From: Enterobacteria phage Aplg8
Strand: one strand, 5' to 3'
DNA: 64,000 nucleotides
Sequence record: NC_054902.1
In this document: positions 1 to 64,000 of the stretch, one piece after another
Layout: each line of letters starts with the position of its first letter
How positions within the stretch are numbered: position 1 is the stretch's first letter
Notes under the pieces: generated by a model
Told to the model about the DNA's origin: nothing
Databases searched by the model: none
Seen by the model: the letters and a program-made list of their open reading frames with translations, nothing else
Position numbers and translations under genes: made by a program

Positions 1-11
1 AGGATTGCATA

Positions 12-671
12 ATGAGTTTACTTAATAATAAAGCGGGAGTTATTTCCCGCTTAGCCGATTTTCTTGGTTTTAGACCTAAAGCTGGTAATATAGATGTAAT
101 GAATCGTCAATCAGTTGGGTCAGTGACAATTTCTCAATTAGCGAAAGGATTTTATGAACCAAACGTAGAATCAGCTATTAATGACGTTCATAATTTTTCT
201 ATAAAAGACGTTGGTACAATTATTACTAATAAAACTGGTGTTTCTCCTGAGGGTGTTTCTCAAACTGATTATTGGGCATTTTCTGGAACGGTAACAGACG
301 ATTCGCTTCCTCCTGGTTCTCCTGTTACTGTATTAGTATTTGGACTTCCAGTTTCAGCAACTACTGGAATGACGGCAATTGAGTTTGTTGCAAAAGTTCG
401 TGTTGCCCTTCAAGAAGCTATTGCGTCATTTACTGCTATCAACTCATATAAAGACCATCCAACGGATGGTAGTAAATTAGAAGTTACTTATTTAGATAAT
501 CAAAAACATGTATTAAGCACATATTCTACATATGGAATAACTATTTCACAGGAAATTATTTCTGAGTCTAAACCTGGCTACGGTACATGGAATTTATTAG
601 GCGCACAAACTGTAACTTTAGATAATCAGCAGACTCCTACAGTACTTTATCATTTTGAGAGAACAGCATGA
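12..671 (+). CDS. 11: baseplate wedge protein gp11 (short tail fibre attachment)
   Basis: 219-aa ORF; TAATG stop/start overlap with the preceding gene at 10-14; directly upstream of the short tail fibre gene; length and position match T4 gp11. Confidence 0.9.
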
Positions 672-2251
672 GTAATAATACATATCAACACGTTTCTAAT
701 GAATCTCGTTATGTAAAATTTGATCCAACTGGTACAAATTTTCCGGAAGAGATTACTGATGTTCAGGCTGCTATAGCAGCCATTTCTCCTGCTGGCGTAA
801 ATGGAGTTCCTGATGCATCGTCAACAACAAAGGGAATTTTATTTCTTGCCACTGAACAGGAAGTTATAGATGGAACTAATAATACCAAAGCAGTTACACC
901 GGCAACGTTGGCAACAAGATTATCATATCCAAATGCTACCGAAGAAGTTTATGGACTTACACGTTATTCAACAGACGATGAAGCTGTAGCTGGTGTTAAT
1001 AATGAATCATCTATAACTCCGGCTAAATTTACTACAGCAATTAATCACATTTTTGATACACGAATTTCTTCTGAAAGTTCACTTGGTGTTATTAAGTTAT
1101 CATCTCTACCGCAAGCATTAGCTGGTGCAGATGATACTACTGCAATGACTCCATTAAAAACGCAGCAGTTAGCTATTAAATTAATTGCGCAAATTGCTCC
1201 TTCTGAAACCACAGCTACCGAATCGGACCAAGGTGTTGTTCAATTAGCAACAGTAGCGCAGGTTCGCCAGGGAACTTTAAGAGAAGGCTATGCAATTTCT
1301 CCTTATACGTTTATGAATTCATCTGCTACTGAAGAATATAAAGGCGTAATTAAATTAGGAACACAGTCAGAAGTTAACTCGAATAATGCTTCTGTTGCTG
1401 TTACTGGTGCAACTCTTAATGGTCGTGGTTCTACAACGTCAATGAGAGGCGTAGTTAAATTAACTACAACTGCCGGCTCACAGAGTGGAGGTGATGCTTC
1501 ATCAGCACTAGCTTGGAATGCTGACGTTATCCATCAAAGAGGCGGTCAAACTATTAATGGAACACTCCGCATTAATAACACGCTTACAATAGCTTCAGGT
1601 GGAGCAAATATTATCGGAACAGTTAACATGACCGGTGGTTATATTCAAGGTAAGCGTGTCGTAACACAAAATGAAATTGATAGAACTATTCCTGTCGGAG
1701 CTATTATGATGTGGGCCGCTGATAGTCTTCCTAGTGATGCTTGGCGTTTTTGCCACGGTGGAACTGTTTCAGCATCAGATTGTCCATTATATGCTTCTAG
1801 AATTGGAACAAGATACGGCGGAAGTTCATCAAATCCTGGATTACCTGATATGCGTGGTCTTTTTGTTCGCGGCTCTGGTCGTGGCTCTCACTTAACAAAT
1901 CCAAATGTTAATGGTAATGACCAGTTTGGTAAGCCTAGATTAGGTGTAGGTTGTACTGGTGGATATGTTGGTGAAGTACAGAAACAACAGATGTCTTATC
2001 ATAAACATGCTGGCGGATTTGGTGAGCATGATGATTCTGGAGCATTCGGTAATACCCGTAGATCAAATTTTGTTGGTACACGTAAAGGACTTGACTGGGA
2101 TAACCGTTCATACTTCACCAATGACGGATATGAAATTGACCCGGCATCACAACGAAATTCCAAATATACATTAAATCGTCCTGAATTAATTGGAAATGAA
2201 ACACGTCCATGGAACATTTCTTTAAACTACATAATTAAGGTAAAAGAATGA
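668..2251 (+). CDS. 12: short tail fibre protein gp12
   Basis: 527-aa ORF; N-terminal repeats of the T(x)GxxxLAT/V..VxxG..TxxAVTP type shared with long tail fibre proteins; C-terminal Gly/His-rich receptor-binding region; ATGA overlap with gp11. Confidence 0.92.
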
Positions 2252-3711
2252 CAGATATTGTACTGAATGACTTACCATTCGTTGACGGCCCTCCTGCGGA
2301 GGGCCAGAGCCGCATTTCCTGGATTAAAAACGGCGAAGAAATATTAGGAGCTGACACACAGTATGGAAGCGAAGGTTCAATGAATAGACCTACAGTTTCT
2401 GTACTAAGAAATGTTGAAGTTCTTGATAAAAACATTGGAATACTTAAAACATCTTTAGAAACCGCAAATAGTGATATTAAAACCATCCAGGGCATCTTAG
2501 ATGTATCTGGTGATATTGAAGCTTTAGCGCAAATAAGTATCAATAAAAAGGATATTTCTGACCTCAAAACGCTAACCAGTGAACATACAGAAATATTAAA
2601 TGGAACTAATAGTACTGTTGACAACATTCTTGCTGATATTGGTCCATTTAACTCCGAGGCCAACTCTGTATACAGAACAATCAGAAATGATTTACTGTGG
2701 ATAAAGCGTGAACTTGGACAATACACTGGTCAAGATATTAATGGTCTTCCTGTTGTAGGAAATCCTAGTAGTGGAATGAAGCATCGCATTATTAATAATA
2801 CTGATGTCATTACTTCACAGGGAATACGTTTAAGTGAATTAGAAACAAAATTTATTGAATCTGATGTAGGTTCTTTGACCATTGAAGTTGGTAATCTTCG
2901 CGAAGAGCTTGGACCGAAACCACCGTCTTTTTCACAGACTGTTTATAGTCGTTTAAATGAAATTGACACTAAACAGACAACAGTTGAGTCTGATATTAGT
3001 GCTATTAAGACCTCAATAGGATATCCAGGAAATAATTCGATTATTACGAGTGTTAATACAAACACTGATAATATTGCATCTATTAATTTAGAGCTAAATC
3101 AAAGTGGAGGTATTAAACAGCGTTTAACCGTTATTGAAACTTCTATTGGTTCAGATGATATTCCTTCGAGTATTAAAGGCCAAATCAAAGATAATACAAC
3201 TTCAATCGAATCTTTAAATGGAATCGTCGGTGAAAACACTTCATCTGGTTTAAGAGCGAATGTTTCGTGGTTAAACCAAATTGTTGGAACTGATTCTAGC
3301 GGTGGACAACCTTCTCCTCCTGGGTCTCTTTTAAACCGAGTTTCTACAATTGAAACTTCTGTTTCAGGCTTGAATAACGATGTTCAAAACCTACAAGTAG
3401 AGATTGGTAATAACAGCACAGGAATTAAAGGACAAGTTGTAGCGTTAAATACTTTAGTAAATGGAACTAATCCAAACGGTTCAACTGTTGAAGAACGCGG
3501 ATTAACCAATTCAATAAAAGCTAACGAAACCAACATTGCATCAGTTACACAAGAAGTGAATACCGCTAAAGGTAGTATATCTTCTCTGCAAGGTGATGTT
3601 CAAGCTCTCCAAGAAGCAGGTTATATTCCTGAAGCTCCAAAAGATGGCCAAGCTTACGTTCGTAAAGACGGCGAATGGGTATTACTTTCTACCTTTTTAT
3701 CACCAGCATAA
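2248..3711 (+). CDS. wac: fibritin (whisker antigen control), coiled-coil with C-terminal foldon
   Basis: 487-aa ORF; heptad-rich coiled-coil segments; C-terminus [27 protein letters not shown] is the foldon trimerisation motif. Confidence 0.95.
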
Positions 3712-3714
3712 CAT

Positions 3715-3730
3715 GGGGCCGCAAGGCCCC
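3715..3730 (+). terminator. GC-rich tetraloop hairpin GGGGCC-GCAA-GGCCCC after wac
   Basis: perfect 6-bp GC stem with GNRA-type loop, 4 nt after the wac stop, followed by T-rich run. Confidence 0.6.
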
Positions 3731-3743
3731 AAAGGATTTTTAA

Positions 3744-5445
<1,702 letters not shown>

Positions 5446-5486
5446 TAAATATTATAAACTAATTAAAGCCCAGATTAGGAGAAATC

Positions 5487-8627
<3,141 letters not shown>

Positions 8628-8655
8628 TATTAAAGCATATTAAAGAGGATTAAAA

Positions 8656-10635
8656 ATGACTTTATTATCTCCGGGCATTGAGCTCAAAGAAACTACGGTT
8701 CAAAGCACCGTGGTTAATAACTCTACTGGTACAGCAGCTTTGGCCGGTAAATTCCAGTGGGGTCCTGCTTTTCAAATTAAACAGGTTACAAATGAAGTAG
8801 ATTTAGTTAATACTTTTGGTCAACCTACAGCTGAAACTGCTGACTATTTTATGTCTGCAATGAATTTCTTACAATACGGAAATGATTTGCGAGTTGTGCG
8901 TGCTGTCGATAGAGATACCGCTAAAAACTCATCTCCGATTGCCGGTAATATTGAATACACTATTTCTACCCCAGGTAGTAACTACGCGGTTGGAGATAAA
9001 ATCACTGTTAAGTATGTTTCAGAAGATGTTGAAACAGAAGGTAAAATTACCGAAGTAGATGCTGATGGAAAAATTAAGAAAATTAATATTCCTACCGCAA
9101 AAATTATCGCTAAAGCGAAAGAAGTAGGCGAATATCCAGCATTAGGTTCTAACTGGACTGCGGAAATTTCTTCGTCTTCCTCTGGTTTAGCTGCAGTAAT
9201 AACTCTTGGAAAAATTATTACTGATTCTGGTATTTTATTAGCTGAAATTGAAAATGCCGAAGCTGCTATGACAGCTGTTGACTTTCAAGCAAATCTCGAA
9301 AAATATGGAATTCCAGGAGTAGTAGCTCTTTATCCAGGCGAGTTGGGCGATAAAATCGAAATTGAAATCGTATCTAAAGCAGACTACGCAAAAGGTGCTT
9401 CTGCATTACTCCCAATTTATCCAGGTGGCGGAACACGCGCATCTACTGCCAAAGCAGTGTTTGGATATGGACCACAAACTGATTCACAATACGCTATTAT
9501 AGTTCGTCGCAATGATGCTATTGTTCAAAGCGTTGTTCTTTCAACGAAGCGTGGTGAAAAAGATATTTACGATAGTAACATCTATATTGATGACTTTTTC
9601 GCAAAAGGTGGTTCAGAATATATTTTCGCAACTGCACAAAACTGGCCAGAAGGCTTCTCTGGAATTTTAACTCTGTCTGGTGGTTTATCATCAAATGCTG
9701 AAGTAACAGCAGGAGATTTGATGGAAGCTTGGGACTTCTTTGCTGACCGTGAATCTGTTGACGTTCAGTTGTTTATTGCGGGTTCTTGTGCCGGTGAATC
9801 TTTAGAAACAGCATCTACTGTCCAAAAACACGTCGTTTCAATTGGGGATGCTCGCCAAGATTGCTTAGTATTGTGCTCACCACCGCGTGAAACTGTAGTT
9901 GGAATTCCTGTAACTCGTGCAGTAGATAATTTAGTTAACTGGAGAACTGCAGCAGGTTCATACACTGATAATAACTTTAATATCAGTTCAACCTACGCAG
10001 CAATTGATGGTAACTACAAGTATCAGTACGACAAATATAATGATGTGAATCGTTGGGTTCCATTAGCAGCTGATATTGCTGGTTTATGCGCAAGAACTGA
10101 TAACGTATCTCAGACTTGGATGTCTCCAGCTGGTTATAATCGTGGCCAGATTCTTAACGTTATTAAACTGGCTATTGAAACTCGCCAGGCTCAGCGCGAC
10201 CGTTTATACCAAGAAGCTATCAACCCGGTAACTGGTACAGGTGGTGATGGTTACGTATTGTATGGTGATAAAACAGCTACTTCTGTTCCTTCTCCATTTG
10301 ATCGTATTAACGTTCGTCGTCTGTTTAATATGTTGAAAACGAACATCGGACGTAGTTCAAAATATCGTTTGTTCGAATTAAACAATGCGTTTACTCGTTC
10401 ATCATTCCGCACAGAAACTGCCCAGTACTTACAGGGAATTAAAGCTCTCGGTGGAATTTATGAATATCGTGTAGTTTGCGATACAACAAATAACACTCCG
10501 TCAGTAATTGATAGAAATGAGTTTGTTGCAACATTCTACATCCAACCGGCTCGTAGTATAAATTATATCCAACTTAATTTCGTCGCAACTGCTACCGGTG
10601 CAGATTTTGATGAGTTAACTGGTCTTGCAGGTTAA
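8656..10635 (+). CDS. 18: tail sheath protein gp18
   Basis: 659-aa ORF; synteny; late promoter upstream. Confidence 0.95.
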   Translation: MTLLSPGIELKETTVQSTVVNNSTGTAALAGKFQWGPAFQIKQVTNEVDLVNTFGQPTAETADYFMSAMNFLQYGNDLRVVRAVDRDTAKNSSPIAGNIEYTISTPGSNYAVGDKITVKYVSEDVETEGKITEVDADGKIKKINIPTAKIIAKAKEVGEYPALGSNWTAEISSSSSGLAAVITLGKIITDSGILLAEIENAEAAMTAVDFQANLEKYGIPGVVALYPGELGDKIEIEIVSKADYAKGASALLPIYPGGGTRASTAKAVFGYGPQTDSQYAIIVRRNDAIVQSVVLSTKRGEKDIYDSNIYIDDFFAKGGSEYIFATAQNWPEGFSGILTLSGGLSSNAEVTAGDLMEAWDFFADRESVDVQLFIAGSCAGESLETASTVQKHVVSIGDARQDCLVLCSPPRETVVGIPVTRAVDNLVNWRTAAGSYTDNNFNISSTYAAIDGNYKYQYDKYNDVNRWVPLAADIAGLCARTDNVSQTWMSPAGYNRGQILNVIKLAIETRQAQRDRLYQEAINPVTGTGGDGYVLYGDKTATSVPSPFDRINVRRLFNMLKTNIGRSSKYRLFELNNAFTRSSFRTETAQYLQGIKALGGIYEYRVVCDTTNNTPSVIDRNEFVATFYIQPARSINYIQLNFVATATGADFDELTGLAG

Positions 10636-10643
10636 TTGATTAT

Positions 10644-10657
10644 GGGGCTTCGGCCCC
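10644..10657 (+). terminator. tetraloop hairpin GGGGC-TTCG-GCCCC after gene 18
   Basis: 5-bp GC stem with UUCG loop, 9 nt after the gene 18 stop; the same RNA hairpin recurs at 20236 and 41271 on the other strand. Confidence 0.6.
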
Positions 10658-10722
10658 TATTCTCGAGGAAACAAGTGATTATTTCTAAGTTTGTTACAAT
10701 AAAACCAAGAAATCATTCAAAA

Positions 10723-11280
10723 ATGTGGTCGACAATTCTGGGATATAAAGTATCATATCATGATACAGTATCTGTTCCAATAGAATTAATGCCAAAGAAT
10801 AGTAATAAAATAGTTGACGCTAAATGTGATTTGTGTGGTACTAAATTTAGTAGAAGCATTCAACTTTTAAATAGAACACCCACACATGCATGTAGAAAAT
10901 GTAGCATTAAACAAGTTGCTATTAAAAATTCGGAAGTTCAATCTGGAATAAGCAGACCATGGCAAAGAGGTGATAAACATCCTCGATGGACTGGCAAAAG
11001 AAAAGAGTTTGCATTATATGCTAGTAGAGTTCATTCTATAACTAAGTCAGCTAAAATAAGAAAAATCTGGTCAAAATGGCCGAATGCTGATAAAATAGGA
11101 ATGTGCGGCGTAGAAGGTGCTTATCAACTCGATCATAAAGTATCTATCAAATATGGATTTGATAATTTAATTCCGCCGGAAATTATAGCAAGTGTAAAAA
11201 ATTTAGAAATAATCACTTGGGAATCTAACCGAGAAAAGTCAAAAAGAAATAGCGTAGATCTTTGGGATTTACTAGAATGA
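10723..11280 (+). CDS. free-standing HNH-family endonuclease with N-terminal CxxC...CxxC zinc ribbon (putative homing endonuclease)
   Basis: ORF 10636..11280 begins with TTG inside the gene 18 terminator hairpin; first plausible ATG is at 10723 (MWSTILGY...). Motifs CDLCG...CRKCS and LDHKVSIKYGFDNL...NLEIITWESNREKSKRN (His-Me finger, H-N-N variant). Confidence 0.7.
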   Translation: MWSTILGYKVSYHDTVSVPIELMPKNSNKIVDAKCDLCGTKFSRSIQLLNRTPTHACRKCSIKQVAIKNSEVQSGISRPWQRGDKHPRWTGKRKEFALYASRVHSITKSAKIRKIWSKWPNADKIGMCGVEGAYQLDHKVSIKYGFDNLIPPEIIASVKNLEIITWESNREKSKRNSVDLWDLLE

Positions 11281-11287
11281 TTCTAAA

Positions 11288-11305
11288 GGCCTGTTTCGGC
11301 AGGCC
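11288..11305 (+). terminator. hairpin GGCCTG-tttcgg-CAGGCC after the HNH ORF
   Basis: 6-bp GC-rich inverted repeat 8 nt after the HNH ORF stop. Confidence 0.45.
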
Positions 11306-11306
11306 A

Positions 11307-11314
11307 TATAAATA
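11307..11314 (+). promoter_or_regulatory. T4-type late promoter TATAAATA (distal, upstream of gene 19)
   Basis: exact octamer. Confidence 0.5.
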
Positions 11315-11365
11315 CACTATATCCTTAATTCTTTAATTCTATATGCCCTAGGTTAAACATAGGGA

Positions 11366-11373
11366 TATAAATA
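11366..11373 (+). promoter_or_regulatory. T4-type late promoter TATAAATA (proximal, upstream of gene 19)
   Basis: exact octamer 15 nt upstream of the gene 19 ATG. Confidence 0.65.
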
Positions 11374-11387
11374 CTACAGAGGCTAAT

Positions 11388-11879
11388 ATGTTTGTAGATG
11401 ATGTAACACGAGCGTTTGAATCTGGTGATTTTGCTCGACCTAACTTATTCCAAGTAGAAATTTCTTATCTTGGACAAAATTTTACGTTTCAATGTAAAGC
11501 CACTGCTTTACCAGCTGGTATTGTAGAAAAAATTCCAGTCGGATTTATGAACCGTAAAATTAACGTAGCAGGCGATCGTACATTCGATGACTGGACTGTT
11601 ACAGTAATGAACGATGAGGCACATGATGCTCGCCAGAAGTTTGTTGATTGGCAAAGCATTGCTGCTGGGCAAGGGAACGAAATTACTGGTGGAAAACCAG
11701 CAGAGTATAAAAAGAGCGCTGTTGTTCGCCAATATGCTCGTGATGCTAAAACTGTAACAAAAGAAGTCGAAATTAAAGGCCTGTGGCCTACTAACGTGGG
11801 TGAACTTCAATTAGATTGGGATTCAAACAATGAAATCCAAACCTTTGAAGTAACTCTTGCTCTCGATTATTGGGAATAA
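11388..11879 (+). CDS. 19: tail tube protein gp19
   Basis: 163-aa ORF; synteny. Confidence 0.93.
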   Translation: MFVDDVTRAFESGDFARPNLFQVEISYLGQNFTFQCKATALPAGIVEKIPVGFMNRKINVAGDRTFDDWTVTVMNDEAHDARQKFVDWQSIAAGQGNEITGGKPAEYKKSAVVRQYARDAKTVTKEVEIKGLWPTNVGELQLDWDSNNEIQTFEVTLALDYWE

Positions 11880-11886
11880 AATGAAT

Positions 11887-11900
11887 GGGGAGAAATCCCC
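11887..11900 (+). terminator. hairpin GGGGA-GAAA-TCCCC after gene 19
   Basis: 5-bp stem with GNRA loop, 8 nt after the stop. Confidence 0.5.
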
Positions 11901-11911
11901 ATCCTGCTTAA

Positions 11912-13536
<1,625 letters not shown>

Positions 13537-13537
<1 letters not shown>

Positions 13538-13782
13538 TGGAAGGTTTAATTGAAGCTATTAAATCAAACGACCTCGTAGCCGCTCGTAAATTATTTGCTG
13601 AAGCCATGGCTGCAAGAACGATTGATTTAATTAAAGAAGAAAAAATCGCTATCGCTCGTAATTTCTTAATCGAAGGTGAAGAACCTGATGACGAGGATGA
13701 TGACGAAGACGAAGACGAAGATAGTGATGATAAAGACGACAAAAAAGACAAAGACTCTGACGAAGACGAGGATGATGAATAA
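13537..13782 (+). CDS. 67: prohead core protein gp67 with poly-acidic C-terminus
   Basis: 81-aa ORF; TAATG overlap with gene 20; C-terminal 35 residues almost entirely D/E. Confidence 0.85.
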
Positions 13783-14207
13783 TGCTTCTGATCCCTGAAA
13801 CTCATGAATTAGTTCTCGAGAATGTCGAAGCACTTATTCCTGAAGCACAGGGTCGCTTTGACGAATTGTCTTCTGCTTTAAATAAAGACGATATAAATAC
13901 AATTGTCGAGAATATGCTTGATGATGAAACTGATTTAGCGGTTGCATTAGCTTCTATTAATGAAAATATGCCGTTAAATGAATTTATCGTTAAACATGTT
14001 TCCGCCCGTGGTGAAATTACTCGCACTAAAGACCGCAAAACGCGTGAACGTAATGCATTTCAAACCACTGGGCTGTCTAAAGCAAAACGTAGACAAATTG
14101 CTCGTAAAGCTACCAAAACGAAGATTGCCAATCCAGCAGGTCAATCTCGTGCTCAGCGTAAGCGTAAAAAAGCTCTTAAACGCCGTAAAGCATTAGGATT
14201 AAGCTAA
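13782..14207 (+). CDS. 68: prohead core protein gp68
   Basis: 141-aa ORF with basic C-terminus; synteny. Confidence 0.85.
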
Positions 14208-14845
14208 TGAATGAACCCCAATTACTAATTGAAACTTGGGGTCAACCTGGCGAAATTATTGATGGCGTGCCAATGCTTGAATCTCATGATGGAAAAGACT
14301 TAGGTTTAAAACCGGGTTTATACATCGAAGGAATATTCATGCAAGCGGAAGTCGTCAATAGAAATAAACGTCTTTATCCAAAACGTATATTAGAAAAAGC
14401 GGTAAAAGACTATATTAATGAGCAAGTTTTAACTAAACAAGCTCTCGGAGAATTAAATCATCCTCCACGCGCTAATGTTGACCCGATGCAAGCCGCTATC
14501 ATTATAGAAGATATGTGGTGGAAAGGAAATGACGTATACGGACGAGCTCGTGTTATTGAAGGTGACCATGGTCCTGGAGATAAATTAGCAGCTAATATTC
14601 GTGCCGGATGGATTCCAGGAGTTTCTTCTCGTGGATTAGGTTCATTGACTGACACAAATAAAGGTTATCGTATCGTAAACGAAGGATTCAAATTAACTGT
14701 AGGTGTTGATGCAGTATGGGGTCCAAGTGCTCCAGATGCATGGGTAACTCCTAAGGAAATTACCGAATCACAGACGGCGGAAGCCGATACAAGTGCCGAT
14801 GACGCCTATATGGCTCTCGCAGAGGCCATGAAAAAAGCGTTATAA
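14207..14845 (+). CDS. 21: prohead core protease gp21
   Basis: 212-aa ORF; ATGA-type overlap with gp68; HK97-like prohead protease fold position. Confidence 0.92.
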   Translation: MNEPQLLIETWGQPGEIIDGVPMLESHDGKDLGLKPGLYIEGIFMQAEVVNRNKRLYPKRILEKAVKDYINEQVLTKQALGELNHPPRANVDPMQAAIIIEDMWWKGNDVYGRARVIEGDHGPGDKLAANIRAGWIPGVSSRGLGSLTDTNKGYRIVNEGFKLTVGVDAVWGPSAPDAWVTPKEITESQTAEADTSADDAYMALAEAMKKAL

Positions 14846-14848
14846 ATA
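14841..14848 (+). promoter_or_regulatory. T4-type late promoter TATAAATA upstream of gene 22
   Basis: exact octamer overlapping the gene 21 stop. Confidence 0.65.
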
Positions 14849-14875
14849 TTATTATCTAAACAACAGGACTACAAA

Positions 14876-15685
14876 ATGCTTAAAGAACAACTGATTGCCG
14901 AAGCGCAGAAAATTGATGCTTCCGTTGCTCTTGATAGTATTTTCGAATCAGTTAATATTTCTCCGGAAGCAAAAGAAACTTTCGGCACTGTATTCGAAGC
15001 TACCGTCAAGCAGCACGCCGTTAAATTAGCTGAATCTCATATCGCTAAAATTGCTGAAAAAGCAGAAGAAGAAGTAGAAAAAAATAAAGAAGAAGCCGAA
15101 GAAAAAGCTGAGAAGAAAATCGCTGAGCAAGCTTCTAAATTCATTGACCATCTTGCGAAAGAATGGCTCGCTGAAAATAAATTAGCAGTTGATAAAGGCA
15201 TCAAAGCCGAACTGTTTGAATCCATGCTTGGTGGATTAAAAGAGCTCTTTGTTGAACACAACGTTGTTGTTCCAGAAGAATCAGTTGATGTTGTAGCTGA
15301 AATGGAAGAAGAGCTGCAAGAACATAAAGAAGAATCAGCTCGTCTGTTCGAAGAACTCAATAAGCGTGACGCATATATCAATTATGTGCAGCGTGAAGTG
15401 GCATTGAGCGAAAGTACTAAAGATCTGACTGAGTCTCAAAAAGAAAAAGTCTCTGCTCTGGTCGAAGGTATGGATTATTCAGATGCATTCTCAAGTAAAT
15501 TGAGTGCCATCGTAGAAATGGTGAAGAAGTCTAATAAAGATGAAAGCACTATTACTGAGGGTATAAATACTCCTGATACTGAAGCAGCCGGACTGAATTT
15601 CGTCACTGAAGCTGTAGAAGATAAAGCTGCACAGGGTGCAGAAGATATTGTAAGTGTATATGCGAAAGTCGCATCTCGTTTCTAA
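14876..15685 (+). CDS. 22: prohead scaffold core protein gp22
   Basis: 269-aa ORF, Glu/Lys/Ala-rich helical protein; synteny. Confidence 0.92.
   Translation: MLKEQLIAEAQKIDASVALDSIFESVNISPEAKETFGTVFEATVKQHAVKLAESHIAKIAEKAEEEVEKNKEEAEEKAEKKIAEQASKFIDHLAKEWLAENKLAVDKGIKAELFESMLGGLKELFVEHNVVVPEESVDVVAEMEEELQEHKEESARLFEELNKRDAYINYVQREVALSESTKDLTESQKEKVSALVEGMDYSDAFSSKLSAIVEMVKKSNKDESTITEGINTPDTEAAGLNFVTEAVEDKAAQGAEDIVSVYAKVASRF
15562..15569 (+). promoter_or_regulatory. candidate late promoter TATAAATA inside the 3' end of gene 22 (for gene 23)
   Basis: exact octamer about 135 nt upstream of the gene 23 ATG; no octamer closer to the start. Confidence 0.45.
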
Positions 15686-15703
15686 TTTTAAAGGTTAACA
15701 CAA

Positions 15704-17269
15704 ATGACTATCAAAACTAAAGCTGAACTTTTGAACAAATGGAAGCCATTACTGGAAGGTGAAGGTTTACCGGAAATTGCTAATAGCAAACAAGCGATTA
15801 TCGCTAAAATCTTTGAAAACCAGGAAAAAGATTTCCAGACAGCTCCGGAATATAAAGACGAAAAAATTGCTCAGGCATTCGGTTCTTTCTTAACAGAAGC
15901 TGAAATCGGTGGTGACCACGGTTACAATGCTACCAACATCGCTGCAGGTCAGACTTCTGGCGCAGTAACTCAGATTGGCCCGGCTGTTATGGGTATGGTA
16001 CGTCGTGCTATTCCTAACCTGATTGCTTTCGATATTTGCGGTGTTCAACCGATGAGCAGCCCAACCGGTCAGGTATTCGCACTCCGCGCGGTATATGGTA
16101 AAGATCCGATCGCTGCCGGTGCTAAAGAAGCATTCCACCCAATGTATGGTCCAGATGCAATGTTCTCTGGTCAGGGTGCTGCTAAGAAATTCCCAGCTCT
16201 GGCTGCTAGCACAGAAACCACAGTAGGTGATATCTATACTCACTTCTTCCAGGACACTGGTACTGTGTATCTGCAAGCTTCTGCTCAAGTAACAATTAGT
16301 GCAAGCGCAACTGATGCAGATAAATTAGATGCTGAAATTAAGAAACAAATGGAAGCTGGTGCACTGGTAGAAATCGCTGAAGGTATGGCTACTTCTATCG
16401 CTGAACTCCAGGAAGGTTTCAATGGTTCTACCGATAACCCATGGAATGAAATGGGCTTCCGTATCGATAAACAAGTTATCGAAGCTAAATCTCGTCAGCT
16501 GAAAGCTGCTTACTCTATCGAATTAGCACAGGACCTCCGCGCTGTTCACGGTATGGATGCTGATGCTGAACTGTCTGGCATTCTGGCTACAGAAATTATG
16601 CTGGAAATCAACCGTGAAGTTGTTGATTGGATTAACTACTCAGCTCAGGTTGGTAAATCTGGTATGACCCTAACTCCGGGTTCTAAAGCTGGTGTATTTG
16701 ACTTCCAGGATCCGATTGATATTCGTGGTGCTCGCTGGGCAGGTGAATCCTTTAAAGCTCTGTTGTTCCAGATTGACAAAGAAGCAGTTGAAATTGCTCG
16801 TCAGACTGGTCGCGGCGAAGGTAACTTCATTATCGCTTCCCGTAACGTAGTTAACGTTCTGGCTTCAGTTGATACTGGCATTTCTTATGCTGCACAGGGT
16901 CTGGCTACCGGCTTTAACACTGATACTACCAAGTCAGTATTTGCTGGTGTTCTGGGTGGTAAATACCGTGTATATATCGACCAGTATGCTAAACAGGATT
17001 ATTTCACTGTAGGTTATAAAGGTCCGAACGAAATGGATGCTGGTATTTACTATGCTCCATATGTAGCTCTGACTCCGCTGCGTGGTTCCGATCCGAAGAA
17101 CTTCCAACCAGTAATGGGATTCAAAACTCGTTACGGTATCGGTATCAACCCATTTGCAGAATCCGCTGCTCAGGCTCCGGCTTCTCGCATCCAGAGCGGT
17201 ATGCCTTCTATTCTGAATAGCCTTGGTAAAAACGCTTACTTCCGCCGTGTATATGTTAAAGGTATCTAA
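15704..17269 (+). CDS. 23: major capsid protein gp23
   Basis: 521-aa ORF; synteny; sequence matches T4 gp23 as I recall it. Confidence 0.97.
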   Translation: MTIKTKAELLNKWKPLLEGEGLPEIANSKQAIIAKIFENQEKDFQTAPEYKDEKIAQAFGSFLTEAEIGGDHGYNATNIAAGQTSGAVTQIGPAVMGMVRRAIPNLIAFDICGVQPMSSPTGQVFALRAVYGKDPIAAGAKEAFHPMYGPDAMFSGQGAAKKFPALAASTETTVGDIYTHFFQDTGTVYLQASAQVTISASATDADKLDAEIKKQMEAGALVEIAEGMATSIAELQEGFNGSTDNPWNEMGFRIDKQVIEAKSRQLKAAYSIELAQDLRAVHGMDADAELSGILATEIMLEINREVVDWINYSAQVGKSGMTLTPGSKAGVFDFQDPIDIRGARWAGESFKALLFQIDKEAVEIARQTGRGEGNFIIASRNVVNVLASVDTGISYAAQGLATGFNTDTTKSVFAGVLGGKYRVYIDQYAKQDYFTVGYKGPNEMDAGIYYAPYVALTPLRGSDPKNFQPVMGFKTRYGIGINPFAESAAQAPASRIQSGMPSILNSLGKNAYFRRVYVKGI

Positions 17270-17282
17270 TCTTTGACGATTT

Positions 17283-17303
17283 AAGGGACCTTCGGGTCCC
17301 TTT
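17283..17303 (+). terminator. hairpin AAGGGACC-TTCG-GGTCCCTT after gene 23
   Basis: 8-bp stem with UUCG loop followed by TTT; 14 nt after the gene 23 stop. Confidence 0.7.
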
Positions 17304-17317
17304 AGTTGTTTTTATGG

Positions 17318-17325
17318 TATAAATA
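17318..17325 (+). promoter_or_regulatory. T4-type late promoter TATAAATA upstream of gene 24
   Basis: exact octamer 28 nt upstream of the gene 24 ATG. Confidence 0.7.
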
Positions 17326-17352
17326 AATCATATAAACCAAAAGGAAAGCGCA

Positions 17353-18636
17353 ATGGCTAAAATCAACGAACTTCTGCGCGAATCAACCACAACGAATAGC
17401 AACTCAATCGGTCGCCCAAATCTCGTTGCTTTGACTCGCGCTACCACTAAATTAATATATTCTGACATTGTAGCAACGCAAAGAACTAATCAACCTGTTG
17501 CTGCTTTTTATGGTATCAAATACCTTAATCCAGATAACGAATTTACATTTAAAACTGGTGCTACTTACGCTGGCGAAGCTGGATATGTAGACCGAGAACA
17601 AATCACAGAATTAACAGAAGAGTCTAAATTAACTCTCAATAAAGGCGATTTATTCAAATATAATAATATCGTTTATAAAGTATTAGAAGATACACCATTT
17701 GCTGATATTGAAGAAAGCGATTTAGAATTAGCTCTTCAGATTGCAATTGTTCTTTTAAAGGTTCGTTTATTTTCTGATGCTGCAGTAACAAGCAAATTTG
17801 AAAGCTCTGATAGTGAAATTGCGGATGCTAGATTCCAGATTAATAAATGGCAAACCGCAGTTAAATCTCGTAAACTTAAAACTGGCATTACGGTTGAATT
17901 AGCACAAGATTTAGAAGCAAATGGATTCGATGCTCCTAATTTCTTGGAAGATTTGCTTGCAACTGAAATGGCGGATGAAATCAATAAAGATATTCTGCAG
18001 TCTTTGATTACAGTATCAAAACGTTATAAAGTTACAGGAATTACTGATACTGGATTCATCGATTTGAGTTATGCATCTGCACCTGAAGCTGGTCGTTCAT
18101 TATACCGAATGGTATGTGAAATGGTTTCGCATATCCAAAAAGAATCAACTTATACAGCAACGTTCTGTGTTGCTTCTGCTCGTGCCGCTGCGATTCTTGC
18201 TGCATCAGGTTGGTTAAAACATAAACCAGAAGATGACAAATATCTTTCACAAAATGCCTACGGGTTCTTAGCTAATGGTTTACCGCTTTATTGCGATACC
18301 AACAGCCCATTAGATTATGTAATCGTTGGCGTAGTAGAAAATATCGGTGAAAAAGAAATTGTTGGATCAATTTTCTATGCTCCATATACAGAAGGTCTTG
18401 ACTTAGATGACCCTGAACATGTAGGTGCATTTAAAGTTGTAGTTGATCCAGAAAGTTTGCAGCCATCTATCGGTTTATTGGTTAGATATGCTTTATCTGC
18501 AAATCCTTATACTGTAGCAAAAGATGAAAAAGAAGCAAGAATAATTGATGGTGGAGACATGGATAAAATGGCGGGTCGTTCAGATTTGTCTGTTTTATTA
18601 GGTGTTAAGCTACCAAAAATTATCGTTGATGAATAA
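17353..18636 (+). CDS. 24: capsid vertex protein gp24
   Basis: 427-aa ORF, paralogous in architecture to gp23; synteny. Confidence 0.93.
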   Translation: MAKINELLRESTTTNSNSIGRPNLVALTRATTKLIYSDIVATQRTNQPVAAFYGIKYLNPDNEFTFKTGATYAGEAGYVDREQITELTEESKLTLNKGDLFKYNNIVYKVLEDTPFADIEESDLELALQIAIVLLKVRLFSDAAVTSKFESSDSEIADARFQINKWQTAVKSRKLKTGITVELAQDLEANGFDAPNFLEDLLATEMADEINKDILQSLITVSKRYKVTGITDTGFIDLSYASAPEAGRSLYRMVCEMVSHIQKESTYTATFCVASARAAAILAASGWLKHKPEDDKYLSQNAYGFLANGLPLYCDTNSPLDYVIVGVVENIGEKEIVGSIFYAPYTEGLDLDDPEHVGAFKVVVDPESLQPSIGLLVRYALSANPYTVAKDEKEARIIDGGDMDKMAGRSDLSVLLGVKLPKIIVDE

Positions 18637-18639
18637 AAC

Positions 18640-18663
18640 AAAGGGACCGAAAGGTCCCTTTTT
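18640..18663. terminator. bidirectional hairpin AAGGGACC-GAAA-GGTCCCTT between convergent genes 24 and rnlB
   Basis: 8-bp stem; A-run on one side and T-run on the other. Confidence 0.7.
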
Positions 18664-18665
18664 AT

Positions 18666-19670
18666 TTAACTTACCAATTCAATCCAAGCCGGACGAAGTA
18701 CATCTTGTACCATTTTAACTAATTCCTTCTTAATCAAGGAAGGATTATCCGCTTGAGTTAAAGTAATACCTTCACGAGAAGTTTCTTCCAAAATATCTTG
18801 AACAGTTAGCCCCATCACCTTTCCAAAATCCTTTGGACCAATTTCGCCAATTTTAGAAATAACGTTATTTACCCGGTTCAGTGTAACGTAACAAGCTAAA
18901 ATTCCCACCAATTTGTTATCAGCTTCTGATAGTTCAACTTTAGCTTTAATAGGCTTATCAGACTTTTTCTTTTCACTAAATTTGGAATTCTTGCATTTAA
19001 TCGCTACACGATTGCGATTAGGCAGCCAAGAAGGATAACAAGGTTTCAATACATATCCTTCAGCGGTAAATACTTCGCCTTTTGCTTCGGCATTCCAAAC
19101 GCATTTATTTGCATCAACTAATCCAGCATGGTCTACTGTAAAATTATAATCTTGGACGACAGAATCTAAATCATTTGGCAATTTAATAAGCTCTTCAAAT
19201 TTACCGCGACCTAAAAGTGGAGCCATTTTAAATTTAAATGTATTGCAGAATGATTCCATCATATAATCGTCGACATAAGTCACATCGCCACTTTCTGTAG
19301 TGACAATAATGTCAAATACATAAAAATCTTTATCACCATAATCGACATTCTTCTGAATGCCAGGTCCAGCGAATTCGCCAAAGACTTGATAAGATACAAC
19401 CGCTGAGGTTTCCATAATATCTTGTACTGCTTTAATGGAATCAGCGTAATTCTTTAGAATAATTTCATACCCAAAGAAATCTTCAGCAGGAAGAATAGGA
19501 CCAGTACGTTTAGCGCAAGTTACTTTATCACGCTCAATAATCAATGAGAAATTTGTGCCGTGAATCTTTTCACGAGCTACCCATTCGCCGCCAGTCAATC
19601 CCAAGCTGTAAAGTTTTTCAATAAATTTAGAGTTGTAATGATTTTCAAGACTGCTATACTTTTTAAACAT
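18666..19670 (-). CDS. rnlB: RNA ligase 2 (Rnl2)
   Basis: 334-aa ORF; nucleotidyltransferase motif I KIHGTNF; synteny downstream of gene 24. Confidence 0.93.
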
Positions 19671-19679
19671 AATTAATCC

Positions 19680-19964
19680 TCAAAATGTAATTTCTAACCA
19701 ATCACCATCACCATCACGCTGATCACTATTGACTTTAAAATTAAATCCTTCTTTTCTCAGCCAATCACCAATTTCTTCAGTAATCAATTTATCGCGAGCA
19801 GTACAATAATAACTAAAATATGTTTTACCTTGTTCAGCTGCTTTATTAGCAAGTTCTGAAAAATCTTTAATAAAACACTCTAGCTTAAACTGTTTACTTT
19901 TGAATGCTTTTTCGCGTAATTGATTAGCAAAAGATTCATTTTCATAAAGATCATACTGTTCCAT
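19680..19964 (-). CDS. hypothetical protein (T4 24.2 position)
   Basis: 94-aa ORF tightly packed after rnlB. Confidence 0.6.
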   Translation of the reverse strand: MEQYDLYENESFANQLREKAFKSKQFKLECFIKDFSELANKAAEQGKTYFSYYCTARDKLITEEIGDWLRKEGFNFKVNSDQRDGDGDWLEITF

Positions 19965-20166
19965 TTTTCACCTTTTTATTGATATGTCTTTTTCTATAGA
20001 CAACTTTTTCTCGAGTTTCAAATTTATTCTTAGCAGTCATAGCTCGAGCCCATAATACAGCCACTTCTTTCGCCTGTAAATTTAATTCACGAGCAATTTC
20101 AATGAATGACTTTCCAGACTCATGAAGAGTAAACACCACAACCTCAGTTCTCATAATTAATCTCAT
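19951..20166 (-). CDS. small hypothetical protein with helix-turn-helix-like segment (T4 24.3 position)
   Basis: 71-aa ORF; segment SFIEIARELNLQAKEVAVLWARA resembles an HTH; the start may instead be an internal Met. Confidence 0.55.
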   Translation of the reverse strand: MRLIMRTEVVVFTLHESGKSFIEIARELNLQAKEVAVLWARAMTAKNKFETREKVVYRKRHINKKVKNGTV

Positions 20167-20235
20167 GTTATCGAGTTGGTGCCATTATATACATCATTTT
20201 CTGATTGTGTTTTGTGTGCTTTCAAAATGAAGAAA

Positions 20236-20249
20236 GGGGCCGAAGCCCC
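20236..20249 (-). terminator. hairpin (RNA GGGGC-UUCG-GCCCC) downstream of hoc
   Basis: plus strand GGGGCCGAAGCCCC 6 nt past the hoc stop; T-run follows on the minus strand. Confidence 0.6.
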
Positions 20250-20254
20250 TACGA

Positions 20255-21385
20255 TTATGGATAGGTATAGATGATACCAGTTTCTAAAGCAGTTTTGTGA
20301 ATGATGTATCCATTACGCGATTCTTGGACATCAACTTCTGGATAATCTTTCATCATCTTCTGAAGAGTGTAACGATGCAGGTAGTATTTACTATCTGGAT
20401 CTTCAGTTTTCCAATCTTTACCTTCTTCAGTCATTTTTTGAATTTCATCCATAACCCACCAACCGCACCAGATATAAGCTGAAGTACGATGTGGAAGAGG
20501 ATGAACATAAGGCAATTCACCTTCTGGTTCTGGAGCAACTTTATCAGTTACCTGAACTTGACCTTCTGCTGTGATAGTTTTGCTATCATAGTCATCTGCA
20601 GTAACGACGGCAGTCACTTCAATAGTTTGACTTCCAACAGATGAAGTATCAACGGTATATACATTAGTTGACCCTTCTACAGGAGAAGAATCTTTCTTCC
20701 ATGAATACGCAATTTGCGCTTCTTCTGGAGCATCAGTGACATTAGCAGTAAATGTAGCCGAAGCATCTTGTTGAACGTTAATAGAAGGAGGAGTCAATGT
20801 AACCTGTGGATTCATTGTCTTCTTATTAACTGTTAATGATACTTCATTAGAAGTAACTTCCTTTGCATCATAATCTGTCGCGGTTACTTGAGCCACACAC
20901 TTAATTGTTTTAACTCCGCTTGTGGTAGGAGTGTAATTGAATGTAGTAGAAGTTGCTTCGCCTACAGGAGAACCGTCAACGTGCCATTGATACGTAGCAG
21001 ATGCGCCTGGTGGTTGAGAAGCTAAGGCAGCAGTAAATTGAACTGGGGTTCCAATTACTCCAGCTGAAGGACTATCGGGAGTTACTGCCAAGGTAGTCGT
21101 CTGTGTCTTATTTTGAACTGTGATAGTTGTAGTAGCTTCTGCTGTTTCAGCTTCAGCTTCTGGAACTGTATTTGTTGCAACAACTTTAATAGTCTTTTGA
21201 CCAGCAGGACCTTTTAATACATAATCAAAAGTTGCTTCAGACCCATCTTGTGGAGCATTATCTACACTCCAAGCATAAGTAATAGTTCCACCTCCAGTTT
21301 CACCACTGGGTGCAGCAGTAAACTGCTTGGTTTCATCAATAACCCCTGTCGGTGTTTTAGGAGTTATATCAACTGTAAAAGCCAT
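20255..21385 (-). CDS. hoc: highly immunogenic outer capsid protein Hoc (Ig-like domains)
   Basis: 376-aa ORF; Thr/Val-rich beta-sandwich repeats; synteny. Confidence 0.92.
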   Translation of the reverse strand: MAFTVDITPKTPTGVIDETKQFTAAPSGETGGGTITYAWSVDNAPQDGSEATFDYVLKGPAGQKTIKVVATNTVPEAEAETAEATTTITVQNKTQTTTLAVTPDSPSAGVIGTPVQFTAALASQPPGASATYQWHVDGSPVGEATSTTFNYTPTTSGVKTIKCVAQVTATDYDAKEVTSNEVSLTVNKKTMNPQVTLTPPSINVQQDASATFTANVTDAPEEAQIAYSWKKDSSPVEGSTNVYTVDTSSVGSQTIEVTAVVTADDYDSKTITAEGQVQVTDKVAPEPEGELPYVHPLPHRTSAYIWCGWWVMDEIQKMTEEGKDWKTEDPDSKYYLHRYTLQKMMKDYPEVDVQESRNGYIIHKTALETGIIYTYP

Positions 21386-21394
21386 AAGTTATCC

Positions 21395-22075
21395 TTATTT
21401 TAATGTTACGAAAGAAGAATTGCGTGTTTCACGAATTAAAACTGATCCGTCACGGTTAATGTAATAAATTAAGCTAAATAAAGTTTGGTGTGCTGATGCA
21501 TGCTCAAAACTAGTTGGGTGAGATTTCCAATCCGGAGTTTCAGCAATCCATTGATAAATCCACCAAGGAACAGTGCAGAATCCTGGATTTTTTCCAATCA
21601 GCTGAAGATTTGGGCTAAAGTTTTCCGGAAGAGTAAATACAGACGGCTTTTCAGATTCAATAATCTCAGCTACAGCCTGTTCAAATTTTTCTTCAACAAA
21701 AGGAGTATCTTCAATCAAAACATCGGTATTTTCAGGAATTTTATCCTTTTCTACTACTTCAATTTTAATGTCAGATTTAACCGGAGAATCAATCAGAAGT
21801 GCTGCTTCTGGATTGACTTCTTCATCGTCATATTTTAATCCCTCTGCGGCATCAGCAGCATCAATTAAGTCTTTAATAGATAACCCATCAGTCTCTGGCA
21901 TAGGTTCACTAGCAAGCTTCTGGAGGGCTTCTTCAATATCAACAACGATATTATCAAAAGATTTATTCTTTTTGACCTTTATACCAAACTGTTCAGCATA
22001 TTCAGCTAATTTAGCTTTAGCTTCTTTATTATCATCAAGAGCCTTCAGCTCTGCAATATAATCTTTATCTATCAT
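21395..22075 (-). CDS. inh: Inh, inhibitor of prohead protease
   Basis: 226-aa ORF directly upstream of hoc on the same strand; synteny. Confidence 0.8.
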   Translation of the reverse strand: MIDKDYIAELKALDDNKEAKAKLAEYAEQFGIKVKKNKSFDNIVVDIEEALQKLASEPMPETDGLSIKDLIDAADAAEGLKYDDEEVNPEAALLIDSPVKSDIKIEVVEKDKIPENTDVLIEDTPFVEEKFEQAVAEIIESEKPSVFTLPENFSPNLQLIGKNPGFCTVPWWIYQWIAETPDWKSHPTSFEHASAHQTLFSLIYYINRDGSVLIRETRNSSFVTLK

Positions 22076-22088
22076 AATATTTCCTCAG

Positions 22089-22096
22089 TATAAATA
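22089..22096 (+). promoter_or_regulatory. T4-type late promoter TATAAATA upstream of segE
   Basis: exact octamer 29 nt upstream of the segE ATG. Confidence 0.6.
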
Positions 22097-22124
22097 TAGA
22101 TATATTTATTACTCGGAAAATAGT

Positions 22125-22742
22125 ATGTACCACTTTGTATATGAAACAACAAATCTAATAAATGGTAAAAAGTATATAGGAAAACACTCTACTGATGACT
22201 TGAATGATGGTTACCTTGGTTCCGGTAAGGCAATTCAGCAGGCTATAAAGAAATATGGTGAAAACAATTTCTCTAGAACAATACTAAAAGAGTTTAAAAC
22301 TTCCGAAGAAGCGTACATGTATGAAGAAGAAATTATAACTCCTGAAATAATAAAAAGCAAAAATTATTATAATATGAAACCTGGTGGAATTGGTGGAATT
22401 GTTATGACTACAGAGGTTATAGCAAAGATGAAAGAATCTTCCGCTAAGAGATTTGAAAACTCACCGGGCACGGTATTAGGTACAACTTGTTACACTAATG
22501 GAACTAAAAATATTTTTATTAAACCTGGAGAACTTGTTCCAGAAGGATTTGTAAAAGGGATGGTTCATCCTAATAGAAAGTCCAGAAAAGGATGTAAAGT
22601 CAAACCGACTACCACAGGAACTTTTTGGGTCAATAATGGTGCAATAAATAAATTAATACAACCAGACGGTATTATTCCCGACGGATTTATTAAAGGTCGT
22701 CTCATGAAAAGAGATTCTAAAGGCAAATTTAGTAAGGCATAA
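22125..22742 (+). CDS. segE: GIY-YIG homing endonuclease SegE
   Basis: 205-aa ORF; N-terminal YHFVY...GKKYIGKHS GIY-YIG module; located between inh and uvsW as in T4. Confidence 0.88.
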   Translation: MYHFVYETTNLINGKKYIGKHSTDDLNDGYLGSGKAIQQAIKKYGENNFSRTILKEFKTSEEAYMYEEEIITPEIIKSKNYYNMKPGGIGGIVMTTEVIAKMKESSAKRFENSPGTVLGTTCYTNGTKNIFIKPGELVPEGFVKGMVHPNRKSRKGCKVKPTTTGTFWVNNGAINKLIQPDGIIPDGFIKGRLMKRDSKGKFSKA

Positions 22743-22744
22743 TT

Positions 22745-24253
22745 ATGGATATTAAAGTACATTTTCACGACTTCAGCCATGTACGCATCGATTGTGAAGA
22801 GAGCACGTTCCACGAATTAAGAGATTTCTTTTCGTTTGAGGCCGATGGATATAGGTTTAATCCTCGCTTCAGATATGGCAACTGGGATGGACGAATCCGT
22901 CTTTTAGATTATAATCGTCTTCTTCCATTCGGCTTAGTCGGGCAAATTAAAAAGTTCTGTGATAACTTTGGCTATAAAGCCTGGATTGACCCACAAATTA
23001 ACGAAAAAGAAGAATTATCAAGAAAAGATTTTGATGAATGGCTTTCTAAATTAGAAATCTATTCAGGAAATAAAAGAATTGAACCACACTGGTATCAAAA
23101 AGATGCAGTGTTCGAAGGATTAGTTAATCGTCGTAGAATTCTTAATCTTCCAACATCTGCAGGTAAATCTTTAATTCAAGCTTTGCTTGCGCGATATTAT
23201 TTGGAAAATTATGAAGGTAAAATTCTTATCATTGTTCCAACAACTGCTCTGACAACTCAGATGGCTGATGACTTCGTCGACTATCGTTTATTCAGTCATG
23301 CAATGATAAAGAAAATTGGCGGCGGAGCATCAAAAGATGATAAATATAAAAATGATGCACCAGTCGTTGTTGGTACATGGCAAACTGTAGTTAAACAACC
23401 GAAAGAATGGTTCTCACAGTTTGGAATGATGATGAATGATGAATGCCATCTTGCTACAGGAAAAAGTATTTCATCTATCATATCAGGTTTAAATAACTGC
23501 ATGTTCAAATTCGGTTTGTCCGGTTCATTACGTGATGGCAAAGCTAATATCATGCAGTATGTTGGAATGTTTGGTGAAATATTTAAGCCAGTAACGACTT
23601 CTAAATTAATGGAAGATGGGCAAGTAACTGAGCTAAAAATTAATAGTATTTTTCTTCGCTATCCCGATGAGTTCACTACTAAATTAAAGGGAAAAACTTA
23701 TCAAGAAGAAATAAAAATTATTACTGGGCTTAGTAAAAGAAATAAATGGATCGCTAAATTAGCTATTAAGCTTGCGCAAAAAGATGAAAACGCTTTTGTC
23801 ATGTTTAAACATGTATCACATGGTAAAGCTATTTTCGATTTAATTAAAAATGAATACGATAAAGTTTATTACGTATCAGGGGAAGTTGATACCGAAACCC
23901 GCAATATAATGAAAACCTTAGCTGAAAATGGTAAAGGAATAATTATAGTAGCTAGTTATGGTGTATTTTCTACTGGTATTTCAGTTAAAAATCTGCATCA
24001 CGTTGTTTTAGCGCACGGTGTTAAATCAAAAATCATTGTATTACAAACAATCGGTCGTGTATTACGTAAGCATGGTTCTAAGACAATAGCAACAGTCTGG
24101 GACCTCATAGATGATTGTGGTGTTAAGCCAAAATCTGCTAATACGAAAAAGAAATATGTTCATTTGAACTATCTTTTAAAACACGGCATTGATCGTATTC
24201 AGCGCTACGCAGATGAAAAATTCAATTACGTAATGAAAACAGTTAATTTATAA
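22745..24253 (+). CDS. uvsW: UvsW SF2 DNA helicase
   Basis: 502-aa ORF; helicase motifs (PTSAGKS Walker A, DECH box); synteny. Confidence 0.95.
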   Translation: MDIKVHFHDFSHVRIDCEESTFHELRDFFSFEADGYRFNPRFRYGNWDGRIRLLDYNRLLPFGLVGQIKKFCDNFGYKAWIDPQINEKEELSRKDFDEWLSKLEIYSGNKRIEPHWYQKDAVFEGLVNRRRILNLPTSAGKSLIQALLARYYLENYEGKILIIVPTTALTTQMADDFVDYRLFSHAMIKKIGGGASKDDKYKNDAPVVVGTWQTVVKQPKEWFSQFGMMMNDECHLATGKSISSIISGLNNCMFKFGLSGSLRDGKANIMQYVGMFGEIFKPVTTSKLMEDGQVTELKINSIFLRYPDEFTTKLKGKTYQEEIKIITGLSKRNKWIAKLAIKLAQKDENAFVMFKHVSHGKAIFDLIKNEYDKVYYVSGEVDTETRNIMKTLAENGKGIIIVASYGVFSTGISVKNLHHVVLAHGVKSKIIVLQTIGRVLRKHGSKTIATVWDLIDDCGVKPKSANTKKKYVHLNYLLKHGIDRIQRYADEKFNYVMKTVNL

Positions 24254-24268
24254 GGGCTTCGGCCCTTT
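24253..24268 (+). terminator. hairpin AAGGGC-TTCG-GCCCTT after uvsW
   Basis: 6-bp stem with UUCG loop immediately after the uvsW stop. Confidence 0.5.
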
Positions 24269-24278
24269 GGAGAAAAAG

Positions 24279-24509
24279 ATGTTACTAGAATTTAAACAAT
24301 TTCTTTATGAAGCTTCTATTGATGAATTTATGGGTAAAATTGCCTCTTGTCAAACATTAGAAGGTTTAGAAGAACTTGAAGCTTATTATAAGAAAAGAGT
24401 CAAAGAAACTGAATTAAAAGATACTGATGACATCTCTGTGAGAGATGCTTTGGCAGGAAAAAGAGCTGAATTAGAAGATTCAGACGATGAAGTAGAAGAA
24501 AGCTTTTAA
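24279..24509 (+). CDS. uvsW.1: UvsW.1 small acidic protein
   Basis: 76 aa from the ATG at 24279 (MLLEFKQFLYEA...); the ORF-track start at 24267 is a TTG. Confidence 0.7.
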   Translation: MLLEFKQFLYEASIDEFMGKIASCQTLEGLEELEAYYKKRVKETELKDTDDISVRDALAGKRAELEDSDDEVEESF

Positions 24510-24567
24510 ATTAAAAAAGGCCCAACCAAAAAGGAAGGGCCAAAACTATAGACTAAAGGTCACACTA

Positions 24568-24732
24568 TAGCAAAAGTTGTGTTTCATTTAATTGTTCTTC
24601 CGAACTTTCTGAAACTGGTAGTTCTTTAATGTAATTATAGCAAGGCCCAGGATGTACAGGACCTTTGTCTGTTTCAACAACCAATGCAGAATCGATTGGA
24701 GTTTTACAGACAACACAAATCTTATCTGACAT
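24568..24732 (-). CDS. small Cys-containing hypothetical protein (55 aa)
   Basis: hand-translated minus-strand ORF MSDKICVVCKTPIDSALVVETDKGPVHPGPCYNYIKE...; CxxC plus a distal Cys; not in the ORF track because under 60 aa. Confidence 0.45.
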
Positions 24733-24760
24733 GATTGTCTCCTCTGAATTATATATCTAT

Positions 24761-24985
24761 TTATACAACTCTCATATGCATATCAATGCCCATATCTTTA
24801 GAATAAAAATATTCATCAAGATATCCGGCAAATTTTCCTTTAATATAAAGGACATCTTCACCGCATGGGTGGTCGGCCAGGATACGAATATCCTGACGCT
24901 TAAGATTATGCTTTTTCATTAAGAATTGAATTTCCGTTTCAAATTCTTCTTCATAATTAAAAGCATCATCAATGCTATATCTCAT
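24761..24985 (-). CDS. hypothetical protein upstream-adjacent to uvsY (T4 uvsY.-1 position)
   Basis: 74-aa ORF; start overlaps the uvsY stop. Confidence 0.65.
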   Translation of the reverse strand: MRYSIDDAFNYEEEFETEIQFLMKKHNLKRQDIRILADHPCGEDVLYIKGKFAGYLDEYFYSKDMGIDMHMRVV

Positions 24986-25398
24986 TATTTTCCAGCCTCA
25001 AATGCCCGCATGTCTTGAATATGCTTAATAGCAAATCCGCGTGATTTGATAGCATCAAGAGCTCCACTACAGAAATCTAATAAAATCCCCCAATACTGCA
25101 GCGAGGTATCAACCTTTAAAACATCCTTATCAGCTGATAGAACTGTCTTCATTTCTGATTTCTCGTAACGATCCATACTAAATTCATCACCATCTCCTCG
25201 TCCCGAGTAGTAGTCTAATTTAGCTTTAAGAGCAACTTTTTTCTGTGCATCAATTCTAAGCATTTCCTTTTTAATACTTGAATGCTTATTAAGCCATTTA
25301 CTATATAACATCACATTATTAGCTGCTTCATACTGTAATTTAGTCGAATCTATAAACACATCTTTCTTCAATTCTTCTTGAAGATCTTCTAATCTCAT
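24985..25398 (-). CDS. uvsY: UvsY recombination mediator
   Basis: 137-aa ORF; synteny. Confidence 0.93.
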   Translation of the reverse strand: MRLEDLQEELKKDVFIDSTKLQYEAANNVMLYSKWLNKHSSIKKEMLRIDAQKKVALKAKLDYYSGRGDGDEFSMDRYEKSEMKTVLSADKDVLKVDTSLQYWGILLDFCSGALDAIKSRGFAIKHIQDMRAFEAGK

Positions 25399-25464
25399 AT
25401 TGTTCTCTATTCAATTGTTATTGGATGGACTTAGATTCATTATACCACGTTTTAACGTGAAGCA

Positions 25465-25863
25465 TTATACTCTATTACTGGAAGCCAGTTGCAGTTTTAT
25501 CTGCTCAATATCATCGGGGTTATCGATGACCGAAAAGCGTATTTCTACTATCAGAGTATAATCATCATAAACGGGTATCACATTAACTGCTAATTTATCA
25601 ATACGTGGCTCATAGTTTCTTACTGCGCTTTCGATATTGCGCTCAACTGTGTCAGCAGTAAGAGGAGTCATATTTTCAAAAAGTTGGTCTGATAAATCAC
25701 ATCCAAATTCAGGGTCAAACGGTCTTGAACCTTTTCTTGTTGTAATAATTCCCAAAAGACTGTTTTTAATTGACCTTAATCCAAGCGATCTGGAAACGTC
25801 TTTGTTCCAATCCATTTTCATTTCCGGGTCAATGTCAGAATAAAGCTTATTAATATTTGACAT
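25465..25863 (-). CDS. 25: baseplate wedge protein gp25
   Basis: 132-aa ORF; synteny. Confidence 0.92.
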   Translation of the reverse strand: MSNINKLYSDIDPEMKMDWNKDVSRSLGLRSIKNSLLGIITTRKGSRPFDPEFGCDLSDQLFENMTPLTADTVERNIESAVRNYEPRIDKLAVNVIPVYDDYTLIVEIRFSVIDNPDDIEQIKLQLASSNRV

Positions 25864-26489
25864 TATAGTAACTCAAAGAACTCTTTGAGGCCTCTTATTA
25901 CGTGAGCATGGGTTTTTCCACACTCTGGACACTTAATTGGAACAGCCAAATAAACAGTAGGCTTTAAAAGCATATCTTTTATAGCTACAATATCTGACTC
26001 TGTGATGATAGAATATAAATCTTCCAGTTCTTTTTCATTTAAGTCTTCAACTGGAATGCTTTCCCCGTTAGCATGAATCGTTTCTATGCATGATACTATC
26101 ATGTGGGCTATATTTTTATCATCAAAAATTTTAGGGTATCGGAATTTAATTTTAATGTCACCCAGTGTATACCAGAGGTCTTCTGGTGCATCTATTTGTG
26201 TATGTAATAGATTTATATGGGTTGGTATTTCAGTTCCACAGGTGCACTTCCAGGAGTTTTCGTGATTAACTTCACCGAGAGAATGTGCCCATAAATGAAT
26301 CAACAATAGTTCTGATTCTTGGCGGTTTAAATCTTTTGCATTTGTGCAGTCTTTGATTAGCTTTTTAACAATTACTTCTACGGAACCATTATTTTTGGCA
26401 GTAATAAGTTCTAGATATTCTTTAAGCGTGAATGCGCGACAATTGATTATTTTAGAACCAATTCTCACATCAAATTTGTATTCATACAT
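25863..26489 (-). CDS. 26: baseplate hub protein gp26
   Basis: 208-aa ORF; synteny. Confidence 0.88.
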
Positions 26490-26511
26490 ATTTTAGCTCC
26501 TTTATTTATCA

Positions 26512-26523
26512 TATTTATAAATA
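26512..26523. promoter_or_regulatory. divergent overlapping late promoters (TATTTATAAATA) between genes 26 and 51
   Basis: TATAAATA on the + strand at 26516-26523 and on the - strand at 26512-26519 within a 12-bp quasi-palindrome. Confidence 0.6.
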
Positions 26524-26540
26524 GAATAAAAGGAGCATCT

Positions 26541-27290
26541 ATGGCAAACATTATTCGTTGTAAATTACCAGATGGTGTTCATCGTTTTAAACCATTTACG
26601 GTAGAAGATTATCGAGATTTTTTGTTAGTTCGAAACGATATAGAACATCGGTCACCACAAGAACAAAAAGAAGTAATTGCTGATTTAATTGCTGATTATT
26701 TTGGAGATTATCCAAAGACTTGGCAACCATTTATATTTTTGCAGGTATTTGTAGGGTCAATAGGTAAAACTAAAGTACCAGTCACATTTGTATGTCCAAA
26801 ATGTAAAAAAGAAAAGACAGTTCCATTTGAAATATATCAAAAAGAATTAAAGGAACCTGTTTTTGATGTAGCTAATGTTAAAATTAAATTAAAGTTTCCT
26901 TCTGAGTTTTATGAAAATAAAGCAAAGATGATTACTGAAAATATTCATTCTGTCCAAGTAGATGAAACGTGGTATGATTGGAAGGAAATTAGTGAATCAA
27001 GTCAAATAGAACTTGTTGATGCCATCGAGATAGAAACATTAGAAAAAATTCTCGATTCAATGAATCCTATTAATTTAACATTGCACATGTCGTGTTGTAA
27101 TAAGTATGTAAAAAAATACACTGATATAGTAGATGTGTTTAAGCTATTAGTTAACCCAGATGAAATATTTACTTTTTATCAAATCAATCACACGCTTGTA
27201 AAAAGTAATTATAGCTTAAATTCAATAATGAAAATGATTCCTGCTGAGCGCGGATTCGTATTAAAACTGATTGAGAAGGATAAACAATAA
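26541..27290 (+). CDS. 51: baseplate hub assembly protein gp51
   Basis: 249-aa ORF; synteny. Confidence 0.88.
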
Positions 27291-28465
27291 TGAGTATGCT
27301 GCAACGCCCTGGATATCCAAATCTCAGCGTTAAATTATTTGATAGCTACGACGCTTGGAGTAATAATAGATTTGTTGAATTAGCTGCTACTATTACCACA
27401 TTAACTATGCGGGATTCTCTTTATGGCCGAAATGAAGGAATGCTGCAGTTTTATGATTCTAAAAATATCCATACAAAAATGGATGGAAATGAAATAATTC
27501 AGATTTCTGTAGCTAATGCAAATGATATTAATAATGTTAAAACACGAATTTATGGATGTAAGCATTTTTCAGTGTCAGTAGATTCAAAGGGTGATAACAT
27601 CATTGCTATTGAATTGGGAACTATTCATTCTATAGAAAATCTTAAATTTGGCAGACCGTTTTTCTCTGATGCAGGTGAATCTATAAAAGAAATGCTTGGT
27701 GTCATTTATCAGGATCGCACGTTATTAACTCCAGCAATAAATGCTATAAATGCTTATGTTCCTGATATTCCATGGACTAGCACATTTGAAAACTATTTGT
27801 CGTATGTCAGGGAAGTTGCTCTAGCTGTAGGAAGTGACAAATTTGTATTTGTGTGGCAAGACATCATGGGAGTTAACATGATGGACTATGATATGATGAT
27901 AAATCAAGAACCGTATCCAATGATTGTCGGTGAGCCATCTTTAATAGGTCAATTCATCCAAGAATTAAAATATCCATTAGCATATGATTTCGTTTGGTTG
28001 ACTAAATCGAATCCTCATAAACGTGACCCAATGAAAAACGCTACTATCTATGCGCATTCATTTTTGGATTCTTCATTGCCAATGATTACTACAGGAAAGG
28101 GAGAAAACTCTATTGTAGTGTCAAGGTCAGGTGCTTATTCTGAAATGACTTATAGGAATGGATATGAAGAAGCTATTCGTCTTCAAACTATGGCACAATA
28201 CGATGGTTATGCTAAATGTTCTACTGTCGGTAATTTTAACTTGACTCCTGGCGTTAAAATTATTTTTAATGATAGTAAAAACCAATTTAAAACAGAATTT
28301 TACGTTGATGAAGTTATCCACGAATTATCCAATAATAATTCAGTAACTCATCTATATATGTTCACTAATGCAACGAAACTGGAAACAATAGACCCAGTTA
28401 AGGTTAAAAATGAATTTAAATCTGATACTACCACTGAAGAAAGTAGTTCTTCCAATAAGCAATAA
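27290..28465 (+). CDS. 27: baseplate hub protein gp27
   Basis: 391-aa ORF; synteny. Confidence 0.92.
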
Positions 28466-28943
28466 AGAAGTTTCTATTCCTAAAATGGGTCTTAAACATT
28501 ATAACATTTTAAAAGATGTTAAAGGTCCTGATGAAAATTTAAAACTTCTTATTGATTCTATTTGTCCGAATTTATCACCAGCAGAAGTTGATTTCGTTTC
28601 CATTCATTTATTGGAATTTAATGGAAAGATTAAATCTCGTAAAGAAATAGATGGTTATACTTATGACATTAATGATGTTTATGTATGCCAAAGATTGGAA
28701 TTTCAATACCAAGGAAATACATTTTATTTTAGACCGCCTGGAAAATTTGAACAATTTTTAACTGTGAGCGATATGTTATCCAAATGCTTGCTTAAGGTCA
28801 ATGATGAAGTTAAAGAAATTAATTTTCTTGAGATGCCAGCATTCGTTTTAAAATGGGCAAATGATATTTTTACAACTTTAGCAATTCCTGGCCCTAATGG
28901 TCCAATAACTGGAATTGGTAATATTATTGGATTATTTGAATGA
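28410..28943 (+). CDS. 28: baseplate hub distal protein gp28
   Basis: 177-aa ORF overlapping the 3' end of gene 27; start uncertain. Confidence 0.8.
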
Positions 28944-30712
28944 AAAAGCCACAAGAAATGCAAACGATGCGTAGAAAAGTTATTTCAGATAATAAACCAA
29001 CACAGGAAGCGGCTAAATCCGCTTCTAACACTTTATCTGGACTTAACGATATATCTACGAAATTGGATGATGCTCAAGCTGCTTCTGAATTAATTGCTCA
29101 AACTGTTGAAGAAAAATCGAATGAAATAATTGGAGCAATTGACAATGTAGAAAGCGCAGTGAGTGATACTACTGCTGGTTCTGAGTTAATTGCTGAAACT
29201 GTCGAAATTGGCAATAATATTAATAAAGAAATCGGTGAATCGCTCGGGAGCAAATTAGATAAATTAACAAGTTTACTGGAGCAAAAAATTCAGACAGCTG
29301 GAATTCAACAAACAGGAACTAGTTTAGCCACGGTTGAAAGCGCTATTCCTGTTAAAGTTGTTGAGGACGATACAGCTGAATCTGTGGGTCCTTTATTACC
29401 GGCTCCTGAAGCAGTTAATAATGATCCTGATGCTGATTTTTTCCCTACCCCTCAGCCAGTTGAACCTAAACAAGAATCGCCAGAAGAAAAACAGAAAAAA
29501 GACGCATTTAACTTAAAATTATCTCAAGCTTTAGATAAATTAACAAAGACTGTTGATTTCGGATTTAAGAAATCTATTTCAATTACTGATAAAATATCAA
29601 GCATGCTATTTAAGTATACCGTCAGTGCTGCTATTGAAGCTGCTAAAATGACTGCAATGATATTGGCTGTTGTTGTTGGAATAGATCTGCTGATGGTTCA
29701 CTTTAAATATTGGTCAGATAAATTTTCACAGGCATGGGATTTATTTAGTACAGACTTTACTAAATTCTCTAGTGAAACAGGAACATGGGGTCCTTTATTA
29801 CAGAGCATCTTTAGTTCTATTGATGAAATTAAAAAATTCTGGGAAGAGGGAGATTGGGGCGGTTTGACGGTAGCTATTGTAGAAGGGCTTGGAAAGGTTC
29901 TTTATAATTTAGGAGAACTTATTCAGCTTGGAATGGCTAAATTATCTGCTGCAATTCTTCGAGTCATTCCTGGCATGAAGGATACCGCTGATGAAGTAGA
30001 AGGAAGAGCACTAGAAAATTTCCAAAATTCTACTGGAGCATCTCTCAATAAAGAAGACCAGGAAAAAGTTGCAAATTATCAAGATAAACGAATGAACGGA
30101 GACCTTGGTCCGATAGCAAAAGGATTAGATAAAATTGCTAATTGGAAAACTCGTGCATCTAACTGGATTCGTGGCGTTGATAATAAAGAAGCACTAACTA
30201 CCGACGAAGAACGCGCAGCAGAAGAAGAAAAATTAAAGCAACTTTCACCTGAAGAAAGAAAAAATGCTTTAATGAAGGCTAATGAAGCCCGTGCCGCGAT
30301 GATTCGTTTTGAAAAATATGCTGATTCAGCTGATATGAGTAAAGACTCAACGGTTAAATCAGTTGAAGCTGCCTATGAAGACCTTAAAAAACGGATGGAT
30401 GACCCGGATTTAAATAATTCACCGGCAGTTAAAAAAGAACTTGCTGCTAGATTTTCTAAAATTGATGCTACTTATCAAGAGCTCAAGAAAAATCAGCCTA
30501 ATGCCAAACCTGAAACTTCTGCTAAATCGCCAGAAGCAAAACAAGTCCAGGTAATAGAAAAGAACAAAGCACAGCAAGCTCCTGTTCAACAAGCATCTCC
30601 TTCGATCAATAATACTAATAATGTTATTAAGAAAAATACTGTCGTTCATAATATGACACCCGTAACGAGCACGACTGCTCCTGGTGTATTTGATGCGACT
30701 GGAGTTAATTAA
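28940..30712 (+). CDS. 29: tail tape-measure / baseplate hub protein gp29
   Basis: 590-aa ORF; long helical segments; synteny. Confidence 0.9.
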   Translation: MKKPQEMQTMRRKVISDNKPTQEAAKSASNTLSGLNDISTKLDDAQAASELIAQTVEEKSNEIIGAIDNVESAVSDTTAGSELIAETVEIGNNINKEIGESLGSKLDKLTSLLEQKIQTAGIQQTGTSLATVESAIPVKVVEDDTAESVGPLLPAPEAVNNDPDADFFPTPQPVEPKQESPEEKQKKDAFNLKLSQALDKLTKTVDFGFKKSISITDKISSMLFKYTVSAAIEAAKMTAMILAVVVGIDLLMVHFKYWSDKFSQAWDLFSTDFTKFSSETGTWGPLLQSIFSSIDEIKKFWEEGDWGGLTVAIVEGLGKVLYNLGELIQLGMAKLSAAILRVIPGMKDTADEVEGRALENFQNSTGASLNKEDQEKVANYQDKRMNGDLGPIAKGLDKIANWKTRASNWIRGVDNKEALTTDEERAAEEEKLKQLSPEERKNALMKANEARAAMIRFEKYADSADMSKDSTVKSVEAAYEDLKKRMDDPDLNNSPAVKKELAARFSKIDATYQELKKNQPNAKPETSAKSPEAKQVQVIEKNKAQQAPVQQASPSINNTNNVIKKNTVVHNMTPVTSTTAPGVFDATGVN

Positions 30713-30720
30713 GGAATAAT

Positions 30721-31815
30721 ATGGCAATTGTTAAAGAAATAACTGCTGATTTAATTAAAAAGTCCGGTGAGAAAATTTCAGCCGGACAGAGTACTAAATC
30801 AGAAGTAGCAACTAAAACATACACTGCCCAGTTTCCAACTGGGCGTGCTAGTGGTAATGACACTACAGGGGACTTCCAGGTAACAGATCTATATAAGAAT
30901 GGATTATTATTTACTGCATACAATATGTCATCTAGGGATTCTGGAAGTCTTAGATCGATGAGATCTAACTACTCTTCTTCATCTTCGAGTATTTTACGTA
31001 CAGCCAGAAACACTATTAGTAGTACAGTATCAAAACTATCAAATGGATTAATATCAAACAATAATTCAGGAACAATAAGTAAAGCTCCTGTCGCAAACAT
31101 TCTTTTACCGAGATCTAAATCTGACGTTGATACGTCATCACATAGATTTAATGATGTTCAAGAAAGTCTTATCAGCAGAGGCGGAGGTACTGCTACTGGT
31201 GTGTTAAGTAATATTGCTTCAACTGCAGTATTTGGGGCACTGGAAAGTATAACACAAGGTATAATGGCTGATAATAATGAACAGATTTATACGACAGCCA
31301 GAAGTATGTATGGTGGTGCTGAGAATAGAACTAAAGTGTTTACATGGGATTTGACTCCACGTTCAACAGAAGATTTGATGGCTATTATCAATATCTATCA
31401 ATATTTTAACTATTTTTCTTATGGTGAAACGGGCAAATCTCAATATGCTGCTGAAATAAAGGGGTATTTGGATGATTGGTATCGTTCTACGTTAATTGAA
31501 CCTTTATCTCCGGAAGACGCAGCTAAAAATAAAACACTATTTGAGAAAATGACATCGAGCTTAACTAACGTTCTAGTAGTTTCAAACCCGACAATTTGGA
31601 TGGTGAAAAACTTTGGTGCAACATCTAAGTTTGATGGAAAAACGGAAATATTTGGTCCATGTCAAATACAGAGCGTTAGATTTGATAAAACACCTAATGG
31701 TAACTTTAACGGATTAGCTATTGCTCCAAACCTCCCTAGTACATTTACTCTCGAGATTACTATGAGAGAAATTATCACGTTAAACCGTGCTTCTTTATAT
31801 GCGGGGACTTTTTAA
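30721..31815 (+). CDS. 48: baseplate tail-tube junction protein gp48
   Basis: 364-aa ORF; synteny. Confidence 0.9.
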   Translation: MAIVKEITADLIKKSGEKISAGQSTKSEVATKTYTAQFPTGRASGNDTTGDFQVTDLYKNGLLFTAYNMSSRDSGSLRSMRSNYSSSSSSILRTARNTISSTVSKLSNGLISNNNSGTISKAPVANILLPRSKSDVDTSSHRFNDVQESLISRGGGTATGVLSNIASTAVFGALESITQGIMADNNEQIYTTARSMYGGAENRTKVFTWDLTPRSTEDLMAIINIYQYFNYFSYGETGKSQYAAEIKGYLDDWYRSTLIEPLSPEDAAKNKTLFEKMTSSLTNVLVVSNPTIWMVKNFGATSKFDGKTEIFGPCQIQSVRFDKTPNGNFNGLAIAPNLPSTFTLEITMREIITLNRASLYAGTF

Positions 31816-32780
31816 TGTATTCTTTAGAGGAATTTAATAATCAAGCAATAAACGCAGATTTCCAACGTAATAATATGTTTAGCTGCGTTTTTGCAACAAC
31901 TCCATCAACTAAAAGCTCTTCGTTGATAAGTTCAATTAGCAACTTTTCTTATAATAACTTGGGCCTAAATTCAGATTGGTTAGGATTAACTCAAGGTGAT
32001 ATTAATCAGGGAATTACTACGCTAATTACAGCTGGCACACAAAAACTGATAAGAAAATCAGGGGTTAGTAAATATCTTATTGGTGCCATGAGTCAACGTA
32101 CAGTTCAAAGTTTATTAGGCTCATTTACAGTTGGTACATATTTAATTGACTTCTTTAACATGGCATATAACTCATCTGGATTGATGATATATTCTGTAAA
32201 AATGCCAGAGAATAGATTATCCTATGAAACTGACTGGAACTATAATTCTCCTAATATTCGTATAACTGGAAGAGAATTAGACCCTTTGGTTATTTCATTT
32301 AGAATGGATTCAGAAGCTTGTAACTATCGTGCAATGCAAGACTGGGTTAACGCTGTTCAAGACCCAGTAACTGGATTGCGTGCTTTACCGCAAGATGTCG
32401 AGGCAGATATTCAGGTCAATCTTCATTCTCGCAATGGATTACCACATACTGCGGTGATGTTCACTGGCTGTATTCCAATATCTGTGAGTGCTCCTGAGTT
32501 ATCATATGATGGAGATAACCAAATAACTACATTTGATGTTACTTTCGCTTATAGAGTCATGCAGGCTGGAGCAGTTGATAGACAAGCTGCCCTTGAATGG
32601 CTTGAATCTGCTACTATAAATGGTATTCAAAGCGTTCTCGGAAATAGTGGAGGTGTTACTGGACTATCTAATTCGCTTTCACGACTTAGTAGATTAGGGG
32701 GAACTGCAGGAAGCATTTCAAATATTAATACTATGACAGGAATTGTCAATTCGCAAAGTAAAATATTAGGAGCAATATAA
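31815..32780 (+). CDS. 54: baseplate tail-tube initiator gp54
   Basis: 321-aa ORF; synteny. Confidence 0.9.
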   Translation: MYSLEEFNNQAINADFQRNNMFSCVFATTPSTKSSSLISSISNFSYNNLGLNSDWLGLTQGDINQGITTLITAGTQKLIRKSGVSKYLIGAMSQRTVQSLLGSFTVGTYLIDFFNMAYNSSGLMIYSVKMPENRLSYETDWNYNSPNIRITGRELDPLVISFRMDSEACNYRAMQDWVNAVQDPVTGLRALPQDVEADIQVNLHSRNGLPHTAVMFTGCIPISVSAPELSYDGDNQITTFDVTFAYRVMQAGAVDRQAALEWLESATINGIQSVLGNSGGVTGLSNSLSRLSRLGGTAGSISNINTMTGIVNSQSKILGAI

Positions 32781-32784
32781 CAAT

Positions 32785-32803
32785 GGGGACCTTTCGGTCC
32801 CCC
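32785..32803. terminator. bidirectional hairpin GGGGACC-TTTC-GGTCCCC between gene 54 and the convergent 96-aa ORF
   Basis: 7-bp GC stem flanked by A/T runs. Confidence 0.65.
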
Positions 32804-32809
32804 ATATTT

Positions 32810-33100
32810 TTATTTACGGAATGAAATAAAAGCAGCAACTGAAGCAACAGAGGTTTCTTCAATATAAACCTCAATTTTTACCGGAGCTTCTGACTCAAAT
32901 TTACCTGTTACTACACCCTGGAAAATGCTTTCAGTCTGTTCTGGCTTTGAAAAATTTTCAGAAGGAAAAATTCCAAACTTTTTATCGGTTCCGAAAATTT
33001 TAATAAATTCATCGTAAACTGCTTCATTAAAAGCATTATCAGCGGGAATAACGCCTTCAACGACGAGTTCTTGACCTAAAAAGCGCAAAGAAGATTTCAT
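32810..33100 (-). CDS. hypothetical protein (T4 alt.-3 position), early-promoter driven
   Basis: 96-aa ORF; GAGGA Shine-Dalgarno; preceded by the 54-bp promoter-leader cassette. Confidence 0.65.
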   Translation of the reverse strand: MKSSLRFLGQELVVEGVIPADNAFNEAVYDEFIKIFGTDKKFGIFPSENFSKPEQTESIFQGVVTGKFESEAPVKIEVYIEETSVASVAAFISFRK

Positions 33101-33131
33101 TTTGTGTTCCTCATGTTATGTCAGTAAGACT

Positions 33132-33160
33132 ACTATAACACAACACGAGGGACTTGTAAA
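33132..33160 (-). promoter_or_regulatory. sigma70-type early promoter (GTTTACA-N17-TATAGT), copy A of duplicated cassette
   Basis: minus-strand reading TTTACA agtccctcgtgttgtgt TATAGT, followed by a leader with GAGGA. Confidence 0.6.
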
Positions 33161-35218
33161 CTACATTTTGAACTTTTTAGACATTCCGTTGATGTTAACC
33201 AAAGAAGCTAAGATTTGAGAAACTTCGTTTTCCTCTTCTTTTGATTCTTCTACAAGGAATTGATTAAATCCAGCCATTAGACGAACTTCACCAGTTTCCA
33301 TTAGATGGTCGCCATCATATACTGATTCCTCTAATTGTTCAGAAGGAGGAACGATTGTACCTTCGATTAGATACTTGTTATAAGCAGTTTCTTTCATAAA
33401 GTAAGTACTTACTTTATTAATCTTCAGTAAAATTCCACGTGGTAGAATAACTTCAGCTTCTGATGGAAATCCTGATAAATGACCCGGAACGATAACTTTG
33501 ATTCGCTCAGCTCCTTTAATTACCATACCCACGCTAGTTTCAGCATCTTCATTAGCATATGTAGAATGACTACCCATATGCATCAAATCTTCTGCATCAA
33601 CGGAACCTTCTCCTTCACCAGAAAATACTGCTCCGGAATCATCTAAGGCCATATAATTTTTACCATACTCACCAAAGATATTTGGTTTAAGTGATGTCGA
33701 TACGAAGTTCTTGAAATAGAACATTTTATTTTCAATGTTATGACGCAAAGTTTTAAAAGTAACTTCTTGTCCACGGTAAAGTGTAGTTCCTGGAGGAAGA
33801 ACTGAACCTTTAGCGAATGCAGAATCAAGCGTCTCAATATGTTTAATAGCTCGTTCCATATATTCTTCACGGGTAGAATCTGGTTTACCCAAAAGGAACG
33901 AGTTCATTTCAACATATGAATCTGCGCAATAATCTTCAATTACGTCAGATTCAGCCTGAGTTAATCCTTTTGGAGTTACTTCGGTGCTTGCATATTCATA
34001 CGCCTGAGCAGCGGATTCATCAATTAATTTATAAATGCCATTCATGACAAATTGAATAATAGCTGTCTTTTCATCTGGCGTAGCTTTAGAACCTTTAACT
34101 AAATCATTGACAATTTTCTTAATAACATCAAAGCTATTAGAAATATTAATGTCAGCAAGATCGCTTAAAATTTTATCAGTTTTATAATCAAAAAATTCTT
34201 TATTCTTTAAATATTCTTGAGAACTTTGATATGTTATATCGCTCTGCAACTTGATAGATGGATCACGTAAACGTGCATGGGCTAATGCAATATGATTTCG
34301 GAAGCTTTCTAGTTCATAATCGTTAGATTTAAAACGAGAAGCACTTCTCATACCACCGATAGCTCCTTTGCTGAAGTTTGAACCAATCTGAATAACGCCA
34401 GAGTTCATTGGTCCTTCTGCTTTATATACCGGAACTTTAGATTCAAACTCTTGATATTTCTTAGCAGCGAAGCTATCACCCTGAAGTGAAGCATCAACAG
34501 TAGAATATTGAGCTTGTGCTGCTAATCGACGACTAATTTTAGTTTTCTGAATAACAGCTTGATCCGTACGCTTATCATTTTCTAAAGCAATAGAAGCAGC
34601 AACTGCGACAGCTTTAGGAACAGCATTACCTGTTTTAACGTCTACATAAACATCACCAACCTTTGATTCAACTTTTGTGAATAACTCAGTTGAAATAGGA
34701 GGTACACCTGGAATGTCTTCTAAATTGGCATTTTTACGGTAAACCATAATATATGCATATTTCTTATCATAGTCCCAGATTTCCTTTAAAAGAACATATC
34801 GACCTGCTCCTTTAGTACGTACTAAACGGTCAGCAATAACTTGCATTTGACGAGCTGCGCCATTTGTTTTACTCTTTAGTACGCGGAATAAGCATGCATC
34901 AATTTTATACTGTTTCATTGTTTGAAGAGCAGTATCAAAAACAGCATTAATGACGCCAATTGGATTTCCACCTAAGTTTTTAAGTTTAACTAATGATAAT
35001 TTCTCGTTGACACCTATCATTACGATATGCATCATTTTGTCGCCTGGCTTAACGTTTTTATTCGTATCACCGCCAGAGGTGTATGTACAAAATCTAAATC
35101 CAGGAAGCACGCTTTCTTCACCGGCTTGAATAGCAAAAATTTGAGGTATTTTATGCTTAGGATTTAAGTTAACAACCGGCGCCGAAGCGCCGTCAAATAA
35201 TTCTGTAATAAGTTCCAT
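33161..35218 (-). CDS. Alt-like ADP-ribosyltransferase paralog (T4 alt.-2/alt.-1 position)
   Basis: 685-aa ORF; N-terminus MELITELFDGASAPVVNLNPKHKIPQIF parallels Alt; C-terminal R-S-E motifs (LYRGQ, FVSTSL, SEAEVILPRG). Confidence 0.8.
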   Translation of the reverse strand: MELITELFDGASAPVVNLNPKHKIPQIFAIQAGEESVLPGFRFCTYTSGGDTNKNVKPGDKMMHIVMIGVNEKLSLVKLKNLGGNPIGVINAVFDTALQTMKQYKIDACLFRVLKSKTNGAARQMQVIADRLVRTKGAGRYVLLKEIWDYDKKYAYIMVYRKNANLEDIPGVPPISTELFTKVESKVGDVYVDVKTGNAVPKAVAVAASIALENDKRTDQAVIQKTKISRRLAAQAQYSTVDASLQGDSFAAKKYQEFESKVPVYKAEGPMNSGVIQIGSNFSKGAIGGMRSASRFKSNDYELESFRNHIALAHARLRDPSIKLQSDITYQSSQEYLKNKEFFDYKTDKILSDLADINISNSFDVIKKIVNDLVKGSKATPDEKTAIIQFVMNGIYKLIDESAAQAYEYASTEVTPKGLTQAESDVIEDYCADSYVEMNSFLLGKPDSTREEYMERAIKHIETLDSAFAKGSVLPPGTTLYRGQEVTFKTLRHNIENKMFYFKNFVSTSLKPNIFGEYGKNYMALDDSGAVFSGEGEGSVDAEDLMHMGSHSTYANEDAETSVGMVIKGAERIKVIVPGHLSGFPSEAEVILPRGILLKINKVSTYFMKETAYNKYLIEGTIVPPSEQLEESVYDGDHLMETGEVRLMAGFNQFLVEESKEEENEVSQILASLVNINGMSKKFKM

Positions 35219-35221
35219 GAT

Positions 35222-37315
35222 TTATCCTTGAACGAACTTGTAAGGCATGTTTGTAATATCTATGCAAGACGCAATAATTCCAAGAGATGATTCTACTTTC
35301 TGTTTAACATTTGATGAAACAAATGATGCAAAGTCAACTCTGTCTTCTATTTCAATATCACCTGTCATTGCAACTACTTCGCCAGTTTCCATTAAACGGT
35401 CACCGTCATAAATTACCGATTCGGTGAGTTCTTCGGTGGTCATAACTTCAGCTTGAATGAGTTTTGTATTATTAGACGTGGTTCCGTCATTATTAGAAGC
35501 ATCAGTTATTTTATTAACTTTGACCATCAATCCGCGCGGTAGAATAACTTCGGCTTCTGTTGCTATTCCGAGACTTCCTGGATATACAACATTAACTTTA
35601 TGAGCTCCATCAATTGCCCATCCTATTTGAACTTTAACGTATTCAGGATTTTCTTTATACGCTCTTATTTCGTTTGGATTAATAGTTATTCCTTCTTCAT
35701 TTTTATCAACTGTCAATTCATTACGAGCTTCTGGTTCTAAAAGACCAATACCAGCATGTGTAATTCCAAAACGTCCAAAAATGATAGGAGTTAAAGAAGT
35801 AGATACAAAATTTCTGAAATAGAACACTTTATTTTTAACTAGTGCTTCGTATATAGGAGCAGTCATACTTTGAGCACGATAAACTGTGATGCCTTCCGGT
35901 ATGCGGTCACCATTTTCAAAAGCTGAATCTAAGTTATTTATAGCAGATTCAATTTCTTTTTCACTCATTACATCATATCGTTCTGGATTGTAACGACCTA
36001 AAAGAAGATTATTGATGTCAGTATATCCTGAACCGCAATATTCTCTAATGCCACGCTTTTGTGATGGAGTATATTTAGAACCATCGCGGGCAATAGTAAT
36101 ATCAATCATTGGACCAGCACCAATTCCAGAAAAACTGTAAATCATTCGTTTGAGGAATTTAGTTTTTGCTGCGTTCCAGGAATTTTTAGTTATTTCTTCC
36201 CAGACTTCATCTGGTTGTCCTTTACGATTTTTATTATGATTAGCAAGCCATTTATCTTTATAATCTTCAAAGAATTGATTTACAGCTGCTGCGTATTTCT
36301 CTAAACATTTTATTGAAGTAGTTGGTTCATTTTTAATTGCATTAAAAATTACTTCTTTAATTTTTTCTGAAACTTCACCGACTTGACTCATTGGAAAGAA
36401 TTTATAATCATAGTGAAGTTCATCTGCCGTTCCTTTAGCAATAATTTTTGCTGCCTTTGTTTTAGAAGCTAATGAATTAATTCCAATTTTCATTTCTTCT
36501 GCTTCGGGAATTAAAGGTGCAGTAGCTGGTTTATTAAAATTAGCTGCTGTAGATTCATACTTCTGGAATAATTCACTTTCAAATCTAGAAGATTCCAATG
36601 ACTGACTTTGTGCAATTGCTCTACGGGAAATTTTAACTTTAACGATTACGGCTTGGTCAGAACGTTTATCATTTTCTTGTGCAATAGATGCAGCAATTGC
36701 CTCATTTTTGGTTACTTGAGCTCCAGTATCTTTATTGATATAAACATCACCGACTTTCGATTCAACTTTAGTAAAGAGCTCGGTACTAATTTCCGGAACT
36801 CCTGGAATGTCTTCTAGTGATACATTTTTACGATGTATAAGAATATATGCATACTTTTTATCGTAATCCCAGAGTTCCTTAAGAAGGACGTATCTGCCAC
36901 CTGAACGACTGCGGATGAGTCTATCAGCAATAAGTTGAATTTGTCGAGCTTGACCGGCGGTTTTAGACTTAAGAATACGGAGCATACAGGCATCAATTTT
37001 ATACTGACGCATCGTTTGCATCGCAACAGTAAAAACTGAATTGATGTAATTAATTGGGCTTGGACCGAGACCTTTTAATTTAGCAATTGAACCTTTAGCA
37101 GTTAATGTAAAAGGAACAATATGCATCATTTTATCGCCCATCTTTAAATCGCGATTAGTATCACCTCCAGATGTATAGGTACACAAACGAAAGCCTGGTT
37201 GTTCAATTGCGTCATCAACATGAACTGAAAAAATTTGCGGTATTTTCTTCTTTGGATTTAAGTTTGTAATCGGAAGAGTAGTATCTTCGTCAAATAATTC
37301 TGTAATGAGTTCCAT
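35222..37315 (-). CDS. alt: Alt ADP-ribosyltransferase (packaged, modifies host RNA polymerase)
   Basis: 697 aa from the second Met (MELITELFDEDTTLP...); R-S-E motifs (VYRAQ, FVSTSL, TEAEVILPRG); late promoter upstream. Confidence 0.88.
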   Translation of the reverse strand: MELITELFDEDTTLPITNLNPKKKIPQIFSVHVDDAIEQPGFRLCTYTSGGDTNRDLKMGDKMMHIVPFTLTAKGSIAKLKGLGPSPINYINSVFTVAMQTMRQYKIDACMLRILKSKTAGQARQIQLIADRLIRSRSGGRYVLLKELWDYDKKYAYILIHRKNVSLEDIPGVPEISTELFTKVESKVGDVYINKDTGAQVTKNEAIAASIAQENDKRSDQAVIVKVKISRRAIAQSQSLESSRFESELFQKYESTAANFNKPATAPLIPEAEEMKIGINSLASKTKAAKIIAKGTADELHYDYKFFPMSQVGEVSEKIKEVIFNAIKNEPTTSIKCLEKYAAAVNQFFEDYKDKWLANHNKNRKGQPDEVWEEITKNSWNAAKTKFLKRMIYSFSGIGAGPMIDITIARDGSKYTPSQKRGIREYCGSGYTDINNLLLGRYNPERYDVMSEKEIESAINNLDSAFENGDRIPEGITVYRAQSMTAPIYEALVKNKVFYFRNFVSTSLTPIIFGRFGITHAGIGLLEPEARNELTVDKNEEGITINPNEIRAYKENPEYVKVQIGWAIDGAHKVNVVYPGSLGIATEAEVILPRGLMVKVNKITDASNNDGTTSNNTKLIQAEVMTTEELTESVIYDGDRLMETGEVVAMTGDIEIEDRVDFASFVSSNVKQKVESSLGIIASCIDITNMPYKFVQG

Positions 37316-37338
37316 CATATCCTCTCTAGTGTTTATTC

Positions 37339-37346
37339 TATTTATA
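37339..37346 (-). promoter_or_regulatory. T4-type late promoter TATAAATA (minus strand) upstream of alt
   Basis: plus-strand TATTTATA at 37339-37346, about 20 nt upstream of the alt start. Confidence 0.65.
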
Positions 37347-37351
37347 AAATT

Positions 37352-37369
37352 AAAGGCCCGAAGGCCTTT
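37352..37369 (-). terminator. hairpin AAAGGCC-CGAA-GGCCTTT downstream of the 62-aa ORF
   Basis: 7-bp stem; overlaps the stop of the 62-aa ORF. Confidence 0.55.
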
Positions 37370-37556
37370 AATAATCTATTGGTAAGAGAGTACGATATAT
37401 TTCAAACTTTGGACCTTTTTCATAGGCATCAAATGTTTCTGTGAATTTATTATAAGCATATGCATCTATAAATTCAATCATAATTTGTGATACAGAAGTA
37501 GAAACATCTCCACCTTCTTTTTGAGCCACGACAATTGTTTCTAAGTAAGCTTTCAT
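37368..37556 (-). CDS. small hypothetical protein between gene 30 and alt
   Basis: 62-aa ORF; start overlaps the gene 30 stop. Confidence 0.55.
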   Translation of the reverse strand: MKAYLETIVVAQKEGGDVSTSVSQIMIEFIDAYAYNKFTETFDAYEKGPKFEIYRTLLPIDY

Positions 37557-39016
37557 AAACCAGTTACCTCATGAAAATCGCCAAATACATCTTCGAACGT
37601 ATTAGCTTTAGTTTTATCTTCACGTAAACGAATCGCAATCGGAAGAAATAATTTAACGTAATCAGTGCGGCCATCAGATTTTAACCAACCGTTGCATTCG
37701 CACTCTAGAATTTTTCCAATATAATAATTTTGGTTTTCCATAATGCGAGTACGGTCAAGTTCATGCGATTTTACACCGGCTTTATCTTTTAAGCCTGAAC
37801 CAGCATTTACTTTAATTTTTCCACACTCTGATTCAAGAATAAATCCACCTGCTTTAGTAGGGTCTTTACGGTGAGGATAAATTCCTACAATTTTTAAATC
37901 AACATCAATTACTTCTTTAAATTTATAGAGATTTTTTGAACGAGCATTTTCCCATAACCCATCAACGTTTTTGAGAATAATACCTTCAAGACCTTGATCA
38001 ATATACTTTTTGTAAATTACCTTAGCTTCATCTAGGTTATTTACTACCTGGTTTTCAATTAAAATTACTTTATCATAGCCTGATGTCATTTGTTCTAGTT
38101 TAGAAAAACGTACATCATATTTTAAACGAAACGCCGGAAGACCGTATATTTCTACCAACGGGACATAATCCCAAACCTGAAACTTCATGCATTGAGCTTC
38201 TTTTTCAGAAATGGTTCCTTTTAAGGATTTATTGGCGATTCCATTAGAAGTAGTACGAGATTCCGCTACTTCGGCGAATTCTTTAGCTTTACTAATTTCA
38301 GGATAAGCATCAAAAAGAAAATCTAGGCCTTCTGGTTCCTTTTTAACTTGCTCATGGTATACCAATTCGCCATCAATTAACACGCCTTCTGGATGAATCT
38401 GGCGGGCTTCAGCAGTCATTTTGATTAACTCTTCCTTAAGAAGATCTAATCCTAGATATTCATTACCAGCTCGCGATAAAAGACGAACATCATCTAATTC
38501 ATCACCTCTAACTTCAGCAAAACATCGAGCTCCATCTGCTTTTAACTGCGCAAAGGCTGGAAATTTGATATTCTTACTAATGCCCTTTTCATCATAAGAA
38601 CTTGCCAGCATTTGAGGTTGTTCAGGAATTAAACCTGGCCAAACTTTGTTTGCAATAGATACTGAAGCACCGCATTCAAGGTCTCGCATCATCACTCGAC
38701 GCAAAACTTCAACATCATCCTTTTTACCATCGGTGATATATCCAGTCAATTCCTCAATTGCAGCATTTCCGGTCAATTTCCGAGTAGCTAACGTGAATTC
38801 AATGAAGTCAAGCATATCGGTAATAGTCAGCATTCCAAAACTCTGGGTAGCAATACCAGGTTTAGGCCATTTCTTGATATAATACTGTAACCCACGAGAA
38901 TAAGTCAGACGATATACCCGTTTAAGCAATTCATTATCTTTATTCTTTTCAAGAATTGCTTGCTTCTGCTTAGTTGATCCAATAGATGCTATTTCATTCA
39001 GAATTTTAAGAATCAT
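37553..39016 (-). CDS. 30: ATP-dependent DNA ligase gp30
   Basis: 487-aa ORF; active-site KADGAR motif; sequence matches T4 DNA ligase as I recall it. Confidence 0.97.
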   Translation of the reverse strand: MILKILNEIASIGSTKQKQAILEKNKDNELLKRVYRLTYSRGLQYYIKKWPKPGIATQSFGMLTITDMLDFIEFTLATRKLTGNAAIEELTGYITDGKKDDVEVLRRVMMRDLECGASVSIANKVWPGLIPEQPQMLASSYDEKGISKNIKFPAFAQLKADGARCFAEVRGDELDDVRLLSRAGNEYLGLDLLKEELIKMTAEARQIHPEGVLIDGELVYHEQVKKEPEGLDFLFDAYPEISKAKEFAEVAESRTTSNGIANKSLKGTISEKEAQCMKFQVWDYVPLVEIYGLPAFRLKYDVRFSKLEQMTSGYDKVILIENQVVNNLDEAKVIYKKYIDQGLEGIILKNVDGLWENARSKNLYKFKEVIDVDLKIVGIYPHRKDPTKAGGFILESECGKIKVNAGSGLKDKAGVKSHELDRTRIMENQNYYIGKILECECNGWLKSDGRTDYVKLFLPIAIRLREDKTKANTFEDVFGDFHEVTGL

Positions 39017-39282
39017 TGCTCATCCTTCAAAGTTTGGTTTACAGCTCTATTATAAATCAATTCATCATTAAGCTCAGGCAAAGACTTATGATATGTAGTT
39101 CTAACTTTATTTCCTTGCATCCAGTGCTTGACGTAAATGAAACCTTGCTCTACACATTTTTTAAAAATTCGTTCGTCTTTTTGAGCTCGGAATTCTGGAT
39201 TGCATCTAAAAAATTGATTTACGTGACCGTAATCACGTGTAGTATTACCTTCATTTTCATAAATAGTGTGAACGACAAACAT
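39013..39282 (-). CDS. hypothetical protein (T4 30.1 position)
   Basis: 89-aa ORF; ATGA overlap with gene 30. Confidence 0.65.
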   Translation of the reverse strand: MFVVHTIYENEGNTTRDYGHVNQFFRCNPEFRAQKDERIFKKCVEQGFIYVKHWMQGNKVRTTYHKSLPELNDELIYNRAVNQTLKDEQ

Positions 39283-40118
39283 TAGAATGCTCCTTGGAAA
39301 ATATTATCACCACCAGTAGGTCTATTATACAAATACTCTATGCCACCAGGTTTAATATAGTTCCATGTCTGAAAAGGATGCGTCTGATATGGATGATATA
39401 GATTATAAGGATTAAATCCAGGAGTTCTCCAGGTAGTGTTCCAAGGAAAAGAATCGTTTTTAATCATCTTCTCAATTACATCTTTTATAACTTTTTCACT
39501 ATCAAAACTTTCTTTATTTTCCTTCGATGGAAAAAGCTTATTCTCTACATCATTCCATGTATAAACTCGCTGTGCAGTTTTTGGAATACTGTCACGCTCC
39601 CCTCGAGCCATCCAATAAACAGGAACATTTAATATTTCACTCGCGTGATCGCAATGGTGAGCGAGATCGTCAATATAACAAATTACGTTATATTTCTCTT
39701 TTGCCTTTTTGAACAACTCTTCTTTTGAAGAATCATGACCACACATCAATACTTCTGAGAAGGCACCAGGAAAAAGAGCATTCAAATTAAATTGACGATT
39801 CAGCAGAGCGTCAATAGAATCACCCAATGCTGTAACAGCTACAAAATTATAATCTTCTTTTAATTTGTTAATTACACACAGAGCATCTTTATATGGAGAC
39901 AAGTAACGAATAAAATCCGAACGATTGTATTTTTCAATTAGCTTAACGCCAAGTTCTTCATCACAGTTAAAGAGTTTACCTGGAGAAATAAATTTTTCGT
40001 CCTGAATCATTTTTAAAATATGTTCTAATGGAAGATTATATTTTTGGGCAAAATAAGGAAGACCTGATTGCCAGCTTAAACATACACCATCAATATCAGT
40101 TAAAATAGTAGGCTTCAT
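39282..40118 (-). CDS. HAD-superfamily hydrolase-like protein (T4 30.2 position)
   Basis: 278-aa ORF; N-terminal ILTDIDGV matches HAD motif I (DxDG). Confidence 0.7.
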   Translation of the reverse strand: MKPTILTDIDGVCLSWQSGLPYFAQKYNLPLEHILKMIQDEKFISPGKLFNCDEELGVKLIEKYNRSDFIRYLSPYKDALCVINKLKEDYNFVAVTALGDSIDALLNRQFNLNALFPGAFSEVLMCGHDSSKEELFKKAKEKYNVICYIDDLAHHCDHASEILNVPVYWMARGERDSIPKTAQRVYTWNDVENKLFPSKENKESFDSEKVIKDVIEKMIKNDSFPWNTTWRTPGFNPYNLYHPYQTHPFQTWNYIKPGGIEYLYNRPTGGDNIFQGAF

Positions 40119-40579
40119 AGAGAGTCTCTTAATAGGTTTAACACATCAATAAATTCAGCTTCGGTTAATATTGTATCATCTTTTGTTAGACCACTAGCCA
40201 TGCTGTGCTTCAAAACTTTTCCTTTCGAGGCTTGTAATGCATCACGAAAGCCCCTGTTTTGGAACGCTGCTTCAAAATATGCATTTGTGTATAATTCTTT
40301 CCACGCTGGAGAGTATCTTGAAAACGGAACTCCGAGCCAGAAGAGGGTCCCACGGTCCTGAGCTCTAGCATAAGCTCGTCCAGCTTGTTGGGCAGCAAGC
40401 CCGGATAACCCAAATATACGACGTTGCTGTTCAACATTTTTCACCTTACACCCTTGGAGGAATCCTTCGAGACCTCCAAATTGGATACCATCCATAACAA
40501 AAGGCCATTGGGCGAAATTACTTAATGCGCATGATGGCCATTTAAAATTGCTTCTTATCTCTAGCTCAGACATTTTCAA
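40115..40579 (-). CDS. NADAR-domain (YbiA-like) protein (T4 30.3 position)
   Basis: 154-aa ORF; pattern WPSCALSNF...GIQFGGLEGFLQ...W...Y typical of NADAR/DUF1768 proteins. Confidence 0.65.
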   Translation of the reverse strand: MKMSELEIRSNFKWPSCALSNFAQWPFVMDGIQFGGLEGFLQGCKVKNVEQQRRIFGLSGLAAQQAGRAYARAQDRGTLFWLGVPFSRYSPAWKELYTNAYFEAAFQNRGFRDALQASKGKVLKHSMASGLTKDDTILTEAEFIDVLNLLRDSL

Positions 40580-40772
40580 TACTTATAATTTCAACATCAG
40601 CCCAATGACCATAGCAAGGAAGACGAAATTCAACTGGCCAGTTAGGGTCCTTTTCTAATATAATAGACTCAACTTTCGGTTCTTCATGTTCATCAGTATA
40701 TGGATTTTTATCTGTTACTTTATATGTGACCTTAATGTACTGAATTCCAAAAATCTTATTAATTATATTCAT
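40566..40772 (-). CDS. hypothetical protein
   Basis: 68-aa ORF in a tightly overlapping minus-strand array. Confidence 0.55.
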   Translation of the reverse strand: MNIINKIFGIQYIKVTYKVTDKNPYTDEHEEPKVESIILEKDPNWPVEFRLPCYGHWADVEIISIENV

Positions 40773-40966
40773 ACTAATTCCTTTAATCCGTAAATAGGAG
40801 ATAATTCATCGCCCATACGAAGGTCTTCATTTCCATCTACCCAGGAAACAATATAAGCCTCTTTTATTTGAATACCACTCCATTTAAATGGAGGTAGAAC
40901 CTTAGAAATTAATCCAGGTATACCAACTCCCTTTAATTCAACAGTTTGACCTAAAAAGAATTTCAT
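40769..40966 (-). CDS. hypothetical protein
   Basis: 65-aa ORF; ATGA overlap with the downstream gene. Confidence 0.55.
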   Translation of the reverse strand: MKFFLGQTVELKGVGIPGLISKVLPPFKWSGIQIKEAYIVSWVDGNEDLRMGDELSPIYGLKELV

Positions 40967-41253
40967 TAGAACCTCATCTGAAAACCGTGCGATTTAACAT
41001 TACCGCCGCCAATATCAGAAATGTTAATTTCACGCGCAATTGAAGGATCAATGTCAATTTCACGATTGAGTTTAGTGATAGCTAAAGTATCGCGCCCATT
41101 TACAGTACGGAACTCTAAAGGACATACTACATTAACGTAGTTTTTAATCGATTCACTGGTAGGTTGCAAATGAGCAGGAAGGTCTTTAGGCGCTTTAGAG
41201 AAAACCACTTCACAGAAATTTTTGCGGGTATCAAAATAAGTAGTCATAAACAT
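40966..41253 (-). CDS. hypothetical protein
   Basis: 95-aa ORF. Confidence 0.6.
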   Translation of the reverse strand: MFMTTYFDTRKNFCEVVFSKAPKDLPAHLQPTSESIKNYVNVVCPLEFRTVNGRDTLAITKLNREIDIDPSIAREINISDIGGGNVKSHGFQMRF

Positions 41254-41270
41254 AGTATTTTCCTCAGTAA

Positions 41271-41284
41271 GGGGCCGAAGCCCC
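41271..41284 (-). terminator. hairpin (RNA GGGGC-UUCG-GCCCC) downstream of the 121-aa ORF
   Basis: plus strand GGGGCCGAAGCCCC, identical to the element at 20236. Confidence 0.55.
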
Positions 41285-41294
41285 TCATTTTATT

Positions 41295-41660
41295 TTAAAT
41301 ATCAAATTCGTTAAGAACTACATCAAAGATTGCTTCAAGATGCTCAGGTTTAGCTCTGTTACTCAGAATATGACGAATCCAAGTTTTAACCAGAAGCTTG
41401 CGATTAACGCCATTCCAGCAAGGATGAGTCCCTAAATCGCGTTGACGAAAATCATCATCCAAAGCGATTTTGAAGTTGGAACCTTCCATTGTGATTGAAA
41501 CCGTGATGCCATTTTCAAATCGCATATAAACGTAGTTAGGAGTCATATACTGTTCAATTTCGCATACTGATCCATTTTGATGTTTCCAAAGGCAAATAGT
41601 ATCAATAGAACCTGCAATACCATTAGAAACATATTTACGTTCAAAGTTGATGTAGTTCAT
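41295..41660 (-). CDS. hypothetical protein
   Basis: 121-aa ORF; early promoter upstream. Confidence 0.65.
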   Translation of the reverse strand: MNYINFERKYVSNGIAGSIDTICLWKHQNGSVCEIEQYMTPNYVYMRFENGITVSITMEGSNFKIALDDDFRQRDLGTHPCWNGVNRKLLVKTWIRHILSNRAKPEHLEAIFDVVLNEFDI

Positions 41661-41687
41661 TTTTATTCTCCGAGATGTTTAATTGCG

Positions 41688-41726
41688 GTACAGGTATATA
41701 ATATCATATCCTGTACCAAAGTAAAC
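41688..41726 (-). promoter_or_regulatory. early promoter (GTTTAC-N17-TGaTATTAT) with -10 inside an 8-bp inverted repeat
   Basis: plus GGTACAGG tatataatatcatat CCTGTACC; minus-strand -35 GTTTAC at 41721-41726, extended -10 at 41698-41706. Confidence 0.55.
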
Positions 41727-41728
41727 AA

Positions 41729-42061
41729 TTATTTTACTACTTTCCAGTGCTGCATGTCAAGTTTACCAACTTTTTTCATCTTCTCAATTAAGCGTTCGGC
41801 ACGTTGGCGAGCTGTAACATAATACCATTCACCTAATTCATTTTGTTCAATTTTTCCAACGATTACTGTATTCAATTCATAAATCCAACCAGTAAAGAAA
41901 TTATGAACTTGAATTGTAAAGGTGAAATCTGTTCCCATACCTTCTGTTGTTTCTACTTCAATAATATTACCTTCAACTGCCATTAAGAACCACATAGTTT
42001 CATCATATTTACCATTGAAGCATTTAGTTTTAACTGCAGCGTTCAGATTAATCGTTTTCAT
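41729..42061 (-). CDS. hypothetical protein
   Basis: 110-aa ORF. Confidence 0.65.
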   Translation of the reverse strand: MKTINLNAAVKTKCFNGKYDETMWFLMAVEGNIIEVETTEGMGTDFTFTIQVHNFFTGWIYELNTVIVGKIEQNELGEWYYVTARQRAERLIEKMKKVGKLDMQHWKVVK

Positions 42062-42085
42062 TTTATTCTCCTTTGTTTGTGTAAG

Positions 42086-42118
42086 ATAATACTATCACAA
42101 AGGAACCATACTGTAAAC
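42086..42118 (-). promoter_or_regulatory. early promoter (GTTTAC-N18-TGaTAGTAT)
   Basis: minus-strand reading GTTTAC agtatggttcctttgtga TAGTAT upstream of the 110-aa ORF. Confidence 0.5.
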
Positions 42119-42145
42119 AACTTTGTGCAATCTTTGGAAAATAAA

Positions 42146-42166
42146 AAAGGACTCCCGAAGGAGTCC
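42146..42166 (-). terminator. intrinsic terminator GGACTCC-TTCG-GGAGTCC + U-tract (minus strand)
   Basis: plus strand AAAAAAGGACTCCCGAAGGAGTCC just past the stop of the basic 58-aa ORF. Confidence 0.7.
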
Positions 42167-42171
42167 TCAAC

Positions 42172-42348
42172 TTATGCTTTCTGCTTACCAAAACGAGAAG
42201 CATCATCTCGAAGAACCGCACGTGCTCGGCGCATGATCTTCTCAACAGTTTGATTGATACGAGAGTTCGACCCACGCTTGTAACCAGCGCGTTTAGAATC
42301 ACCAACTTTCTTTTCAACTGCTTTCTTTGCTTTAGCTTGTTTTGCCAT
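42172..42348 (-). CDS. small highly basic protein (Lys/Arg-rich)
   Basis: 58 aa from the internal ATG (MAKQAKAKKAVEKK...); the ORF-track start at 42390 is less likely. Confidence 0.55.
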   Translation of the reverse strand: MAKQAKAKKAVEKKVGDSKRAGYKRGSNSRINQTVEKIMRRARAVLRDDASRFGKQKA

Positions 42349-42592
42349 TATAAATTCTCTTTTAAATGAAAATGCAGGACTTATTGGCATTGCCTGCGAA
42401 AGCCCTCAAGGGGTACTTAGGTTTTGAATATTTAACGACCAGGATAACCATAAACCCGTCATCATTCACATTCAAGAGGTACACCGTAAAACTGCCGGGG
42501 TCTTAAAACTATAATGATTCGCAAATCATTAATCAGACAGTTCGACGGCTCCTCGATTTTAGCTCACACTAAGGCAGTGAATCTCCAATAAA

Positions 42593-42841
42593 TTACTTCA
42601 GTGTTACCACAAAGTGACGAACTGCTTTTCGTGCAGCAGAAGCCAGAGGCTTAGCATATTTAAGTTCATCTTTTTCCTGAAGCTCAGCGGCTAATGCAGT
42701 TTGAGCAGGATTCAGATGTTTGAAATAACGCAGGATTTCAAGAGCTTCGGCTTCAACATCAATAGATGCGCCATAGTTTTCGTGACCATTATTCCATGCG
42801 TTTCGTTGCAGTTCAAGAGCGTGTTGTAATTGTTTAATCAT
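42593..42841 (-). CDS. rIII: rIII lysis-inhibition accessory protein
   Basis: 82-aa ORF; position between gene 31 and the 30.x cluster. Confidence 0.8.
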   Translation of the reverse strand: MIKQLQHALELQRNAWNNGHENYGASIDVEAEALEILRYFKHLNPAQTALAAELQEKDELKYAKPLASAARKAVRHFVVTLK

Positions 42842-42988
42842 TTAAAAATTCTCGTTAGAGATTAAAACTCGGTAGTCACGTTCTTCTGAATTTCATCTTC
42901 TTTCGACAGATCTCTCAGTTGTAGACTACCACATAGAATTGTTCGGTTAACTTATTATTCCGACACCCAATTCATATTATTATTTATA

Positions 42989-43324
42989 TCACTTATAAAG
43001 ACACGGAATAGCTTTATAATGACAGGTAACGAATTTTTGTTTAATTTCTTTTGGCTGCTTAAGACCCAGAGCTACAAAAGGATGCGGAACATTTCGAATT
43101 TGACCAACTGGAAGAGAAGTCAAATCACCAACTTCGCAGAAACCTTCAGGAACATCAGGACCAACAGAGTGAACTACACACAGTTCAGGAACTTCACCTT
43201 GGACACGTTTACCAATAATAAGTCCTGATTCTGTAACTTCTTCATCACCGGCTTGCGCAGGTTCAGAAACTAAAATAACATATTCACCGACAGCACGAAT
43301 TGGTAGCTGTTGTACTTCAGACAT
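42989..43324 (-). CDS. 31: co-chaperonin gp31 (GroES analogue)
   Basis: 111-aa ORF; synteny. Confidence 0.9.
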
Positions 43325-43380
43325 CGTTTTTCCTTTTTGTTAACAGATGAATTAATAATAACAAATAATTCTTAAAGCAT

Positions 43381-43689
43381 TTATTTACCAATAAATTGAA
43401 GCAAATGCTCAACTTTCATGCCATTAACGGAAATCAATTTGTCAATAGAAAAACCTCGCCATGCACCGAGTTCAACATCAAATATCGGAATCATATCAGT
43501 AGATTCTTTCCGAGTAGATTCAGTCAATTTACCGGTTTGCATAGTTGGCATAAAGTCACCATCACGGGTGCCTTTCATAGTACGAATAGTACCATCAGAC
43601 TTTTCAAAAACCACGTTTGAAATACCCATGGACAATTTAGTTTTCAAAATTTCACGAATTGCTACTTTCTGTTCAGTTGTCAGTTTCAT
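43381..43689 (-). CDS. hypothetical protein
   Basis: 102-aa ORF. Confidence 0.6.
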   Translation of the reverse strand: MKLTTEQKVAIREILKTKLSMGISNVVFEKSDGTIRTMKGTRDGDFMPTMQTGKLTESTRKESTDMIPIFDVELGAWRGFSIDKLISVNGMKVEHLLQFIGK

Positions 43690-43926
43690 TTATTTACCTA
43701 TTACAGTTTTAATATGAGTTGTTCCACGTTCTTTAAGAGTGGAAAGCAACTTTTGGCATTTTTCTAAATCAGATTTCCAACTATACGGCCTATCAATACA
43801 AACCCATTCTGACTTATAATACTGTTTCCATTTAGAGAAAAAATATTTCTTATACTCTACAGCAAATGAGATGTTCTCATTAGAATAAGAACTAATTGCT
43901 GTGAGCTTTACCAAACGAAATTTCAT
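43690..43926 (-). CDS. hypothetical protein
   Basis: 78-aa ORF. Confidence 0.55.
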   Translation of the reverse strand: MKFRLVKLTAISSYSNENISFAVEYKKYFFSKWKQYYKSEWVCIDRPYSWKSDLEKCQKLLSTLKERGTTHIKTVIGK

Positions 43927-44507
43927 TATTCACCACAGAATTCGTTGATATTTTCCCAGTTTAACTTATTCAAGTTTTTCTTAGGAACATTAAACACTTC
44001 AATACCTGCATTTCGCAGAATATCATCCCAACCAGGTTTATTTTTATCGTATGTTTCACAATAAACTAGCTTTTTAATACCAGATTGAGCTATCGCTTTT
44101 GCGCAATCCGGACAAGGAGAAAGTGTTACATACATAGTAGCACCTTCAATAGAAGAACCATTTCGTGCAGCAAACAAAATTGCATTTAGTTCAGCATGAA
44201 TTTCATTTTTAGATGACCATTCCGAGTGAGCACTACGATGTTCTTTCGCCAAGACAAAACGATCAGTTGAACCAAACGATACACATTCAGGCTTATGACC
44301 TTGAATGATAGTATGTTTAGGTTTATTCAACAACCAACCTTGCTCAGCAGCATAATCACAGCAGTTCACACCACCAGCAGGTGAACCATTATATCCGGTA
44401 GAAATAATACGTCCATTCTTTTCAATTACTGCTCCTACTTTCCAGGAGCAACATTTTGATTCTTGTGATACTAAATATGCAATTTGAAGTACTGTACTCG
44501 CTTTCAT
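43926..44507 (-). CDS. cd: dCMP deaminase
   Basis: 193-aa ORF; cytidine/dCMP deaminase zinc motifs (HAE...PCPDC). Confidence 0.93.
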   Translation of the reverse strand: MKASTVLQIAYLVSQESKCCSWKVGAVIEKNGRIISTGYNGSPAGGVNCCDYAAEQGWLLNKPKHTIIQGHKPECVSFGSTDRFVLAKEHRSAHSEWSSKNEIHAELNAILFAARNGSSIEGATMYVTLSPCPDCAKAIAQSGIKKLVYCETYDKNKPGWDDILRNAGIEVFNVPKKNLNKLNWENINEFCGE

Positions 44508-44842
44508 TTCATAATCACCAGATAAGCAGATTTAGCAGTTTCAACACGATAAATTTCGTGACGAAGTTTAGTTATACTTTTAATAACAGAACTAATTATA
44601 TTCTGCCCATCTTTAAAGCGGTTTTTCTTATCAATAAAAACTGCGCCAGTCATCTTTTTGTGAAGCTCAACTGGATACTTCGTCACAATAATAGCATCAT
44701 ACACAGAAGGATGAATACTATTCACCAGAGTATCATTCATTAAAGTTATTCTAATGAACTTTGCTGTTTCAGAATCAAGCGCTCTATGATCGCCAGTATC
44801 ATTTTCAAGACAATTATCAATTATATCAGTTAAATTCATCAT
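44504..44842 (-). CDS. hypothetical protein
   Basis: 112-aa ORF; ATGA overlap with cd. Confidence 0.6.
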   Translation of the reverse strand: MMNLTDIIDNCLENDTGDHRALDSETAKFIRITLMNDTLVNSIHPSVYDAIIVTKYPVELHKKMTGAVFIDKKNRFKDGQNIISSVIKSITKLRHEIYRVETAKSAYLVIMK

Positions 44843-45075
44843 AGTACGCCATACACCCTTTGTGCTTCAACTAATCCATCAAAATCCAATTTGAGATGTG
44901 TTATTTGGTCACCATCACCTGGATTCACAATTACTAATACTGAACGAGGAGTTTCGGTAATAACACGAACCGATGTTTCAGGAAATCGTTCAGAAACCTT
45001 ATTTACCAATTCCTGTGCAAATAGCTTAACTTTTTCTTGGAATTCTTTAACAGTAATTGGTTTTTCACTTAGCAT
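44839..45075 (-). CDS. hypothetical protein
   Basis: 78-aa ORF. Confidence 0.6.
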   Translation of the reverse strand: MLSEKPITVKEFQEKVKLFAQELVNKVSERFPETSVRVITETPRSVLVIVNPGDGDQITHLKLDFDGLVEAQRVYGVL

Positions 45076-45096
45076 TTTGTTTTCCTCATTTGTTTT

Positions 45097-45135
45097 GGTA
45101 GAGCTATAATATCACAACTCTACCGTAAAGTAAAC
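45097..45135 (-). promoter_or_regulatory. early promoter (GTTTAC-N18-TGaTATTAT) with -10 inside a 7-bp inverted repeat
   Basis: plus GGTAGAG ctataatatcacaa CTCTACC; minus-strand -35 at 45130-45135. Confidence 0.55.
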
Positions 45136-45137
45136 TG

Positions 45138-45413
45138 TTAAATTGCCTTGAATTCTGATGTCTGTGATTCAAAACGAATATCGCCTTTGATGACCAGCTC
45201 AGCATCAAGACCAAATACGACAATGATATGCGCAGAACCTGGATACAGCGTAATGGCAATAGAATCCACCTGGTCTGGAAGCAAAGTGTTCAATACATGA
45301 GTCACTTGAGCATGAATTCGAAGCTCGGCTGCGTTATCAAGCTTTTCAAACATATTATTAGCGATAATTTGGCTAAACACTACTTCTACGATTTTAGAAT
45401 AAGTCGGAAACAT
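45138..45413 (-). CDS. hypothetical protein
   Basis: 91-aa ORF. Confidence 0.6.
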   Translation of the reverse strand: MFPTYSKIVEVVFSQIIANNMFEKLDNAAELRIHAQVTHVLNTLLPDQVDSIAITLYPGSAHIIVVFGLDAELVIKGDIRFESQTSEFKAI

Positions 45414-45415
45414 AT

Positions 45416-45608
45416 TTACCTCACATAATTTTCTTCAAGCCAATCAATAACATCCAACGCATTATCAAAAGTTGAACCATCTACTTTATCTTCTGTTTCA
45501 TAATCAAGAACATCTAAGCCTACTCTTCCATCAACAATAGGCCATAAACAAAATAGATATTTCTTTTCTTTTTCAATTTTATCACAAAGTCGATAAATCT
45601 TTTCTATG

Positions 45609-45616
<8 letters not shown>
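45416..45616 (-). CDS. hypothetical protein
   Basis: 66-aa ORF. Confidence 0.55.
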
Positions 45617-47009
<1,393 letters not shown>

Positions 47010-47013
<4 letters not shown>

Positions 47014-47240
47014 TTATTTTTCTCAACTAATGATTGAATATAATCATGCAGGTCTTTAGATGCTTTACCCCACTTATTTTGATATTCATTTTTGAGATTA
47101 GCACGTGATTGAGCTAATAAAACATCATTAGTTGGAGGTAAAGATTCTAACCGCTGAATCTGGCGTCCATAAATCATTGCAGCCATCTCGGATTCATAAA
47201 TCAATCCTTTGAGATGTTCAAATTGATGCCATGAAATCAT
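47010..47240 (-). CDS. hypothetical protein
   Basis: 76-aa ORF. Confidence 0.55.
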
Positions 47241-47536
47241 TTACATTTATCCTCTTTTAACTCTTGACGATAATAACATATCATAGTTTTCTGATCATGT
47301 ACATATCGTTTTACATCATTAAGCCAAATACGAAATTCCTGGGAATCTTCAAATGGCATACCGACCCAAGCTTTACCATCAATAACTTTAACTTGCCAAG
47401 ATAGTTTAGCTTCATCATATGACTTTATTTGTACAGGCCAATTAGGATGAACTGTTTCTTTCTTTACTTCTAGAGGCTTTGTAGAACAACCAACTAGAAG
47501 ACCAATAGATAATATTACTGCTGATAGTTTAATCAT
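47237..47536 (-). CDS. outer-membrane lipoprotein, putative o-spanin
   Basis: 99-aa ORF; signal peptide with lipobox LLVGC|S; adjacent to the i-spanin-like ORF. Confidence 0.7.
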   Translation of the reverse strand: MIKLSAVILSIGLLVGCSTKPLEVKKETVHPNWPVQIKSYDEAKLSWQVKVIDGKAWVGMPFEDSQEFRIWLNDVKRYVHDQKTMICYYRQELKEDKCK

Positions 47537-47886
47537 TTAGAAAGGTCCTGGATGTCTTCTGCGAACTTGTTGAAGGAGTTGTTGATTTGTTTTTCAACCA
47601 ATCCTGGCTTATGAGCCACCACATCCGCCTTCTTTGCGTCTTTGCGCAGTTTTTCATTTTCACGCTCAATAGCAGCAATTGCCTCACGATTTTTATTATT
47701 CATCGCATCAATATAATTATACTGAATTCGCAAATTATTTAATGCTAAGGCGTTTTCATTGGCCGTTTTTGTAATTTCTACAACAGACGTTTCTAATCTT
47801 TCAATTTTATTTTTTAAAATTAAAGAAGTTCCGCCTAATGCAATTACAATTAATAGCAAACCTGCTGTCGTATTACTTAATTGCAT
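47533..47886 (-). CDS. putative i-spanin (N-terminal transmembrane helix + coiled coil)
   Basis: 117-aa ORF; hydrophobic segment AGLLLIVIALGGTSLIL followed by helical charged region. Confidence 0.7.
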   Translation of the reverse strand: MQLSNTTAGLLLIVIALGGTSLILKNKIERLETSVVEITKTANENALALNNLRIQYNYIDAMNNKNREAIAAIERENEKLRKDAKKADVVAHKPGLVEKQINNSFNKFAEDIQDLSK

Positions 47887-48383
47887 AAAGTTTTAATAAC
47901 CTCTATAATATCGTCTTGAGAAAGACCGTTAATTAAAATATGATGTTCAGCTGGAGATTTAGAAATTTTAAAGCATGCCTCAACATCTTCTGCCATATCC
48001 GATGCACTACGATTTGGATTACTAATACCAAGGCGGTGTTTTCCCGTCAAAGGATTAACGATGATATAGCATTTGCAGCTATTGATATGAACATTGGGTT
48101 GAGTCTGATTAATGAACACTTCACAATCATACTTAGCGAGTTGATTTTCTAAAAAGACTTTCATCTCTTCAACCGCATCAGGAAGCATATCACGGGCTTG
48201 CTCAAGACGACGATTTCGATATTCTTTAATGGTCGTTTTCCGCTTGACTTGCTTAGCTAAATCTTTCTTAAGATCGGTGATATATCCAACTCGACGATTT
48301 CCTTTGAATACAGAAATCCCATCTGTAGTATCACCGTATGCTTCAACGACCATTTCAGTAGTAATAAGTTGTAAATCCATCAT
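47877..48383 (-). CDS. alc: Alc, inhibitor of host transcription on cytosine DNA
   Basis: 168-aa ORF in the T4 position between rnlA and the spanin/pseT cluster; early promoter cassette upstream. Confidence 0.75.
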   Translation of the reverse strand: MMDLQLITTEMVVEAYGDTTDGISVFKGNRRVGYITDLKKDLAKQVKRKTTIKEYRNRRLEQARDMLPDAVEEMKVFLENQLAKYDCEVFINQTQPNVHINSCKCYIIVNPLTGKHRLGISNPNRSASDMAEDVEACFKISKSPAEHHILINGLSQDDIIEVIKTLCN

Positions 48384-48411
48384 AAAGTCCTCATGTTATG
48401 TCAGTAAGACT

Positions 48412-48440
48412 ACTGTAACACAACACGAGGGACTTGTAAA
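48412..48440 (-). promoter_or_regulatory. sigma70-type early promoter (GTTTACA-N17-TACAGT), copy B of duplicated cassette
   Basis: 53/54 identical to the cassette at 33108-33161; directly upstream of the alc start. Confidence 0.6.
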
Positions 48441-48444
48441 CAGC

Positions 48445-50032
<1,588 letters not shown>

Positions 50033-50039
50033 AATAAAA

Positions 50040-50053
50040 TGGGCCTTGCGGCC
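50040..50053 (-). terminator. hairpin GGGCC-TTGC-GGCCC downstream of nrdB
   Basis: 5-bp GC stem between the nrdB stop and the denA start. Confidence 0.5.
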
Positions 50054-50059
50054 CACTCC

Positions 50060-51238
50060 TTAAAAGTATTTTTTAAAACTCATCATAACTTTATCATCAA
50101 CATCATTATCAATCTGTGCAACAAGATAAGATGACAGCTCTACTTCTTGCGGTGCAGATTGAACATTATCAGAATTAAGATATTCACGAATCCAAGGATA
50201 TGGATGTTTAACCGGAGCATCGGTAATTGGGCATGGAAGACCACACTGTTTCATACGAGATACAGTTAAGTAATCAATAAAGCTCCACATGCTATTTGTA
50301 TTTAATCCAGGAACATCGCCATCTTTAAATAAATGAACTGCCCAATCTTTTTCTTGGCGGTTAACTTCCATGAAAATATCAACTGCTTCTTGTTCACACT
50401 CTTGAGCAATTTTAACCCATTCATCGCCATCAGTACCAGATTGAAGTTGACGAATAATATATTGGGTGCCTTTAAGGTGAAGCTGTTCATCGCGTGCAAT
50501 GAACTTCATAATCTTGGCATTACCTTCCATGATTTCCATGTTCTTATGGAAGTTAAAGGTACATGCGAAAGATACATAAAAACGAATAGCTTCCAATGCA
50601 TTGATTACATGCAAACAGAGGTAAAGAGATTTCATTAGCTCACGCTTCCAATATGTCTCATGCTCAATAGCATCTTCAATAACGTCTTCGTCTGCATTAA
50701 TTTCTTTTTGGTATTCGATATCAGCTTTAGCGTTTTCCCAATAACGAGTTTTAATCAGAACATCATCATAATAACGTCCAATGGATTCAGCACGTTTCAT
50801 AATAGCTTCATCTAATACAATTTCATCAAATACCTTCGATGGATCAGTATAAAGATTTCGCATGATATGAGTATATGAACGACTGTGAATAGTTTCACTA
50901 AAAGTCCATGTAGCAACCCATGTATCAAGGCTTGGGTCTGAAATTAATGACATAAGTACAGCAGATGGCGCGCGACCCTGAATGCTATCTAAAAGTGATT
51001 GATACTTCAAGTTGTTAGTAAAAATATTTTGCTGATACTGAGGAAGCTTATTAAACTGTGCAGCATCCATCATCAAGTTTACTTCTTCGGGACGCCAAAA
51101 AAATGATAAAGATTTCTCAATAAGTTCTTCAAATACTCTATGTCGTTGAATATCATATCGAGCTAAACCCAATCCAGAACCAAAAAACATCGGCTCAGTC
51201 AAAATATTAACAGGGGATGTATTAAAAACTGTGCTCAT
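50060..51238 (-). CDS. nrdB: ribonucleotide reductase small subunit (uninterrupted)
   Basis: 392-aa continuous ORF with di-iron/tyrosyl radical R2 features; no intron. Confidence 0.93.
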   Translation of the reverse strand: MSTVFNTSPVNILTEPMFFGSGLGLARYDIQRHRVFEELIEKSLSFFWRPEEVNLMMDAAQFNKLPQYQQNIFTNNLKYQSLLDSIQGRAPSAVLMSLISDPSLDTWVATWTFSETIHSRSYTHIMRNLYTDPSKVFDEIVLDEAIMKRAESIGRYYDDVLIKTRYWENAKADIEYQKEINADEDVIEDAIEHETYWKRELMKSLYLCLHVINALEAIRFYVSFACTFNFHKNMEIMEGNAKIMKFIARDEQLHLKGTQYIIRQLQSGTDGDEWVKIAQECEQEAVDIFMEVNRQEKDWAVHLFKDGDVPGLNTNSMWSFIDYLTVSRMKQCGLPCPITDAPVKHPYPWIREYLNSDNVQSAPQEVELSSYLVAQIDNDVDDKVMMSFKKYF

Positions 51239-51968
51239 AAATTTTCCTCTTTAAAATTCTGCCGCGTTTCCAACCTGGCGGTATAATATCATCTTTACCT
51301 ATAAGCGTGCATTCACTTCCATTATTAATCCATTTCTTACCGCGGATTCCTTTATAATCTCTTGGTTGTATTTTATCAAACTTTGCATCAAGTTGATATG
51401 ACCATCTAAATCCATAGGCATATTGAAATTTACCCTCAGCACAATATTTGATATTTGACCCGTTTCCATTAACTGACCTGGACGCTGCCGCAATAGAGTG
51501 AAAGGTTTCTATGAAATCCCCATCTAATGAGAATTTATGTATTTCGATAGATGGGCATGCATACCTATTCACGTTTGATACATGTTGTTTAGTTTCGTTT
51601 TTATGATGCTTGCCTAACATTCCTCTAGGATGAGGATTATTTTTCCAATATTTCTTAAAGAAATCAGAATTAGCTTTAGCAAATAATTTTCTGTGCAAGC
51701 TATACAATCTGTTATTAATTCTATTACCAGCTTTATCTGTTGCCATTAACGTTAACGCAGAGGCAAGCCCAAAATGGCCTTCATTTATCTTACATAGTAA
51801 TAGATGCGCTATAAAATGTTCTCTAGCTGTTAATTCAACTAAATTTTCTTTATCATCAGAACCTCCCATGCATTTAGGGACTATATGATGTGTCTCTTTA
51901 TATTCAGATAAAGGTTCCCGAGCCTGAGCTCGGGAAATTAGGTCATTATAGATTTTTTGATAATTCAT
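51222..51968 (-). CDS. mobE: HNH homing endonuclease (MobE-like) between nrdA and nrdB
   Basis: 248-aa ORF; HNH motif HHIVPKCMGGSDDKENLVELTAREH; C-terminal basic DNA-binding region; ATGA overlap with nrdA. Confidence 0.75.
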   Translation of the reverse strand: MNYQKIYNDLISRAQAREPLSEYKETHHIVPKCMGGSDDKENLVELTAREHFIAHLLLCKINEGHFGLASALTLMATDKAGNRINNRLYSLHRKLFAKANSDFFKKYWKNNPHPRGMLGKHHKNETKQHVSNVNRYACPSIEIHKFSLDGDFIETFHSIAAASRSVNGNGSNIKYCAEGKFQYAYGFRWSYQLDAKFDKIQPRDYKGIRGKKWINNGSECTLIGKDDIIPPGWKRGRILKRKIYEHSF

Positions 51969-54232
51969 TACAATTTACACGCTGCACAATCGTCGGCTTT
52001 AGGAGTTTCTATTTCATAATCATCAGTACCAGAACCATCACGGGTATTATGATAATAGAAATTTTTAATGCCATAATACCATCCATATAGCATGTCATCA
52101 ATCATTATTGACATTGGAACCTTTCCTTTTGGAAAAATCTGCGGGTCATAGTATGTATTCGCCGAAGCTGATTGACAAACCCATTTCAGCATAATAGCTA
52201 CCTGTGTAAGATAAGGTTTATTACCTTTCTTAGCTAATTTCCATGTATAGTCGTAAAGGTCTATGTTATGCTCAATATTGGGCACGACCTGATTAAAGGA
52301 GCCCTCTTTTGATTCTTTAACAGAGACTGGTCCACGTGGAGGCTCGATACCGTTTGTACTGTTAGAAACTTGGGAAGATGACTCACATGGCATAAGTGCT
52401 GATAATGTGCTATTACGGATGCCAAAGAGCTTAAGGTCTTCCCGCAGCGCCGACCAGTCACAAACGTATTTTGGAGCTGCGATTTGGTCAATCTTTTTAT
52501 TGTACCAGTCGATAGGTAATTCGCCTCGAGACCAACGAGTGTCTGAATAATATTCGCAAGGTCCTTTTTCTTTGGCGAGCTTAATGGATGCTTTAATGAG
52601 TCCATATTGTAATCTCTCAAATAGTTCATGTGTTAAATCGTTAGCATCTTCATAAGAAGCAAAGTTACTTGCCAGCCAAGCTGCATAGTTAGTAACACCT
52701 ACACCGAGGTTACGACGCTTTTTAGCTTTTTCTGCTTCAGGAACTGGATATCCTTGGTAATCCAAAAGATTATCAAGAGCACGAACTTGGACTTCTGCCA
52801 ATTCATTAATTTTATCTTGGTCTTGCCAGTCAAAATTATCCAGTACGAATGCAGAGAGAGTACACAATCCAATTTCAGCATCAGGACTATTCACATCATT
52901 TGTTGGAATAGCAATTTCACAGCACAAGTTACTCTGACGAATAGGTGCCTTTTCACGAATAAATGGAGTATAGTTATTCGTATTATCAATGAACTGCACA
53001 TAAATCCTTGCTGTTCCTGAACGTTCAGTCATGAGCAATTCAAATAGTTCACGGGCTTTAATACGCTTTTTGCGAATATTAGGGTCTTTTTCTGCTGCTT
53101 CGTATAATTCACGGAAACGGTCTTGGTCTTTAAAATAAGAATAATAAAGCTCGCCACCCATTTCATGCGGACTGAACAAAGTAATGTAATCGTTCTTTCC
53201 GAATCGTTCCATCATCAAATCATTCAGCTGAACACCATAATCCATGTGACGAATGCGGTTTTCTTCTACGCCTTTGTTATTTTTCAAAACGAGAAGATTT
53301 TCAACTTCCAAATGCCAAATAGGATAATAAGCAGTAGCAGCGCCGCCACGAATTCCACCCTGTGAGCATGATTTAACTGCAGTCTGAAAATGTTTCCAAA
53401 AAGGAATAACACCAGTATGGCGTACTTCACCCATGCCAATCTTAGAACCTTCAGCACGAATCATACCAACGTTAATACCAATTCCAGCGCGTTTAGAGAT
53501 ATATTCAACAATTGAAGCGGAAGCCTTATTGATAGACTTTAATGAATCACCTGCTTCAATAACAACGCATGAACTAAACTGCCGAGTTGGAGTACGGCAA
53601 CCAGCCATAATAGGAGTTGGTAGTGAAATCTGTCGAGTAGATACTGCTTCATAAAAACGAATAACGTGTTTTAATCTATCAACAGGTTCATCTTGATGCA
53701 ATGCCATTCCAATAGTCATAAATGCAAACTGTGGAGTTTCATAAATTTGACCGGTGGTTTTATCTTTGACTAGATATTTTTCTTTTAATTGCATCGCTCC
53801 GGAATAAGTAAATTCCATATCCCGCTCGTGCTTAATTTTTGATTCTAAAAATGTAATTTCTTCCGCAGAATATTTTGACAATAATTCAGGGTCATATTTC
53901 CCTTCATTTACGCAATAAGAAATATGGTCAATAAATGAACGCGGTTCATACTGCCCGTAAACATGCTTACGAAGAGCAAACATTAAACAGCGTGCAGCTA
54001 CATATTGATAATCAGGCTCTTCAACCGAAATAGAATTCGCAGCAGCCTTAATGACAATAGTCTGAATATCATCAGTTGTCATTCCATCACGGAGATAAGA
54101 TTTAATATTTTCATATAATTCATAAGGATCTACTGATGTTCCCTCAGCTGCCCAAGATAAAACTTTAATAATTTTTTGTGGGTCAAAGCTCTGAGAAACA
54201 CCACTACTTTTGGTAACATTAATTAATTGCAT
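51968..54232 (-). CDS. nrdA: ribonucleotide reductase large subunit
   Basis: 754-aa ORF; class Ia R1 with C-terminal redox cysteines (CAACKL). Confidence 0.96.
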   Translation of the reverse strand: MQLINVTKSSGVSQSFDPQKIIKVLSWAAEGTSVDPYELYENIKSYLRDGMTTDDIQTIVIKAAANSISVEEPDYQYVAARCLMFALRKHVYGQYEPRSFIDHISYCVNEGKYDPELLSKYSAEEITFLESKIKHERDMEFTYSGAMQLKEKYLVKDKTTGQIYETPQFAFMTIGMALHQDEPVDRLKHVIRFYEAVSTRQISLPTPIMAGCRTPTRQFSSCVVIEAGDSLKSINKASASIVEYISKRAGIGINVGMIRAEGSKIGMGEVRHTGVIPFWKHFQTAVKSCSQGGIRGGAATAYYPIWHLEVENLLVLKNNKGVEENRIRHMDYGVQLNDLMMERFGKNDYITLFSPHEMGGELYYSYFKDQDRFRELYEAAEKDPNIRKKRIKARELFELLMTERSGTARIYVQFIDNTNNYTPFIREKAPIRQSNLCCEIAIPTNDVNSPDAEIGLCTLSAFVLDNFDWQDQDKINELAEVQVRALDNLLDYQGYPVPEAEKAKKRRNLGVGVTNYAAWLASNFASYEDANDLTHELFERLQYGLIKASIKLAKEKGPCEYYSDTRWSRGELPIDWYNKKIDQIAAPKYVCDWSALREDLKLFGIRNSTLSALMPCESSSQVSNSTNGIEPPRGPVSVKESKEGSFNQVVPNIEHNIDLYDYTWKLAKKGNKPYLTQVAIMLKWVCQSASANTYYDPQIFPKGKVPMSIMIDDMLYGWYYGIKNFYYHNTRDGSGTDDYEIETPKADDCAACKL

Positions 54233-54549
54233 AAGTCCTCAACTTGAAAATCGTCTTTAAACAATCGGTTAACTATATGAGCTATTATATCACCATGACA
54301 CGGCTTTGGTTTACATGTGCATCCTAGCCTCATTCCACGTAAAGGCTCTAAATGTGCTTTAGTTATTTCTCCGGATTTAATTCGACGTATAAAATCTTTT
54401 TTGAATAATTCAATGGCAGCCTCCCGGCTGCCAGCATCTTTACCGACGTAATTTCCCCAAAATGTACCACGGTGAATATTAACATCAAAGTCGGATTTGT
54501 ATTTATTCACTACCCGGCATAGACGGCCCACGCTGGAATAATTCGTCAT
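54223..54549 (-). CDS. hypothetical protein (T4 nrdA.1 position) with conserved Cys/His cluster
   Basis: 108-aa ORF; C-x-C...C-H-G-D segment. Confidence 0.6.
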
Positions 54550-54778
54550 ATTGTTTTTCCGTTAATACAGTAATATCATAGTAACAATCGGAAGAAGTTT
54601 TAACTGTGGAAATTTTATTATCAAAATACTCACGAGTCATTTTATGAGTATAGTATTTTTTACCATAAATGGTAATAGGCTGTTCTGGTCCTGGAACTTC
54701 TAACTCGCTTGGGTTAGGAAGTGTAAAAAGAACAACACCAGAAGTATCTTTAAATCGTAAAATCATATATCCTCGCAA
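54503..54778 (-). CDS. hypothetical protein (T4 nrdA.2 position)
   Basis: 91-aa ORF. Confidence 0.55.
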
Positions 54779-54786
54779 TAATAAAA

Positions 54787-55647
54787 TTACACCGCCATCT
54801 TTCCTTTAATAGGAGGGTGTGATTCATAGTTGTTAAGAATAAAATTATGCGGCTTTGCGAATTGACTCAACCAAAATACCTGCGATTCTGTGTCCCATTC
54901 ATCAAATTCATCTGGAAATTTTAATTGCAATTCGCATAAATCCATAGGTTCACGACGCAAAATTTCTTTACATTGCTCTACGTGATTCATATAGATATGA
55001 GTATTACCACCAGAAAATATCAAATCTCCGGGAATAAGATTACACATCTTAGCTACAATATGCGTCAAGGCAGCGTACGAGGCAATGTTGAATGGCAAGC
55101 CCAAGAAAACATCTACACTTCTTTGGTACCACTGCAAATCCAAATAGCCATTACGCACATTAAACTGATAGAACATATGACAAGGCGGTAATGCCATATA
55201 TTTAAGTTCAGCTGGATTCCACGCAGAAACAATTTGACGCCTATCATTCGGCAGTTTTTTAATACGATCAATAACTTCTACAATTTGGTCTACACCGCCA
55301 AAATCACGCCATTGTTTTCCATAAATTGGACCAAGTTCACCGCTATGGTATCCTAAATCTTTTGCCTGATTTTCGTAATTTTCATCCCAAACTGTTTTGC
55401 CTTGGATTAATGAATCATGCTGAATTAATCGTAAATCATTGACATTTGTGCTTCCTGACAAAAACCATATTAACTCAGCAATGCATGCATTCCAGGCGAG
55501 CTTTTTAGTTGTTACTGCAGGAAAACCTTTGGTTAAATCCCAACGCAATTTAGTACCGAACAAAGCAATTGTTCCTGTGCCTGTTCGGTCATCGGTTTCA
55601 TAACCATTTTCAAAAATGTCTTTAATTAAATCTTGGTATTGTTTCAT
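54787..55647 (-). CDS. td: thymidylate synthase (uninterrupted)
   Basis: 286-aa continuous ORF; active-site region PPCH..FYQ; no intron. Confidence 0.96.
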
Positions 55648-55684
55648 TTAGTACCTTATATAAATTATAATACATTTTATGAAG

Positions 55685-56050
55685 CTAATAATTAAACGGT
55701 TTAGCATCAAATTTTCTCTCAATTTCAGGCGTGAAATATAATTCTTTACCGCGTTTGGAAAAACGACCAATAATATGATAATTATTCTCATCAAACGTGA
55801 TATTGCCGATATCCATAGCTTTCAACCAAATATCGATATTTCTGTCAAGCTTTATATCAAAATTCCAATACGGAGAACTATTACCAAAAATACTGCAAGC
55901 GGATTCAGTGAAACAACTGCTATAAATTTTGTCTTTAGGAACTATTAATTGATAGACGCCTTTAATAAACTGAGGACCTTGCCATTTTGGTTGTTTCGCG
56001 TCTTTTTCTAATAGAATAGGGTAATAATTAAAATTCATATTTTCCGCCAC
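55685..56050 (-). CDS. hypothetical protein inserted between frd and td
   Basis: 121-aa ORF filling a 411-bp gap between the frd stop and the td start. Confidence 0.6.
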   Translation of the reverse strand: MAENMNFNYYPILLEKDAKQPKWQGPQFIKGVYQLIVPKDKIYSSCFTESACSIFGNSSPYWNFDIKLDRNIDIWLKAMDIGNITFDENNYHIIGRFSKRGKELYFTPEIERKFDAKPFNY

Positions 56051-56058
56051 GTATTATT

Positions 56059-56881
<823 letters not shown>

Positions 56882-56885
<4 letters not shown>

Positions 56886-57241
56886 ATTACCTCCCACTGA
56901 AAGGGGCCAGAAGCAAATCCGCTATCTTTAATCATTTTAACTAAAGTTACCATTCCTCTGTTAACTGCTTGCGCGATTTCATCAAAAACTTCATCACTAT
57001 CACCATAAAGATCGCTAAAAAGTTCTAACACATTCTTCTGAACTTTTAATTTACAGCCAACAAATTCGCCTACAGTAAATTCGTTTCCGCCAACTCCAGC
57101 GTAAAACGTAATTACACCAGTTAATGGTCTTTCACTAGAACATAGGTCGTGTGATAAATTAATATAAGCCGTCCCGGGTACAGTTTTAAGTTGGCAACGA
57201 ATACTTACTCGAGCAATTCCAGCTACATGAATGTCAGACAT
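56882..57241 (-). CDS. hypothetical protein (T4 frd.2 position)
   Basis: 119-aa ORF. Confidence 0.6.
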
Positions 57242-57251
57242 AGTATTTTCC

Positions 57252-57494
57252 TCAAATAGACTTTTTCACAATTTTCCAATCAGCTTTAAACTGATCAACG
57301 TCAGAGTGATAAATCCAAAATCCTGCGCTTTCACCGTCTTCATAAAGCGGACACCCATCGCATTCATCTTCCCATCCCATATCACGCAAAAGATGTTCAG
57401 CTTTTTCAATGAGTTCAGAATCTTTACCGATGATATTAAAATACCATTTACCTCTAACTTCTGAATCTTTGATGCTCTGACGTTGTAATCTCAT
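57252..57494 (-). CDS. hypothetical protein (T4 frd.3 position)
   Basis: 80 aa from the ATG at 57494 preceded by AGGAG; the longer track ORF would start inside the upstream promoter. Confidence 0.6.
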   Translation of the reverse strand: MRLQRQSIKDSEVRGKWYFNIIGKDSELIEKAEHLLRDMGWEDECDGCPLYEDGESAGFWIYHSDVDQFKADWKIVKKSI

Positions 57495-57515
57495 TTTATT
57501 CTCCTTAGTTGATAA

Positions 57516-57549
57516 GGCTATAGTATCACTACCATAGCCTGTTGTAAAC
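57516..57549 (-). promoter_or_regulatory. early promoter (GTTTAC-N18-TACTAT) with -10 inside a 10-bp inverted repeat
   Basis: plus GGCTATAGTA tcac TACCATAGCC; minus-strand -35 at 57544-57549. Confidence 0.55.
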
Positions 57550-57551
57550 AA

Positions 57552-57854
57552 TTATTTTTGAATTTTATCAAGCCACTTACCAAGCTTAATCATTTCTTTA
57601 GTAGCCTTTTCCATACTTCTGAACTTAACCAATAGAGGATAGGTATCGACACCCATAACTAAGCTAGTTACAAGACTGTGTTCACCCACAAGCCATAACG
57701 AATACGTTTGAATATCGAGCCCGTAATTTCTGTCTTTATGGACCCGTACACCCATCACTTCAAATTTCTCACTAGCTTTTTCTACCGCATCCAGGAAATC
57801 ATCTTTAGTCATATTAGGCCTTAAAAGTTTTTCGCAAAAGTTCAATGATTTCAT
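57552..57854 (-). CDS. hypothetical protein
   Basis: 100-aa ORF; the start may instead be the ATG at 57812 (TAA-ATG junction with the upstream ORF). Confidence 0.5.
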   Translation of the reverse strand: MKSLNFCEKLLRPNMTKDDFLDAVEKASEKFEVMGVRVHKDRNYGLDIQTYSLWLVGEHSLVTSLVMGVDTYPLLVKFRSMEKATKEMIKLGKWLDKIQK

Positions 57855-58194
57855 CTACATTGTTTTCGTCAACAATACAGTGAATTTTTGTTACGCCAGA
57901 AACCTTGTCTTTGACTTCATCTTTTTCAGAAGTCGGTTCTTTATACTCACGAAAACAATGAAATTCGTCTTCGCAAATTTCTAAAAGTCTATCTTTGAGG
58001 TAAAAATGCTTTCCATTTGCGCATTCAATGTGTTTTACTGCTTTATATCCATTAGCGACGGAAACTTCTTTAACTTCAAACCATCCGCCATTATCTCGAA
58101 TCGCTTTAACTATTGATGAATTAGAACGTGGGCTATAATTAATAAATGTATCAATAAGTCTTGGAACAAGCTCATACTTTTTGCCGATATACAT
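57814..58194 (-). CDS. hypothetical protein
   Basis: 126 aa from the ATG at 58194 with GAGGAAA Shine-Dalgarno; a hairpin at 58215-58232 lies between this start and the upstream ORF. Confidence 0.55.
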   Translation of the reverse strand: MYIGKKYELVPRLIDTFINYSPRSNSSIVKAIRDNGGWFEVKEVSVANGYKAVKHIECANGKHFYLKDRLLEICEDEFHCFREYKEPTSEKDEVKDKVSGVTKIHCIVDENNVDEIIELLRKTFKA

Positions 58195-58240
58195 TACGGT
58201 TTCCTCATTTTGATAGGGGCTTGATAGAGCCCCTTGATAA

Positions 58241-58468
58241 TTATTGTTCAATCAATCCCATGTAAAATTCTGCGTCTTCAGAATCCATGCCATCACAATA
58301 TTCATTAGCCATAAAGCGGGTGAGGTCTTCAAGAGGACCTTCAATAACGATTTGAATACTCCAAAACTTAGAATCTTGCACGCTTGTGATACTAAGTTCA
58401 GGATAACGATTACGAATAATTTCTTCAATATATTCAAAATCAACGATGTCAATATCAACTTTAGCCAT
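58241..58468 (-). CDS. hypothetical protein
   Basis: 75 aa from the ATG at 58468 ([11 protein letters not shown]...) with GAGGAAAATAAT upstream; early promoter at 58512-58541. Confidence 0.55.
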
Positions 58469-58511
58469 ATTATTTTCCTCTTTAATCATCAGCAGTATTG
58501 CCGATAGTTGT

Positions 58512-58541
58512 ATAGTACCATGGAAGGACAAGGATGTAAAC
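58512..58541 (-). promoter_or_regulatory. early promoter (GTTTAC-N18-TACTAT)
   Basis: minus-strand reading GTTTACA tccttgtccttccatgg TACTAT downstream of the gene 32 terminator. Confidence 0.5.
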
Positions 58542-58571
58542 CGTTTTGTGAAAAAAATTTGAAATAAAAAA

Positions 58572-58591
58572 GGGGACCTCTAAAGGTCCCC
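58572..58591 (-). terminator. gene 32 intrinsic terminator (GGGGACC-loop-GGTCCCC + U-tract on minus strand)
   Basis: plus strand AAAAAAGGGGACCTCTAAAGGTCCCC, 23 nt past the gene 32 stop. Confidence 0.7.
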
Positions 58592-58613
58592 AATTAATTA
58601 GTAATATAATCTA

Positions 58614-59522
58614 TTAAAGGTCATTCAAAAGGTCATCCAGGTCCGTGTCATCAGCACTAGATGAACTGCCAGAGCTTGAGCTCATAAAATCATCTTCAGT
58701 TTTTGTATTGAAGTCATCAACATTGAATGCATCCAAATCATCAGCAACTTTATCAGCTTTCTTAGCAGCAGTTGCAGCGGCACCGCCCATCACAGCAGTT
58801 CCCATAACTTGACCGAATTTAGTGCTCAGTTCTTCAAACGATTTGAATTTATCTTTAGAAGTCATTTCAGAAAGGTCAACCATTTGTTCGAACAGTTCTT
58901 TCTGGAAAGATTCATCGTCAATGTTTGGAATCGCAGATTGATTCAGGAATTTAGATTCGTCGTAGTTACTAAATCCAGAAACCTGTTTAACTTTCAGTAC
59001 AAAGTTAGCACCTTCCCACGGACAAGTTACATCAACCGGAGTTTCACCCATTTCAACATCAACTGCAATCATTGCATTGATTTTATCCCAGATTTTCTTA
59101 CCGAAACGGTATTTAAATACTTTACCTTCATTTTCTGGAGCAGCTGGGTCTTTTACTACAAGAATGTTAGCCCAGTAAGAAGTTTTACGTTTAACAAGAC
59201 TGTACTCTTTATTGTCAGTGTTGTACAAATCATTTTTACTGATGTACTGACATACTGGACAAGAATCGTAATCACCGTGGGTAGATGAACAGTTTTCAAT
59301 ATACCATTTACCATTTTTCTTGAAACCGTGATTTACAAGAATTGCGAATGGTGCTTGTTCATCATTTTTAGACGGAAGAAAACGAATTACTGCTTGACCG
59401 TTACCCGCATTGTCGAGTTTCAGCTTCCACTCGCCTTTATCTTCAGAAGAAAAACCACCTTTATTTCCAGCCAGTTTAGCCATTTGTGCAGCGAGTTCAG
59501 CAGTAGATTTACGTTTAAACAT
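58614..59522 (-). CDS. 32: single-stranded DNA-binding protein gp32
   Basis: 302-aa ORF; Zn-binding H/C cluster; acidic Ser/Asp-rich C-terminal tail; sequence matches T4 gp32 as I recall it. Confidence 0.96.
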
Positions 59523-59600
59523 TTTTATTTCCTTTTTAATTTAATTAACAGTTGGTGCTATGACGATGTATGACCTCATAGCTGGTCAGTGAGATAATTA
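59523..59600 (-). promoter_or_regulatory. gene 32 autoregulatory translational operator (pseudoknot + A/U-rich unstructured leader)
   Basis: minus-strand leader ...GACCAGCUAUGAGGUCAUACAUCGUCAUAGCACCAACUGUUAAUUAAAUUAAAAAGGAAAUAAAAAUG: nested complementarity GCUAUGA/UCAUAGC and UGACC/GGUCA, then UUAAAUUAAA repeats before the AUG. Confidence 0.65.
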
Positions 59601-59621
59601 TAATTTATTTATAATAAGCAA

Positions 59622-60275
59622 TTAATACTTACAAGATTTCACAGTTTCAATAAAAACTTTTTTAGCTTCCTGTGAATCGATATTTAAAATTTTTCTATAA
59701 GCTTTTAACTTTATAGAATAATTGTTCCAAACTAAATTATCAGTTTGTTCATCATGTTTATCAATTATATTTAAAAACGAATCAAGCAAGATAAACGTCT
59801 CAAACGAAATTATATTCGATTGAAGTAGTTTAAAAATATAACTTGATTGAACTTTTGGATTATACTCAAAGATTTCTTTAAAAGCAGAAACTTCAACTTT
59901 TTTACTAAAATAATAAATGTTGCGAATATCTTCTTCAAACTTAAATTTAATTTGCTTTAAACGTCCGATATATTCACGATAAAACACAAGTGCATCAGCG
60001 TCAGAGATGTCACCAATCCAAGCATCTTGGTTAGCAACCAAATTGCTTATAAAGATTAAAGCAAGTTCCTTTAATTTATATTTTTCTGATAACTTCTGGA
60101 AAAAATACTTATCCCTTCGCTTTTGATAAGCGGCATCAGACACCCGCATGCACCAATTATACTTAATAACATCATACTTTCCATTCATATGTTGTTTTAT
60201 CATTAAGTATAATTTATAAACTGATTTACCATCAATGTATCTTTCACCACCAGCAGGCATGCGGAGTTTAATCAT
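59622..60275 (-). CDS. 59: helicase loader gp59
   Basis: 217-aa ORF; synteny between genes 32 and 33. Confidence 0.9.
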   Translation of the reverse strand: MIKLRMPAGGERYIDGKSVYKLYLMIKQHMNGKYDVIKYNWCMRVSDAAYQKRRDKYFFQKLSEKYKLKELALIFISNLVANQDAWIGDISDADALVFYREYIGRLKQIKFKFEEDIRNIYYFSKKVEVSAFKEIFEYNPKVQSSYIFKLLQSNIISFETFILLDSFLNIIDKHDEQTDNLVWNNYSIKLKAYRKILNIDSQEAKKVFIETVKSCKY

Positions 60276-60610
60276 AGTAGAAAATCTAATGTATTAGTTT
60301 TTTCACAACGAACAACAGAAGGACGTAAAAGATTTTCGTCAATAGCTTCTGACTGAATTTTTTCAATTATACCCGAAGGAATAAATTTAGCAAATTGAGT
60401 TTCAGGAATAGAGTTTTCTTCTAAGAATGCTGTCGTAGCTTCAAGATAACTCATTCCAAACTCTTCTACCATTTTTTCAATAATAAATCCATTTTCTTGA
60501 CGATCAAGAAGCTTTGCTATTTCATCCTTTTCTTTCTTGATTGAAAGTTCTTTTTCTGAAAGACCGGTCTCATCGACCGGACGAATATCATTTAGAGAAA
60601 ACTGTGTCAT
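60272..60610 (-). CDS. 33: late transcription co-activator gp33
   Basis: 112 aa from MTQFSLNDIRPV...; the ORF track extends 3 codons upstream. Confidence 0.85.
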   Translation of the reverse strand: MTQFSLNDIRPVDETGLSEKELSIKKEKDEIAKLLDRQENGFIIEKMVEEFGMSYLEATTAFLEENSIPETQFAKFIPSGIIEKIQSEAIDENLLRPSVVRCEKTNTLDFLL

Positions 60611-60857
60611 AAAGTTCAACTACCTCTTCAGTTTCAGCTTCAAACACATCACGGTTATCTTTATGATACAAAGCTAATAGACGATTAAACATCTTACCAT
60701 CAACGCCAAGTTCATCTTTGGCACGAATTCGAATATCTTTAATCAGTTCATTATAACCGGAAATTTTCAGTTTATGATCAGATGCTTCTTTAATAAATTT
60801 AGCCAAGTCTTCGCCATGGATAGCTTCATCAAATTCAACCATTTCTTTTTTAGCCAT
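60588..60857 (-). CDS. dsbA: DsbA, dsDNA-binding late transcription enhancer
   Basis: 89-aa ORF; synteny. Confidence 0.8.
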   Translation of the reverse strand: MAKKEMVEFDEAIHGEDLAKFIKEASDHKLKISGYNELIKDIRIRAKDELGVDGKMFNRLLALYHKDNRDVFEAETEEVVELYDTVFSK

Positions 60858-60865
60858 TATTCACC

Positions 60866-61783
60866 TCAAAATTCATTAATGCTATTAGTTAATTTAGAAA
60901 GACCCGCTTTTACAAAATATGAATAAATTTTGCCACGCGGTGGTAATTTATATGAATTATAGTAATTCACAATGTTTGAAGCAATATTATCAGGAATATA
61001 ATCAAAATCAATTAGAACTAAATTTTCTTTATAACGATTATATTCAGATTCTGTGAGAAGCACCTTAGCTTGCTCACGGTCATTAGCAATAGCTTCAACG
61101 ATTGAAGTTTTCATCGAAGGAGTTCGTTCACCTTCAACTTTGGTAAACCAAAAGTCAGATCGTACTTTAACTGAAGCAACGTTATCCTTTTTATCGCCTT
61201 TAAGGATTTTAGTCATACAGTCAATTTCAGCAGAACCGCTTTTAATTTTAACCCATTTCTTATGCATCGGCGACCATTGCTTAACATTTGGATATTTGTG
61301 AAGTTGAGTAAAGTCACCATCCGACGAAATGATTAAAATCTTATGTCCTTCTAAAGAGAACTTTTTAACAAGAACAGCAATGTGGTCATCTGCTTCATAC
61401 TTATCAATATCCATAACAATGTATGGCATATAAGCTTTCAATTCATCTATAACTTTGTGGCTGGATTCAAAATAACCTTCCCAGTCCCAAGTCGATTCTT
61501 CTCGTGCTTTTCCACGGTTTTTCTTATAATAATACGCGAAATCACGACGCCAGTATCCAGATTTCGCGTTATCAATACACAGTACAATTTTAGTGTATCC
61601 AAGCGTTTTTGCTTTTTTGACATTAAACTTAATTGAGTTCAATATCAAATGACGAACCATTGATAAATTAATTTTTTCTTTATCTGGAAAGTTTACCAAA
61701 GCAGTTGAAAGCGCAATTTGACTAAAGTCAATTAAGCAGATTCCTTCTTTGTAATCTTCATCCAGCATCATTTCTAAATCCAT
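60866..61783 (-). CDS. rnh: RNase H (5'-3' exonuclease / FEN family)
   Basis: 305 aa from MDLEMMLDEDYKEGICLIDF...; FEN-type acidic residues; synteny upstream of gene 34. Confidence 0.92.
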   Translation of the reverse strand: MDLEMMLDEDYKEGICLIDFSQIALSTALVNFPDKEKINLSMVRHLILNSIKFNVKKAKTLGYTKIVLCIDNAKSGYWRRDFAYYYKKNRGKAREESTWDWEGYFESSHKVIDELKAYMPYIVMDIDKYEADDHIAVLVKKFSLEGHKILIISSDGDFTQLHKYPNVKQWSPMHKKWVKIKSGSAEIDCMTKILKGDKKDNVASVKVRSDFWFTKVEGERTPSMKTSIVEAIANDREQAKVLLTESEYNRYKENLVLIDFDYIPDNIASNIVNYYNSYKLPPRGKIYSYFVKAGLSKLTNSINEF

Positions 61784-61845
61784 ATGAACCTCGTTCAATT
61801 AGTGAGATTTCTATTATATACCATCCGAATCTTAAAGTAAACAAG

Positions 61846-61853
61846 TATAAATA
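61846..61853 (+). promoter_or_regulatory. T4-type late promoter TATAAATA upstream of gene 34
   Basis: exact octamer 35 nt upstream of the gene 34 ATG; GGAG Shine-Dalgarno at 61874. Confidence 0.7.
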
Positions 61854-61887
61854 CTTATTATTGAAAACACAATAGGAGCCCGGGAGA

Positions 61888-64000
61888 ATGGCCGAGATTA
61901 AAAGAAAGTTCAGAGCAGAAGACGGTCTGGACGCAGGTGGCGATAAAATAATCAACGTAGCTTTAGCTGATCGTGCCGTAGGAACTGACGGTGTTAACGT
62001 TGATTACCTAATTCAAGAAAACACAGTTCAACAATACGATCCAACTCGTGGATATTTAAAAGATTTTGTAATCATTTATGATAACCGCTTTTGGGCTGCT
62101 ATAAATGATATTCCAAAACCGGCAGGAGCTTTTAATAGCGGACGCTGGAGAGCATTACGTACCGATGCTAACTGGATTACAGTCTCATCTGGTTCATATC
62201 AATTAAAATCTGGTGAAGCTATTTCGGTTAACACTGCAGCTGGTAATGATATTACATTTACTTTACCATCTTCTCCAATTGACGGTGATACTATCGTTCT
62301 CCAAGATATTGGAGGAAAACCTGGAGTTAACCAAGTTTTAATTGTAGCTCCAGTGCAAAGTATTGTAAACTTCAGAGGTCAACAAGTACGTTCAGTACTA
62401 ATGACTCATCCAAAATCGCAGATAGTTTTAATTTTTAGTAATCGTCTGTGGCAAATGTATGTTGCCGATTATAGTAGAGAAGCTGTCGTTGTAACACCAG
62501 CAAGTCTCTATCAGGCGCAATCTAATGATTTTATCGTACGTAGATTTACTTCTGCTGCACCAATTAATGTTAAACTTCCAAGATTTGCTAATCATGGCGA
62601 TATTATTAATTTCGTTGATTTAGATAAACTGAATCCACTTTATCATACAATTGTTACTACATACGATGAAACGACTTCAGTACAAGAAGTTGGAACTCAT
62701 TCCATTGAAGGCCGTACATCAATTGACGGTTTCTTGATGTTTGATGATAATGAGAAATTATGGAGATTGTTTGACGGGGACAGTAAAGCACGTTTACGTA
62801 TCATAACGACTAATTCAAATATTCGTCCAAACGAAGAAGTTATGGTATTTGGTGCAAATAACGGAACAACTCAAACGATTGAGCTTCAGCTTCCAACTAA
62901 TATTTCTGTTGGTGATACTGTTAAAATTTCCATGAATTACATGAGAAAAGGACAAACAGTTAAAATCAAAGCTGCCGGTGAAGATAAAATTGCTTCTTCA
63001 GTTCAATTGCTGCAATTCCCAAAACGTTCAGAATATCCGCCTGAAGCTGAATGGGTGACTGTTCAAGAATTAGTTTTTAACGGTGAAACTAATTATGTTC
63101 CAGTTTTACAGCTTGCTTATATCGAAGATTCCGATGGAAAATATTGGGTTGTACAGCAAAACGTTCCAACTGTAGAAAGAGTAGACTCTTTAAATAATTC
63201 TACTAGAGCAAGATTAGGCGTAATTGCTTTAGCTACACAAGCTCAAGCTAATGTCGATTTAGAAAATTCTCCACAAAAAGAATTAGCAATTACTCCAGAA
63301 ACGTTAGCTAATCGTACTGCTACTGAAACTCGCAGAGGTATTGCAAGAATAGCAACTACTGCTCAAGTGAATCAGAACACCACATTCTCTTTTGCTGATG
63401 ATATTATCATCACTCCTAAAAAGCTGAATGAAAGAACTGCTACAGAAACTCGCAGAGGTGTCGCAGAAATTGCTACACAACAGGAAACTAATACAGGTAC
63501 TGATGATACTACAATCATCACTCCTAAAAAGCTTCAAGCTCGTCAAGGTTCTGAATCATTATCTGGTATTGTAACTTTTGTATCTACTGCAGGAGCTACT
63601 CCAGCTTCTAGTCGTGAATTAAATGGTACGAATGTTTATAATAAAAACACTAATAATTTAGTTGTTTCACCTAAAGCTTTGGATCAGTATAAAGCTACTC
63701 CAACACAGCAAGGTGCAGTAATTTTAGCAGTTGAAAGTGAAGTAATTGCTGGACAAAGCCAAGAAGGATGGGCAAATGCGGTTGTAACGCCAGAAACGTT
63801 ACATAAAAAGACATCAACTGATGCAAGAATTGGTTTAATTGAAATTGCTACGCAAAGTGAAGTTAATACAGGAACTGATTATACTCGTGCAGTCACTCCT
63901 AAAACTTTAAATGACCGTAGAGCAACTGAAAGTTTAAGTGGTATAGCTGAAATTGCTACACAAGTTGAATTCGACGTAGGCGTCGACGATACTCGTATCT
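61888..64000 (+). CDS. 34: long tail fibre proximal subunit gp34 (5' partial, continues beyond window)
   Basis: open frame from the ATG at 61888 (MAEIKRKFRAEDGLDAGGDKIINVALADRAV...) to the window end, about 704 codons; repeated TETRRGIA.IAT..E.N.GTDDT..ITPK.L motifs; absent from the ORF track because it has no in-window stop. Confidence 0.9.
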   Translation, partial: MAEIKRKFRAEDGLDAGGDKIINVALADRAVGTDGVNVDYLIQENTVQQYDPTRGYLKDFVIIYDNRFWAAINDIPKPAGAFNSGRWRALRTDANWITVSSGSYQLKSGEAISVNTAAGNDITFTLPSSPIDGDTIVLQDIGGKPGVNQVLIVAPVQSIVNFRGQQVRSVLMTHPKSQIVLIFSNRLWQMYVADYSREAVVVTPASLYQAQSNDFIVRRFTSAAPINVKLPRFANHGDIINFVDLDKLNPLYHTIVTTYDETTSVQEVGTHSIEGRTSIDGFLMFDDNEKLWRLFDGDSKARLRIITTNSNIRPNEEVMVFGANNGTTQTIELQLPTNISVGDTVKISMNYMRKGQTVKIKAAGEDKIASSVQLLQFPKRSEYPPEAEWVTVQELVFNGETNYVPVLQLAYIEDSDGKYWVVQQNVPTVERVDSLNNSTRARLGVIALATQAQANVDLENSPQKELAITPETLANRTATETRRGIARIATTAQVNQNTTFSFADDIIITPKKLNERTATETRRGVAEIATQQETNTGTDDTTIITPKKLQARQGSESLSGIVTFVSTAGATPASSRELNGTNVYNKNTNNLVVSPKALDQYKATPTQQGAVILAVESEVIAGQSQEGWANAVVTPETLHKKTSTDARIGLIEIATQSEVNTGTDYTRAVTPKTLNDRRATESLSGIAEIATQVEFDVGVDDTRI

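Follow-up and report, generated by a model that had tools for sequence, protein, structure and literature searches.

Stem-loops enclosing the -10 element of early promoters in a T4-like phage genome, and their probable place on read-through RNA

Why should the -10 hexamer of a phage early promoter lie inside an inverted repeat? Three such promoters had been pointed out in the genome of Enterobacteria phage Aplg8 (NC_054902.1), of which we analyzed a stretch of 64,000 nucleotides (the window, to which all coordinates refer unless T4 is named). A preliminary description of the three sites offered three roles for the repeats: operators for a dimeric regulator, cruciform-prone promoter DNA, or processing sites in read-through transcripts.

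A 6-kb stretch around the sites is 97-98% identical to many Tequatrovirus (T4-like) genomes, and by this identity the window is itself a Tequatrovirus genome. Comparison with the T4 reference places site 1 between genes 30.8 and 30.7, site 2 in the cd.3/cd.2 interval and site 3 upstream of frd.1, a gene 96% identical to T4 frd.1 in a tblastn search. All genes involved are on the minus strand, and the minus strand is therefore the sense strand at each site. The 30.7 and cd.2 cassettes of the window are identical to those of T4. That the sites are early promoters was borne out independently at two of them, because the site 2 promoter is Pe133295 in the curated T4 record and the site 1 promoter was marked as a T4 early promoter by the annotators of phage SA21RB.

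The comparison with T4 also revealed differences elsewhere. Missing from the phage are mobE, segG and two group I introns, those of nrdB and td, together with I-TevIII and I-TevI; the differences fall at window positions 50562-50565, 51238-51799, 55095-55100 and 59585-59621. Additional small ORFs were found in the td/frd interval (55650-56051), in the frd/frd.1 interval (56660-57183) and beside pseT (46711-47008). In the gap between the annotated frd.1 and frd.2 genes of T4 (L001), positions 146015-146083 of the minus strand encode an unannotated hydrophobic ORF of 22 codons, MFAPYIMAAVMLVCLYLLIKAC, with a good Shine-Dalgarno (SD) sequence. It lies directly downstream of the hairpin-bearing T4 early promoter 146143 and is also present in two other genomes of our collection (L021 and L032); in place of this module, the window has the site 3 cassette and an ORF of 100 codons (57552-57854).

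The promoter motifs and inverted repeats described earlier are all present on the minus strand, at the following positions.

41721 to 41726, minus strand: -35 element GTTTAC of site 1, the early promoter of gene 30.7; identical to T4 129918
41698 to 41703, minus strand: -10 element TATTAT of site 1, preceded by TGa, 17-nt spacer; predicted start at about 41691, within the 3' arm
41686 to 41718, minus strand: hairpin of site 1, with 8-bp perfect arms GGTACAGG/CCTGTACC (41687-41717); layout GTTTAC-ttt-GGTACAGG-atatgaTATTATata-CCTGTACC
45130 to 45135, minus strand: -35 element GTTTAC of the cd.2 early promoter (site 2)
45106 to 45111, minus strand: -10 element TATTAT of site 2, with TGa before it and a spacer of 18 nt; homology to T4 133295 puts the start at A 45099
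45097 to 45124, minus strand: hairpin of site 2, with 7-bp perfect arms GGTAGAG/CTCTACC; layout GTTTAC-tttac-GGTAGAG-ttgtgaTATTATag-CTCTACC
57544 to 57549, minus strand: -35 element GTTTAC of the frd.1 early promoter (site 3)
57520 to 57525, minus strand: -10 element TACTAT of site 3, with TGa before it and a spacer of 18 nt; start predicted at about 57513, just beyond the 3' arm
57515 to 57540, minus strand: hairpin of site 3, with a 7-bp perfect repeat AGGCTAT/ATAGCCT; layout GTTTAC-aac-AGGCTAT-ggtagtgaTACT-ATAGCCT

Some details differ from the preliminary description. The repeat of site 1 is real, but it begins at 41687 rather than 41688. The repeat of site 3 is also real, although its perfect Watson-Crick part comprises 7 bp and not 10; the 10-bp version, GGCTATAGTA/TACCATAGCC, contains an A·C mismatch on the plus strand, where the sense strand has a G·U pair. 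At site 3 the -10 hexamer, given before as TATTAT, reads TACTAT.

The three sites follow one pattern, GTTTAC-N17/18-TGn-TA(T/C)TAT with an inverted repeat spanning the -10 element. An independent consensus scan flagged the TG before the -10 at each of them, and an AT-rich stretch lies just 5' of GTTTAC (agtaaaataatt, ggcaatttaaca and tcaaaaataatt). Judged by these motifs, the sites are sigma-70-dependent early promoters of the T4 type fused to a stem-loop. The 5' arm of the hairpin is placed in the spacer of the promoter, the extended -10 and the -10 hexamer fall in the loop, and the 3' arm runs roughly from -5 to +5. The core that two of the loops were said to share, TAATATCA on the plus strand, reads TGATATTA on the minus strand and comprises the TGn of the extended -10 together with the first bases of the -10 hexamer. 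As sense RNA, site 1 folds into a stem of 14 pairs around a loop of 4 nt (dG -16.1 kcal/mol, z -5.1), site 2 into 12 pairs, three of them G·U, with an AUAU loop (dG -16.3), and site 3 into 11 pairs, one of them G·U, with a GUGA tetraloop (dG -15.6).

At all three sites the stop codon of the upstream gene (30.8, cd.3 and the ORF at 57552-57854, respectively) ends 2 nt before GTTTAC, the junctions being at 41729-41726, 45138-45135 and 57552-57549, so that the AT-rich upstream element of the promoter lies within the preceding coding sequence. The stem, 11-14 bp as RNA, follows the stop codon by about 10 nt. On the other side, the SD and ATG lie 25-37 nt past the -10, and the stem ends 20-25 nt before the ATG. 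Of the spacings from stop codon to -35 seen in T4 early promoters, 2 nt is the commonest: 6 of 40 have it, and another 7 lie within 3 nt.

Are the repeats more than a by-product of promoter sequence? Nine minus-strand GTTTAC-N17/18-TAnnnT sites occur in the window, and a perfect repeat of at least 7 bp spans the -10 at four of them, where 0.36 would be expected (P=0.0005) from a null in which both hexamers were kept fixed and the remaining sequence was shuffled; a repeat of this kind spans only 6% of window positions taken at random. The observation is thus genuine, and the shuffled-sequence control that had been proposed for it shows that chance does not account for the repeats. The original count of three was too low, since a fourth perfect repeat, of 8 bp (42069-42104, TCCTTTGT/ACAAAGGA), spans the -10 of the gene 30.8 promoter. 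As RNA, six of the nine promoters (57549, 48441, 45135, 42118, 41726 and 33161) form a hairpin that encloses the -10, with dG of -12 to -19 kcal/mol. The cassettes other than sites 1 to 3 are listed below.

42068 to 42118, minus strand: fourth instance, early promoter of gene 30.8 with hairpin (GTTTAC at 42113-42118, TAGTAT at 42089-42094)
33105 to 33161, minus strand: early promoter cassette with a hairpin that encloses the -10 and pairs with the SD, dG -17.5
48385 to 48441, minus strand: early promoter cassette upstream of alc with a hairpin that pairs with the SD, dG -18.8

The cassettes at 33161 and 48441 are twins, about 15 kb apart and near-identical over about 53 nt, GTTTACaagtccctcgtgttgtgtTA(T/C)AGTagtcttactgacataacatgagga, each with a hairpin of 12 pairs that involves the SD of the gene downstream; T4 has the same twin cassettes at 123093 and 136336. 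The SD of gene 30.8 likewise lies inside the 3' arm of its promoter hairpin. From the end of the stem to the ATG there are 6-9 nt at these three cassettes.

A genome-wide search for GTTTAC promoters with flanking repeats, one of the checks suggested for the three sites, was run on T4. It returned 40 minus-strand promoters of this type, near the published number of early promoters, and 19 of the 40 have a hairpin with at least 7 pairs enclosing the -10 and a dG of -10 kcal/mol or lower. The mean folding z was -2.45 for the 40 promoters and -0.28 for random sense segments (Mann-Whitney P=7e-7); z fell below -3 at 14 of the 40, compared with 4 of 120 controls, and lies between -4.5 and -5.9 at our three sites. 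The hairpins take two forms. In one, 16-36 nt separate the 3' arm from the start codon and the SD is free (30.7, cd.2, frd.1 and the ip genes); in the other, the 3' arm pairs with the SD (30.8 and the twin cassettes 33161 and 48441). Hairpins were commoner where the upstream stop codon abuts the -35 element (12 of 18) than where the spacer is longer (4 of 14; one-sided Fisher P=0.04).

The idea that the repeats simply fall out of an AT-rich promoter consensus has some footing, because TGnTAYTAT is partly self-complementary when G·U is allowed, so that part of the inner stem is forced by the promoter sequence, and because, as given above, a repeat of at least 7 bp spans 6% of random positions in the window. 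This explanation is nevertheless scarcely credible against the excess of four over 0.36 in hexamer-preserving shuffles (P=5e-4), the folding z at the three sites, the genome-wide excess in T4, and a conservation across genera that includes compensating changes.

We compared the folding of the two strands. The sense strands of sites 1, 2 and 3 (-16.1, -16.3 and -15.6 kcal/mol) are each more stable than their antisense counterparts (-15.0, -9.1 and -10.9), and the antisense folds are weaker because the extra pairs are G·U. At site 1 the two strands are nearly equal, so that the evidence for a bias comes from sites 2 and 3 and from the genome-wide statistics. Among the 40 T4 promoters, sense was more stable than antisense both in energy (paired Wilcoxon P=7e-5) and in composition-corrected z (P=5e-4), and G·U makes up 32 of 237 stem pairs. 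When DNA parameters were used, the hairpins of the three sites were weak, about -5 to -8.4 kcal/mol.

The pairing is also conserved in relatives. The core of site 1, GTTTAC-ttt-GGTACAGG...CCTGTACC, is invariant while its flanks diverge into three unrelated contexts, and the first inner pair occurs as A-U, U·G or U-A. In the site 2 stem of the Mosigvirus HX01, position 4 has G·U instead of A-U and position 8 has U-A instead of U·G, and the element folds at -16.9 kcal/mol in sense and -8.1 in antisense. The site 3 element, including its G·U pair, is invariant in phages whose frd.1 protein is merely 72-76% identical, and two further genomes (L026 and L027) carry another hairpin, around TATAAT, at the position of site 3. 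In Dhakavirus, Gaprivervirus and Marfavirus, both spacer and promoter are absent at the cd.2 relatives, which therefore contribute no covariation. An apparent alternative stem in EcS1 (Kagamiyamavirus) was discarded because its putative -10 overlaps the start codon. A search with Rfam 15 covariance models at the gathering score gave no match anywhere in the window.

One feature of the T4 record deserves separate mention. The 14-nt loop of the cd.2 hairpin (NC_000866, 133300-133313) is annotated there as 'inverted complement of previously reported sequence'. We considered a natural inversion of the loop at site 2 and rejected it, because the inverted loop matched only a partial entry of 1985, X03007.1, and more than 400 modern genomes have the loop in the promoter orientation. 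From this distribution, the inverted version is a historical sequencing error at a hairpin, and not a flip-switch.

Where transcription starts decides which RNA can carry the hairpin. In T4 the start, 133295, falls on the fifth base of the 3' arm and seven nt past the -10. When the starts of sites 1 and 3 were placed by the same rule, those predicted for the three sites lay at -2 to +5 as counted from where the 3' arm ends. Because the start lies in or after the 3' arm, a promoter's own transcript cannot form the hairpin, and only RNA read through from upstream can. The hairpin is not needed for promoter function, since about half of the T4 early promoters work without one.

We think it probable, though well short of certain, that the hairpin acts on read-through RNA as a gene-boundary structure, by attenuation or 3'-end protection, while the promoter restarts transcription with an unfolded leader. 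Transcripts of the upstream gene would carry a stable hairpin of 11-14 bp about 10 nt after the stop codon. This hairpin could attenuate or pause read-through transcripts; alternatively, it could block 3' exonucleases, so that the upstream message would end in a protective stem. The promoter would then restart transcription and supply the small gene downstream with an unstructured leader. A secondary role at the level of DNA, proposed in the literature, is that the 60-70 bp of similarity between cassettes could provide patches for homologous recombination, which would shuffle small genes. Of the three roles originally offered, the one on read-through RNA has fared best, in the form of structure in read-through transcripts; from strand bias and start position, we infer that a role in RNA, whether it takes the form of attenuation or of stabilization, is the most likely one. 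A literature search of T4 start-site and 3'-end maps yielded no transcript 3'-end or stability data for these sites.

A broader reading, which we offer tentatively and with more doubt than belief, is that the promoter hairpins of T-even phages are not terminators but a genome-wide marking of transcript origin, in which RNA from upstream is folded and locally started RNA is not. About half of the early promoters would be built in this way, with the fold lying beside the translation start at 30.7, cd.2 and frd.1 and over the SD at 30.8, alc and alt.-3. If this were true, the translation, the sensitivity to RegB or RNases, or the decay of small early genes would be set by the promoter from which the transcript originates, and the hairpin would in addition serve the upstream message as a cap that keeps out 3' exonucleases.

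Against a gene-boundary structure in RNA stands the alternative that the repeats have no function in RNA, and are patches for recombination and shuffling at the level of DNA, as in the mini-circle model of promoter-early stem-loops (PeSLs), or scars. We consider this unlikely, although several observations agree with it. Homology of many more distant phages (SP18, F2, mar005P1 and others) to the 30.7 region ends at the first base of the -35 element, 41726, which is consistent with a mosaic junction at the promoter cassette. The invariant core of site 1 is found in three unrelated upstream contexts, cd.3 and the promoter are absent in four relatives (L016-L019), and homology between the window and T4 breaks 7 nt from the site 3 hairpin, whose cassette resembles the T4 ipI and ipII promoters (78-79% similarity). 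Mini-circles have been detected in RB49 and phi1 (PMC2839356). However, the sense-over-antisense folding bias and the G·U-preserving substitutions would be unexpected for a DNA-level element, and the stems differ between cassettes and therefore add little homology. Promoters hold 2 of the approximately 20 breakpoint ends relative to T4, a clustering that is not significant, and the other ends are at introns, homing-endonuclease genes and other indels. The hairpin of site 1 is always linked to gene 30.7 and is thus not a freely moving cassette. We also scanned our collection for GGTACAGG-N12-18-CCTGTACC, regarding the hairpin as a candidate mobile cassette, and discarded this idea because the matches were mostly chance palindromes; all 11 matches with a T4-type promoter context sit upstream of gene 30.7. 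Recombination at these cassettes is weakly indicated in the window, and a role of this kind may coexist with the role in RNA.

If the stem-loops were efficient terminators, each cassette would be a full stop followed by a restart, isolating each small gene. The hairpins do sit about 10 nt past the upstream stop codon, WebGeSTer listed the site 1 hairpin as a rho-independent terminator in phage SA21RB, and the stem-loop of PeSL211/210 of RB49 cut lacZ expression about as much as rrnB T1 did (PMC2839356), but that assay, the sole published one for termination, concerned a GC-rich RB49 stem-loop and not one from a T-even phage. The preliminary description had denied that the repeats are plain terminators on the ground that U-tracts do not follow them, and we agree on both counts. 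The tails of the three sites, CAATTAAA, AAAACAAA and TATCAACT, have 2, 0 and 3 T in 8 positions, and the 19 T4 promoter hairpins have no U-tract either, their A-rich tails having a mean of 1.5 T of 8 and a maximum of 4. Because no hairpin is joined to a U-tract, efficient intrinsic termination is unlikely. A terminator scan skipped the promoter hairpins, yet it found a canonical terminator near the 30.8 promoter.

42147 to 42168, minus strand: canonical intrinsic terminator with a 9-bp GC-rich stem, GAGGACTCC-UUCG-GGAGUCCUU, and a T-run

This terminator lies about 30-50 nt upstream of the 30.8 early promoter and is annotated as a terminator in SA21RB. The phage thus uses textbook terminators where there is room in the spacer, unlike the promoter hairpins with their missing U-tract. 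Moreover, early and delayed-early expression in T4 depends on long read-through transcripts (PMC2988021). Taken together, these data leave full termination at the cassettes distinctly unlikely.

The two DNA-level roles of the preliminary description survive less well. Extrusion of a cruciform or hairpin that modulates open-complex formation would suit perfect arms of 7-8 bp on either side of the melting region, and hairpin promoters are known elsewhere, as in those used by the virion RNA polymerase of phage N4. We regard it as very improbable here, since the DNA hairpins are weak (-5 to -8.4 kcal/mol, with loops of 12-15 nt if G·T pairs are not counted), duplex -35 and TGn elements are required by the sigma-70 holoenzyme of the host, promoters of identical class function without repeats, and the asymmetry between sense and antisense would be left unexplained. 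An operator, through which a dimeric DNA-binding regulator would shut off or modulate early promoters, could draw on a dyad centered on the -10, a classic repressor position, and on the fact that T4 early transcription is off within minutes by means incompletely understood (PMC2988021); it is largely refuted, and barely tenable as a reading, because there is no common half-site, the arms being unrelated (GGTACAGG, GGTAGAG, AGGCTAT and TCCTTTGT, with many others in T4), the half-site spacing varying from 4 to 20 nt, the extended stems needing G·U pairs (numerous at sites 2 and 3) that are mismatches in DNA, and half of the early promoters having no repeat.

The hairpins are best understood by comparison with known systems. 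REP-type hairpins are stem-loops that stabilize 3' ends in polycistronic bacterial mRNAs. By analogy, a hairpin between cistrons that has no U-tract could halt 3' exonucleases and make upstream and downstream segments differ in stability; the elements described here have no sequence relation to REP-type hairpins and differ from them in overlapping a promoter. With intrinsic terminators they share a stable sense RNA hairpin a few nt after a stop codon, but not the U-tract, their tails being A-rich. The annotators of SA21RB recorded the 30.8/30.7 spacer as a predicted terminator overlapping a T4 early promoter, a case in which automatic tools mislabel the spacer as a rho-independent terminator. 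We suggest that such hairpins be labeled promoter/stem-loop cassettes, and not operators or, without evidence, terminators.

Similar in logic are the T4 hairpins that hide ribosome-binding sites in early read-through RNA and contain an internal promoter, at e, soc, 49 and I-TevI (PMC3014915). In both, the promoter lies within the region of the 5' arm or loop, so that its own transcript would be without the 5' arm and read-through RNA would be folded. In the classic cases, however, a late or middle promoter holds the internal position and the SD or start codon is paired with the 3' arm (PMC3014915), whereas our three sites are early with the SD free, and pairing with the SD is seen only at the neighboring cassettes 42118, 33161 and 48441. 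The ip loci of T-even phages are flanked by conserved promoter/hairpin elements (Repoila et al. 1994, as far as relayed in PMC2839356), described in that account as T4 early promoters with AT-richer stem-loops of variable size. The T4 ipI and ipII promoter cassettes have repeats of 7-10 bp around the -10, and the similarity of the site 3 cassette to them extends over about 65 nt; the loci here, 30.7, cd.2 and frd.1, are not ip genes.

The nearest relatives are the PeSLs themselves, described in RB49 and phi1 by Arbiol et al. 2010 (PMC2839356), who highlighted G-T pairs in the stems, found that one stem-loop lowers downstream lacZ expression, and proposed that the cassettes mediate recombinational shuffling of small genes. 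Cassettes of the T4/PST pair are catalogued by Comeau et al. 2014 (PMC4122927), with the consensus TTTACW-N17-TAYWAT, which the promoters here match, and PST has the same 30.7 and cd.2 loci. All structural features of a PeSL occur at the three sites: an AT-rich stretch, an early promoter, a stable stem-loop between the -35 and -10 or overlapping the -10, and an intergenic place in a plastic early region, where a small gene (30.7, cd.2, frd.1) follows with its SD and start codon. The stems of RB49 and phi1 are polyG/polyC, and one of them blocks downstream expression; those described here, known from sequence, are of mixed sequence, weaker and free of U-tracts. By this set of features the three sites belong to the published PeSL class, and the novelty implied at the outset gives way to a genome-wide, published feature of T4-type phages (PMC2839356, PMC4122927). 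What the U-tract-less hairpins of T-even phages do to read-through RNA is the question of research value here, and the sense bias across 40 T4 promoters and the link with abutting stop codons make a boundary role in RNA testable in a classic phage. If true, this role would refine an element that is already known, the PeSL, and would reveal no new kind.

Follow-up and report, generated by a model that had tools for sequence, protein, structure and literature searches.

What is gained by a T4-like phage that keeps two copies of one 54-bp promoter-and-leader cassette, one ahead of alc and one ahead of alt.-3, and what is the role of the single base at which the copies differ? The window in which the question arises, the whole 64-kb stretch (64,000 nucleotides) of Enterobacteria phage Aplg8 (NC_054902.1), belongs to Tequatrovirus and shares 98–99% identity with many T4-like coliphages. 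Alc is the protein through which host transcription is shut down in the first minutes of infection. The two cassettes and the genes that border them are as follows.

48388..48441, minus strand: 54-bp repeated cassette, copy B (upstream of alc), running from the -35 through the Shine-Dalgarno sequence (SD); 53 of 54 positions identical to 33108-33161
33108..33161, minus strand: 54-bp repeated cassette, copy A (upstream of alt.-3); 53 of 54 positions identical to copy B
47877..48383, minus strand: alc coding sequence (Pfam PF17527, E 7.8e-92; T4 synteny)
48445..49569, minus strand: rnlA, RNA ligase 1 (Pfam and T4 synteny), the source of read-through transcripts
32810..33100, minus strand: alt.-3 (DUF5498; Pfam, T4 synteny), served by copy A
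33161..35218, minus strand: full-length alt paralogue, an ADP-ribosyltransferase (Pfam, T4 synteny)

A sequence-only reading of this DNA had taken copy B to be the partner of copy A with one difference in the -10 hexamer, and both the partnership and the difference are borne out. Repeat finding and a mismatch-tolerant pattern search returned exactly two copies in the window, and 100 dinucleotide-preserving shuffles of the window contained no match to the cassette. Identity between the copies breaks off sharply on either side, where g at 48387 faces t at 33107 and a at 48442 faces t at 33162. Within them the sole mismatch, 48415 G versus 33135 A on the plus strand, gives copy B the minus-strand hexamer TACAGT and copy A TATAGT. 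Read on that strand, the cassette is GTTTACAAGTCCCTCGTGTTGTGTTA[C/T]AGTAGTCTTACTGACATAACATGAGGA, the [C/T] position being the third base of the -10 hexamer. Other pairs among the eight early-promoter cassettes on this strand of the window share on average only 24.6 of 54 ungapped positions and never more than 36, so the 53/54 identity is not an effect of a shared consensus.

Each copy occupies an intergenic gap. Copy B spans the interval from the rnlA stop to the alc start, with the TAA of rnlA (48447-48445) 3 nt upstream of GTTTAC; alc, which the same reading had placed here by position and which the PF17527 match and T4 synteny listed above confirm, opens with a tandem ATG ATG (48383-48378), of which the T4 annotation takes the second, at 48380. 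Copy A spans the interval from the stop of the alt paralogue to the ATG of alt.-3 (33100), and its first base is overlapped by the TAG stop of that paralogue (33161-33163), a gene that in T4 has decayed to alt.-1/alt.-2.

The pair is a fixed feature of the genus. T4 itself has both copies, its alc copy with TATAGT as -10 and its alt.-3 copy with one change in the leader. A search of 50,697 phage records with the 54-mer, run in blastn mode because megablast misses copies with a central mismatch (the 28-nt exact word is lost), found the cassette at 995 places in 498 records, essentially two per genome and all at no less than 90% identity (at least 90% in every case). A third copy is absent, and the same two loci carry the pair in all 498 genomes. 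The TACAGT variant occurs in about 149 records and, among the matches listed, almost always at the alc site only.

Viewed as a promoter and leader, copy B is composed of the following elements.

48436..48441, minus strand: T4-type -35, GTTTAC (the TTTACA hexamer of the promoter scan is 48440-48435)
48412..48420, minus strand: extended -10 (TG at 48420-48419, n, TACAGT at 48417-48412), behind a 17-bp spacer
48405, minus strand: predicted transcription start (A), 7 nt after the -10 by the sigma-70 spacing rule
48388..48392, minus strand: SD of alc, GAGGA, fully paired in the read-through fold

The description of this interval as a promoter plus leader upstream of alc is right as far as these elements go: GTTTAC, the 17-bp spacer, TGn, TACAGT and the SD are all present and correctly oriented. 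The T4-type early (sigma-70) signature (-35, a spacer of 17 ± 1 bp, TGn and TAnnnT) is found in both copies, copy A having the same GTTTAC, 17-bp spacer and TGn ahead of its TATAGT (33137-33132), and GTTTACA also lies upstream of alc in 12 other T4-like phages. In both copies a GAGGA SD comes next, 4–7 nt ahead of the start codon.

Published RNA-seq data (supplement of PMC6024815) are informative about both loci. At 5 min of a motA amber infection, alc RNA is up 1.6-fold and alt.-3 RNA 2.4-fold, and rnlA RNA is down, which fits, as indirect evidence, both loci being served by MotA-independent early promoters, as other early genes are. At the same time point rnlA RNA is abundant, so read-through RNA is plausibly present, and read density is 12.9 reads per nt over alc versus 21.2 over rnlA.

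With respect to promoter strength, TATAGT matches TATAAT at five of six positions and TACAGT at four; to judge from the hexamers, the greater distance of TACAGT from TATAAT may make for a weaker promoter. The repeat ends at the G of GTTTAC, and the UP-element region is therefore not common to the two copies, which differ completely upstream of -36: copy A is preceded by AAAA around -41 to -44 plus AAAAA around -49 to -53, and copy B by the last part of the rnlA reading frame, where A occurs only here and there. For the relative strength of the two promoters these flanks probably matter no less than the -10 base.

A second layer of organization becomes apparent when the cassette is read as RNA. 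Its sense strand forms an imperfect, roughly 22-bp palindrome that brings the spacer and -10 into pairing with the leader and SD.

48411..48435, minus strand: hairpin 5′ arm (spacer and -10), carried solely by RNA begun upstream of this promoter
48407..48410, minus strand: hairpin loop GUCU, in the minimum-energy fold
48385..48406, minus strand: hairpin 3′ arm (initial transcribed region, leader and SD), in the minimum-energy fold

Around copy B, positions 48375-48450 fold with -28.6 kcal/mol, compared with -14.4 ± 2.6 for shuffled sequences (z -5.39; 0 of 200 shuffles as good), and the segment from -36 to the AUG with -25.7 kcal/mol; copy A reaches -23.0 kcal/mol (z -3.8). The predicted start at 48405 falls just past the loop, on the 3′ side of the apical helix, and RNAs truncated near the predicted start have -5.6 and -2.5 kcal/mol with z of about 0, that is, they are unstructured. 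In the minimum-energy fold all bases of the alc SD are paired, as are 12 of the 12 positions from -15 to -4 of the AUG. The stem is longer at alc: at this site only, bases 7–9 of the repeat (AAG) pair with a non-repeated CUU that follows GAGGA. The T4-type stem contains a bulge and two G.U pairs, the latter being C.A mismatches on the other strand, and is more stable in the sense than in the antisense direction (-25.7 versus -17.9), whereas in the other genera the two directions differ little in stability. For the T4-type sequence, and for it only, this predicted strand asymmetry supports a role at the RNA rather than the DNA level.

The hairpin bears directly on the base that distinguishes the copies. 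The proposal that this base could tune relative promoter strength rightly places the difference in the -10. Tuning alone is untenable as an account of it, since the same base alters a pair of the apical helix, turning U.G into C-G.

At copy B the base of the stem, GGAC, is followed by UUUAUGAU, with five U in 8 nt. A terminator scan found no intrinsic terminator at either copy, and neither the copy A stem (GGAACACAAAAUG) nor the alc stems of eight other genera have a U-tract after them; with the U-tract not conserved and the scan negative at both copies, we rejected an intrinsic (Rho-independent) terminator. In Rfam 15 no family matched at its gathering score, the sole match being a plant miRNA precursor that we attribute to chance (16.8 bits versus 117; E 0.72).

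The pairing can be followed well beyond Tequatrovirus. Homologues of alc were collected by tblastn of the phage collection and their upstream regions taken individually; a search of IMG/VR with Alc gave only six near-identical Tequatrovirus loci, which are of no use for covariation. In eight genera, namely Gelderlandvirus, Karamvirus, Jiaodavirus, Dhakavirus (two phages), Roskildevirus, Bragavirus, Winklervirus and Kanagawavirus, GTTTACA stands within a few bases of the rnlA stop and an anti-SD run comes right after it. These runs (TCTCC, TCCTC, ACCTC, ATCCC) pair with the SDs (GGAGA, GAGGA, GAGAGG, GGGGA), as the spacer bases beyond them do with the leader; the pairing stays while the inner stem varies in sequence from genus to genus.

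As MAFFT misaligned the 3′ arms of Bp7, Cronus and phiP4-3, we used an alignment-free comparison of cognate and chimeric folds instead of RNAalifold. Cognate halves of the alc promoters fold with a mean of -20.4 kcal/mol, compared with -12.0 for non-cognate halves, and 1 of 100,000 permutations reached the cognate mean, a fraction that is not a clean probability, the sequences being related, although the effect is large. The SD is paired in 10 of 10 alc folds, with stems of 16–21 bp in the other genera. There are exceptions: the alc hairpins of Mosigvirus and of Providencia phage PSTCR6 stop short of the SD, and in Gaprivervirus and Acj9 a further ORF separates alc from rnlA. By this comparison of sequences, promoter–leader pairing at alc is conserved by covariation across nine genera, Tequatrovirus included.

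Variation within Tequatrovirus follows the same pattern. The pair formed by the third position of the -10 and its partner (27/40; the partner is 48402 in copy B and 33122 in copy A) is C-G at alc in the window, U.G at alt.-3 in the window and at alc in T4, and U-A at alt.-3 in T4. Pair 15/50 passes from C-G to U.G (alt.-3 of T6) to U-A (alt.-3 of phage GBLB0003), and G16.U49 is replaced by A-U in several phages. Pair-breaking changes within the genus number three, one of which makes TATAGT a perfect TATAAT. Variants are locus-specific at both loci, and there is thus no sign of ongoing homogenization.

Upstream of alt.-3, Gaprivervirus, Mosigvirus, Marfavirus and Karamvirus have another cassette, with a small hairpin lying wholly within the spacer (of the CACA-TGGA-TGTG type), and the SD-masking type is found at the alc site in most genera. 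From the sequences compared, alc is most likely where the cassette arose, a single copying event in the ancestor of Tequatrovirus having then taken it to alt.-3, and its near-identity has probably been kept since almost every base is part of a promoter element, a stem arm or the SD. A second candidate exchange, between the alc and alt.-3 promoters of Mosigvirus (78% gapped identity), was dropped, unrelated early cassettes reaching 73–76%.

To place the cassette among other early promoters, the early-strand parts of the T4 genome were scanned for a GTTTAC-type promoter followed by an SD and an ORF, which gave 32 candidates. Across these, the cognate promoter and leader halves fold with -13.8 kcal/mol, compared with -9.3 for mismatched halves (z -9.2; 0 of 200,000 permutations). 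An anti-SD tetramer is present in 14 of the 32 spacers versus 10.7% of random same-strand 17-mers (p 2e-6) and, counting stable folds, 11 of 32 cognate sequences have the SD paired to bases that precede the start site, compared with 15.8% of chimeras. Masked SDs are found, for example, upstream of motB.2, modB, mrh.2, nrdC.8, mobD.5, regB, denV, 30.8 and ndd.4. About eight T4 early promoters, including those of dmd, mobD.2, ipI, ipII and 30.7, have promoter-straddling hairpins that are equally strong and leave the SD free; the class of promoter-straddling hairpins as a whole may serve another purpose, burial of the SD being a side effect of long stems. The most stable of the surveyed T4 hairpins is that of the alc cassette.

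With modest confidence, and from predicted folds and sequence comparison, we lean towards the view that the cassette is an early promoter with a built-in hairpin that would hide the alc SD on RNA arriving from upstream and leave it open on the promoter's own transcripts. Read-through RNA from rnlA, denA and nrdB would contain both arms and form the hairpin of about 22 bp, burying GAGGA and preventing initiation at alc. RNA from the cassette's own promoter would start just 3′ of the loop, lack the 5′ arm and present an open ribosome site. Alc synthesis would in this way be tied to its own immediate-early promoter and would end when early promoters are shut off, despite the presence of read-through RNA. 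By the same logic, copy A would keep alt.-3 silent on transcripts that run through the upstream alt genes. The repeat, its promoter elements, the hairpin with its statistical excess, the covariation and the T4-wide pattern are read from the sequences themselves; where transcription starts, that translation is blocked and what purpose this serves we infer from thermodynamic prediction and comparison of sequences. The lower read density over alc than over rnlA would be fitted equally well by partial termination or processing at the junction.

Two further influences on the alc ribosome site were considered and set aside. Translational coupling to termination at rnlA is unlikely: the first paired base lies about 10 nt past the stop and, by our own estimate, a terminating ribosome would open the outermost pairs at most. 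Cleavage by RegB is not expected at the T4-type alc SD, which is GAGGA without GGAG; several other genera do have GGAG.

More tentatively, and with some doubt, the same principle might extend to a sizeable fraction of T4-type early promoters, which would encode an anti-SD arm in the spacer such that translatability is set by where the transcript starts. Such gating would limit Alc, Alt.-3, RegB, ModB, DenV, MotB.2 and 30.8 to the immediate-early burst and silence these proteins on the long delayed-early, middle and late read-through RNAs.

The main rival to SD masking is an attenuator or insulator of the kind described for PeSL (promoter-early stem-loop) cassettes, in which the hairpin would stop or weaken transcription from rnlA or alt, or protect the 3′ end of the upstream mRNA, and burial of the SD would be incidental. 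One PeSL stem-loop cut lacZ about as much as a strong terminator did (PMC2839356), and Comeau et al. 2014 (PMC4122927) extend PeSLs to the PST/T4 pair. This reading would also accommodate the many T4 early-promoter hairpins that make no contact with an SD, the five U in 8 nt after the copy B stem and the fall in RNA-seq density from rnlA to alc at 5 min. It is less easily reconciled with the lack of a U-tract in copy A and in eight other genera, with the negative terminator scan, and with the fact that the conserved feature is anti-SD:SD pairing, which a terminator does not need; moreover, the stems are rich in A-U and G.U pairs, unlike the G+C-rich PeSLs of RB49. We consider it unlikely. Processing by RNase III or another double-strand-specific nuclease, with a cut in the stem that parts the rnlA message from that of alc and disables the alc ribosome site, would leave alc untranslated on read-through RNA, which would match the conserved involvement of the SD. 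A stem of about two helical turns with small bulges is of the size class of phage RNase III sites, the early sites of T7 serving as the comparison, yet the stems of the other genera measure 16–21 bp and several are shorter than typical substrates. RNase III is not known to have a large role in T4 mRNA processing, and we regard this explanation as improbable.

An element acting as DNA, either a cruciform that modulates promoter opening or a site of exchange between cassettes comparable to PeSL shuffling and mini-circles, has a similarly slim chance of being correct. Both strands fold about equally well in most genera, PeSLs do recombine and form mini-circles in RB49 and phi1 (PMC2839356), and the cassette was clearly copied between two loci once. 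However, the bulge and the two G.U pairs (C.A on the other strand) would make the T4-type sequence a poor cruciform, as its energies of -25.7 versus -17.9 illustrate; the two copies sit at the same loci in 498 genomes with no sign of rearrangement; their variants are locus-specific rather than homogenized; and a deletion between them would take out genes 30 and 31. RNase III and DNA-level roles have less support. Very improbable in our judgement is a plain duplicated early promoter, as in the sequence-only reading, with a -10 base that tunes strength, in which case the palindrome would have no function: although the textbook T4 early elements and the graded match of TATAGT (5/6) and TACAGT (4/6) to TATAAT agree with it, covariation across nine genera, compensatory changes within the genus and the T4-wide excess of cognate pairing would be unexpected if the pairing were incidental.

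Part of what is described here is already known: these are promoters of the best-studied phage genome, and PeSLs are a published class. SD masking by early-promoter hairpins, its conservation at alc and the T4-wide anti-SD bias of spacers were not found in the literature searched; key older T4 sources lie outside that literature, and an earlier description is possible.

Confinement of Alc to the first minutes is part of the T4 takeover programme. If SD masking is true, a single 54-bp module both starts transcription and limits translation to its own transcripts, which would amount to a compact and portable means of immediate-early-only expression in a genome with much read-through. The same design is predicted at about a third of the surveyed candidate T4 early promoters and could be a general, previously unremarked layer of early control. 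It could also offer a new functional reading of PeSL stem-loops and a useful part for phage engineering. Gating by transcript origin, if true, would provide a cis-encoded account of part of early protein shut-off and of the distinction between immediate-early and delayed-early expression. Should the hairpins be attenuators instead, strong, genus-spanning selection on a promoter-embedded structure would still be documented.

Among known systems, the closest by architecture are the PeSL cassettes of T4-type phages (Arbiol et al. 2010, PMC2839356; Comeau et al. 2014, PMC4122927). Like them, the alc cassette combines an early sigma-70-type promoter, a stem-loop over the spacer and -10, and an SD at the 3′ end, and is repeated in the genome; the published PST/T4 consensus, TTTACW-N17-TAYWAT, fits it. 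In the PeSL papers the stem-loops are read as terminators or attenuators and translation goes unmentioned, and the PST/T4 stems are placed just ahead of the promoter (PMC4122927). Unlike PeSLs, the alc hairpin has a 3′ arm made of leader and SD, has no conserved U-tract and keeps its pairing at one orthologous site across genera. Furthermore, PeSLs cluster in hyperplastic regions by ORFans and mediate indels, whereas the two cassettes, fixed in 498 genomes, enclose 15 kb of conserved genes; copy A does, however, border the alt paralogue that has decayed in T4.

The cassette also shares the recognized features of T4 early promoters (Pe), namely GTTTAC, a 17-bp spacer, TGn, the -10, an A/C-rich initial transcribed region and a GAGG-type SD. 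Complementarity between spacer and leader receives no mention in the published descriptions of the Pe consensus that we examined, including that of Nolan et al. 2006.

The closest parallel by mechanism is found in the T4 genes e (lysozyme), soc, 49 and I-TevI, whose long transcripts hold the SD and/or AUG in a helix and in which a promoter within the 5′ arm gives a shorter, arm-less and translated transcript (PMC3014915). Similarly, the alc SD is predicted to be paired in RNA started upstream, the presumed start lies 3′ of the 5′ arm, and the promoter's own RNA is predicted to be unstructured. In e, soc, 49 and I-TevI the internal promoter is late (TATAAATA), so that early read-through RNA is silent and late RNA active. 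The internal promoter at alc is an early sigma-70 promoter rather than a late one (TATAAATA), and the predicted timing is reversed, with its own immediate-early RNA active and later or longer RNAs silent. Because its internal promoter carries an early -35 and -10, the alc element is a variant, and not a member, of the e/soc/49/I-TevI type; gating by transcript origin, if true, would be the mirror image of these known late-gene hairpins.

Folding of 32 candidate early promoters across the T4 genome identifies a class in which the spacer is predicted to pair with the downstream Shine–Dalgarno sequence (SD). Anti-SD tetramers are enriched in the spacers of the candidates, occurring in 14 of the 32 against an expectation of 10.7%. 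A second recurrent type of cassette carries a hairpin of 4–5 bp entirely within the promoter spacer, with CACA or CCAC pairing with GTG or GTGG around an SD-like loop of AAGGA or TGGA. L-numbers below denote sequence regions retrieved from T4 and related phages.

Early promoters with hairpins involving the spacer
Spacer-to-SD pairing (folding), T4 promoters of motB.2, modB, mrh.2, nrdC.8, mobD.5, regB, denV, 30.8 and ndd.4; T4 coordinates of the set 8218, 13186, 15288, 53943, 58780, 62797, 65413, 130310 and 166807 (L031, L032, L002, L001, L033)
Spacer-internal hairpin, upstream of alt.-3 in VR20, NHEP10, F48 and PG7 (L025–L028)
Spacer-internal hairpin, upstream of Mosigvirus alc (L013, L022)
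Spacer-internal hairpin, T4 promoters at 2458 and 50973

Four further early-type promoters in the window are predicted by folding to form a hairpin across the -10 element and the start site.

Other early-type promoters in the window
-35 at 57548, minus strand, predicted hairpin of -15.6 kcal/mol
-35 at 45134, minus strand, predicted hairpin of -18.2 kcal/mol
-35 at 42117, minus strand, corresponding to the T4 30.8 promoter, predicted hairpin of -12.1 kcal/mol
-35 at 41725, minus strand, predicted hairpin of -19.4 kcal/mol

The predicted hairpin of the 42117 promoter buries its AAGGAG, and the SD is unpaired in those of the 57548, 45134 and 41725 promoters.

In both copies of the 54-bp promoter–leader cassette, copy B upstream of alc and copy A upstream of alt.-3, the leader AUG (in CAUGAGGA) opens a mini-ORF of 4–5 codons (48392–48378 and 33112–33095, minus strand), the UGA of which overlaps the true start codon (AUGA). 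No SD precedes the mini-ORF in either copy, and it is therefore probably coincidental.

Two tandem alt-type genes in the window share DNA blocks of 70–76% similarity at a constant spacing of about 2,094 bp (repeat families D3–D9 and D13).

Tandem alt-type ADP-ribosyltransferase genes
33161–35218, minus strand, full-length, 685 aa
35222–37318, minus strand, full-length, 698 aa

The downstream copy in T4 has decayed into alt.-1 and alt.-2. At 13678–13778, a run of GAC, GAA and GAT codons with a periodicity of 9–12 nt (family D1) would encode, on the plus strand, a highly acidic Asp/Glu tract. A 71-nt unit occurs four times at 63290–63963 (plus strand; 61–73% identity, spacings of 120, 375 and 108 nt), with related shorter repeats at 1124–1333 (families D2, D11, D17 and D20 for both sets); they have the appearance of repeats within a fibre-like structural gene.

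Published T4 RNA-seq (supplement of PMC6024815, rows for alc, rnlA and alt.-3) bears on the alternative that the alc hairpin attenuates transcription arriving from rnlA. In wild type at 5 min, coverage is about 21 reads per nt over rnlA versus about 13 over alc. Read density is thus lower over alc even though this gene has its own promoter, which suggests that some transcripts terminate or are cut at the rnlA–alc junction.

Between the convergent genes 54 (plus strand) and alt.-3 (minus strand), a perfect G+C-rich hairpin, GGGGACCGAAAGGTCCCC, at 32785–32802 scored as terminator-like on both strands in a terminator scan, and is thus likely a bidirectional terminator. Phage VR25 has an extra ORF upstream of alc, and in the stretch separating this ORF from rnlA (L011, 285–330) GGGGTGTACAAGCCCC is followed by TTCTTTCT: a G/C-stem hairpin with a U-tract and a -35-like TGTACA in its loop, after which comes a -10-like CATAAT. 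Judged by these sequence features, the VR25 element is a classic terminator-type member of the promoter-early stem-loop (PeSL) cassettes of T4-type phages, in contrast to the alc hairpin, in which the promoter spacer and -10 element would pair with the leader and SD in read-through RNA.

Follow-up and report, generated by a model that had tools for sequence, protein, structure and literature searches.

The window analysed here, the whole stretch of 64,000 nucleotides from Enterobacteria phage Aplg8 (NC_054902.1), reads as DNA of a T4-like phage of the genus Tequatrovirus. Taking the following features together, we consider it very probable that this is a Tequatrovirus in which td and nrdB are free of introns, in which a mobE gene of the RB3 type lies between nrdA and nrdB, and in which a block of about 1 kb around that gene is the footprint of MobE homing.

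The four genes concerned are all on the minus strand. In the direction of transcription they are td (thymidylate synthase; 54787..55647, an uninterrupted ORF of 286 aa; Pfam Thymidylat_synt, E 5e-95), nrdA (51968..54232, 754 aa; Pfam ATP-cone, Ribonuc_red_lgN and Ribonuc_red_lgC), a free-standing HNH homing endonuclease gene here annotated as RB3-type mobE (51222..51968, 248 aa), and nrdB (50060..51238, an uninterrupted ORF of 392 aa; Pfam Ribonuc_red_sm, E 9e-37). The original prediction, that td and nrdB are without introns and that a free-standing HNH gene of the MobE family separates nrdA from nrdB, is borne out: both genes are colinear with the spliced exons of T4, and the 248-aa ORF is where it was proposed to be. 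An ORF of 121 aa located between frd and td was considered as a possible mobile insertion, and was ruled out as such. It is a conserved gene (phrog_1928), present in 553 records and missing, exceptionally, from T4.

Spliced T4 td has the same length, 861 nt, as td of the window, and the two align codon for codon; in a blastn comparison with T4 (NC_000866) exactly the 1017-nt td intron is missing. No group I intron was found after td nt 549, either as an insertion of about 1 kb with an I-TevI ORF or as an ORF-less insertion of 250–320 nt. Similarly, exactly the 598-nt nrdB intron is missing in the same type of comparison; the gene is continuous across the site following the T of ...TTTGCGT, with none of the 598–1091 nt that a group I intron would occupy there. 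The NrdB protein aligns end to end with that of T4 and departs from it only in a short variable loop; phage JLBYU24 shares this 392-aa form. Searching the whole window with the T4 td, T4 nrdB and RB3 nrdB introns (blastn) returned only chance matches, the best at E 0.04, and a tblastn search of the whole window found no homologue of I-TevI or of RB3 I-TevIII at E <= 1e-3. Rfam also reported no group I intron, either in the whole window at gathering thresholds or in 49900-56200 at E <= 1. However, this result carries no weight, because in a control the same scan also missed T4's own introns at the T4 locus; alignments and BLAST were used instead.

This condition is common. Among 50,697 phage records, roughly 485–580 T4-like records cover the region. 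A full-length td intron is found in about 197 records (any td intron match in 260) and the nrdB intron in about 118, so that roughly 55–60% of T4-like phages are without the former and about 75–80% without the latter. Being without introns is thus the condition of most T4 relatives, and nothing special has to be invoked to account for it; these introns either never invaded the phage or have been lost from it. The combination of intron-free td and nrdB with mobE is likewise an ordinary layout, already known in many sequenced T4 relatives, and is shared by JLBYU24, Sf23 and G9062. The suggestion that the locus is in a special state is therefore not upheld, whereas its description as intron-free genes accompanied by a MobE-family HNH gene stands.

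The td gene is 860/861 identical to that of phage Sf22. Its C-terminal part contains a variable segment (nt 691-810; 54838..54957, minus strand) whose amino acid sequence is unlike that of T4, T2 or RB3, with 70 nucleotide differences from T4 in 120 nt; JLBYU24 and Sf22 have the same variant.

More relevant to homing is the site at which the td intron would insert. Following published definitions (PMC2988022, PMC5009752), a cleavable I-TevI site was taken to consist of a CNNNG motif, with C1 and G5 present, at 23–25 nt upstream of the insertion site, together with a 20-bp binding region centred on that site. The empty homing site of the window (-27 to +11; 55088..55125, minus strand) reads CAAAGAAGTGTAGATGTTTTCTTGGGC upstream and TTGCCATTCAA downstream of the insertion point, which is between 55099 and 55098. 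It agrees with the T4 intron-deleted site at 28/38 positions. The ten changes include position 4 of the cleavage motif, which is CAACG in T4 and CAAAG in the window, four spacer positions beside the motif, and -1, +1 and +3 at the insertion site. C1 and G5, the critical bases, are retained at the correct distance. No published data on I-TevI cleavage of CAAAG were found in the searchable texts.

The cleavage and binding region is covered by a divergent 70-nt patch (td nt 520-590; 55058..55128, minus strand) that resembles Mosigvirus. Of the 56 positions at which td differs from JLBYU24, 22 are inside it (binomial P about 2e-10); in the same comparison, 14 of its codons differ, 12 of them synonymously. 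Identity to Mosigvirus ST0 is 94% within the patch, compared with 78% and 65% in the td sequence on either side. Present in 218 phage records, this is the commonest intron-less td allele. T4-type flanks were considered as the common intron-less allele and ruled out, exact T4 flanks being found only in T4 and its laboratory derivatives.

These changes might mean that the window-type site is a refractory or poor substrate for I-TevI, that is, an immunity allele spread by short-patch gene conversion, and that the td intron would not readily enter this phage. Such a reading would fit the changes in the cleavage motif, the spacer and the insertion site, their concentration on the endonuclease site with mostly synonymous effect, and the abundance of the allele; furthermore, I-TevI acts poorly on many CNNNG triplets (PMC5009752). 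However, the two bases retained are the only critical ones, and I-TevI is very tolerant of substitutions: the T2 site has 6/38 differences from T4, yet T2 inherits the td intron at high frequency (PMC2790892). Nature also provides introns in this context. In phage G8 a full td intron is followed by an exon 2 that is of the window type from +7 onward, in HMD-9 a td intron of 254 nt comes straight after a window-type exon 1 that includes CAAAG, and Mosigvirus SQ17 has an I-TevI-type td intron with the same exon-2 context as in the window. A refractory td site is therefore possible but doubtful.

It is also improbable, in our view, that td became intron-free secondarily, through homing of a Mosigvirus-like intron that co-converted about 70 nt of exon and was later lost precisely, so that the patch would be a scar. 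The close match of the patch to ST0 in a td that is otherwise much less similar, and the same exon sequence flanking the SQ17 intron, are what this history would leave behind, and the patch runs from the cleavage site to about +40, which is the expected range of co-conversion. Against this, no intron remnant was found in the window, and direct recombination with an intron-less Mosigvirus td accounts for the patch equally well. In addition, position -1 is C, where simple loss would leave T; T is present at -1 in all the intron-bearing td genes whose exon 1 was read (T4, T6, RB3, ECO4, MLP2, SQ17, CGG4-1, G8 and HMD-9).

The empty intron site of nrdB, which includes the I-TevIII cleavage region (50553..50602, minus strand; insertion between 50563 and 50562), is much closer to its counterpart. 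Compared with the spliced site of T4 and RB3, it is changed only at -35, -32, -5 and -2, and is the same from -31 to -6 and from +1 to +30. Cleavage by I-TevIII is at -14/-16 (PMC1865063), and these positions are unchanged, so that the site is predicted to be cleavable. The proposed check, alignment with T4 to see whether the insertion sites are intact, thus gives a nearly intact site for nrdB; for td, C1 and G5 are kept but the ten positions noted above are changed. Judged by sequence, the phage may plausibly be a natural recipient for intron homing, with less certainty for td.

The HNH gene has the place and the N-terminus of mobE. It is situated in the nrdA-nrdB interval and not within an intron, and its start codon shares a base with the stop of nrdA (TAATGA, with 51968 common to both; TTGTAATGAAT), an arrangement described as a feature of MobE (UAAUGA; PMC2988022). 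Its first 57 residues are the same as in T4 MobE at 55 positions, the HNH residues included, and cover most of residues 33-62, whose deletion from T4 MobE abolishes nicking (PMC2790892). The N-terminal HNH nuclease motif of MobE is therefore present, although in Pfam the HNH match scores 19.3 bits, below the 21.4-bit cut-off; NUMOD1 scores 25.8 bits, and the protein matches the PHROG 655 homing endonuclease at E 2e-57.

Past about residue 105 the protein resembles neither T4 MobE nor NrdB.1, and the C-terminal (DNA-binding) part is thus of the RB3 type and lacks homology to the corresponding region of T4 MobE, the characterised enzyme. Over the 185 C-terminal residues there is 100% identity to the mobE annotated in RB3, RB5 and RB9, and the protein is identical to that of JLBYU24 at 242/242 residues. 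From its sequence, the gene belongs to the mobE locus family, with a C-terminal allele other than that of T4 MobE, the sole enzyme studied. Calling it MobE-like was hence correct as to family, provided that it is not taken to be T4's own version. The protein is 97–100% conserved in about 53 phage records with different backbones, which makes it unlikely that the ORF is a decayed gene.

Two regulatory elements are predicted within mobE. In its 5' end there is a G+C-rich hairpin followed by a T-rich tract (51915..51936, minus strand), identified by a terminator scan as a predicted intrinsic terminator (-16.7 kcal/mol). Its stem is the same as in T4, and it matches the internal terminator of T4 mobE, whose function was shown in T4 only (PMC2790892). 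In the 3' end, the pattern GCTTAT-N12-TATTAT (51283..51306, minus strand) is a possible MotA-type middle promoter for nrdB; the nrdB middle promoter of T4 sits in the 3' part of mobE (PMC2790892).

The surroundings of mobE are foreign to the rest of the locus. A profile of differences per 100 nt against Sf22 and JLBYU24, together with a base-by-base comparison of the nrdB 5' end, shows that the backbone is almost identical to that of the mobE-less phage Sf22 outside a block of about 1 kb (51100..52150, minus strand), which takes in mobE together with ~180 nt at the 3' end of nrdA and ~140 nt at the 5' end of nrdB. There are 0–2 differences per 100 nt from Sf22 over frd, td, nrdA.2 and nrdB below 51100, and 3–9 in part of nrdA. 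Over 52100-51301, there are only 0–1 differences per 100 nt from JLBYU24. Nucleotides 1-150 of nrdB are unlike both phages, and the junction is at about nt 140-150.

We infer that this block is a tract of mobE homing and co-conversion, because its end falls just past the known nick site of MobE. T4 MobE nicks nrdB at nt 122-126, within a polymorphic region at nt 114-131, and in T4 the recombination points lie in the 3' end of nrdA and the 5' end of nrdB, with inheritance dependent on the HNH motif (PMC2790892). In the window, the equivalent of the nick site (nrdB nt 114-131; 51108..51125, minus strand) has AAA as codon 42. Its codons 43-45 are TCT TTA TCA, for which the five phages used in the comparison (T4, T2, RB3, JLBYU24 and Sf22) provide no match, and the right-hand junction is about 15–25 nt further on. 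MobE would have nicked nrdB of a mobE-less phage at nt 122-126, as in T4, and repair from a co-infecting genome carrying mobE would have copied in the gene together with some flanking sequence. This takes the target and activity of the RB3-type protein to be like those of T4 MobE, an assumption by analogy: nicking was shown for T4 MobE only (PMC2790892), and its presumed DNA-binding C-terminal part is unrelated to that of the RB3 type. A further difficulty is that the 5' 150 nt of nrdB are not of the type present in the carriers of RB3-type mobE examined (JLBYU24 and RB3), and that no record holds the nrdB junction of the window, the best full-length match being 88%. To account for this, one has to assume two or more exchanges, or else a donor that has not been sampled. 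Ordinary homologous recombination between co-infecting phages, with no endonuclease involved, could also give the same mosaic around mobE.

On the basis of the two short divergent segments, td nt 520-590 at the I-TevI site and nrdB nt 1-150, with its unmatched codons 43-45, at the MobE nick site, one could propose that both are selected alleles that evade endonucleases and move between T4-like genera by short-patch gene conversion. We regard this as rather unlikely; if it were true, the phage would be a resistant target and not a naive recipient. Least probable of the readings considered is that this mobE is no longer mobile and is retained for the expression signals of nrdB (promoter and ribosome-binding site) in a mosaic due to ordinary recombination: the location of the T4 nrdB middle promoter would select against deletion (PMC2790892), the window has the promoter-like pattern, and RB3 and JLBYU24 carry this mobE with nick-site sequences equal or nearly equal to that of mobE-less T2, but the ORF is intact, the protein is conserved across backbones with the same HNH residues as active T4 MobE, and the block boundaries coincide with the end points of the conversion tracts that MobE initiates when T4 is crossed with T2 (PMC2790892).

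That T-even phages vary in intron content, and that mobE is inserted at the nrdA-nrdB junction, is knowledge dating from the late 1980s and the 2000s. With many sequenced genomes sharing the layout, the finding alone matters little. Its modest value is that it shows, cleanly and in nature, a probable mobE conversion tract set in what is otherwise the backbone of a mobE-less phage. It also shows that the commonest intron-less td allele is substantially unlike the I-TevI substrate used in the laboratory, which is relevant wherever intron-less T4 relatives are assumed to be all equivalent as homing recipients.

The closest known counterpart of the mobE gene is that of RB3 (KM606994, RB3_226), with the same gene in RB5, RB9, JLBYU24 and Sf23. 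It occupies the same locus, with the same one-base overlap of its ATG and the nrdA stop. It encodes 243 aa compared with 248 aa in the window, where an A-run at the 3' end differs by one base, so that the usual stop is lost, five codons are added and a 17-nt overlap with nrdB results. RB3 itself carries both introns, with I-TevI and an intact I-TevIII, whereas the window has neither, and the nrdB 5' end of the window is of another sequence type. The T4 mobE has its insertion site, TAATGA overlap, internal terminator hairpin and nearly identical residues 1-57 in common with the window. However, the T4 locus is annotated as mobE (141 aa) and nrdB.1 (83 aa) where the window has a single ORF, and the nearest T4 relative of the C-terminal part is MobB, a weak match at 29% identity. 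For the T4 td intron with I-TevI and the nrdB intron with I-TevIII, the window has the target genes and insertion sites and is without the introns and endonuclease genes. T2 and Sf22 resemble the window in their uninterrupted td (286 aa) and nrdB (392 aa) and in having the ORF between frd and td, but have only a spacer of ~51 nt between nrdA and nrdB in place of mobE; the td of T2 is another intron-less allele, with fewer differences from the T4 site (six, against ten in the window). Finally, Hef of phage U5 is a free-standing endonuclease at the same nrdA-nrdB hotspot that targets nrdB, and is described as a unique endonuclease distinct from the HNH protein MobE (PMC2988022); this description sets it apart from the gene in the window, which is of the MobE type.

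The genes considered here lie in a nucleotide-metabolism cluster of the standard T4 type, all on the minus strand: frd (56059-56640), a conserved ORF of 121 aa (55685-56050), td (54787-55647; 286 aa), nrdA.2 (54503-54778), nrdA.1 (54223-54549), nrdA (51968-54232), an HNH gene of 248 aa (51222-51968), nrdB (50060-51238; 392 aa), denA (49622-50056) and rnlA (48445-49605). Used as a megablast query, positions 49600-56700 matched 1007 phage records, 485 of them with at least 80% query coverage and nearly all of these Tequatrovirus and relatives; the top match was phage JLBYU24 (96.5%). The 121-aa ORF is phrog_1928, a conserved gene of unknown function that occupies the same position in 553 phage records, Klebsiella phages among them, and is wrongly labelled dihydrofolate reductase or homing endonuclease in some records. 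The exception is T4, in which frd and td overlap and this ORF is missing.

Alignment to T4 (NC_000866) shows that td in the window is without precisely the 1017 nt of its T4 intron, and nrdB without precisely the 598 nt of its own. td is 861 nt in both the window and spliced T4, aligning codon by codon, and the NrdB proteins align end to end, the sole difference being a short variable loop which the window has in common with JLBYU24. Neither T4 or RB3 intron DNA nor homologues of I-TevI and I-TevIII, the endonucleases of the td and nrdB introns respectively, were found across the whole 64 kb. The original prediction, that both genes are without the group I introns of T4 and their endonucleases, is thus borne out. 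An Rfam scan of the window also gave no group I intron, but was given no weight because the same scan is blind to T4's own introns. With Rfam 15 at gathering thresholds, the td and nrdB introns within T4 134000-147000 go unreported, the probable reason being the large loops in which they hold ORFs, and a negative scan is therefore no evidence against ORF-bearing phage introns.

The layout is common. Among the roughly 485-580 T4-like records spanning the region, 197 have a td intron with 80% or more coverage of the T4 one (260 have any match) and 118 have the nrdB intron at this coverage; most records thus lack the td intron, and a large majority lack that of nrdB. The combination of intron-less genes and mobE also occurs in JLBYU24, Sf23, G9062 and others, each as one colinear match. 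In its homing endonuclease load it is T4 that is the oddity (Edgell review, PMC2988022). Some Tequatrovirus genomes carry the td intron in an ORF-less mini form (320 nt in MLP2, 254 nt in HMD-9).

The HNH gene had been called MobE-like, which is right. T4 MobE is identical at 55 of residues 1-57 (97% at the DNA level), a stretch that includes the HNH motif; past about residue 105 the protein resembles neither T4 MobE nor T4 NrdB.1. Over its C-terminal 185 residues it has 100% identity to the annotated mobE of RB3, RB5 and RB9, and 97-100% identity across about 53 records; over its whole length it is the same as the JLBYU24 protein. It contains a NUMOD1 domain and matches PHROG 655 (homing endonuclease; E 2e-57). 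The ATG of the gene and the stop of nrdA overlap (TAATGA), and the 5' coding region of the gene has the same G+C-rich hairpin as T4, where this is an internal terminator (PMC2790892, PMC2988022). The gene is thus the RB3-type allele of mobE. The A-run that precedes the nrdB start differs by one base (51219-51245, minus strand), which removes the usual stop, so that the gene ends 17 nt inside nrdB and encodes 248 rather than 243 aa (five extra codons), leaving the nrdB Shine-Dalgarno sequence AAGAGG unaffected. Nicking activity has been demonstrated for the T4 allele, whereas that of the window is a different one. Self-immunity by target polymorphism has been proposed for T4 MobE but is not an obvious fit for the RB3-type allele; the target of this allele may be a different one, or it may cut the genome that carries it.

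The surroundings of mobE are mosaic. Phage Sf22 has no mobE, its nrdA-nrdB spacer being just 51 nt, and its td is identical to that of the window at 860 of 861 positions. In a 100-nt profile, the window has 0-2 differences from Sf22 per 100 nt across frd, td and nrdA.2, 3-9 in part of nrdA, and again 0-2 in nrdB below about 51100; it departs from Sf22 between about 52150 and 51100. Over 52100-51301, which takes in the nrdA end and the greater part of mobE, it matches JLBYU24 exactly or almost exactly. The first 150 nt or so of nrdB are unlike both, with T4 closest; codons 43-45 (TCT TTA TCA) are matched by none of five phages compared, and Sf22-type sequence returns at about nt 140-150. T4 MobE nicks T2 nrdB at nt 122-126, and progeny of T4 x T2 crosses have their recombination points within the 3' end of nrdA and nt 1-189 of nrdB (PMC2790892). 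Because its boundaries fit these positions, the block is shaped like a natural tract of mobE homing. The nrdB junction is absent from every record in the collection (best full-length match 88%), so that either the donor is unsampled or more than one exchange took place. Among carriers of RB3-type mobE, nrdB nt 100-147 (the nick-site region) is identical to that of mobE-less T2 in JLBYU24, and nearly so in RB3.

The insertion sites, which the original prediction proposed to check against T4, are well kept in nrdB and less so in td. The nrdB site equals that of T4 and RB3 save at -35, -32, -5 and -2, and the I-TevIII cleavage positions, -14/-16 (PMC1865063), are unaltered. The 38-bp I-TevI site in td (-27 to +11) has 10 differences from intron-deleted T4 (CAAAGAAGTGTAGATGTTTTCTTGGGC/TTGCCATTCAA against CAACGCTCAGTAGATGTTTTCTTGGGT/CTACCGTTTAA), with C1 and G5 of the CNNNG motif, the critical bases (PMC5009752), unchanged. 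Relative to JLBYU24, the nearest overall relative, td has 56 differences, and 22 of them are inside nt 520-590 (P about 2e-10), which spans the cleavage motif through about +40; 12 of the 14 differing codons there are synonymous. With Mosigvirus ST0 this patch shares 94% identity, against 65-78% for the remainder of td, which points to exchange with the Mosigvirus lineage.

The window-type site is common (218 records). The RB3-type site gave 143 full-coverage matches, most being the T2-like intron-less allele and a few short-intron phages, and the exact T4 flanks are confined to T4 strains. G8 has a full td intron and a window-type exon 2 from +7; HMD-9 has its mini intron beside a window-type exon 1 including CAAAG, with T at -1; and the intron of Mosigvirus SQ17 has the window-type exon-2 context. 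In HMD-9 and G8 recombination junctions lie a few nt from the insertion site. A further variable segment, td nt 691-810 (54838-54957, minus strand), encodes about 40 residues before the conserved thymidylate synthase end; it is unlike T4, T2 and RB3, is common to JLBYU24 and Sf22, and differs again in ST0, making at least three allelic versions.

T2, a proven recipient, has 6 differences from T4 in the 38-bp site, compared with 10 in the window. Given that the T2 divergence is tolerated, that C1 and G5 are kept and that introns occur beside window-type exons, homing into the window td allele is plausible. The original prediction was therefore correct in its observation and partly so in its interpretation of the phage as a homing recipient and an informative case of mobile-element turnover, which was overstated, the layout being common, the td site diverged from that of T4 and the mobE allele RB3-type. 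There is no departure here from known T-even biology: the mobE conversion tract and the td homing-site patch are tidy examples of processes already known.

Follow-up and report, generated by a model that had tools for sequence, protein, structure and literature searches.

The region between the genes for dihydrofolate reductase (frd) and thymidylate synthase (td) was analysed in a 64,000-nucleotide stretch of DNA from Enterobacteria phage Aplg8 (NC_054902.1), which is called the window below. According to the window coordinates and the ORF list the frd-td gap comprises exactly 411 bp (55648..56058), as stated in the initial annotation, and the minus strand carries every gene of this region. 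The gap contains a small gene, referred to as gene A, flanked by two spacers, and the features of the locus are the following:

54787..55647, minus strand: td (thymidylate synthase), 286 aa, Pfam Thymidylat_synt PF00303 (E 4.8e-95), the downstream neighbour
55642..55650: 9-nt direct repeat TAAATGAAA, copy on the right, at the start of td
55648..55684, minus strand: A-td spacer, 37 nt, with a Shine-Dalgarno-like AAGG for td at 55654-55657
55662..55685, minus strand: candidate MotA-type middle promoter GCTTCA-N12-TAATTT just 5' of td, a pattern match only
55685..56038, minus strand: gene A, 117 codons plus TAG, MNFNYYPILLEKD...KPFNY*, PHROG 1928
56039..56050, minus strand: 4-codon upstream extension from a GTG; no Shine-Dalgarno sequence precedes the GTG and homologues start later
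56039..56058, minus strand: frd-A spacer, 20 nt, AATAATACGTGGCGGAAAAT
56054..56062, minus strand: mini-ORF ATG-AAA-TAA (M-K-stop) sharing the reading frame of gene A, its ATG overlapping the frd stop codon (ATGA)
56057..56065: 9-nt direct repeat TAAATGAAA, copy on the left, at the end of frd
56059..56640, minus strand: frd (dihydrofolate reductase), 193 aa, Pfam DHFR_1 PF00186, the upstream neighbour
56640-56897, minus strand: 85-aa ORF without Pfam match between frd and frd.1, one of a pair matching T6 RB32ORF231c/RB51ORF237
56882-57241, minus strand: DUF7247 protein, 119 aa, also between frd and frd.1, the other one of this pair

Shigella phage Sf22 and the window are ~99.9% identical over the frd-td stretch; gene A is named gp131 in Sf22 and RB32ORF229c in the T6 record. 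With a GC content of 31% vs 37-38% gene A is more AT-rich than its neighbours. Close to its 3' end the window allele has a 1-nt deletion as compared to T6 and Bas39 (AAACCGT-TTAATTATTAG vs AAACCGTATTAATTATTAG; 55685-55700, minus strand), resulting in the C-terminus KPFNY* instead of the KPY* found in T6 and Bas39. Plus-strand ORFs in the gap are all short. A search with an HMM of the gene A family revealed no paralogue elsewhere in the window, nor in the 7-kb frd region of T4.

Two further observations concern the surroundings. In the window td is an uninterrupted, intron-less ORF of 286 codons, whereas td of T4 and T6 is split by a group I intron with I-TevI; intron and gene A do not track each other, as A occurs without the intron in the window and together with it in T6, while T4 has the intron but not A. 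Moreover, the T4 record has no annotated counterparts of the 85-aa ORF and the DUF7247 gene, a gap of 71 nt being all that lies between its frd and frd.1, and the frd neighbourhood of T4 as a whole is reduced compared to T6, Sf22 and other genera.

In the ORF list the gap is represented by a GTG-start ORF of 121 aa (55685..56050, minus strand). This is the ORF of the initial annotation, which did not give the strand; the translation matches, but the length has to be corrected. Database versions of gene A comprise 115-116 aa and begin with MNFNYY, the N-termini of homologues read MNFNYY, MFNYY or MYY, and the position of the start is kept in two metagenomic contigs: in L016, which carries a 62%-identical relative, the ATG of gene A overlaps the frd stop codon as ATGA, and in L015 a GTG is located at the equivalent codon. 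Judging from the database starts and the position kept in these relatives, the ATG at 56038 (117 aa) and not the GTG at 56050 is the conserved start of gene A. The extension 56039..56050 is thus probably an untranslated spacer and the upstream GTG is probably unused.

The 20-nt frd-A spacer appears to have a coding past. If the frd frame is followed beyond its TGA, a second TGA is reached at 56035-56037 (minus strand) that overlaps the gene A ATG as ATGA, and in the Mosigvirus KMB38 the stretch homologous to the spacer is frd coding sequence. On these two grounds the spacer is apparently the relic of a longer 3' end of frd, which was once coupled directly to A as in L016. The mini-ORF at the frd stop codon is kept as ATGAAATAA in T6 and Bas39. 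On the other side of gene A, the 37-nt A-td spacer has no equivalent in T4, since td is coupled to frd there. The MotA-type pattern within this spacer occurs 24 times in the window, 16 of these on the minus strand, vs 13.1 +/- 3.5 expected matches; if the pattern is functional, A-bearing phages would have a separate td promoter that is absent in T4. A scan for sigma-70 promoters and terminators gave nothing beyond chance.

Gene A is a genuine gene under very strong purifying selection. Pairwise comparisons of the window, T6, Bas39 and KMB38 yield dN/dS values of 0.00-0.05, with 6-33 synonymous vs 0-10 non-synonymous differences. The protein matches the HMM of PHROG 1928, which is annotated as unknown function, with E 4.6e-35 (residues 8-115 aligned to positions 2-125 of the 126 in the profile), and a 116-aa cluster with 154 members is 96-97% identical to it. 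An exhaustive HMM search of 1.84 billion representative proteins retrieved only 21 clusters. The genuine matches all stand alone with ~95-116 aa, none of them being fused to DHFR or TS, and the single long match, P0022 (321 aa, four stretches), was discarded as an unrelated repeat protein.

By tblastn the family was found in 579 phage records, including T2 and T6. Among these, 361 are >90% identical and belong to Tequatroviruses (T2 and T6 among them) and some Mosigviruses; the other 218 are <60% identical and come from T4-like phages of Klebsiella, Enterobacter, Citrobacter, Salmonella, Serratia, Erwinia and Proteus, where the gene, if annotated, overlaps or abuts dihydrofolate reductase. In eight or more further Straboviridae groups the same position between frd and td is taken by members with 29-43% identity. 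The following inspected loci all have a family member in the frd-td gap: CC31, the Edwardsiella phage PEi26, S16 (Gelderlandvirus), Mineola (Jiaodavirus), the Erwinia phage FBB1 (Roskildevirus), the Klebsiella phage HMGUkp2, KMB38 (Mosigvirus) and the metagenomic contigs L012, L013, L015 and L016; likewise, the window, T6 and Bas39 have a PHROG 1928 member at this place. The only member found away from frd/td is 29% identical and resides on contig L014 (ERZ27260015 k141_230232, 1248-1577). This T4-like contig also encodes RegB and a ValRS-modifier homologue, and the member has the gene for a zinc-ribbon/TM2 protein on one side and that for an RlaP-family nucleotidyltransferase on the other.

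In many genera the slot holds more than one gene, i.e. an array frd-A-B-(C)-td, in which B is a tandem paralogue of A and stop and start codons usually overlap (-4 to -35 nt in most inspected loci, with ATGA at all three junctions in S16). Paralogue B (~113-151 aa) is present in CC31, PEi26, S16, L013, L015, L016, HMGUkp2 and FBB1, matches the gene A family HMM with E 1e-9 to 1e-14, belongs to the same PHROG 1928, which S16 gp155/gp154 match as well, and carries an insertion of ~22 aa after the QxxW motif. In FBB1 (L017 3059-3791) the order of A and B is apparently reversed (frd, B-like gene of 151 aa, A-like gene of 99 aa, td), the B-like copy being of unusual length. Gene C (68-69 aa, PHROG 9550) is unrelated to A and precedes td in HMGUkp2 and L016. 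Its sequence starts with MSNKLKVKDVPNAM..., and it is located at 684-890 in L008 (fPS-90 g234c), at 3154-3360 in L018 and at 3170-3379 in L016; in Tequatroviruses its overlap with frd reads ATGA and that with td TAATG. C of the Yersinia phage fPS-90 is ~80% identical to C of HMGUkp2 and L016, where the DHFRs share 46-49%, an agreement that points to very strong constraint or, alternatively, to recent horizontal exchange.

The comparison of the junction across T4-like genomes, proposed in the initial annotation, was carried out for Tequatroviruses on an even sample of 60 out of 513 Tequatrovirus-type records with a 192-nt flank probe. Three states were found, A being the commonest:

A only: probe span ~608 bp, ~42 of 60 records (~70%), including the window, T2 and T6
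C only: probe span ~398 bp, ~13 of 60 records (~20%), as fPS-90 g234c
Empty: probe span 192 bp, 4 of 60 records (~7%), T4 records, G28 and G2133

Further empty junctions were seen in T4T, RB55, RB59 and vB_EcoM_112. At the A loci of Tequatroviruses the 20- and 37-nt spacers take the place of the overlapping junctions.

The T4 junction itself is as described in the initial annotation: frd (145109..145690) and td (end 145112) overlap by 4 nt (145109-145112, ATGA) and there is no ORF between them, so that gene A is indeed an accessory gene, present in the window and missing in T4. The direction of the change is, however, best read as the opposite of the insertion that had been implied. A is the majority state in Tequatroviruses and holds the same slot across genera, and removal of the sequence between the two copies of the TAAATGAAA repeat yields the T4 junction TATATAAATGAAACAATAC exactly. 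T6 and Bas39 share the repeat, and in KMB38 it comprises 8 nt. As shuffling of the two 55-nt junction windows produces a shared 9-mer in 4.6% of the cases, the repeat by itself is modest evidence. We had also considered the left junction to be a duplicated td start, the first 12 nt reading ATGAAAtAATAC vs ATGAAAcAATAC, but this idea was downgraded because T6 reads ATGAAATAACGC here and because of the homology to the 3' coding sequence of Mosigvirus frd; the robust feature of the junction is the 9-nt repeat and not a td duplication.

The relationships of the flanking gene point in the same direction. T4 frd is 96.6-97.4% identical to frd of T6 and Bas39, both of which have A, and of fPS-90, which has C. 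The window frd is ~94% identical to frd of T4, T6, Bas39 and fPS-90, and frd of the A-bearing Mosigvirus outgroup is 86% identical. Moreover, gene A of the window and T6 differ by a dS of 0.27, i.e. their divergence is as deep as the frd split. Judged by these identities and by this dS, the empty state of T4 is nested among occupied lineages. Between genera gene A is less conserved than DHFR (31-33% vs 46-49% identity). Alleles are clearly exchanged within the slot, as read from the 62% identity of gene A between the window and L016 although their DHFRs share 49%, and from the ~80% identity of C where DHFRs share 46-49%. Since the repeat is modest evidence alone and exchange within the slot occurs, we rate it as likely, but not proven, that the T4 junction is a deletion derivative that lost ~415 bp between the TAAATGAAA repeats. 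Gene A is, on the sequence comparisons, not a recent mobile insertion, and the textbook frd/td ATGA overlap of T4 is most likely a derived, minority arrangement.

The gene A product has a mass of 13.9 kDa and a pI of 8.5. Scans of the protein against Pfam, NCBIfam and PADLOC gave nothing above noise (PADLOC: 0 families at E up to 10), in line with the earlier statement that no motif can be recognised, and the same holds for Pfam scans of 24 family members. PDB sequence-profile searches returned non-significant matches only (TagH with E 0.036, dynein), which are regarded as chance. An AlphaFold2 model based on a 19-sequence alignment reached a pLDDT of 83.7 and a pTM of 0.77 and replaced an earlier model from 6 sequences (pLDDT 70.8). 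It shows strands at residues 6-12, 27-34, 38-40, 48-50 and 62-64, a helix at 68-76, and strands at 80-82, 86-96 and 99-104. The predicted fold is a small beta-barrel with one helix and may be classified as weakly OB-like, with the order b1-b2-b3-helix-b4-b5; structural matches are weak and almost all OB folds. Comparison of the model with structures in the PDB revealed no significant match, no nuclease-like fold and no fold similarity to solved anti-defence proteins or sponges (Tad1, Tad2, Acb2 and relatives), and the matches in BFVD are exclusively uncharacterised proteins of T4-like phages (PM2, Muldoon, Cronus, Aeromonas Ah1, phiAS5).

Among 24 diverse family members only Q16, W19, G27, G91, K95 and G97 are invariant, and L9, Y29, N79, F93 and F102 are nearly so, giving rise to the family motifs QxKW, (H/K)G(I/V)Y, GN and (I/F)GRFxKxG...F.P. 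No acidic, His, Cys or Ser residue is invariant in this set, and the absence of invariant residues of a catalytic type argues against any enzyme, nucleases included. In the AlphaFold model the conserved positions fall in the b1-b2 loop, strand b2 and the b4-b5 hairpin. These are the usual ligand-binding elements of OB folds.

Taken together, the best overall explanation, to which we assign a probability of about 0.6, is that gene A is a constrained accessory gene and the usual occupant of the frd-td slot, that it encodes a non-catalytic binding protein and that the T4 overlap is derived. The protein would be made early, from the transcript that also yields DHFR and TS, and in most genera its translation would be coupled to that of the two enzymes. 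As a soluble, non-catalytic small-barrel protein it would act by binding, and the partner may be contacted via the face formed by the conserved loop and hairpin. In a rough ranking of such partners, single-stranded nucleic acid comes first, though only as a tentative candidate; a host or defence protein follows as a possibility we consider rather unlikely, and phage DHFR, TS or the dNTP-synthesis complex comes last and is doubtful. As T4 lacks gene A, the gene is dispensable in laboratory hosts.

The alternative that survives best is that the gene A product is an anti-defence or host-takeover factor, which binds and neutralises a host protein, e.g. an immune sensor or effector or a nucleotide-depleting enzyme, the position between frd and td being merely historical. 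In favour of such a factor, gene A is small, located in the early region, non-enzymatic and dispensable, it shows presence/absence and allele-replacement polymorphism inside one genus, it diverges faster between genera than DHFR (31-33% vs 46-49% identity), it is more AT-rich than its neighbours (31% vs 37-38% GC) and one member lies outside the frd-td slot. However, selection within lineages is purifying and not diversifying, and the position is fixed over many genera, unlike in typical anti-defence islands, which are shuffled. Moreover, the model matches no fold of solved anti-defence proteins or sponges in the PDB, and gene A was not found in the text or supplements of those accessory-gene and sponge screens that were consulted. 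We thus regard this alternative as possible but not probable.

Gene A, alone or with B, could instead be an accessory subunit or regulator of the thymidylate cycle that binds or tethers DHFR and/or TS within the dNTP complex at a fixed ratio. This would agree with the frd-td location in all complete phage genomes that were examined, across at least nine genera or lineages, with the stop/start overlaps on both sides in most of them (ATGA at 3/3 junctions in S16) and with the tandem paralogues A and B, which suggest a hetero-oligomer. Yet T4 and ~27% of the Tequatroviruses lack A, and DHFR, TS and the dNTP complex of T4 are fully functional. Further points against such a subunit are that no fusion to DHFR or TS exists among 1.8 billion representative proteins and that the one member away from frd/td, P0024, exists; besides, T4-like genomes are collinear in general, which accounts for the synteny even if no function connects the genes. 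Consequently, we consider a role in the thymidylate cycle improbable.

The remaining explanations are effectively eliminated. The insertion of a mobile nuclease, such as a free-standing homing endonuclease, between frd and td, the guess made in the initial annotation, would fit the presence/absence polymorphism at a T-even gene junction as well as the known role of td as a hotspot of the I-TevI intron, and the gene is labelled as a homing endonuclease in Bas39 (FriedrichMiescher), AndreasVesalius, AdolfPortmann and ValerieMcCarty04. Sequence and fold effectively refute it: GIY-YIG, HNH, LAGLIDADG and PD-(D/E)XK domains are absent in 24/24 members, no D, E, H or C is invariant in the family alignment, and neither a nuclease fold nor a DNA-binding or nuclease module is found. 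The protein has 117 aa vs 245 aa in I-TevI and is half the size of the T4 seg/mob enzymes, members with 29-43% identity occupy the same slot across genera, and dS within the genus is comparable to that of the flanking frd; a mobile nuclease is therefore highly improbable. Least probable of all is a chance ORF in a non-coding spacer, which the missing known domain and the AT-richness might suggest and which is refuted by the conservation pattern, i.e. dN/dS of 0.01-0.05 and 21 clusters at 50% identity with conserved motifs, as well as by the confident fold prediction and by the strand distribution, plus-strand ORFs in the gap being short and the neighbours all lying on the minus strand.

The endonuclease label is not the only one that gene A bears in databases. 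'Putative homing endonuclease' is used in BASEL phage records and one record of a Klebsiella phage (ValerieMcCarty04), and in other GenBank records a second 'putative dihydrofolate reductase' is listed over gene A; records with one or the other label are MZ501066, MZ501050, MZ501046, OR271596, MW749001, OK272476, OK272473 and OM386666. Our domain, motif and fold tests support neither label.

How does gene A relate to known systems? It agrees with PHROG 1928 (RB32ORF229c, gp131, CC31p239, S16 gp155/gp154) in slot, size (~100-117 aa) and motifs, differing in that the window allele ends with KPFNY* and not with KPY* and in that Tequatroviruses keep only paralogue A. With OB folds (SSB/RPA14-32/Stn1-Ten1, S1/cold-shock, HIN, RecO N-domain) it would share the predicted strand order and barrel size, and its conserved aromatic and basic residues would likewise be placed in the b1-b2 loop and the b4-b5 hairpin. 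Like the Seg/Mob enzymes and I-TevI it occupies an intergenic T-even position and is present or absent between close relatives; in contrast to them it has no nuclease domain or catalytic residues, is about half the size and constitutes a diverged family in one slot across genera that is not sporadically mobile. Finally, frd.1/DUF5417, frd.2/FRD2, DUF7247, nrdA.1/DUF4326 and nrdA.2/DUF5496 are also small early-region genes of unknown function among frd, td and nrdA that are variably present between T-even phages, but the ORFs from frd.1 to nrdA.2 have no sequence relation to gene A, whose family, in contrast to these ORFs, lacks a Pfam entry so far.

As an ORF gene A is already known, since the annotation of T2, T6, RB phages and hundreds of isolates lists it as a hypothetical protein, and it is an ordinary accessory gene of PHROG 1928, not a novel mobile insertion. 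A literature search for RB32ORF229c, phrog_1928 or peptide strings, which most subscription-journal papers lay outside of, found no discussion of the gene, and it is not mentioned in the T4-genomes review, the accessory-gene screens and the sponge preprint. Our analysis adds the corrected start, the A-B-C array with its differential retention and the tandem paralogy, and, moreover, the case for a deletion in T4, the prediction of a weakly OB-like, enzyme-free fold and the finding that the endonuclease and dihydrofolate reductase labels lack support. These labels should not be propagated.

The gene A family has neither a Pfam entry nor a significant structural relative, yet it is under strong constraint and has a fixed position, which makes it a tractable target in the search for a new small phage effector. 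As a more far-reaching idea, A and B might represent an unrecognised fold family of dedicated non-catalytic partners of the phage thymidylate cycle, or new anti-host effectors that T4 lacks. They would be made in a fixed ratio with DHFR and TS in order to tether or regulate them, e.g. by linking dTMP synthesis to DNA or RNA via the OB-like surface, or in order to neutralise a host factor that attacks the nucleotide supply. We consider this idea unlikely; if it was true, T4, on which the picture of the dNTP-synthetase complex is based, would be a reduced variant without that component. Most T4 relatives have one to three small genes in the frd-td slot, and models of DHFR/TS expression and assembly that are based on T4 may thus omit components that most T-even phages have.

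Follow-up and report, generated by a model that had tools for sequence, protein, structure and literature searches.

An empty segG site and a T2-type gene 32 operator between genes 59 and 32 of Enterobacteria phage Aplg8

Phage T4 carries the GIY-YIG endonuclease gene segG between gene 59 and gene 32, and the corresponding gap in Enterobacteria phage Aplg8 raises the question of what this stretch contains and how it came to differ from T4. We addressed it in a window of 64,000 nt of sequence record NC_054902.1, a Tequatrovirus (T-even) segment that is colinear with T4 ~89.9–152.9 kb at 95–98% identity over most of its length, and in which genes 33, dsbA and rnh stand upstream of gene 59 in the same order as in T4 (Table 1). 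The original prediction that no gene separates 59 from 32 held: the gap is exactly 99 nt long and contains no ORF of at least 20 aa on either strand, and just two ORFs reach into it, both antisense and starting inside gene 32. Read along the minus strand, the gap holds CUGACCAGCUAUGAGGUCAUACAUCGUCAUAGC, which is the pseudoknot of the gene 32 translational operator, and next ACCAACUGUUAAUUAAAUUAAAAAGGAAAUAAAAAUG, and the leader (59588..59523) adjoins the gene 32 AUG directly 5′ on the mRNA strand. We conclude with high confidence that the gap is the intact, uninterrupted 59–32 control region of a T2/RB51-type T-even phage into which no homing endonuclease gene has entered. In such a region, the gene 59 stop codon, a promoter module, the pseudoknot and a UUAA(A) tract with its Shine-Dalgarno sequence and AUG would all be accommodated, in this order, within 99 nt.

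Table 1. Coordinates of the 59–32 gap, its flanking genes and the homing-endonuclease loci covered by the window
Feature	Window coordinates	Strand	Basis or state
Gene 59, helicase loader, 217 aa	59622..60275	minus	Pfam T4_Gp59_N, E 1e-53; T4_Gp59_C, E 1e-51
Middle-promoter-like site TGCTTGATTCGTTTTTAAATATAAT, 3′ part of gene 59	59764..59788	minus	pattern match
Gene 59 stop codon TAA	59624..59622	minus	sequence
59–32 intergenic region (empty segG site), exactly 99 nt	59523..59621	minus	ORF list
MotA-box-like TGCTTA, core of candidate middle promoter	59615..59620	minus	TGCTT-N13-TATAAT pattern
T4-type late promoter consensus octamer TATAAATA	59606..59613	minus	18 copies in window vs 8.9 expected
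Sigma-70 −10 hexamer TATAAT, 13 nt past TGCTT	59597..59602	minus	sequence and pattern match
H-type pseudoknot, gene 32 translational operator	59557..59588 (~−66 to −35)	minus	same sequence as T2/T6; covariation
Pseudoknot stem 1, 5 bp, UGACC/GGUCA	59588..59584 with 59575..59571	minus	
Pseudoknot loop 1, 1 nt, A59583	59583	minus	
Pseudoknot stem 2, 7 bp, GCUAUGA/UCAUAGC	59582..59576 with 59563..59557	minus	
Pseudoknot loop 2, 7 nt, UACAUCG	59570..59564	minus	
A/U-rich unstructured leader ACCAACUGUUAAUUAAAUUAAAAAGGAAAUAAAA with UUAA(A) repeats	59523..59556	minus	sequence
Shine-Dalgarno AGGA in leader	59533..59530	minus	sequence
Gene 32 AUG	59522..59520	minus	sequence
Gene 32, ssDNA-binding protein, 302 aa	58614..59522	minus	Pfam gp32, E 3e-67
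Intrinsic terminator 3′ of gene 32, GGGGACCUUUAGAGGUCCCC then U run	58572..58591	minus	terminator scan
segD	17281..17340 (60 bp, for T4 106522..107310)		absent; alignment, tblastn
segE	22125..22742		present; 98.5% identical
nrdB intron with I-TevIII	50562..50565 (empty site)		absent; nrdB a contiguous 392-aa ORF
mobE position, between nrdA and nrdB	51222..51968	minus	248-aa HNH+NUMOD1 ORF
td intron with I-TevI	55095..55100 (empty site)		absent; td a contiguous 286-aa ORF
segG			absent; alignment, tblastn
Extra HNH-like ORF between genes 18 and 19	10636..11280		

The T4 order of the region is gene 32 (146948..147853), SegG (147909..148541) and gene 59 (148543..149196), which together with the published location of segG at 32/59, with gene 32 as its target (PMC2988022, Table 1), confirms the segG placement from which the original prediction started. 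Its further claim, that there is no room for segG in Aplg8, is also right, because a gene of 633 nt cannot fit into a gap of 99 nt, and a tblastn search with T4 SegG at E ≤ 1e-3 returned no SegG-like protein in the whole window. The last 135 nt of gene 59 up to the stop codon share 93% DNA identity with T4; in the alignment T4 homology ends at that stop codon (TAA in the window, TGA in T4) and restarts at CCAGCTATGAGG, the restart point CCAGCUAUGAGG being inside the pseudoknot, so that the window has ~38 nt (AATTGCTTATTATAAATAAATTATAATTATCTCACTGA) where T4 has the 633-nt segG. The T4 segG ATG lies 1 base past the gene 59 stop codon and the segG TGA falls inside pseudoknot stem 2, an overlap between gene end and pseudoknot that has been described by Borjac-Natour et al. 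(PMC535899). SegG drives the exclusion of T2 gene 32 (PMC2330249 and PMC2988022, both citing Liu et al. 2003), and as a free-standing endonuclease it acts through intronless homing (PMC2988022). Compared with this system, the window has both the insertion address, 59/32, and a T2-type gene 32 of the kind that SegG targets, but the endonuclease gene is missing, and the window would represent the recipient (target) allele and not the element. Homing by SegG, seen as gene 32 marker exclusion, would find its natural recipient in a phage that combines an empty site with a gene 32 of T2 type.

The pseudoknot is identical in sequence to that of T2, for which an NMR structure is available (Holland et al. 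1999, cited in PMC3014915). A pseudoknot-free MFE fold of the 102-nt leader recovered only the stem 2 hairpin and was unremarkable (z = −1.1), and since nested folding is uninformative for a pseudoknot, we used covariation, aligning nine distinct gene 32 leaders from IMG/VR loci, RB69 and VR5 and comparing them with two controls, 500 shuffles and alignments in which the 3′ partners were slid by 1–3 columns. Standard pairs occupied 95.4% of the pseudoknot pair cells, vs 73.5% in the shuffled alignments, none of which (0/500) reached the observed value, and vs 24–50% in the slid ones. Across the nine leaders, 8 of the 12 pseudoknot pairs change on both sides, with stem 2 fully paired (100%, 4/7 pairs compensatory; variants GCUAUGA/UCAUAGC, GCUACGA/UCGUAGC, GGUGCAA/UUGCAUC and GAUGUGA/UCACAUC) and stem 1 paired at 89% (4/5 pairs compensatory). 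This covariation agrees with the phylogenetic evidence on which the operator pseudoknot has classically rested. The pseudoknot and the UUAAA-rich leader that the original prediction placed in the gap are both present.

Downstream of the pseudoknot, the A/U-rich leader is unpaired in the MFE fold, and the AGGA within it is flanked by UUAA, UUAAA, UUAAAAA and UAAAA; repeats of the UUAAA/UAAA type take part in repression (PMC535899). No Rfam family for the gene 32 leader was found in a permissive search of 58000..61000, so no curated model was applicable, and the best matches, L20_leader at the gene 32 terminator and DUF2815 RNA at the A/U-rich leader, were dismissed as far under their gathering scores. 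We also noted that a sequence directly 3′ of the pseudoknot, AACUGU(U/A)AA (window 59545..59553, minus strand), is kept in the window, T4, RB69, VR5 and locus L025, and that it recurs, at times in two or three copies, in the leaders of distant relatives (loci L009–L027 and L086), some of them without the pseudoknot; this sequence may be a specific recognition element and not generic A/U-rich sequence. The gene 59 match ends ~10–30 nt before the gene 32 ATG in CC31/Karamvirus-type and related loci (L009–L015, L017, L018 and L023, ~2440..2500), and ~10–16 nt before it in those of CC31 type. Because gene 59 ends so near gene 32, at ~10 nt in the Karamvirus-type relatives, there is no intergenic pseudoknot in these loci, whose last ~45 nt of gene 59 contain three AAACTGT repeats.

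The original prediction was that the gap holds only the operator. The operator is there, but the description is slightly too narrow, because the 5′-most ~35 nt of the gap hold TATAAATA and a TGCTT-N13-TATAAT arrangement, and this stretch is probably promoter sequence, with a late promoter overlapped by a candidate middle promoter made up of the MotA-box-like TGCTT and TATAAT. None of 100 shuffles reached the number of TATAAATA copies seen in the window, and the copy in the gap lies upstream of gene 32 and on its strand, as a late-promoter sequence should. TATAAATA is found 4–26 nt upstream of the pseudoknot in T2/T6/RB51, RB69, the Klebsiella Marfa-like loci (L019/L030), L021/L022 and L025, five diverged lineages in which the sequence around it is otherwise unrelated. 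MotA boxes, which mark MotA/AsiA-dependent middle promoters, have the consensus (a/t)(a/t)(a/t)TGCTT(t/c)A near −30, at 11–13 bp from a TAnnnT −10 element. The gap shows AATTGCTTAT, then 11–12 nt, then TATAAT, so that the TGCTT core and the spacing fit this consensus and the last two box positions are off it. With 20 matches to the TGCTT-N13-TATAAT pattern vs 15.6 expected, the window shows no enrichment, and we therefore treat the middle promoter as a candidate only. TATAAT is kept in T2, T6 and RB51, and modest support for the module comes from T6, whose 5 gap differences from the window all lie outside TGCTT, TATAAATA and TATAAT. A scan for sigma-70 −35/−10 pairs, which is blind to MotA-type and late promoters, found no more sites than in shuffles.

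The T4 counterparts of these motifs lie inside segG, with TATAAATA at −158 and TGCTTA...TATTAT at −236, vs −91 and −98 in the window, and the T4 gene 32 middle and late promoters have been reported as embedded in segG (PMC2988022). Further upstream, the TGCTTGATTCGTTTTTAAATATAAT site in gene 59 is identical in T4, where it stands at −856 from the gene 32 ATG. We infer that it is the segG-specific promoter, which has been located to the 3′ part of the gene preceding segG (PMC2988022).

Among named phages, RB51 has a gap 100% identical to that of the window, and the T2 gap, also 99 nt long, is one base apart from it, an A/G difference directly after TATAAATA. T2, T6, RB51 and the window agree in their pseudoknot, UUAA(A) tract, TATAAATA and TATAAT, with no difference of substance. 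In T6 (L088, 6629..6710), CAA takes the place of the gene 59 stop codon TAA, and gp59 is annotated as 3 residues longer, extending into the gap promoter module. T4 shares with the window gene 59, gene 32, stem 2, the ACCAACUGUUAA element, the A/U-rich leader, the Shine-Dalgarno sequence and the AUG, but its stem 1 has 4 bp (UGCC/GGUA) vs 5 bp, its loop 2 has 5 nt vs 7 nt, and its leader has one UUAAA repeat more, three vs two. We refer to these as the T4-type and T2-type operator alleles, the former with the segG stop codon inside stem 2 and the latter with an empty site. RB69 likewise has an empty site, with TATAAATA just upstream of a pseudoknot of the same topology and an A/U-rich leader with UAAA repeats; its pseudoknot differs from that of the window by compensatory substitutions (GCUACGA/UCGUAGC, and AUACC/GGUAU in stem 1), and its leader is longer. 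Experiments on this RB69 region, IC59-32, have demonstrated autogenous repression by gp32 (Borjac-Natour et al. 2004, PMC535899), and the footprints of RB69 gp32 and T4 gp32 differ (PMC535899).

A 57-nt T2-type operator query covering the pseudoknot, searched in a phage record collection, matched 355 phage records, 342 of them at at least 99% identity, and all 40 rows sampled from these were intergenic. The T4-type operator was found in 141 records at at least 95% identity, and SegG at the same identity was likewise found in 141. Sampled annotated rows of the T4-type operator at this identity overlap a gene, mostly one named homing endonuclease or segG, and none of the sampled rows was intergenic. 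With 355 T2-type records vs 141 with the T4-type operator or segG, the empty site is the majority state, at about 72%, and operator allele and segG-site state appear fully linked. The empty segG site is a common, already described, T2-like state. One sampled record stood apart: in ON506924.1 (vB_EcoM_SCS4, 145422..145469) the T4-type query matched, at 89.6%, a stretch where no gene is annotated; it is the sole such record in the sample and may represent a third variant or a segG-less T4-type allele.

The linkage extends into gene 32, whose DNA identity to the window is 99.0% in RB51, 97.7% in T2 and 97.2% in T4. The first 100 nt are the same as in T2 at 99 of 100 positions, and this closeness to T2 is indirect evidence that the gene may carry the sequence that SegG recognises in T2. 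The SegG cut presumably lies a few hundred bp into gene 32. The window, T2, T6 and RB51 have an extra Gly codon that T4 is without. In a comparison of seven sequences, polymorphisms within the first 65–390 nt of the gene co-segregate with segG, namely GC/AA at 59471-70, the Gly-codon indel at 59459-57, and positions 59228 and 59130. This is as expected from SegG-driven co-conversion of gene 32 (PMC2330249 and PMC2988022, citing Liu et al. 2003), and the 355-to-141 split together with the operator/segG linkage offers a population-level illustration of the process. We speculate, as a rather doubtful extension, that segG invasion remodelled the autoregulatory RNA of gene 32, thereby shifting the level at which gp32 synthesis is set; if true, a homing element would have altered the regulation of an essential host gene and would not have been neutral.

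The mechanism of the gp32 operator is established for T4, T2 and RB69 (PMC535899, PMC3014915), and because the pseudoknot sequence is identical to that of T2, gp32 binding and autogenous repression would be expected in Aplg8 as well. Under this scheme, gp32 present in excess of single-stranded DNA would nucleate at the pseudoknot and spread cooperatively 3′ along the A/U-rich leader, blocking ribosome binding and in this way setting the level of gp32. Transcripts could reach the operator by read-through from the upstream genes (33/59) and also by initiation at the predicted gap promoters. Late promoters of the T4 type initiate ~6 nt downstream of the octamer in a gp55/gp33/gp45-dependent manner. 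Starts from the gap promoters, at ~59600 (late) and ~59590 (middle), would lie 2–12 nt upstream of the pseudoknot, which would put them near the processed end of the T4 transcript. RNase E processes T4 gene 32 transcripts at −71, a site reported to be conserved in five T4-related phages (PMC3014915).

An empty site could also have arisen by secondary deletion of segG from a T4-like ancestor, so that the gap would once have been invaded. Loss as well as gain is known for homing endonuclease genes, and occupation of the 59/32 position is old and recurrent, as seen from SegG homologues at the same site in Dhakavirus (VR5, 58% identity) and Gaprivervirus (RZ, 40%). However, the ~38 nt in the place of segG are without similarity to it, with no segG remnants seen, and hold a promoter module of their own, and the empty sites of phages from other genera (RB69, the Marfa-like loci, L021/22 and L025) share the layout in which TATAAATA precedes the pseudoknot. 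A precise loss of segG would moreover leave a T4-type operator behind, which is at odds with the apparently full linkage of operator type and segG (141 records each), and a T4 genome that lost segG would lose the gene 32 promoters embedded in it (PMC2988022). We therefore set secondary loss aside as the main explanation on the strength of the separate promoter module, the shared layout and the operator–segG linkage, and consider it very unlikely.

The uninterrupted control region that we favour has also to be distinguished from a gap whose 5′ part (59589..59621) is mere spacer with chance motifs in A/T-rich DNA, gene 32 being transcribed solely by upstream read-through. The absence of enrichment of the MotA-type pattern in the window, a sigma-70 scan no better than shuffles and the ~9 copies of TATAAATA expected by chance in the window would all fit a spacer. 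Such a spacer is nevertheless improbable given that five diverged lineages, in which the surrounding sequence is otherwise not conserved, all have TATAAATA just 5′ of the pseudoknot, that the five T6 differences spare TGCTT, TATAAATA and TATAAT, and that the middle and late promoters of T4 gene 32 are reported to lie directly upstream of it, in segG (PMC2988022). We give next to no credence to the proposal that the gap also encodes a small unannotated protein or a separate small RNA: annotation often overlooks short genes, but we found no other support for a hidden product, and against it stand the lack of any ORF of at least 20 aa, on which ground a small gene was rejected, the lack of an Rfam match at gathering score, and the fact that 0 of the 40 records sampled from the 355 with the operator annotate a feature there.

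The intact 59–32 region is one of several places where the window is without an element present in T4. Six T4 homing-endonuclease loci are covered by the window, and four of these are empty (segD, I-TevIII, I-TevI and segG). The td and nrdB introns are missing, as had been predicted, with both genes contiguous (286 and 392 aa) and the T4 intron segments without counterpart. The window also has an extra HNH-like ORF at 18/19 and a longer mobE variant. The endonuclease complement was predicted to differ from that of T4 in both directions; with 4/6 T4 loci empty, the difference runs mostly in one. The ORF at the mobE site is nearly identical to T4 MobE (141 aa) over its first 60 residues and diverges over the remainder, and it overlaps the start of nrdB by 17 nt. 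The beta-beta-alpha-metal motif of HNH endonucleases has a conserved His and Asn/His residues. Residues D166-H167, N189 and N198 of the 18/19 ORF are invariant in 26 homologues, as are C64, C67 and C86 of a CxxC...CxxC zinc ribbon, and its AlphaFold model has a pLDDT of 86; searches of Pfam and NCBIfam gave no HNH profile match, and Foldseek returned nothing significant. Homing endonuclease genes number 15 in T4, 4 in RB51 and 1 in T2 (PMC2993671, Table 5), and the difference from T4 is thus not unusual, T4 being the outlier.

All parts of this region are ordinary and represent already published biology, with nothing new in the observation itself. The segG polymorphism at 59/32, the T2-type operator and the uneven spread of homing endonucleases are textbook or review T4 biology, and because everything here is already in the literature, the locus carries little weight as a discovery. 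Its use lies in annotation, where the gap can be entered as promoter and translational-operator region of gene 32, and the phage as lacking segG, segD and the introns of td and nrdB. Given these states, the phage is likely to be the recipient when SegG, I-TevI and MobE drive gene conversion in cells that it infects together with T4-like phages.

Other parts of the window also depart from T4. In the 23/24 spacer, which is without segD, a terminator-like hairpin precedes TATAAATA (17318..17325). The alt region (33181..36508) is rearranged relative to T4, with extra alt-like segments of 69–79% identity to T4 alt/alt.-1/alt.-2. Several small ORFs of the td-frd-frd.1-frd.2 region (55651..57820) and of 46711..47013 are missing from T4, among them a 121-aa ORF between td and frd (55685..56050, phrog_1928), whose RB51 homologue, RB32ORF229c, bears the annotation ‘flanked by 9 bp repeat’. 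Further ORFs without a T4 counterpart lie at 56640..57241 and 57552..57854, and the same is true of a 100-aa ORF adjoining pseT (phrog_2364).
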